Both the position numbers and the translations under genes were made by a program. Shown piece after piece: positions 1 to 24,735 of a DNA stretch of 24,735 bases (position 1 is its first letter; each line of letters opens with the position of its first letter). Under the pieces are notes generated by a model. That model was not told where the DNA came from. It made no database searches and was given only the letters and a program-made list of their open reading frames with translations. This DNA is from Thermoplasmatota archaeon (lineage in GTDB: Archaea > Thermoplasmatota > Penumbrarchaeia > Penumbrarchaeales > Penumbrarchaeaceae), in NCBI GenBank assembly GCA_965234725.1, contig CBDDUX010000099.1, forward strand, positions 1 through 24,735, read 5' to 3'.

Positions 1-223
1 TGACTGGCCATGAAATTAGAAATCCCCAGTCATTTATATACTCTTAAACTTGAGCCAGGGACCATTTGCTCCGATGAGTTAGCTTATGCTATGGTTTCTT
101 TTTATTAGATTTTCTGAAAAGGTGAAAAACCAAAAGAAAAGGAAATTCAGTATTTTCTTACCTCACGGTATATCATAAAATTTTAACAACAGTTGCTTTA
201 CAAAAAACTATCAGATCAAAATA

Positions 224-517
224 TCATAAATTCGAAAGCATCCTCTCAAATTCAATATCGAGGTCCTCCTCTATCTCCTCCAGGACCTCCTTTGCTTTTT
301 TCTTCTCCTGCCTCCTTTCCCTCTCGATCCTCTCGACCTCTGGGTCTATGACCTCCAGGGATGATATTCTCTTCAGGTCCTCCTCGATTGACCTTCTCTC
401 CTCTATCCTTTCGATATTGGCCTTCTGCATCATGGACCTGATATTGGATTGCAGGAGCTCCTTCCTTGCACTTTTAGGAATAGAATTCTGAGCCCTTGAG
501 GAGGTTGAGGGGGTCAT
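224..517 (-). CDS. Small acidic/charged helical hypothetical protein (97 aa), divergent member of the local small-protein family
   Basis: 3' part of ORF 224..730. Start moved to ATG 517 (MTPSTSS...) because a TATA-like TTATATAC lies at 544-551 on the minus strand; ATG 568 is an alternative. E/R/K-rich coiled-coil-like sequence ending EVLEEIEEDLDIEFERMLSNL. Confidence 0.7.
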   Translation of the reverse strand: MTPSTSSRAQNSIPKSARKELLQSNIRSMMQKANIERIEERRSIEEDLKRISSLEVIDPEVERIERERRQEKKKAKEVLEEIEEDLDIEFERMLSNL

Positions 518-698
518 AATAACTACAAGAGATTGGTCTGGATGTATATAAGGGGTTCTCTTTTCCATAAAAATTCTTTCAATTTTCAATGTATTGTCAT
601 GTGTATATATCCAAATATATGGCCATATTTTTCCGATCGGAAAGAAATGGTCATTTGAAAAAAAGGAAATATCAGCAGATGGATATACATATGGTCCG

Positions 699-983
699 AT
701 GGTCAAAGATGATGATATTGTTCTGAACACCTATGTCAGGTCCCGCCTTGGTATTGACCTCCCCCCAAAAGCACCACCCCTCTCATCTGCAAAGACGTTG
801 ACAGATGATACGGGTAGTCTTTCTTCAGAGAAGGGATCACTGTTCAGACTTGAAAGGGAGAGCAGAGATGAGGTCTATATGGAAGCAGTGCTTAAAGAGG
901 TGGGAGAGGACCTGGACCAGATGATAGACTGCATAGAGGAATATAAGAGGCTTATCTCCAAGGTCAAGAAGAGTGATAGCTGA
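699..983 (+). CDS. Small hypothetical protein (94 aa), paralog family member
   Basis: ATG 699 (MVKDDDIV...) lies within ORF 594..983, whose upstream extension is AT-rich promoter-like DNA. The C-terminal helix MEAVLKEVGEDLDQMIDCIEEYKRLISKVK aligns with the two downstream genes. Confidence 0.75.
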   Translation: MVKDDDIVLNTYVRSRLGIDLPPKAPPLSSAKTLTDDTGSLSSEKGSLFRLERESRDEVYMEAVLKEVGEDLDQMIDCIEEYKRLISKVKKSDS

Positions 984-1160
984 ACCTGGCTTCTATAATA
1001 ATCCTCATGGCAGGTCGTTTTTCCAATACTCCAAAAAGGAGATTTTCCTTGGCTCCCAATCTGTAGACTATAGGAACTTTTTTATACCCTTTGATCTGAA
1101 GGGTGATTTTCATGGATACCTTAAAATAACCTTGTCAACTTATTTTAATATGGGATCAAA

Positions 1161-1391
1161 ATGCCTGATGAGATGGATGAACTCCTGCAACAATTGGATT
1201 ATCTGGAAGGAAGGGTCAAGGTACCTTCCAAGGATCCATACAAGGAGGAGTTGAAGGATTCTCTTTCCATAGAAGAGGGAGAGAGGGACCTGGACTCCAT
1301 TGTAAAGGAATTCCATAAGGATCTTGAGGGAATGCTTGATTCCATCGGATCCTACAGAGAAACCCTCTCAAAGGTAAAAAGCAGTATGTGA
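1161..1391 (+). CDS. Small acidic hypothetical protein (76 aa), paralog family member
   Basis: Clean ATG..TGA ORF after AT-rich promoter-like DNA. MPDEMDELLQQLDYLEGRV and LDSIVKEFHKDLEGMLDSIGSY align with its neighbours. Confidence 0.8.
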   Translation: MPDEMDELLQQLDYLEGRVKVPSKDPYKEELKDSLSIEEGERDLDSIVKEFHKDLEGMLDSIGSYRETLSKVKSSM

Positions 1392-1431
1392 TCCTCCCCC
1401 GGGATCATGATCCCATAGATAGGTGGTCGAA

Positions 1432-1737
1432 ATGCCAGATGATATTGAATCATTGATACGAGAGGTGGATATCTACGAAGGAAAGATATTCAAAAGGAGA
1501 GCCACCGACCTCGAAAGGTTCGAAAGTCTCATCGGTGAAGAGGAGGTACTCAACTCCATAGGTGACCTGGAAACCCTTGAAGAGATCGCAAAGGACATTG
1601 ACTCCAACCTTGAAGGTCTGCTTGATTCCGTGGAGCAGTATGCAAAATTGAAGATCAAGAAGATGGAAGGCCCATCCACACCCCTTGAACCTGGTAGGAA
1701 GAGGATCATTAAAAGAAGAGTACAGACCAAGAATTGA
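1432..1737 (+). CDS. Small hypothetical protein (101 aa), paralog family member with basic C-terminal tail
   Basis: SD-like AGGTGG at 1421-1426 before ATG 1432. MPDDIESLIREVDIYEGKI and LEEIAKDIDSNLEGLLDSVEQY match the upstream paralog. Tail is GRKRIIKRRVQTKN. Confidence 0.8.
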   Translation: MPDDIESLIREVDIYEGKIFKRRATDLERFESLIGEEEVLNSIGDLETLEEIAKDIDSNLEGLLDSVEQYAKLKIKKMEGPSTPLEPGRKRIIKRRVQTKN

Positions 1738-1905
1738 TCGTACCATGGATAAACCTCACCAGTATGTAAGGGATAGTTTCAGACTCCTTATTTGTAAGAA
1801 AATTACAATTTGAATGAGTTCTTTTGAGGTTTTTATTGGACTAAATCGTAATTATGTTTAGGTATAACTCAGTATATCATTTCTCGACGAAAAATGACCT
1901 AAGGA

Positions 1906-1926
1906 GGAAGGAATAAAATTATATAA
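1906..1926 (+). promoter_or_regulatory. Putative archaeal BRE-TATA promoter of the TetR-RND operon
   Basis: Purine-rich GGAAGGAATAAAA followed by TTATATAA (1919-1926), upstream of ATG 1980. Confidence 0.55.
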
Positions 1927-1964
1927 CACATGTTAGTTAACTATTGTTATATTACAGATGTTAT
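1923..1964. promoter_or_regulatory. Triple tandem TetR operator, consensus ATAACAnnTGTTAT
   Basis: ATAACACATGTTAG (1923-1936), TTAACTATTGTTAT (1937-1950) and ATTACAGATGTTAT (1951-1964): three abutting imperfect palindromes overlapping the TATA box just upstream of a TetR gene. Confidence 0.75.
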
Positions 1965-1979
1965 GGAATGTGGAATGAC

Positions 1980-2606
1980 ATGCCGCCAAAAAAACAATTC
2001 TCAAGAAAGCAGGTATTGGAAGTAGCCTTCGAGATACTGAGATCGGAGGGAATGGAAGGGGTCACTGCAAGGAATATTGCACAAAAAATGGGTTCATCCG
2101 TAGGACCCATTTATACCGAATTCGAAAATATAGAAGATGTCCAGCTTGCAGCCCTGCAAAAAGCCCGCGTTCTGATGGAGGATTACAGCAGGAGAGACTG
2201 GTCTGATATACCATTCTTGAACATGGGAGTGGGTTTTGTTTGTTTTGCCAGGGATGAACCGATCCTGTTCAACATTTGCTGCAAGAGCGGTCCTATTGAG
2301 ACTGTGAATCACGAAAATCAACATGAGACACTTGAAAGGATGAGGGAAGGTGATAAGCTCAAAGGATTCTCCGATGAAGAATTGAGGTCCATTTTCAATA
2401 AAATGTCGATTTTTGCATACGGCATGGCGGCACTCGCTAGCCAGGGGAACATGGCTGATGATTCAACAGAGAACATCAAGAAGATCTTATTGGAAGCGGG
2501 TGGGGACATCATCTTCATGACCAATGTAAGGTCCGTGTTAAATGATCCAAAATGTACAAAGGAAAGGTTGAACAAGCTCTGGGGGGACCTTGATGTCAAA
2601 TGCTAG
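1980..2606 (+). CDS. TetR/AcrR family transcriptional regulator
   Basis: N-terminal HTH MPPKKQFSRKQVLEVAFEILRSEGMEGVTARNIAQKMGSSVGPIYTEFENIEDV. Start set at ATG 1980 because the longer ORF start falls inside the operator. Confidence 0.93.
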   Translation: MPPKKQFSRKQVLEVAFEILRSEGMEGVTARNIAQKMGSSVGPIYTEFENIEDVQLAALQKARVLMEDYSRRDWSDIPFLNMGVGFVCFARDEPILFNICCKSGPIETVNHENQHETLERMREGDKLKGFSDEELRSIFNKMSIFAYGMAALASQGNMADDSTENIKKILLEAGGDIIFMTNVRSVLNDPKCTKERLNKLWGDLDVKC

Positions 2607-5166
2607 AAATGGAAAGGATCTTATCGATGTATTCTGGAAGAGGACAGGGGCTATTTTCGAGAAAAGAAGCCCTCTGATAGTGGTCCTGACAATTGTTATC
2701 AGTCTGGTCCTTTTGATCCCACTCGGTCTGATGGCCCCAAACGATAGGGTTACCGGGAATCCGGAAGATGAGGTTTTCGACCTTTCTGAAAAGATAGAGG
2801 ACAGGATGCCGGAAGCCTACAAGTACACAGGTTTCATAGTTGAAGCAAAGGACGGAGATATCCTATCACAGAAGGAGCTTTATGAACTCTACCTGAACGA
2901 GGAGAGGCTCCGGAATTCGGATATAGGCCAGAAATACCTGATCAACAGATACGATGTCGAGATCGGAACGTGGATACCAGGTATCTATTCCATTGCTGAC
3001 GAGGTAAACAGGATATTGATAGAGAATATGGACTCTTCTCTTGAAAATGCCACGGATGAAATGGTGAAATTCGCTGCTCACCTTATGATCTCATCACCAG
3101 AAGGAAACGAATTCATGAACACGATGTCGGAAAAAGCGACAAGTACACCTGGTAACTTTCAAGGTATTGATATCAATATTTGGACATCGGAAGCCCTACT
3201 TCTGGAGACCTTTTCGGATAATCTCAGGATACTTGAGGAATACTCTTCAACCCTTGAGGGGAACAATGATGACATTGTTGTAAAGGAATATTATGATAGA
3301 GAGCTTCAGAAGATCCTCCGTGGCAATCAGGAATCCTACAGACTTTGGGGAATCGCTATAGACGTATCTCTTGAGGCTGAGGAGGAAGGGATGACCTCAT
3401 TCACTCTGATCTTCGCCGCTGTTGTAATGATAGTGATCCTGATAACAGTGCTTTTCAGATCAGCAAGGATTTCACTTCTAACTACATTAGGACTCGGTCT
3501 CATGCTTTGGTGGTGGAAGGCAGTCTCAAATCTTGTAGGTATCAAAGCTTCACTTACTGTTGATATTCTCGTTCCCGTTTCAATGATGGTTTTGGGAGTG
3601 GATTACCTTATCCATGCAATGCATAGATATAACGAAGAGAGGGGGGATTCCAAGGAACCCAGAAAGGCAATTGGTTTGAGCATTGCTGGAGTGGGGAGTG
3701 CCCTTTTCCTGGCAATGGTGACAACCGTGGTGGCTTTCTCATCGAATATGATCTCCGAGATAGATGAGATAAGGGGTTTCGGCATATCAGCGTCCATATC
3801 CATAGTCTCAGCTTTCTGGATCATGGGATTCTTCATTCCAGCTGTCACGATGCTGATAGACCAGAGGAGATTCAGCAAAGGAAAGAATATAGGTGGAAGG
3901 GCCAAAAATGGAAAAGGTTCCGCAATTCTGGGAGGCGTGGTCTTAAAGGTGGCAAGGGCAAGATATCTGGTCGTTCCGGTTATCCTTATGATCTCAATAG
4001 GAGCCGGTTTCCTTGCAACACAGCTTGAAGCAAAATTGGATGTGAAGGAATATTTTGACCCAAATTCTGATTTCGTAGTATCTCTGGACAAATTATCCGA
4101 CCATGTCCAGGAACGAGGTGGAGAACCGGTAATCATCTACATGGAAGGTGATATTGAAGACCCTCAGGTAATTGGATCGATCATCCAACTGGAAAAGGAG
4201 TTCGAGGATAATGAGAACATTGCCAGGGATCCAATTACTGGAGAGGTACAGATATACATGCATATACTCAGACCATTCAAATATATGTTCAACAACCCAT
4301 ATTCATTGAATGCAACGATCCAAGGATCTGGGATCGAGATCACAGATATCAATAACGATTCCATTCCTGACACAAGGGAGCAGTTGAGAGGAACCCTTTG
4401 GTATATGTATGAAAATGGACTCCCTTACAATCAAACTCTCATGACATATGAAAAGGAACAGATTGGACAATTCCTATGGATCTCTGATGATGGAAGCAAT
4501 TATGCAACCGTTGTAATGATCGGTATTCAGGATACGAGGGAGATCGATTCCGTCAGAGAGGGAGAGAAAGAGCTTGAACATGATAGCAAGGTCCTGAAGG
4601 GAGCAGAGGGTATCGACAGTTATGGAATGACAGGCTCAGCCCTGCAAAGGGAGAGGCAATTGACTGCGATCACAGATTCTCTGACCTTGTCCATAGGTGT
4701 CGCAATAATCCTATGTTTCATAGTTCTTGTTGTACTTTTCAGATCTGTCAAATATGCGATCGTGACCGTAATTCCCGAGATCCTTGTTGCTGCATGGCTC
4801 TATGCTCTGATGTTCATTCTGGGATATCATCTGAACGCAGTTACAGCAACGATCGCAGCAATATCAATAGGAGTTGGCATCGACTATTCGGTCCATGTCA
4901 CCGCCAGGTTCAGAGAGGAACTTGGAAAGAAAGGAAACAGGGAAAAAGCTTTGGAAGAAGCGGCCTCTCATTCAGGAGTTGCACTCTTTGGATCAGCTGC
5001 ATCTACCATGGTGGGATTCGCAATAATCGCCTTTGCCCCGATGCCTATGTTCTCCTCCTTCGGCATACTAACTACGCTGATGATACTGATGGCTTTGATC
5101 GCTTCACTACTGGTTCTTCCCTCATTCTTGCTCCTTGTGACAAAAAATGAGATTACAACCCCATGA
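2593..5166 (+). CDS. RND superfamily / MMPL family exporter (HAE3-like)
   Basis: Duplicated 1+5 TM architecture with two large extracytoplasmic loops. TM4/TM10 motifs LGVDYLIHAMHRYNEE and GVGIDYSVHVTARFREE. GGGGGG SD at 2581-2586 before ATG 2593. Overlaps the TetR stop. Confidence 0.93.
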   Translation: MSNARNGKDLIDVFWKRTGAIFEKRSPLIVVLTIVISLVLLIPLGLMAPNDRVTGNPEDEVFDLSEKIEDRMPEAYKYTGFIVEAKDGDILSQKELYELYLNEERLRNSDIGQKYLINRYDVEIGTWIPGIYSIADEVNRILIENMDSSLENATDEMVKFAAHLMISSPEGNEFMNTMSEKATSTPGNFQGIDINIWTSEALLLETFSDNLRILEEYSSTLEGNNDDIVVKEYYDRELQKILRGNQESYRLWGIAIDVSLEAEEEGMTSFTLIFAAVVMIVILITVLFRSARISLLTTLGLGLMLWWWKAVSNLVGIKASLTVDILVPVSMMVLGVDYLIHAMHRYNEERGDSKEPRKAIGLSIAGVGSALFLAMVTTVVAFSSNMISEIDEIRGFGISASISIVSAFWIMGFFIPAVTMLIDQRRFSKGKNIGGRAKNGKGSAILGGVVLKVARARYLVVPVILMISIGAGFLATQLEAKLDVKEYFDPNSDFVVSLDKLSDHVQERGGEPVIIYMEGDIEDPQVIGSIIQLEKEFEDNENIARDPITGEVQIYMHILRPFKYMFNNPYSLNATIQGSGIEITDINNDSIPDTREQLRGTLWYMYENGLPYNQTLMTYEKEQIGQFLWISDDGSNYATVVMIGIQDTREIDSVREGEKELEHDSKVLKGAEGIDSYGMTGSALQRERQLTAITDSLTLSIGVAIILCFIVLVVLFRSVKYAIVTVIPEILVAAWLYALMFILGYHLNAVTATIAAISIGVGIDYSVHVTARFREELGKKGNREKALEEAASHSGVALFGSAASTMVGFAIIAFAPMPMFSSFGILTTLMILMALIASLLVLPSFLLLVTKNEITTP

Positions 5167-5176
5167 TTCCAAAGGA

Positions 5177-7498
5177 TTACTCCTCCTCGAATCCGGGTGG
5201 GGGAGCTAGAACACGAGGTCCATCTGTTCCAGGAGGTTCAAGGATCCTTGGACCACCCGAACCATGTTCTGGCATGTATGGAAGGATCTCCTCATCCTCT
5301 ATTATATCCGATCGGTCACTTTGATCCTCTTCTTCAACAGGGATCTCATCAAACCATTCTCCAATGTCCAGATCGGGTCCTTCCTCCCTATCAACAGTAT
5401 CATAAGCCTCTGATCCGGGATCATCCAACTGATCGATCCCCTTGCCTCTTGCAGCAGGCATTGGAATGGGAGCCCTTGGCTCCAATTTATCAGTTGGTTT
5501 TGTTGTCTTCTTCTTCAATATGTTCACAAGAAAAATGATAAGGATGATGATAATGAAGAAAGAACCACAACAAACACCGATCATTTCCTGATCACCATTT
5601 GGGTCACTTTCGGAACCAGATCCACTCGAGGGATAACTACCGCCGGATTGATCTCCAGTGACATGAAGAAGGAACTGTCTGGTAAAGGAGTTACCCTCTT
5701 TGTCATATACTGTTACAGATACCGTCTGATGGATCGGAAATAATGGAGTGAAATATATACGGTCCGTGTTGGAGATCACAGGAGAGTCCTTCCATTCAAC
5801 ATAGGTAACACCTATATTGTCATTGTATACGATGTTCAACTCGAAAGGTTCACCGACCGATCCGTTCTGGTCCTCAATTATCTGTATGTAAGGGGGATCG
5901 TTGTCAACGATATCCTTCTGTTGTAGGCTCGTATTTAAAAAATTTCCCGAGGTATCTTCCACCGAGAACCAATAATCCAGGTATCCATCATAGTCATATG
6001 GAAGGTCCAAGGTGATCTCATATCCCGAACCTGTATCATAGACCCACATGATCTTTACAGGTGAGGTCTCACCGAATCGATAAAAGAATGTGACGTCCGA
6101 GACATTCCAATTATCCTTTGCATCTACTTTGATCATGAAAGGATCACCGGTGGTAGGTTCAACCGTTTCGGATATGATCTCAATTGAAGGAGGAACGACA
6201 TCAAGGATCCTCAAAGTGGTCTCATTAGTGGCATTATGATTACCGGCCCTATCCATGATTTTCCAATTGTATGTGATATTCCTAGCTGAAGGATCAATGA
6301 GCAAAGTATACGACCATCCAATAACATCCACCTCGAACACTGAGGAATTGTCAAACCTGTAACAAAACCTTGCCAAGTCCATAGGACCATTATCGGTCAC
6401 ATTGACATTGAATGTGAGATTTTTTCCAGTCCGAGGCACTCCGGAAACCCAGTTGTCCAGGATCCTCGGAGGAGTGTTATCGATGATCATCACGGTCCTG
6501 AAATCCGATGTCGTAAAAGTGTTTCCATAGATGTCTTCGAGACGTACGGAATAATGGATAGGTCTGATATCATTACCCACTTCAATAGAACCAGTGAACT
6601 TTAGACCTTCTGTAATCTCAAGAGTTACATTATTGGCCTCTTCGGTGCCTCTCCAGTACAATATATCAACCTCCTTCAAACCGCTTTCATCCCACCCTTC
6701 GATCTCGAATTCCAAGATCTCCCCCTCCAAAACAGAAGAGGTCGTGTTGTCATAGAGGAGGATAGGGGGGTCATATTCGATCGTCGATACTGAGAAGAGA
6801 CCGGTGCTGTTCCAGTTTCCGGCTGAATCGCAAGTCACTATCCTGAAACTGGCATTGGATATCGTATTGTTAAGACTGACATTTCTTGAATAGTATTCTC
6901 CATAGGTATCACCTCCATCATGGACCATCGATCTGTTGAAAAGGATCGAATCATTAGAATCCCTGAACTCGAGGATCACCCGGTTCAATTCGTTCAACTC
7001 ATGAACAGCTACAGAGATGGTATAGTTCATTCTAAAAACCATCTCCTCAGGATAGCTCAGGACCTCCGCCCATGGTCCTACATGATCCTTGGGCATGATC
7101 GGTCCAATATATTGGGACCTGTTGATATCCGTTTCAGCTGCAACCCAGTATTTCCAGTCATACCTCACCATCTTGTGGGTATATGTCTGTTCAGGGTCCT
7201 TGATTAGATCCGCCGTATGCGGATTTCCATAGTCATCCTCATAATAAACGTGATATCCCCTCCATTCAGTCCAATCGCCCCAATTCAATGGAGGATCCCA
7301 TCTGAGGGTGATCCTGTGGGCTTCTTCCGTATACCGAAGAGTGCGAGGGGAGGAGGGGGGATCCTCTCCGAGCCTGGAAGGTGATTCCTGATCATCATAT
7401 CCGATGTCCACCCCATCAACGGAAATGGATCGTGACAAGAGTGAGATGATCAGAAGCAGGATCATCATTAGATTGCAGGATCTTCCCCATTCACCCAT
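5177..7498 (-). CDS. Membrane-anchored surface protein: signal peptide, FN3 domain, ~5 tandem Ig-like repeats, C-terminal TM, acidic Pro-rich tail
   Basis: Hydrophobic N-terminus. FN3 signature PPSSPRTL...ITLRWDPP...GYHVYY...YWVAAE. Repeats open with DxxPP-like motifs (DHVGP, EYDPP, DNTPP, DVVPP, DNDPP) and close with DxxGN (DSAGN, DIYGN, DRAGN, DTSGN, DKEGN). TM FFIIIILIIFLVNIL followed by KKK. Confidence 0.88.
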   Translation of the reverse strand: MGEWGRSCNLMMILLLIISLLSRSISVDGVDIGYDDQESPSRLGEDPPSSPRTLRYTEEAHRITLRWDPPLNWGDWTEWRGYHVYYEDDYGNPHTADLIKDPEQTYTHKMVRYDWKYWVAAETDINRSQYIGPIMPKDHVGPWAEVLSYPEEMVFRMNYTISVAVHELNELNRVILEFRDSNDSILFNRSMVHDGGDTYGEYYSRNVSLNNTISNASFRIVTCDSAGNWNSTGLFSVSTIEYDPPILLYDNTTSSVLEGEILEFEIEGWDESGLKEVDILYWRGTEEANNVTLEITEGLKFTGSIEVGNDIRPIHYSVRLEDIYGNTFTTSDFRTVMIIDNTPPRILDNWVSGVPRTGKNLTFNVNVTDNGPMDLARFCYRFDNSSVFEVDVIGWSYTLLIDPSARNITYNWKIMDRAGNHNATNETTLRILDVVPPSIEIISETVEPTTGDPFMIKVDAKDNWNVSDVTFFYRFGETSPVKIMWVYDTGSGYEITLDLPYDYDGYLDYWFSVEDTSGNFLNTSLQQKDIVDNDPPYIQIIEDQNGSVGEPFELNIVYNDNIGVTYVEWKDSPVISNTDRIYFTPLFPIHQTVSVTVYDKEGNSFTRQFLLHVTGDQSGGSYPSSGSGSESDPNGDQEMIGVCCGSFFIIIILIIFLVNILKKKTTKPTDKLEPRAPIPMPAARGKGIDQLDDPGSEAYDTVDREEGPDLDIGEWFDEIPVEEEDQSDRSDIIEDEEILPYMPEHGSGGPRILEPPGTDGPRVLAPPPGFEEE

Positions 7499-7696
7499 AG
7501 TGGTCCATCAAGACCTGAATAGATAAAACCTGTCGTCAAGCGTCAATTCTTATCTCATACGAAGATTGATCCGACATCATCATTTCAAAATATTTAGATT
7601 ACAGTATCATAATTTATTCTGTTATTAAGGCATAATTTTGGGACTTCTACGGGACATCCCCCATAATTATTAAATAATATAGTTACAAACATATAG

Positions 7697-7725
7697 ACTG
7701 ACCGTCGGTCAGTGACCATCGGTCG
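7697..7725. promoter_or_regulatory. Tandem TetR operator (GACC-N3-GGTC core)
   Basis: Perfect inverted repeat ACTGACCG-T-CGGTCAGT (7697-7713), plus a second copy TGACCATCGGTCG (7713-7725) offset by 14 bp, directly upstream of a TetR gene. Confidence 0.8.
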
Positions 7726-7739
7726 GCGAAGTGATCAAG

Positions 7740-8381
7740 ATGGCACACATCGTTAAAGAATATGACGAGAGAAGGAAGGAGATAATCGAGACATCCGCAT
7801 CGCTTTTCTCGGAATACGGATACGATGAGACCTCCATCAGTATGATCATTGAAAGGATCGGCATTGCAAAAGGGACCTTCTATCATTATTTCAACTCAAA
7901 GGACGAGGTCCTGGAAGTTATTGTGGATCTCATGGTGGAGAAGGTCGGAAATGGCATTGATGAGATCAGTATGAAGGTAGATCTGACCGCCCTTGAGAAG
8001 TTGGGTGAAGCAAGCAAGTATTTCCGAACCATTGCAATCGGATGGGAAAGGCTCTCGGATTTCCTCCACGAGGATAGGAATGCCCATTGGCACCTGAAAT
8101 TGGAAAAGAAACTCCTTCCTATTGTCTATGATTCCTATGAGAATATCATCAGACAGGGTATCGATGAAAAGGTTTTCAATGTCACATATCCTAGAGAAAC
8201 TGCTATTGCCATCCTGGGTGCCACGAATGCCCTAACAGGAAGAGACCATGATCATGCCAACAGAAGGTCCTACGATCAGGATTTTCTGAAAGCCACAATA
8301 GAGATCAATGAGAGGCTCTTGGGAACAAGACCGGGCCTACTCCTTGAATTGTATGTGCATGCAATGGGGGAGTTGAAATGA
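7740..8381 (+). CDS. TetR/AcrR family transcriptional regulator
   Basis: HTH ERRKEIIETSASLFSEYGYDETSISMIIERIGIAKGTFYHYFNSKDEVL and C-terminal IIRQGIDEKVF motif. SD-like AGTGAT before ATG 7740; GTG 7731 is an alternative start. Confidence 0.95.
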   Translation: MAHIVKEYDERRKEIIETSASLFSEYGYDETSISMIIERIGIAKGTFYHYFNSKDEVLEVIVDLMVEKVGNGIDEISMKVDLTALEKLGEASKYFRTIAIGWERLSDFLHEDRNAHWHLKLEKKLLPIVYDSYENIIRQGIDEKVFNVTYPRETAIAILGATNALTGRDHDHANRRSYDQDFLKATIEINERLLGTRPGLLLELYVHAMGELK

Positions 8382-8506
8382 TCTCCGATATTACTCTTAA
8401 AAATGGATCTAATCTTAAAAATTCATTTTATGAATTGAAATCGACTTATATGATGTCTTCAACTGAGAATACTGACGACATGGTTGAAAGGAAAAGGAGG
8501 AATTGA
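8378..8506 (+). CDS. Putative 42-aa small ORF coupled between TetR and the ABC ATPase
   Basis: ATG overlaps the TetR stop (ATGA) and follows a GGGGGAG SD. Reads MISDITLKNGSNLKNSFYELKSTYMMSSTENTDDMVERKRRN. Stop lies 1 nt before the ABC ATG. Too short for the ORF track. Confidence 0.4.
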   Translation: MISDITLKNGSNLKNSFYELKSTYMMSSTENTDDMVERKRRN

Positions 8507-8507
8507 A

Positions 8508-9230
8508 ATGAATACGGTATTGATAGAGGCCAGGAGCATGACCAAGTCCTATCAGATGGGCGAGATAACAGTCAATGCCCTGAAGGATGTCTCATTGAAG
8601 GTATATCCTAACCAGGTCACGGTAATACTCGGACCAAGTGGTTGTGGAAAGACAACACTCCTCAATCAGATAGGGGGAATAGATTCTCCAACAGGAGGGA
8701 AGCTGCTAATTGAAGGAGATGAGATCCAGGGGCTTTCCCAGAAACAATTGACCAGATACAGACAGAGGTCCATTGGTTTCGTGTTCCAGTTCTTCAATCT
8801 TATCCCGAACCTAACGGCGAAGGAGAATATCGAATTCGTTCTGGAATACGTCATGGACCTACCCTCCAGAGAAGTATCAGCCAGGGCCCAGAAATTGCTT
8901 GACAGTGTCGGATTGGGGGACAGAGCAGATCACTACCCATACCAGCTCTCAGGAGGAGAGCAGCAGAGAGTGTCCATCGCCAGAGCTTTGTCCAAGGACC
9001 CGAAAATACTGCTCGCTGACGAACCTACCGGTGAACTGGATTATCAAACTGGTAAGAAGATCCTTGAACTACTGGTCTCATTTGCCAATAACGGAAGAGC
9101 TGTCCTCATAGTCACCCACAATAAAGAGATCGGGAAAATAGCTCACAGGGTCCTGAACCTCAAGGACGGAAGGATCGTCAATGAAAGGATGAACGATCAC
9201 CCCATGCCGGTTTCCAAATTGGAGTGGTGA
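8508..9230 (+). CDS. ABC transporter ATP-binding protein (LolD/MacB-type)
   Basis: Walker [11 protein letters not shown]-loop GFVFQFFNL, signature LSGGEQQRV, Walker [13 protein letters not shown]-loop IVTH. AGGAGG SD at 8495-8500 before ATG 8508. Confidence 0.96.
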
Positions 9231-9232
9231 AA

Positions 9233-11689
9233 ATGAAGAAGACATTCATCAAGAAGGGATTTAGAGAGATATGGGCCCATAAGGTCCAATATTTCCTTCT
9301 GGCACTTGTCATAGGTCTTGGTGTTGCAGCTTATTCATCCTTCAATGATTTTGCAAGGTATCGAAAGGATGGCCTGGACCAGATCTTTGATGAATCCAAC
9401 TTCATGGACCTTCAGGTGACAATGAGTTACGGGTCCACATTGAACAGCAGTGAGGTCGAAGGGATCCTCGAAGAGAACGGATATGCTTCAAGGATCGAAG
9501 CCTGGGAGATGAGGCTCGTTTATGAAGTGTTCATTGAACATGACTTTGAAGGTGAACCGAAGGTGACAAGGGGCCAGGTGATCGGACAATTCGTCTCCGG
9601 AGGAGATACACCGGGAGAGGACCTCGAGGTAAATACACCTCTGTTTTACGTCGATGATCCGGACCCATATTCGGTTGATATCGGAAATGAATGTTATATT
9701 GAAAGAAAATTCTCAAAGGCCTATGACTTCGATCCCGGAGAAACGATCAATGTAAACAGAGGTAACATCTCAAAGGACCTGACCATCAGGGAACAGGTTG
9801 CTATCCCGGAATATTTCTTCGTGATCAGAGAAGGTGATTTTGCTCCATCAGAGAGATCCTTTGGTGTCCTTCTTTTACCGATAGAGACAGCAATGGAGCT
9901 CTATTCAGGATCAGATTGGAATACTACTATTGTAAATGAAGTGGTTCTAACATTAAACGATCCTGAAAATATAGAGGACCTGAAAAGGGACCTTCAGGAT
10001 TCCTTTGAAGAAAGGGGGGTTGCTGTTAAATTCACGGAAAAGGATGAGAATCCATCAAGGTTCTTCCTGATCTCTGATTATGAGAACGATAAGAACTCCC
10101 AGGCTGTGATGCCGGTCATCATCTTTGGTGTATCAGCATTCGGTCTTGTTATGGCCCTAAGAAGGATGATAAGGTCCCACAGACCTCAAATAGGGATCTT
10201 CAAGGCACTGGGGGTCAGGAACAGGACCATAATGATCTATTTCTCAATAATAGCTATCTTCATAGCGGTACTCGGAACTATTCTTGGTTATCTACTATCA
10301 ATACCACTGAACATCAGTTTCCAAAATCTGGGAGATAGGATGCTGGATTTCCCCGTAGACCAGTATAATGTTTCCTACATCTATTACTTCTACGGTGCAC
10401 TGATCTCGATCGCTCTGTGTCTCTCCTGCACCTTGATCCCGGCGGCCATGGCTGTCAGGGTCAAACCAATTGATGTGATCCAGGGGAAAGAGGGGATCTC
10501 AAAGAAACAGGTGGGAAGACTGGGGGGTGTACTCAAACAGATCCATTGGCTTCCAGTATCTCTGAAATTGACGATCAGGAATCAATTGAGAAAACCATTC
10601 AAGAGCCTGTCAACCATTTTTGGGGTAGCAATGTCCTTATCGCTCTTCCTTGGATTCATGATGGTATTCGAATCCGCTCTTGTGGCACTGGATAGTACCT
10701 CTCAGGGAATGGATTGGGATTATGAAATTTCGATGGAAGGATTCCAACCGGTAACCATTATCAACGGTTGGGAAGAAGAATACCAAGACATCGAGAGAGT
10801 GGAACCGGGCATAATGCTACCAACAGTCCTGGACCCATCGGATGATTCATATGAAGCTTTGATCTATTCACTTGGGGACCTTGGGAGTGTATTTGATATT
10901 GAACTTGAAAGCGGGCAGGTCAGGGAAGGCATGGTGGTCGTATCATGGTATCATGCTGAAAAATTAGGTCTTAAGCCAGGAGATAGGATCGAGATGGAAC
11001 TCCCCATCCTTGATCCTACTTTGGGTTTCAGGATGGAGAAACAGGAGATGACGATCTCAGGGATCCATTCCAATCATCTGGGAACAGTTGCTTTCATGCC
11101 CCTTTCCTCATTGCAGAACATCACAGGTCTTGGTGGCCTGATCAATACCGTGTACATACAGACATTTAATGGGGTGAAGATAAGAGAGATGGAGAACGAC
11201 CTGATCACCAGAGAAGGCATCTCTTCCGTAAGCCATATCACCGATAGGGAGGGTTTGATCGAACAGTATCTTGACATCTTCATTGGTGTTGTAATTGTAA
11301 TGGCTGTGATCTCTGTTATCCTTGCAGGGGCAATAATCTACACGATGTTCAGGATATCCGCAAGGGAACAGGAAAGGGATTATGCCACAATGAAGACGTT
11401 AGGGACCACTCTTGCAAAGATCCGTAAGTTGATCTTCCAGGAAGGTGCATACATTACGGTCCTTGGCATTGCTCTTGGTATCCTTGGGGCATATGGAATG
11501 GCATATTACATGCTGAACCAGAACTCCGAATGGGAATCCTTTGGGATGACCACTCAGTTCAGCTGGGGTGGCTTTATTGCAGGTTCATTGTTGATCATAT
11601 TCACGGTGGTCCTGGTTTCATTTCTTACAATGAGGTATATTGCCAATATCAACATCGCGAATGTTATTAGAGAGAGGGCAGCGGGTTGA
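9233..11689 (+). CDS. ABC transporter permease, FtsX-like/MacB family, internally duplicated
   Basis: Two FtsX-type halves with motifs RPQIGIFKALG and ERDYATMKTLG, each preceded by a large extracytoplasmic domain. GGAGTGGTGA SD. Adjacent to the ATPase. Confidence 0.93.
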   Translation: MKKTFIKKGFREIWAHKVQYFLLALVIGLGVAAYSSFNDFARYRKDGLDQIFDESNFMDLQVTMSYGSTLNSSEVEGILEENGYASRIEAWEMRLVYEVFIEHDFEGEPKVTRGQVIGQFVSGGDTPGEDLEVNTPLFYVDDPDPYSVDIGNECYIERKFSKAYDFDPGETINVNRGNISKDLTIREQVAIPEYFFVIREGDFAPSERSFGVLLLPIETAMELYSGSDWNTTIVNEVVLTLNDPENIEDLKRDLQDSFEERGVAVKFTEKDENPSRFFLISDYENDKNSQAVMPVIIFGVSAFGLVMALRRMIRSHRPQIGIFKALGVRNRTIMIYFSIIAIFIAVLGTILGYLLSIPLNISFQNLGDRMLDFPVDQYNVSYIYYFYGALISIALCLSCTLIPAAMAVRVKPIDVIQGKEGISKKQVGRLGGVLKQIHWLPVSLKLTIRNQLRKPFKSLSTIFGVAMSLSLFLGFMMVFESALVALDSTSQGMDWDYEISMEGFQPVTIINGWEEEYQDIERVEPGIMLPTVLDPSDDSYEALIYSLGDLGSVFDIELESGQVREGMVVVSWYHAEKLGLKPGDRIEMELPILDPTLGFRMEKQEMTISGIHSNHLGTVAFMPLSSLQNITGLGGLINTVYIQTFNGVKIREMENDLITREGISSVSHITDREGLIEQYLDIFIGVVIVMAVISVILAGAIIYTMFRISAREQERDYATMKTLGTTLAKIRKLIFQEGAYITVLGIALGILGAYGMAYYMLNQNSEWESFGMTTQFSWGGFIAGSLLIIFTVVLVSFLTMRYIANINIANVIRERAAG

Positions 11690-11728
11690 TCTTCGTCAAA
11701 TATCCATTGAAGGCTATAGAATATGAGT

Positions 11729-11754
11729 AGAGGAAGATCGGTAAATCTTCCTCT
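11729..11754. terminator. Hairpin between convergent genes, probable (bidirectional) terminator
   Basis: AGAGGAAGAT-CGGTAA-ATCTTCCTCT: perfect 10-bp stem and 6-nt loop between the permease stop (11689) and the YbjQ stop (11756). Confidence 0.55.
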
Positions 11755-11755
11755 T

Positions 11756-12076
11756 TCACTTCTTCTTGAGCTTCACCGCAGTCCCGTATGCCATTATCTC
11801 AGCGGCTCCACCTGCGATGGAAGAGGTCATGAACCTTATGTTCAGTACAGCATCGGCTCCAAGCTCCTCCGCTTTCTTCTCCATCCTCTTCAAGGCTATC
11901 TCTCTGGACTCGGAAAGCATATCAGTATACTCTTTGAGCTCCCCTCCGACGATGTTCTTCAATCCGGCCAGTATATCCTTTCCAACATTCTTGGCCCTGA
12001 CAACATTGGCCCTCACGAGGCCAAGGTCCTCAACTACTTCATACCCGTGCAAATGATCCAAATTTGTAATCCTCAT
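11756..12076 (-). CDS. ybjQ: YbjQ family (UPF0145) protein
   Basis: Diagnostic LGLVRANVVRAKNVGKDILAGLKNIVGGELKEYTDML...A...LGADAVLNIRF...EIMAYGTAVKL. Confidence 0.95.
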   Translation of the reverse strand: MRITNLDHLHGYEVVEDLGLVRANVVRAKNVGKDILAGLKNIVGGELKEYTDMLSESREIALKRMEKKAEELGADAVLNIRFMTSSIAGGAAEIMAYGTAVKLKKK

Positions 12077-12300
12077 GGTCTCAACTCCTCATCCGAGATC
12101 TCCGATCTCATCTCCTTATCATCCTTTTTCATCTCCTTTATCAGGATCGGTATCAGGATAATTACCGCCAATAGGAAAAGAACGGTCCCAATACCCATCA
12201 GTGGAAGCCCTATGAAGGGTATGATAGCGAGGAATCCACCCAGGGCAATGAGCACCAGCCCGATAACAGCCACCCATGACCACAACCCTTTGGAGGTCAT
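12073..12300 (-). CDS. Small two-TM membrane protein of unknown function
   Basis: Two hydrophobic segments and a charged C-terminal tail. ATGA overlap couples it to ybjQ. Confidence 0.85.
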   Translation of the reverse strand: MTSKGLWSWVAVIGLVLIALGGFLAIIPFIGLPLMGIGTVLFLLAVIILIPILIKEMKKDDKEMRSEISDEELRP

Positions 12301-12413
12301 GATATAAGGATCGATACTTGCCTATATTATGATATTTATTAAATAAATAGAAATTTGTCCATAAATATACTTAAAAATAAAGAAGACGAATACTTCGAGG
12401 CCCTTATTGCTCT

Positions 12414-15400
12414 TTATTCTTCTTGTTTTTTACTCTTCTTCTTTAAACCTTTCTTTGGTACTGAGACTATCCCCGCTTCCTTGACGTCGGTAGCTTCCTC
12501 CATCGATCCCTCTTTCACCTCACCCTCCTCCTCCGCCTCCTCTTTTTCCTCTTTGATCTCCTTTGCAGGCTCTTCCGGTTCCTCTTCATGATCTTTTCTG
12601 CGTTTGACTACCAGCATGATTATGATGAGTATGATGATCAGAAGCAATACGGCAGCTGTTAGCAACAATATCCAGATCCAGCTACCATCGGAAGACCCTT
12701 CCTCCCTGTGGATTATTGTAATTGTTTCCGATTGATTGACACCTTTTGCAGGGATGAATAATTCCTTCTCAAAGTTCTCGAAACCATCAGCTGAGACCTT
12801 TATCCTGTAGCTCACTCCCGTCTTGACGTTTTCGATAATGACCGTTCCATCAGGACCGGTTATGGACTCCTTCCCATCGAAATCGACAACAGCCCACTGG
12901 ACCGTGTTGCCGTTCTCGTCAACTACGATTATAGTCAGGTTCGCTCTCTCCCATAGGATACTGGTCAGATCAATAGTGATATTGGTCCACCTGAAGGGAA
13001 GTACCTCCACCACTTCGGGATCGTGTTCTGAGTGGTCTGAAGAAAGGATAGTGATCGTCCAGTTTCCGGGAAGGAGGAAAGCTTCATAGATGCCCGGTTC
13101 GGTTTCAACCCCGATCACTTCTATGCTGCCGCTTTTTAATAGAACGGTTATCCCAGAAACTGGCTCGCTGTCTTCATCCTGGACTGTAACGGCAAGGTAT
13201 CCCTCCGTCAACAGGGTCGTGAAAGAGTAGAATGCCCCTTCATTATCATCGGTAACGTCATTTCCGGATGGTTCCACGGCAAAGATGTAGAAGTAATAGG
13301 TAGTGTTGGGTAGGAGGTTATCAACCTGGAAGAAGTGATCCTTTCCGAGTGTTGTAGGACCGTGAGCGGAGAGGTCCTCAACGGAAGATCCTAGGAATAG
13401 TGTACATGTGGTGGGTTCATTTGTCTCCCAAGATATTTTGGCGGTCTTTGCACCGAAGATCCACTCCAAGTTGGAGAAGGTTGGCCATGTCAGGTCGTTT
13501 GCCTCAAGACTTACATGATTGCTAAAGGGGGAAGGATTACCTGCTTCGTCTATGGCCCGGACCGCAAAAATGTTCTCGGGATCGGACATGTCCTGAATGA
13601 CTATTGTGGTATCGGCGGTCGAAGAGACAATTCGTACGGATGACTTGACACTGCCGGGGGATCTGGTCATATCCGCTTCCACCAGATGTACCTCGTACAT
13701 TTCCGCATCTGGACTGAGAGATATCTTCCAGGATAGAGTGAATCTATCTTCAGTGATATCGAATATTCTAAGGTCACGTGGTGGTTTAGGACCAATGAAG
13801 TCCTGTGCCATCACCTCTACCGAGGTTGAGGGTGGACTCTCCAGCCCCACCTCATCGACTGCAGTGATCCTGTAATTTGCCAGGGTGCCATGGGGAGTCG
13901 TTGAATCATCGAAAACATTTTCCGTTACCTCCCCTACCTGGGTCCAATTTTCATTTTCCAGAGAATATATCCTATAAGACACCGTATCATCTGTATTCAC
14001 ATCCCAGGTAAGCCTGTTTGATTCTCCATCGGGAACAGATTCACCTTGTAGGTTCTTTGGTGTTGAGGGACGTCTGATGTCGCCAATGATGAATTCTTCG
14101 GTATGGTCTCTGGAAGCATCCACAGAGCGGTTTCCTTCCCATGACCTGTCCAAGGTGGCGTTAACTGTGAATTCAACCGAGTGTTCGGTATCTGTCGATG
14201 CAGACCTGGTCAGGTACTTGATCCAGTACTTCTCAGACATTCCATCTGGTCCTGTTAAAGGTTCTATTCCCTCGAAAAGAGGGGTGGAGTGGACCGTGGA
14301 ATTTTCAACATCAATCTTGAATTGTGCTCCCTCGACGGGATCAATACCATCCTCATGGAGGACTTTCAGGTCAATATTACTGTAAAACCTGATCCTTGAT
14401 GCAGCATCATTAATGATATTCAAGCCAACTATTTCACAGCTGTAAAGTCCCGCATCGGATCCTTCATCAATGTTCAATGCAACTCTCTCCTCAGACCTTC
14501 CATCGATCCTTGAGTTATACAACTTCAGATCGGAGGACCTCATCATTAAAGATGTACCCATATGGTCCGAATAATCGAACTCAATATCATCCCCCGATAT
14601 AATCGAGTTGAAAAACTGAGCTCCTGACGTAATCCTTGATCCACTGATATCGATATCTTCAGAATATGCCACGGTCATCGGGCAGGATGTGGGGCCATTG
14701 ATCAAGTATGTTGAAGATGTTGAGTTTGCAATGAAAACCTGACCGTAATCATCAAGGTCCATTGATATTCCAGAGTCTCCGAAGGAATAGAAAATGGGAT
14801 TTCCATCGATGGTATTATTCATAGATATATTGTGATCAAGATGACTTACTTCTTCGAATATCGGCTTGAAACCGATCTCTGTTCCAATAATCTCGTTCTC
14901 ATAGGCTCTGAGACCATTACACTTTTCAATAACAACAGGTATTTGGCAATCCACGTAGTTGTTCTCCACGATCATAGGAGTTGAATCTTCGATCACCATT
15001 GTTCCGTTCTGGCATCTGATGAAACTGTTGCCTTTTGAGAGCTGTTTTGTATTGTTCAATATCTCTCCCACTTCGCAGTCGACAATGTCATTTTCCTCAT
15101 AGTTATAGACCTCCGAGCCGATGATGTTCACTCCGACGGAACAGTTCTCTATTCTATTATTGGAGATAGACCCTACATAGGAATTCTGGGCGATCCAACC
15201 GAACGCGACCATAATCCCGTCCCCGCTGTTGTTGATCCGGTTGTTCTCCACCTCGGCCCAGGTTCCTTGAAGGTAGATCGCATGCCCTGATATGTTGTTG
15301 AAGGTGTTATCCAGTATCCGGATATTCTTGATGGTGGAGAGGTCATCATGGTCATTTCCGTGGACCCATACTCCTTGCCTGCTGTCGAAGAAATTCGCAT

Positions 15401-15839
15401 TCTTTACAACATGGTGATCACCATGCTGAATCTTGATGGCGGAATCGTTCCATGTGGTCCCGCTGAAATTGTAGTCACCTCCGTCTATCGTTACCGGAGT
15501 CGATGATGCAATCGTAACCATGGTGCCATTACTACCCGGAGGGCCGCGGCTATTGCCCCCACCAAGCAAGGTGAAGCTTTCACCCGAGGCAGCCTTCAAG
15601 GTTATCCCCTTACTTATCATCAGTCTCTCATGATACTCTCCCTGGTGAACAATGATGGTTGTGCCTTCACTGGCCAGATCTATGGCCAATTGAATGGAAT
15701 CCACCTGGAGGTCCCTACCTACATGGATCTCTTCCAACTTCACACCAAGATCCGTTATCGTCGACAGGGAGAAGATAATGGAAATCAACCCAAGACCGGC
15801 AATCAGAATGGCCGTTAGAACCCTTCTTTCAATCAACAT
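12414..15839 (-). CDS. Large surface protein: right-handed beta-helix (pectin lyase/NosD-like), FN3 domains, CarboxypepD_reg-like Ig domains, C-terminal TM anchor
   Basis: SIQLAIDLASEGTTIIVHQGEYHERLMISKGITL beta-helix cap followed by Asn-ladder repeats. FN3 motifs PSTPKNL..LTWD..YRITAVD and PKPPRDL..LSW..FAVRAIDEAGNPS. TM WIWILLLTAAVLLLIIILIIIMLVV-KRRK. E/K-rich tail. Confidence 0.92.
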   Translation of the reverse strand: MLIERRVLTAILIAGLGLISIIFSLSTITDLGVKLEEIHVGRDLQVDSIQLAIDLASEGTTIIVHQGEYHERLMISKGITLKAASGESFTLLGGGNSRGPPGSNGTMVTIASSTPVTIDGGDYNFSGTTWNDSAIKIQHGDHHVVKNANFFDSRQGVWVHGNDHDDLSTIKNIRILDNTFNNISGHAIYLQGTWAEVENNRINNSGDGIMVAFGWIAQNSYVGSISNNRIENCSVGVNIIGSEVYNYEENDIVDCEVGEILNNTKQLSKGNSFIRCQNGTMVIEDSTPMIVENNYVDCQIPVVIEKCNGLRAYENEIIGTEIGFKPIFEEVSHLDHNISMNNTIDGNPIFYSFGDSGISMDLDDYGQVFIANSTSSTYLINGPTSCPMTVAYSEDIDISGSRITSGAQFFNSIISGDDIEFDYSDHMGTSLMMRSSDLKLYNSRIDGRSEERVALNIDEGSDAGLYSCEIVGLNIINDAASRIRFYSNIDLKVLHEDGIDPVEGAQFKIDVENSTVHSTPLFEGIEPLTGPDGMSEKYWIKYLTRSASTDTEHSVEFTVNATLDRSWEGNRSVDASRDHTEEFIIGDIRRPSTPKNLQGESVPDGESNRLTWDVNTDDTVSYRIYSLENENWTQVGEVTENVFDDSTTPHGTLANYRITAVDEVGLESPPSTSVEVMAQDFIGPKPPRDLRIFDITEDRFTLSWKISLSPDAEMYEVHLVEADMTRSPGSVKSSVRIVSSTADTTIVIQDMSDPENIFAVRAIDEAGNPSPFSNHVSLEANDLTWPTFSNLEWIFGAKTAKISWETNEPTTCTLFLGSSVEDLSAHGPTTLGKDHFFQVDNLLPNTTYYFYIFAVEPSGNDVTDDNEGAFYSFTTLLTEGYLAVTVQDEDSEPVSGITVLLKSGSIEVIGVETEPGIYEAFLLPGNWTITILSSDHSEHDPEVVEVLPFRWTNITIDLTSILWERANLTIIVVDENGNTVQWAVVDFDGKESITGPDGTVIIENVKTGVSYRIKVSADGFENFEKELFIPAKGVNQSETITIIHREEGSSDGSWIWILLLTAAVLLLIIILIIIMLVVKRRKDHEEEPEEPAKEIKEEKEEAEEEGEVKEGSMEEATDVKEAGIVSVPKKGLKKKSKKQEE

Positions 15840-15967
15840 CCTTATTATTCCCCGTAATACTGGAATGCATGAATCTATATGATTAAATACTTTATTAATA
15901 GGGAAAACCCCGGAAACTCGAGGCGATAGTGAAATTTGTATATAATCAGAATCACATCCATGTTCAG

Positions 15968-16834
15968 ATGAAGGAAAGAACGAGGAAGATCCTGATCGGA
16001 GCAGGAGCTCTAATATTGGTTACAGCTTTGCTTATCACCGTGATCTCTCTTTTCAAGGAAAAAGATGAATCGAACGGTGACAATTGGGAGGAGCCCTTGG
16101 TGGAGTTCACGGAGATGGAGGTGACGGTCATGGATTCCTTTACAACAGATAGGGTTACGGGATTGGTTACCCCTCCTCTCTTCACCACAAACTTTCTTGT
16201 TCTGGACATGGAATTCACCAATCCTCTGAATGAAACCATCTTTTTCCTGCCCAATTCATTGGAATTCGTCACCGACCGGGATACCTACGGTCCGAACCTT
16301 TTTGATGAGTTCGTGGGAAGAGGTCTGGGTCAATCCGAGAACATCACCCCGCTTTCATCCATCTCTGGCTATCTCTACTTCGATCTCTTCCCGACAGAGA
16401 AACCCCTTCGACTTGTTTATCGTGATACCGATTACAATTTAACTTTCTCGGTGAACCTTTCGGGCATTGATCCAGATTACAGACCATGGAAGACCCCCCT
16501 GGATATCAAGATCACCGGATGCGGCAGGGAAGAGAACGGGTCAGGACGCGAGCAGCTTCTATACTTCACCCTCCAGGTTAATAATCCAACCGACAACTCA
16601 TCCCATTTCCAGTTCTGGCTTATGGATCTGGAATGCTTCAACGGTGTGATCCTCGACGGTCAGTTCCTCCCCCAACCGGAAGGGGATTACAAGTTCCGGC
16701 CGGGATGGAACGTCACATACAAGATGTATTTTGACATACCACCGGGATCGCCTGACATACCTAAGACCCTCTACCAGGAGGTGGAAGGAGTGTATCTCAA
16801 TGTGGATGAATCCCTTTATGAAGGGGTGATCTGA
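15968..16834 (+). CDS. N-terminally anchored protein with two DUF4352-like Ig domains
   Basis: MKERTRK followed by a TM segment. Two repeats with the pattern FLVLDMEFTNP...ITPLSSISGYLYFDL..EKP..LVY and YFTLQVNNP...FRPGWNVTYKMYFDIP..DIPKTLY. TATA-like TGTATATAA lies ~25 nt before ATG 15968. Confidence 0.8.
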   Translation: MKERTRKILIGAGALILVTALLITVISLFKEKDESNGDNWEEPLVEFTEMEVTVMDSFTTDRVTGLVTPPLFTTNFLVLDMEFTNPLNETIFFLPNSLEFVTDRDTYGPNLFDEFVGRGLGQSENITPLSSISGYLYFDLFPTEKPLRLVYRDTDYNLTFSVNLSGIDPDYRPWKTPLDIKITGCGREENGSGREQLLYFTLQVNNPTDNSSHFQFWLMDLECFNGVILDGQFLPQPEGDYKFRPGWNVTYKMYFDIPPGSPDIPKTLYQEVEGVYLNVDESLYEGVI

Positions 16835-16847
16835 TGTCGGGTGTTTA

Positions 16848-19800
16848 TCAGCCGCCAAGCAGCATGTCCGATCTGGTCCTGGGTGTCCCCTTGGATATGT
16901 AGATCTTAAATAGGTTGATCCTGAAACTATCATCGAATATCTTGATCTCGAACAATACCAGTCTTCCACCCATCATAATCCAGAATCCGATCGACACACG
17001 CCAGGGCTTGTATCCCGAATCCGCAATGACCTGTATACCTATGGGAAGTACGAGCGATATCTTCAGATCGATAATCGTGAACTTGAAGAACCATAAGTTC
17101 AGAATGATCCTCGCCCACATCTCTCCCAGAGGATATATATCAAATATCATTTTGAAGAACGGCTTGAATATCAATCTCGCCTCTATTACAAGGTAAAGCC
17201 CGGCTCCGATATCGAACCCGATAGCCCTCAGGACTCCGAAGACGACGTTGAACAATTCAGATACTCCGGGAGTGAGCGATCCGCTCCCTCCCGTCACGAT
17301 ATCCAGTATGAAGGTCCCGGGATTCGACCATGCCTTCAGCCTTATCTTTATCTTGATCCCCAACTCGTATAGGCCAAAAGAATTGACCGCGGGATACCTC
17401 AATCCGCTGGAATGCTCTTTGTAAACGAACTTAAGCTGGACTCCAACAATGAAGGTAATCGACTCGATACCTGGCCTGTCGTTCATCTTCTTCCAGCTGT
17501 ATTTCAGACCTGAGGAATGGGTCTCGTTCACATCCTTGCTGTTATCTTTTGATTCATGGGTGTATTCCAGACGGATCCTGAGATAATAGGACTTTCCCAC
17601 CTCCATCTTTTCTACGTCTGTATAATTAAGGTCCACAATCTTGAGCTGTAGAGTATCACCTATGTTGAGCTTGGGGACCTCCAAACCGGGAATGGGGATA
17701 TCCGGTATCTTGGGAATGAAGCTCAAGTCTATATTGAAGCCTAAACCCAGTATACAGACTTCAATGGAATTTCCGGCCTCCTTGACCTTGGGATTTGCGC
17801 TTTCTCCATGATCGAAAACAGGAAGGGGTGTGACATAGATCTCGGGATACATCCTGGCATGATATCCGTCTCTTTGTTGGCTGACCCTGAATGAATAATG
17901 ACCGCTTGCGAGCTCCACGTTGGTGGAATTGGTGACCCACATCCCGCTCTCCCCGACAAATGCAAAGGTGACTTCAAGTTCCGCTCTGGTGGTGTTGATC
18001 ACACATTTCAAGACCACCTGACTTCCTTCTGGTTCGAACGCTTCTATTGTGAGCCTCTGAGCCTTCGATTGTGGGATGTCCACTTCGAATTCTGCCCAAT
18101 CCTCAGAATTGTTGAATTGTACATAAGGCCTCGAGTACTCATCATCGAACCCAGCAGTGACTCCCGAGGTATAGTTGTAGACAGAAAGGTCCTCTAGTGT
18201 CAAAGTATCCTTTATTCTGAGGTCTGAAGTACTCTCTGTTAGAGTGATGTCCACGACATCATTGGTATAGCCGTGTTCCACATCTATCAGTTTCCTGCCT
18301 TTCTTCTGGATGATAAAGGTCTCGAGCGTTCTTACCGCAGAGAGCTTGAGGTTTTTACCTCCCCCTAAACCTGCCGTGGTTATCTTAATGGTGTCCTTTG
18401 GATAGTGATACAGGGTAAAAGAATAACACTGATCCGTTTTCGGTATGTCGAAGGATCCTTTCTGATTCCCCACCTCGTAGAACAGCTCCGCGGATACGTA
18501 ATGATCTCCTTCCCGTGTCAGGAAAGATACAATTTGCGTTTCAGCAAGAATGGAGAAACTTGTATATTCGAAATCCAAAGGTTTCGTCCTCATCTCGATG
18601 TTCTCCACATCTCCCACGGTCTCGTATGGGATCACCTCTATCCTGTCCTGTTTGATGTAGGAGTTGGCATACCAGTACGTCCTGAATGAAAGAGCCTTGT
18701 TCCTTCTATCTTTGGTGGAGAAATCCACGTTGAAGAACTGATATGAGTTGGGATTGATGAAATCATGACGATAAAGGGGCCTATAAGCGACCGGTTCATC
18801 ACCGAACCATACCGAAATATTCGCAACCAGGTCGTTATGACCAGCATTGTTGTTGATCATCAAGTGGAACTGGGCGATATAATCGTCGTCCTCCATATCT
18901 GTAGAGTTCAGGCTCTTGCACAGGTAGCCGGGAACCGGAGGAATCTGAGGTTCGATTGACCAACCGTTTCCCTCGTCCTTTGCTCCCTCCATGTGCTCCA
19001 TATCATCAGCATGGAACACCAATTTCTCGGTTTCTTTGGCCCGCTGATTGATAATACTGCTGGTGTACATAACGCTCTCGGCATCATACATTGCCACGAG
19101 GACCTTGTATTCACCGAAGGGCAGGTCAGTGACGAGATTTTCCCTGTTCTGCTCCTCCACTGCTTTGGCTGGGTCCCACTCCATTTCAACTATCGTGCTC
19201 TTGTGGGAAGCAACCATTATTCTGTCATCAAGGGCCACATCGAAGACACCTCCCGAAGGTGAAAGGATCGATAATTCGACATTTACGTAGGATGGAAGTG
19301 CCCCTTGGTTGATGACCCTGACCGGTATCTTCAATGTACCGTTATGCGAGATCTCAGTAAGGTGATCCAGTACCTCGATCTCTATATCATCGATGAGATT
19401 GATCACGAGGTCAAGGGATTCATCCTGGTCGTCGCCCCAGATATCCAGGGTCATACCGTCGCTCTCCCTTTCAACGGAGAGAAGCATCCGGTAGGTTCCC
19501 TTGGGATATGTGGATTTCTTCGGCTGGAAAAGGAGGTGGACTTCAGCCTCTCTACCCGGAAGAACTGTTACGTTCTTGGAATGTGCGAGATATTCCCTTC
19601 CGAATGGGTCATTGACAGTGAGATTGACCAAATAGGTCTCTATCTGGTCGGAGGGATTTACAACATGGGTCTCAACTATGATATCCTCGCCCTTGTAATG
19701 CTCGTAATTCAGAATGTTCAGAAGGTAATCGTTCGGAGACCGAAGCAGGGAGAGTGCAAGTGTGATATCGACTGAGAAATAGGTAGAGAACGAGAAGGCT

Positions 19801-22800
19801 CCTTCACCGAACTTAACAGCACCCGTGGGTATCTGGTCCTTGACCATATCATAGTAGAGAGAAATTATAGCACCTTCCCGGGATGCCGAGCAAGCAAAGT
19901 CATATTCGAACTTTTCAGGTAAAGAGAGAGATTCAAACTCATCGTCAAGGACCTGACCCTGAGGAGTCTTTGTTGCATCCTTTCCTGAATTCAGGAACTC
20001 TCCCGGAGTATGGGTCAGTGGTGCAAGGAGCTGCTTGAACAGAGTGTCACCATAATAGATTGGAAGAACGTCCTCAAGACCGAGGTATCCCATTGGGTAT
20101 CCTGTAGGATTGACCCATACCGAGTTAGAACTCGATATCCATGTAGAGATCTGGGTAAGCCAGGTCTGGTATCTGATGTTGTGATTTGTGTTATCGACAC
20201 CCTTGGAAAGGATTAGCTCATCGATCATTCCATCGAAATTATTTGATGAAGGGAACCCTCCAATGTAGATAGGGGATTGATCATAGATGACATTCGTCCC
20301 CGCATCCAGAACCTCGACCTCCTGGCCGTCTATCTGGAGTACAATTTCTGATCCGTCATAGAGGGCGGAGATCTTATGCCATTCGCCTTTTGATAATGCA
20401 GAGACGCCGGGTTCCCCGTGTTCGATGGAGAAGAAACGTTCCCCATTTCCAATGGAGAACCTTATAATATTACTGTCAGAACCGTCACCTTCCAGTTCCA
20501 CACGGTATCCTGTCTTATTGTTTTCGAGCCCTTTGGAAACCAGGGTCCAAACCTCCTCCTCGGATGGATTATGGTCGATCCTGACAAGGAACTCTATGGT
20601 GAATTCTTGAAGCTCCTGTTTCCTGTTGCCCATGACCTCAAGCCATTTATCACCCTGGAATGTGTACGATGTAATGAACTGAGGTTTGTAAACATCCTCG
20701 CCAGTATATAGAGAACCGTAAAACTTCCCATTACGATCGTAGTAGCTCTCGAAATTCAGAGAGGGTTGTATCGAGGAGAGGTCCCATGTGTCGCTGTCGA
20801 TCGTCCCTGATGTTCCCTGAAGAAAGTATTCGATCGAGCCTATGATGGCCTCCAAGGGTTTTGCTGTCCATGAAAGGGATCCGTTATTATCGTTGTTGGC
20901 AATAAGGAGGCTGTCAATGTTCCTGACGTCCATGCTGCTGTTCACATTCAATGGTCCGTGGAATATCTCCACAGTGCTGGCGTAACGATCCAGAAGCTCA
21001 ACTTTGACTGCATTACCCGGTACAGTTCTGTCTATGGAGACGATAAGGGTCATCCACTCCCCAATATCGAACCCATCATTGTAAGGGAGAGTAAAGAAAA
21101 TGCTTTTCCACCCAGTGGATTCTTCAAGGGCTATCTCCAGCTCGACCTCACCGCTGTCTGCCCGATCGTTCCAGAGCTTCATCGACAAGAATGTCTCGTT
21201 GAGAGTATCCTGGTCCCAGAAGGAGGCCATCTGAGCATAATCGTTCTTTGACGGGAGGTCCATTATCTTGAGGTTCATAGTGAGATCGAGACCGCTCGCC
21301 ATGTGATCGGATGAACTCCCGATATCCGCTGGCAGGTCTGCAAGGCCGTTGATGAAGAATGGGAGGTAAAGAGATTGTTCGATCCCCTTCGGTCCTTGAT
21401 TCTGTATCCAGAAAGCATTATTTGGTTTTCTGGATTTTGGGAAATCCTCTATGAAGTTGCCAAGGGAGGAGCTATCCTCCGGTTTGTCGTTGTATTCATT
21501 GAAATGCATCAGGAGAACCGTATCCTTTCCACCCTTGTACTCATCAACATAATTCTCGGGGATTGGAAGAAGTGAGCCATGGGTATTGATCAAAGCATAA
21601 TCCTCTGCGTTTTCCTCCATCATCTGAATGAACTCCGAAAGATCGGTTATCTCCTTCCAGGAATAGGACAATGCATATTCTTCGGCAACGTCCCGGAGCT
21701 TTTCCTTGATCTCTGCCACCTGCTCATCACTAACCTCCCTTTCGATGTTATCTATCTTGAGCACGGCGAAGTTGATATGGCCTCCAGGTCTGATGCGGTC
21801 GGTGGGAAGTACCGCAACATCCCTGATCCTTCTATAAGAAACAAGGAATGCCGTTGAGTACATCTCGAATGGATCGTCACCGAATCTGAATATCAGCTGA
21901 TCGAGGTAATAAATTCCAACGACCAGAACGTGCCTACCTTCGCTGAATCCCAGATCAGTTGGGATCTCAAAGACAAGTGAATCGGACAAGTTCTTTGCAT
22001 CCAGATCGAGGAACTGGTTAGCGATTTGATATTCATTTCCGAAAGCATCATAACAGACTATCTTCACTCTGACAGCAATGGTTTGGTCCAGGTCGTTGGC
22101 AATCACGAACGAGCCGTTAATGTGATCGTTCTCCTTGTCAAGAAGTAGAGCTTTTTTATCCATGCTCAGGTCCATAACGAAAACCTTGGGGTCAAGATAT
22201 CTTGCCCCAAGGGCAATGGTATCAGTATTGTAGCGGTCGATCTGGTTGATCCTGCCTGAGGTTATGGGGAATTGCTGAGAGTACTTGAAGACCTGTGAAA
22301 CGTTCACACCCGAATTAACCACACAACCAAGTTTTACCTCGAGCTTCCGGTCAGGTGTGAATACTTGCCTGGATGAGAACTCCACCTCGCATGTTTCTAT
22401 ATACTCCTTGTTATCGAACTCCATCAGATATTCCTTCATCTCCCCCATCATCATCATTCTGGACTTGCCGATCATCTTGTTCGTTCCTAGGTCCCTGACT
22501 CTTACATCTATAGGAACCTCGCCTGTTGAGGTGGTCGAGGCATGGAAATATATCCCATCTACGATGCGGCCTCCTATTTCGAACACTTGTGAAACCATCG
22601 TGAATTGGGATAAAATATCTAGAGATTCGGTTTCGAACCTTGTCCCAACAGTGATTGTTGAGGTTACGTCCAGGGGTTCCGTAATATTGATCCTGCTTTT
22701 TGCAAAATCCCCGATCTTCTCGTCAATGAGTTTGGTCTCCTCTACCTCTTGAGCATTCGATGAGAGGGGTGACATCGCCGCCACCATAAGGAGAAGTACA

Positions 22801-24512
22801 AAGAATATTGCCATCTCCTCGTTCAGGTCGCCCTCCTTCATGGAACTCAATCTTCTCACGACAAATACAGCTGCTATCAGGATCATGATGAGTATAAGGG
22901 CTATCAATACGAGTATCAAAAAAGCACTTGTTCCTTTTTCACTTGAATCATCATCGTCATCTGTAGTATCATCAGTCGTATCATCGTCAGTGGTATCATC
23001 ATCGGTGGTATCGTCATCAGTTGTATCGTCATCATCATCGGTGATATTGTCGTCATCATCTGTGGTATTATCATCATCGTCTGGTATGTCATCGTCATCA
23101 TCGTCTGGCTCGACGGCTCCGGGGAAGTTGGAGTAGAAATCCTCAACCTGGCCCTCGATATTGACCGTGATAAAATAGGGGACGACCCTGTTCTCCGCAT
23201 CGTTCGTTCTAAACAGTACCAGTAGATCGTAAATCCCGGGGTAGTCTGCCTCGACCTGCAGATTCAGGTTAATTTCCTCACCGGGATCAATGTCGAAACT
23301 GTAGATAGAGGAGGATATGACGATATTATCTGTTCTCTTAGGTACTTCAATATATCCGTTTAGCAGGGAATTACCCGTATTTTGTATCGTCAAATTCTTT
23401 CGATATATCCCCTCCGTTGTCCAGGCCTCAATAACCCATTCCTGATCGTTTATCTCGAAGTTGGGATTCCTCTGTGTCTTTTCCAATTCTGAGAAATCTA
23501 TAAGATAGGATGGAACATTTTGACCGCCTTCCATGAGATAATCTGTATAAGATATCAGAAGCGGTACTATGTCCGTAATATGTTCAGTCTGGAATATGAT
23601 CTGATCGCTCCATATATAACCGTCAAAGAGAGATACCGCGATGCTCTCGATATTCTCTATTCCGTATCCTCCGATGTTAGTAACCCAAGCCAGTGCAAGG
23701 CGGTCCTTGTAAACTATGAGAGAGGGGGTCTGTATCTGTGCAATATCGTAGGAAACCCTGTAAGGTTCCGTCCATTGATCCCCGTTAGCAGTTGAGCTTA
23801 TGAAGATCGCGTCATCCTCCGCCTCCCACGCATTACCCTGGTGGGTGATCTCCTCATCCTGGGTCTGAACGAAGGAAATGTACAACCTTTCCTTGAACAC
23901 AGCAAGGGAGGGCATTTTATCGTTGAGATCACTCTTGAAGAGGACCTCTGGATCGGTCCAGCTTTTTCCGTCATCCAGACTTTTTATAACAGCGATGTCG
24001 TTGGAAAAACCAATGGATCCATTGGCCGAACCGCCCTGCTCGAAAGCAAGATAAAGGGATCCATGGAAATAGGAGAAGGAAGGATTCTGAAATGGAGCCC
24101 CTTCGAGTAGCATCGATCTACCGACAACATTTGTACCATCATACCTGATCGTCATTAGCCTGGTGTTAAAGAAATCATCTTCGACGATATAGGCTATCAG
24201 GAAGAAACCGTCCGCCGTGTAGATCATGGCCGCCTGTTCAGCATCCTCATCCGTGATTAAACGCGGGTTCTCGATTACGCCGCCGTGATAGTCCGAGAAA
24301 ACGAGCCCTTCCTGAGTGGAATGGATAACATGCACGATACCCTTATCGTCAATGCATCCATCGAAGCTCCACTCCTGGTCATCAATCCTCTCCAGAGTCG
24401 TTTGGGCAGAGGCAAAGACAAATAAAAGTGAGGAAATGAACAATGTTCCCGCAAGGAAGAAACCTATGACTTCTTTCCCAAACCCATTTAATAACATAAA
24501 TTCAAATTGCAT
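16848..24512 (-). CDS. Giant multidomain exported protein (2554 aa): Asp-box/BNR propeller, Ig domain, D/T linker, internal TM + second signal peptide, LamG domains, Ig/CARDB-like and CBM-like domains, amphipathic beta-rich C-terminus
   Basis: Uninterrupted ORF ending TGA TAA. Signal ...LFVFASA|QTT. Asp-boxes SLDDGKSW and STANGDQW. LamG signature FTIEFLVRID..GEWHKISALYDGSEIVLQIDG..IYIGG..FDGMIDEL. CBM6-like FNNSEDWAEFEVDIP. Confidence 0.92.
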   Translation of the reverse strand: MQFEFMLLNGFGKEVIGFFLAGTLFISSLLFVFASAQTTLERIDDQEWSFDGCIDDKGIVHVIHSTQEGLVFSDYHGGVIENPRLITDEDAEQAAMIYTADGFFLIAYIVEDDFFNTRLMTIRYDGTNVVGRSMLLEGAPFQNPSFSYFHGSLYLAFEQGGSANGSIGFSNDIAVIKSLDDGKSWTDPEVLFKSDLNDKMPSLAVFKERLYISFVQTQDEEITHQGNAWEAEDDAIFISSTANGDQWTEPYRVSYDIAQIQTPSLIVYKDRLALAWVTNIGGYGIENIESIAVSLFDGYIWSDQIIFQTEHITDIVPLLISYTDYLMEGGQNVPSYLIDFSELEKTQRNPNFEINDQEWVIEAWTTEGIYRKNLTIQNTGNSLLNGYIEVPKRTDNIVISSSIYSFDIDPGEEINLNLQVEADYPGIYDLLVLFRTNDAENRVVPYFITVNIEGQVEDFYSNFPGAVEPDDDDDDIPDDDDNTTDDDDNITDDDDDTTDDDTTDDDTTDDDTTDDTTDDDDDSSEKGTSAFLILVLIALILIMILIAAVFVVRRLSSMKEGDLNEEMAIFFVLLLMVAAMSPLSSNAQEVEETKLIDEKIGDFAKSRINITEPLDVTSTITVGTRFETESLDILSQFTMVSQVFEIGGRIVDGIYFHASTTSTGEVPIDVRVRDLGTNKMIGKSRMMMMGEMKEYLMEFDNKEYIETCEVEFSSRQVFTPDRKLEVKLGCVVNSGVNVSQVFKYSQQFPITSGRINQIDRYNTDTIALGARYLDPKVFVMDLSMDKKALLLDKENDHINGSFVIANDLDQTIAVRVKIVCYDAFGNEYQIANQFLDLDAKNLSDSLVFEIPTDLGFSEGRHVLVVGIYYLDQLIFRFGDDPFEMYSTAFLVSYRRIRDVAVLPTDRIRPGGHINFAVLKIDNIEREVSDEQVAEIKEKLRDVAEEYALSYSWKEITDLSEFIQMMEENAEDYALINTHGSLLPIPENYVDEYKGGKDTVLLMHFNEYNDKPEDSSSLGNFIEDFPKSRKPNNAFWIQNQGPKGIEQSLYLPFFINGLADLPADIGSSSDHMASGLDLTMNLKIMDLPSKNDYAQMASFWDQDTLNETFLSMKLWNDRADSGEVELEIALEESTGWKSIFFTLPYNDGFDIGEWMTLIVSIDRTVPGNAVKVELLDRYASTVEIFHGPLNVNSSMDVRNIDSLLIANNDNNGSLSWTAKPLEAIIGSIEYFLQGTSGTIDSDTWDLSSIQPSLNFESYYDRNGKFYGSLYTGEDVYKPQFITSYTFQGDKWLEVMGNRKQELQEFTIEFLVRIDHNPSEEEVWTLVSKGLENNKTGYRVELEGDGSDSNIIRFSIGNGERFFSIEHGEPGVSALSKGEWHKISALYDGSEIVLQIDGQEVEVLDAGTNVIYDQSPIYIGGFPSSNNFDGMIDELILSKGVDNTNHNIRYQTWLTQISTWISSSNSVWVNPTGYPMGYLGLEDVLPIYYGDTLFKQLLAPLTHTPGEFLNSGKDATKTPQGQVLDDEFESLSLPEKFEYDFACSASREGAIISLYYDMVKDQIPTGAVKFGEGAFSFSTYFSVDITLALSLLRSPNDYLLNILNYEHYKGEDIIVETHVVNPSDQIETYLVNLTVNDPFGREYLAHSKNVTVLPGREAEVHLLFQPKKSTYPKGTYRMLLSVERESDGMTLDIWGDDQDESLDLVINLIDDIEIEVLDHLTEISHNGTLKIPVRVINQGALPSYVNVELSILSPSGGVFDVALDDRIMVASHKSTIVEMEWDPAKAVEEQNRENLVTDLPFGEYKVLVAMYDAESVMYTSSIINQRAKETEKLVFHADDMEHMEGAKDEGNGWSIEPQIPPVPGYLCKSLNSTDMEDDDYIAQFHLMINNNAGHNDLVANISVWFGDEPVAYRPLYRHDFINPNSYQFFNVDFSTKDRRNKALSFRTYWYANSYIKQDRIEVIPYETVGDVENIEMRTKPLDFEYTSFSILAETQIVSFLTREGDHYVSAELFYEVGNQKGSFDIPKTDQCYSFTLYHYPKDTIKITTAGLGGGKNLKLSAVRTLETFIIQKKGRKLIDVEHGYTNDVVDITLTESTSDLRIKDTLTLEDLSVYNYTSGVTAGFDDEYSRPYVQFNNSEDWAEFEVDIPQSKAQRLTIEAFEPEGSQVVLKCVINTTRAELEVTFAFVGESGMWVTNSTNVELASGHYSFRVSQQRDGYHARMYPEIYVTPLPVFDHGESANPKVKEAGNSIEVCILGLGFNIDLSFIPKIPDIPIPGLEVPKLNIGDTLQLKIVDLNYTDVEKMEVGKSYYLRIRLEYTHESKDNSKDVNETHSSGLKYSWKKMNDRPGIESITFIVGVQLKFVYKEHSSGLRYPAVNSFGLYELGIKIKIRLKAWSNPGTFILDIVTGGSGSLTPGVSELFNVVFGVLRAIGFDIGAGLYLVIEARLIFKPFFKMIFDIYPLGEMWARIILNLWFFKFTIIDLKISLVLPIGIQVIADSGYKPWRVSIGFWIMMGGRLVLFEIKIFDDSFRINLFKIYISKGTPRTRSDMLLGG
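22947..23105 (-). repeat. Asp/Thr-rich low-complexity linker (DDDxTT-type repeats) within the giant protein
   Basis: 53 codons, 35 of them Asp: DDDDDDIPDDDDNTTDDDDNITDDDDDTTDDDTTDDDTTDDDTTDDTTDDDDD. Confidence 0.95.
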
Positions 24513-24540
24513 ATTCTGATAGTTATCACTTTCGAAGGAC

Positions 24541-24549
24541 CTTAAATAA
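24541..24549 (-). promoter_or_regulatory. Putative TATA box of the giant-protein gene
   Basis: TTATTTAAG on the minus strand ~30 nt upstream of ATG 24512, in AT-rich intergenic DNA; no SD seen. Confidence 0.4.
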
Positions 24550-24735
24550 CTATATAGAAAAATATTTCAATAACAAGTAAAAGATGGGAATATTTCATTA
24601 TTTTTATGGAATATTTGGATAGGATGCGCTTTTTACATGTTCGATAATATAAACAGCCATACTATCGGATACGTTGAATTTCTATATTCAGTACTTCACT
24701 AAGTTCCTCCCAGATATGATGGATTTTCGTATACA

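Follow-up and report, generated by a model that had tools for sequence, protein, structure and literature searches.

A giant archaeal surface protein with an internal anchor and signal-like helix pair as a candidate precursor of two surface proteins

The DNA analyzed here, referred to as the window, is a stretch of 24,735 nucleotides from an uncultured Thermoplasmatota archaeon. The list of open reading frames and their translations showed that a single reading frame encodes a surface protein of 2,554 amino acids, named P0001, and a genome search found that this giant gene has one full copy in this genome. The parts of the protein and the syntenic neighbors of the gene are collected in Table 1, where hydropathy is given as Kyte-Doolittle 19-residue maxima (KD19).

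Table 1. Coordinates of the giant gene, its predicted parts and its neighbors in the window
Feature	Position	Strand	Basis and remarks
Giant surface-protein gene P0001	16848..24512	(-)	2554 aa; ORF list, translation
N-terminal signal sequence, aa 1-36	24405..24512	(-)	KD19 maximum 2.38; end ...FASA/QTT, site judged by eye
N-module ectodomain, aa 37-466, BNR-like propeller and Ig-like domain	23115..24404	(-)	family Pfam matches
Acidic D/T-rich linker, aa 467-529, hypervariable	22926..23114	(-)	25% identity
TM1 AFLILVLIALILIMILIAAVFVV, aa 530-552, predicted stop-transfer anchor	22857..22925	(-)	hydrophobic run 23, KD19 3.62
Predicted cytoplasmic loop RRLSSMKEGDLNEE, aa 553-566	22815..22856	(-)	52% identity among 6 orthologs
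TM2 hydrophobic core MAIFFVLLLMVAAM, aa 567-580, predicted internal start-transfer, signal-like	22773..22814	(-)	run 14, KD19 2.15
c-region SPLSSNA, aa 581-587	22752..22772	(-)	proposed signal-peptidase site A587/Q588, nt 22752/22751
C-module, aa 588-2554, large extracellular part	16851..22751	(-)	Laminin_G_3 present; no helical anchor
Conserved hydrophobic all-beta C-terminal domain, aa 2225-2554	16851..17840	(-)	alignment covers every family member
Membrane-anchored DUF4352 protein, 301 aa, syntenic neighbor	15929..16834	(+)	Pfam; adjoins the giant gene also in L030, L031, L027
NosD/fn3 surface protein, 1141 aa, TM anchor and acidic tail, syntenic neighbor	12414..15839	(-)	syntenic in L029, L030, L031, L027

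An earlier note on this DNA had pointed to a D/T linker followed by a 23-residue transmembrane helix, an RR pair, a loop and a signal-like segment at Met567, and all of these are seen in the translation. The loop is 14 residues long, with RR at positions 553-554, then LSSMKEGDLNEE, and an acidic EE at its end, while Met567, an ATG at 22814-22812, is the first residue of the TM2 core. Beyond A587 the frame continues for 1,967 residues, in agreement with the approximately 1970 given before, and no helical terminal anchor was found in this C-module by Kyte-Doolittle hydropathy over 19 residues (C-terminal KD19 peaks at most 1.85), as had also been noted. The description of the neighboring surface proteins as carrying the same linker-TM-basic anchor held only in part, because the 1141-aa and 773-aa proteins have a transmembrane helix and basic residues near their C-termini, but no D/T linker before them, and acidic cytoplasmic tails of 60-100 aa after them. 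The N-module of P0001 through RR554 looks exactly like ordinary archaeal type I surface proteins; however, those proteins end after the anchor, while the P0001 frame runs on into the second, signal-like helix and the C-module.

Comparison with Pfam identified a Laminin_G_3 domain at residues 1299-1433 of P0001 (52.2 bits versus a cut-off of 27.6), which was matched by all seven of the family members compared. The BNR_2 match in P0001 itself remained under the cut-off (E 0.02, 14.7 bits versus 31.4), while this model was matched by four of the seven members, with the best E value of 9.3e-6, and a HYDIN/VesB-like Ig domain was also matched by four of seven. In orthologs, the linker region contains an insertion of either a TSP3-like Ca-binding motif or a Big_5 Ig domain, and distant family members are without the D/T linker. 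In sequencing runs of small share the matches were mostly to the GAT-rich linker. In archaeosortase-type C-terminal sorting signals, PGF-CTERM and its kin, a short conserved motif, such as PGF, stands directly before the transmembrane helix and basic tail. No conserved motif of this type was found before TM1, where P0001 has SSEKGTS and the orthologs have variable residues. One cysteine is conserved in the N-module (C53, in six of the seven rows covering the position) and eight in the C-module. The alignment of the C-terminal domain extends to distant family members, and a low-confidence AlphaFold2 model (pLDDT 46.1) represents it as all-beta with very long strands; its comparison with the ESM Atlas gave a best score of 0.86, to unnamed clusters only. 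The model of residues 520-900 was also of low confidence (pLDDT 46.2), and three runs of complex prediction for the N-ectodomain (aa 37-464) with residues 588-900 scored 0.57, 0.01, and 0.00, and speak neither for nor against an interaction. The earlier note had proposed a released lectin-rich unit. One Laminin_G-type region is indeed present, but "lectin-rich" is an overstatement, and "released" is doubtful because the conserved hydrophobic all-beta C-terminal domain could hold the C-module on the cell.

To describe the two internal helices by the standards of the genome itself, 238 C-terminal single anchors, counted among 1373 open frames of at least 300 aa, and 353 N-terminal signals were used as reference sets. 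The median hydrophobic run and KD19 were 22 and 3.15 for the anchors, and 15 and 2.29 for the signals, and the combination of a run of at most 15 with KD19 of at most 2.7 was found in 188/353 signals versus 18/238 anchors. TM1 was at the 85th percentile of anchors and above all 353 signals. TM2, on the other hand, ranked at the 5th percentile for KD19 and at the 11th for core length when compared with the anchors, and at the 36th for KD19 when compared with the signals. Measured in this way, TM1 is typical of anchors and TM2 of N-terminal signals. A Sec signal usually has a core of about 7-15 residues, both shorter and of lower hydrophobicity than an anchor helix. Across the family KD19 was 1.67-2.72 for TM2 versus 2.58-3.97 for the 12 complete TM1s, and the TM2 core was 13-15 residues long in nine of the 13 members and did not exceed 19 in 12 of them. 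The loops in the 13 members ranged from 6 to 84 aa, and their net charge from -3 to +26. In the eight members of at least 48% identity the charge was -3 to 0, and the n-side of TM2 has RR and K present with the acidic EE at its end in close orthologs, while the loop is strongly basic (+3 to +26) in P0005, P0011, P0013 and the L033 frame. The n-region of a cleaved Sec signal is usually positively charged, and the acidic n-side in the close orthologs counts against cleavage. The TM2 of P0013 has a textbook n-h-c layout, while the L033 frame and P0026 are less signal-like, with longer TM2 segments (26 and 17) and long loops.

In each of the 13 family members whose sequence spans the junction, the TM1-loop-TM2 hairpin lies in a single frame, and because it recurs in this way the layout is more than a chance arrangement. 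The distant one-frame members are P0005 (30% identity), P0011 (29%), P0013 (26%), the L033 frame (22%), and P0026. A scan of metagenome contigs gave a single locus, L024; when translated, its frame matches P0013 over the stretches compared. Together, this conservation and the contrast in hydrophobicity support the predicted topology, in which a stop-transfer helix followed by a signal-like start-transfer helix connects two ectodomains. An artefact or a recent event could be a misassembly, a frameshift or the recent joining of two neighboring genes, and the only observation in its favor is that TM1 resembles a C-terminal anchor and TM2 an N-terminal signal. However, assemblies obtained independently from at least four genera contain the same junction, as do metagenome proteins of 20-30% identity, and a 215-nt contig from the independent sediment run X2 bridges 22764-22978 with no indels. 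Another run, X1, contains the entire stretch but may be the run from which this DNA came. A stand-alone N- or C-module was found neither among the 97 hits obtained when 1.84 billion representatives were searched exhaustively nor among the five hits of a length-matched search. The recent fusion of two operonic genes, which the earlier note gave as an alternative, is refuted by fused relatives at 20-30% identity with no split form found in these searches, and we give an artefact or recent event next to no chance.

It was also considered that Met567 could serve as an internal translation start, owing to an internal ribosome-binding site or transcript, so that the C-module would be made separately with its own signal. 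This Met is conserved in the eight members of at least 48% identity, and the SD-like motifs reported before are indeed there, as poorly spaced as had been stated: AAGGAGGG is found 16 nt ahead of the ATG, and GAGGAG directly adjoins this codon. In an RNA library, a 253-nt contig covers 22582-22831 and ends 17 nt upstream of the ATG, but contigs can show neither transcript ends nor expression, and this contig gives no real support. The distance of GGAGG, 16-17 nt before the ATG, and the position of the second motif directly at the ATG both speak against such a start. Moreover, L020 and L022, two of the six close orthologs, have lost GGAGG through changes at synonymous sites, Met is absent from the start of TM2 in the five distant members (P0005, P0011, P0013, the L033 frame and P0026), and the reading frame is uninterrupted in every member. 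These data make an internal start very improbable.

The segment of P0001 that is best conserved is TM2, with 78% identity while its synonymous sites vary. This is in contrast to the N-terminal signal, with a mean pairwise identity of 26% among five orthologs, and to TM1, with 33% identity. Such conservation is not explained by a throw-away signal, and compared with the drift of TM1 and of the N-terminal signal it points to a sequence-specific role of the internal signal. Neither the picture of an anchor nor that of a throw-away signal explains this role. One reading consistent with it is that the helical hairpin stays uncleaved, with TM1 and TM2 joined in one polypeptide that displays two ectodomains, the N-module as type I and the C-module as type II. 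The highest conservation is what would be expected of a lasting functional part, and the C-module is without another helical anchor. After a cut, only putative means would keep this costly part on the cell. The longer TM2 in the L033 frame and P0026 also fits an uncleaved hairpin. So does an FG-GAP protein of the same genome (G000:C28), which shares the layout but lacks a small-x-small site, and whose G018 ortholog is also one frame; the clean hairpin layout was found in only 2 of the 495 open frames of at least 600 aa in this genome. On the other hand, the low percentiles of TM2 among the genome's anchors, in both hydrophobicity and core length, and the core of 13-15 residues followed by Pro in most members, speak against it, and the conservation of TM2 would equally fit a helix kept in the N-fragment after cleavage. 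We consider the uncleaved hairpin to have a substantial chance of being correct, although one below even.

The sequence after TM2 is consistent with a signal-peptidase site. Pro occurs within four residues past the TM2 core in 12 of 13 members, and a scripted search found a site with small residues at -3 and -1 after TM2 in 11 of 13, although only five of seven passed when counted by lineage. Simple rules of this kind fail to separate TM2 from the helices of polytopic proteins, which is a further point for the uncleaved hairpin. The -3/-1 site was found in 0.80 of signals versus 0.56 of polytopic helices, which is weak discrimination, and the combined rule of short core, -3/-1 site and Pro was likewise weak, at 0.266 versus 0.101. 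The pattern [AVSTG].AQ occurred in 12/353 signals versus 4/1148 polytopic helices, but it was picked after seeing the target and has little weight. A cleavage-site matrix trained by EM on the 353 N-terminal signals was dropped because it drifted into the hydrophobic core and hardly distinguished signals (median 6.68) from polytopic helices (median 4.76).

As to the enzyme, no match was found when standard signal peptidase models were run against the genome. A 371-aa Sec11-like protein is encoded at G000:C18 (L040:544-1659); it is weak by family models, with E 2.1e-8 and 34.2 bits against TIGR02228, under the cut-off of 51.85, while human SEC11A (7p2p_A, E 6.6e-4) aligns with it across the SGSM and KGD(D/N)N boxes. 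The genome appears to encode a divergent Sec11-type signal peptidase, which is a candidate for the cut.

These observations can be combined in a model, in which the N-terminal signal would export the propeller/Ig ectodomain, TM1 would halt the transfer and anchor this ectodomain, and the short loop between the helices would remain in the cytoplasm. TM2 would then act as an internal start-transfer signal and open the Sec channel again, which would lead to the export of the C-module, and the archaeal Sec11-type signal peptidase could cut past TM2 between A587 and Q588 (SNA/QE). After the cut, the N-fragment would be held by the TM1-loop-TM2 hairpin, while the C-fragment, with its free N-terminus, would presumably be held at the surface by non-helical means, either its own C-terminal domain, which is hydrophobic and rich in beta structure, or an interaction with the N-fragment or with a neighbor. 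Judged from sequence, cleavage appears to be the better supported of the two remaining readings, the other being the uncleaved hairpin. We put the probability that the precursor crosses the membrane twice and is cut by signal peptidase after A587, giving two surface proteins from one gene, only slightly above even, at about 0.55. A more specific form of the cleavage model is tentative and, taken as a whole, rather unlikely. In this form, the Sec11-type cut on the internal start-transfer helix would yield a two-subunit surface assembly from one gene; TM2 would remain part of the N-fragment and serve there as a sequence-specific helix, which would account for its top conservation, and a hydrophobic all-beta C-terminal domain of a kind not described before, rather than a transmembrane helix, would keep the freed C-fragment at the surface.

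Similar designs are found in viral envelope glycoprotein precursors, such as bunyavirus Gn-Gc and flavivirus prM-E, in which an internal signal comes after a stop-transfer anchor and a brief cytoplasmic segment. The host signal peptidase cuts at this internal signal, which gives two surface proteins in equal amounts. P0001 differs from these precursors in being encoded by a cellular gene with nothing viral around it, whose chromosomal neighborhood with DUF4352 and NosD-like genes is conserved, and its products would be far larger, with no fusion machinery evident. Among prokaryotic or organellar systems, the fbcH cytochrome b-c1 precursor of Bradyrhizobium japonicum, studied by Thony-Meyer et al. 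in 1991, and the thylakoid PsbY polyprotein, studied by Thompson et al. in 1999, each reportedly give two membrane proteins from one gene via an internal signal peptide that a type I signal peptidase cleaves. These are small respiratory or photosynthetic subunits processed by a bacterial-type peptidase, unlike P0001, and the upstream part is polytopic in fbcH and itself follows a second signal in PsbY. The fbcH study (PNAS 88:5001) is cited in PMC6976685, and the PsbY study in PMC8790069. In astrotactins, according to the study describing them, a Sec11-type enzyme cuts just past the second transmembrane helix, and many viral polyproteins are said there to mature by such internal-signal cleavage (10.1101/493858). 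Model double-spanning proteins were also cut after TM2 by a Sec11-type enzyme, as described in another source (PMC8277137). Astn1 and Astn2 have the same order of parts as P0001, that is, signal, N-ectodomain, TM1, cytoplasmic loop, TM2 and large C-ectodomain, where the sidedness of P0001 is inferred. According to the astrotactin study, the upstream fragment of Astn1/Astn2 keeps both helices after the cut, which for P0001 is only proposed, and the astrotactin fragments are held together by a disulfide, while a disulfide bridge in P0001 would be speculation. There is no relation in sequence or domains, with propeller/Ig and LamG here and no astrotactin domains in Pfam, the loop of P0001 is very short compared with that of astrotactins, and the host is an archaeon. 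Overall, astrotactins and viral glycoprotein precursors are the closest precedents for P0001, and no description of such a hairpin design was found in full-text searches for internal signals in archaea.

If true, the proposed maturation would give that of astrotactins or viral glycoprotein precursors its first counterpart in a cellular prokaryote. If the cut occurs, the archaeal signal peptidase would serve not only in the removal of N-terminal signals, but also as a maturation enzyme for multi-subunit surface structures, and giant "single" surface genes of uncultured archaea would have to be read as precursors. With its hairpin of about 60 residues and a defined candidate site, this family of giant proteins offers a small testable model.

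The frame of the giant surface protein was translated and scanned for 19-residue hydropathy maxima. The data showed a signal, an ectodomain (N-module), an acidic linker, an anchor-type helix (TM1), a loop, a signal-like helix (TM2) and a long C-module, all in one frame (see table). The Kyte-Doolittle maxima over 19 residues (KD19) were 2.38 in the N-terminal signal, 3.62 in TM1 and 2.15 in TM2, and the C-terminal region did not exceed 1.85. Because of this translated layout and these maxima, the earlier note proved correct in its description and coordinates of the mid-frame linker, TM1, loop and TM2. Its statement that the neighbouring surface proteins carry linker-helix-basic anchors held in part: a TM helix with basic residues is present, but the D/T linker before it is absent, and in the 1141- and 773-aa neighbours an acidic cytoplasmic tail of 60-100 residues follows. 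The source genome (G000; 3.5 Mb, 97.65% complete) has an archaeal SSU rRNA (1514.9 bits with the archaeal model), and the closest named relatives of its proteins and contigs are Thermoplasmatota MAGs throughout.

Features of the giant protein and of two further proteins of the same genome
Feature	Position	Strand	Detail
Giant surface-protein ORF	window 16848-24512	-	2,554 residues (ORF list, translation)
Hydrophobic N-terminal signal	aa 1-36	-	giant protein
Ectodomain (N-module)	aa 37-466	-	giant protein
Acidic D/T-rich linker	aa 467-529, window 22926-23114	-	giant protein
TM1	aa 530-552	-	AFLILVLIALILIMILIAAVFVV
Loop	aa 553-566	-	RRLSSMKEGDLNEE
TM2 core	aa 567-580	-	MAIFFVLLLMVAAM; Met567 = ATG at 22814
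c-region	aa 581-587	-	SPLSSNA; next residue Q588
C-module	aa 588-2554	-	1,967 residues
Alpha/beta-looking domain	~aa 890-1000, window 21500-21850	-	NTHG..LP.P
Laminin_G_3	aa 1299-1433	-	52.2 bits (Pfam)
C-terminal strand-rich domain	aa 2225-2554, window 16851-17840	-	last ~250-330 residues
Second hairpin protein, FG-GAP propeller	G000:C28:9433-12615 = L041:434-3616	-	1061 aa
Candidate signal peptidase	G000:C18:20343-21458 = L040:544-1659	+	371 aa

With the C-module as query, orthologs were found among 41 related genomes in G008, G009, G012 and G022 (full-length or contig-truncated), and partially in G021 and G023. All five ortholog frames examined (loci L019, L020, L021, L022 and L002) run uninterrupted across the junction with the same TM1-loop-TM2 hairpin. 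Searching 1.84 billion representatives exhaustively by phmmer, with aa 1-1200 as query, gave 97 matches (E <=0.001), in which the long relatives were all fused: P0004, P0005 (2510 aa, 30% identity), P0011 (2041 aa, 29%), P0013 (2190 aa, 26%) and P0026 (2272 aa, partial). Among these 97 there was neither a stand-alone N-module ending at TM1 nor a C-module with its own starting signal; the short strong matches were contig fragments, and all others reflected BNR-like repeats of a generic kind or anchors made of an acidic linker and a TM helix. When the first 500 C-module residues were used in a length-matched word search, five matches came back, all fused; P0103 (2593 aa) and P0105 (2534 aa, 48%) among them were new to the family, and a scan of the genome collection added a frame of 4,075 residues at L033 (22%). 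In total, the hairpin is kept in 13/13 family members that cover the junction. Contigs from an independent sediment run span 22764-22978 without indels; a run that contains the whole stretch may be where this DNA came from, and so it is left out of this support. Recent fusion of two operonic genes, an alternative in the earlier note, is contradicted by the fused state of relatives at 22-30% identity and by the lack of separate halves in the searches, and misassembly is likewise rejected on the single frame and the bridging contigs. The signal-like membrane hairpin of this giant Thermoplasmatota surface-protein family is real, ancient and conserved.

The family occurs in four other genera of the same taxonomic family, and no ortholog was detected in G001-G004, the other four species of the same genus searched (68-95% complete). 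Because its first C-module domain is present in 5/37 class genomes searched, and in 4/18 genera, the family is old yet patchy, its spread reflecting loss or transfer. In the window (12414-16834), the giant gene is followed by a convergent gene for a membrane-anchored DUF4352 protein (301 aa) and then by that of the 1141-aa NosD/fn3 surface protein. The order is conserved for the DUF4352 gene in L027, L030 and L031, and for a NosD-like gene in L027, L029, L030 and L031; on the upstream side of the giant gene, L030 and L031 have a divergent frame of ~1,415 aa, and the window contig (C99) stops after 223 nt.

Laminin_G_3 was matched by 7/7 members, while BNR_2 and a HYDIN/VesB-like Ig domain were each matched by 4/7, BNR_2 being sub-threshold in the giant protein itself. 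The alpha/beta-looking domain is conserved and has no Pfam match; its motif is invariant in the family alignment (N976, T977, H978, G979, L982, P983, P985), and P0026 shows three motifs like it. The linker that precedes TM1 is an insertion hot spot (L019, L021, L022, L002), with a TSP3-like Ca-binding motif (D.DGDGMPD.WE...) in three orthologs and a ~170-aa block with a Big_5 Ig domain in L019; distant members have no acidic linker.

To compare TM1 and TM2 with known segment types, reference sets were drawn from the 1,373 open frames of at least 300 aa in G000. By heuristic count, 353 of these start with a hydrophobic signal and lack an internal TM; a single C-terminal anchor is present in 238 of the 353, a very large repertoire of exported, C-terminally anchored proteins. 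The anchors had a median hydrophobic run of 22 (IQR 18-24) and KD19 of 3.15 (2.82-3.47), compared with 15 (12-18) and 2.29 (2.01-2.51) for the signals. TM1, with a run of 23 and KD19 above every one of the 353 signals, is a typical anchor. TM2, with a run of 14, falls at percentiles 5 (KD19) and 11 (run) of the anchor set; in the signal set, its percentiles are 36 and 46. A run <=15 together with KD19 <=2.7 was found in 18/238 anchors versus 188/353 signals. Across the family, KD19 was 1.67-2.72 in TM2 versus 2.58-3.97 in 12 complete TM1s. A proline lies within 4 residues past the TM2 core in 12/13 members, and a scripted -3/-1 rule found a site in 11/13 (5/7 when counted by lineage); TM2 of P0013 has a textbook layout, with a K-rich n-region, a 13-residue Leu core, and Pro plus VHS. 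These features separate signals only weakly from helices of polytopic proteins (n=1148): the fractions were 0.80 versus 0.56 for the rule site, 0.50 versus 0.33 for Pro, and 0.266 versus 0.101 for all three features, and an EM-trained cleavage-site matrix barely separated the two sets.

Mean pairwise identity among close orthologs, with borders one residue off for TM1 and loop, was 0.26 in the N-terminal signal, 0.25 in the linker, 0.33 in TM1, 0.52 in the loop, 0.78 in the TM2 core, 0.61 in the c-region and 0.62-0.71 in the folded modules. TM2 is therefore the most conserved segment, with constraint at the protein level. A separate C-module product made from an internal start at Met567 is very improbable: this Met is shared by the 8 members of at least 48% identity, but the TM2 start lacks it in P0005, P0011, P0013, the L033 frame and P0026, the upstream motif AAGGAGGG, separated from the ATG by 16-17 nt, is missing in L020 and L022 through synonymous or conservative changes, and synonymous sites over the loop and TM2 vary freely.

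Genome searches of G000 with TIGR02228, PF00717 and PF10502 gave no match, and the same models gave consistent weak matches to frames of 350-400 aa in many relatives. The G000 ortholog of one such frame, that of G002 (61% identical), matched TIGR02228 with E 2.1e-8 (34.2 bits, under the cut-off of 51.85), and aligned with human SEC11A (7p2p_A, E 6.6e-4) over the ...VVVQSGSM... and ...TKGDDN... boxes. It has ~2x the usual length, a long insertion separating the Ser box from the KGDxN box. Because of this match and the box alignment, G000 very probably encodes a Sec11-type signal peptidase of divergent sequence that carries an insertion.

Among precursors with an internal signal cut, fbcH is a bacterial example. 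The giant protein would work like fbcH, PsbY, astrotactin and model double-spanning proteins, with homology to none of them. PsbY is described as an organellar example (PMC8790069). In astrotactin, the closest cellular precedent, a signal and an N-ectodomain are reported to be followed by two TM helices and a large C-ectodomain; ER signal peptidase cuts the protein just past TM2, a disulfide joins the fragments, and such cuts are described as uncommon in cellular proteins and usual in viral polyproteins (10.1101/493858). The yeast enzyme is reported to cut after TM2 of model double-spanning proteins, longer or more hydrophobic segments escaping (PMC8277137). Full-text searches on internal signals in archaea and in archaeal surface proteins gave no description of such a hairpin from an archaeon, and an archaeosortase-type motif is absent from TM1 of the giant protein and its orthologs.

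Established are a single conserved frame, two hydrophobic segments of contrasting type and a candidate peptidase. The predicted topology has the N-module outside and the loop in the cytoplasm; TM1 would stop transfer and TM2 would restart it, exporting the C-module. Cleavage of the giant protein is likely, at a probability of roughly 0.55. A putative cut between SNA and QE would leave the two-helix hairpin on an N-fragment, and the C-fragment would then have to be held by a partner or through its own beta-rich C-terminal domain. This domain is hydrophobic, strand-rich and alignable in all members, and could be a non-helical membrane or oligomerisation anchor; its AlphaFold2 model is all-beta, with unusually long strands (20-30 residues) and low confidence (pLDDT 46.1), and an atlas search gave no lead. 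The model of aa 520-900 (pLDDT 46.2), with helices at aa 525-556 and 563-585, added nothing decisive.

An uncleaved hairpin, in which TM1 and TM2 keep both modules joined, is a possible, less favoured reading; it is consistent with the strong conservation of TM2, its greater length in the L033 frame and P0026, and the lack of another helical anchor in the C-module. It is also consistent with the second hairpin protein of G000, in which a signal, an FG-GAP propeller ectodomain, TM1, the loop RRKGEIKTKT, a TM2 starting with Met and a propeller-like C-part of ~350 aa follow one another, and the stretch behind TM2 holds no small-x-small site. The G018:C172 ortholog is one frame as well (1014 aa), and among the 495 G000 open frames of at least 600 aa, a clean hairpin layout was seen only in this protein and the giant one. 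The conservation of TM2 is not what a signal that is discarded would predict, nor is it expected of an ordinary anchor; it fits a retained helix with a specific partner or demand, such as restarting the export of a 2,000-residue domain.
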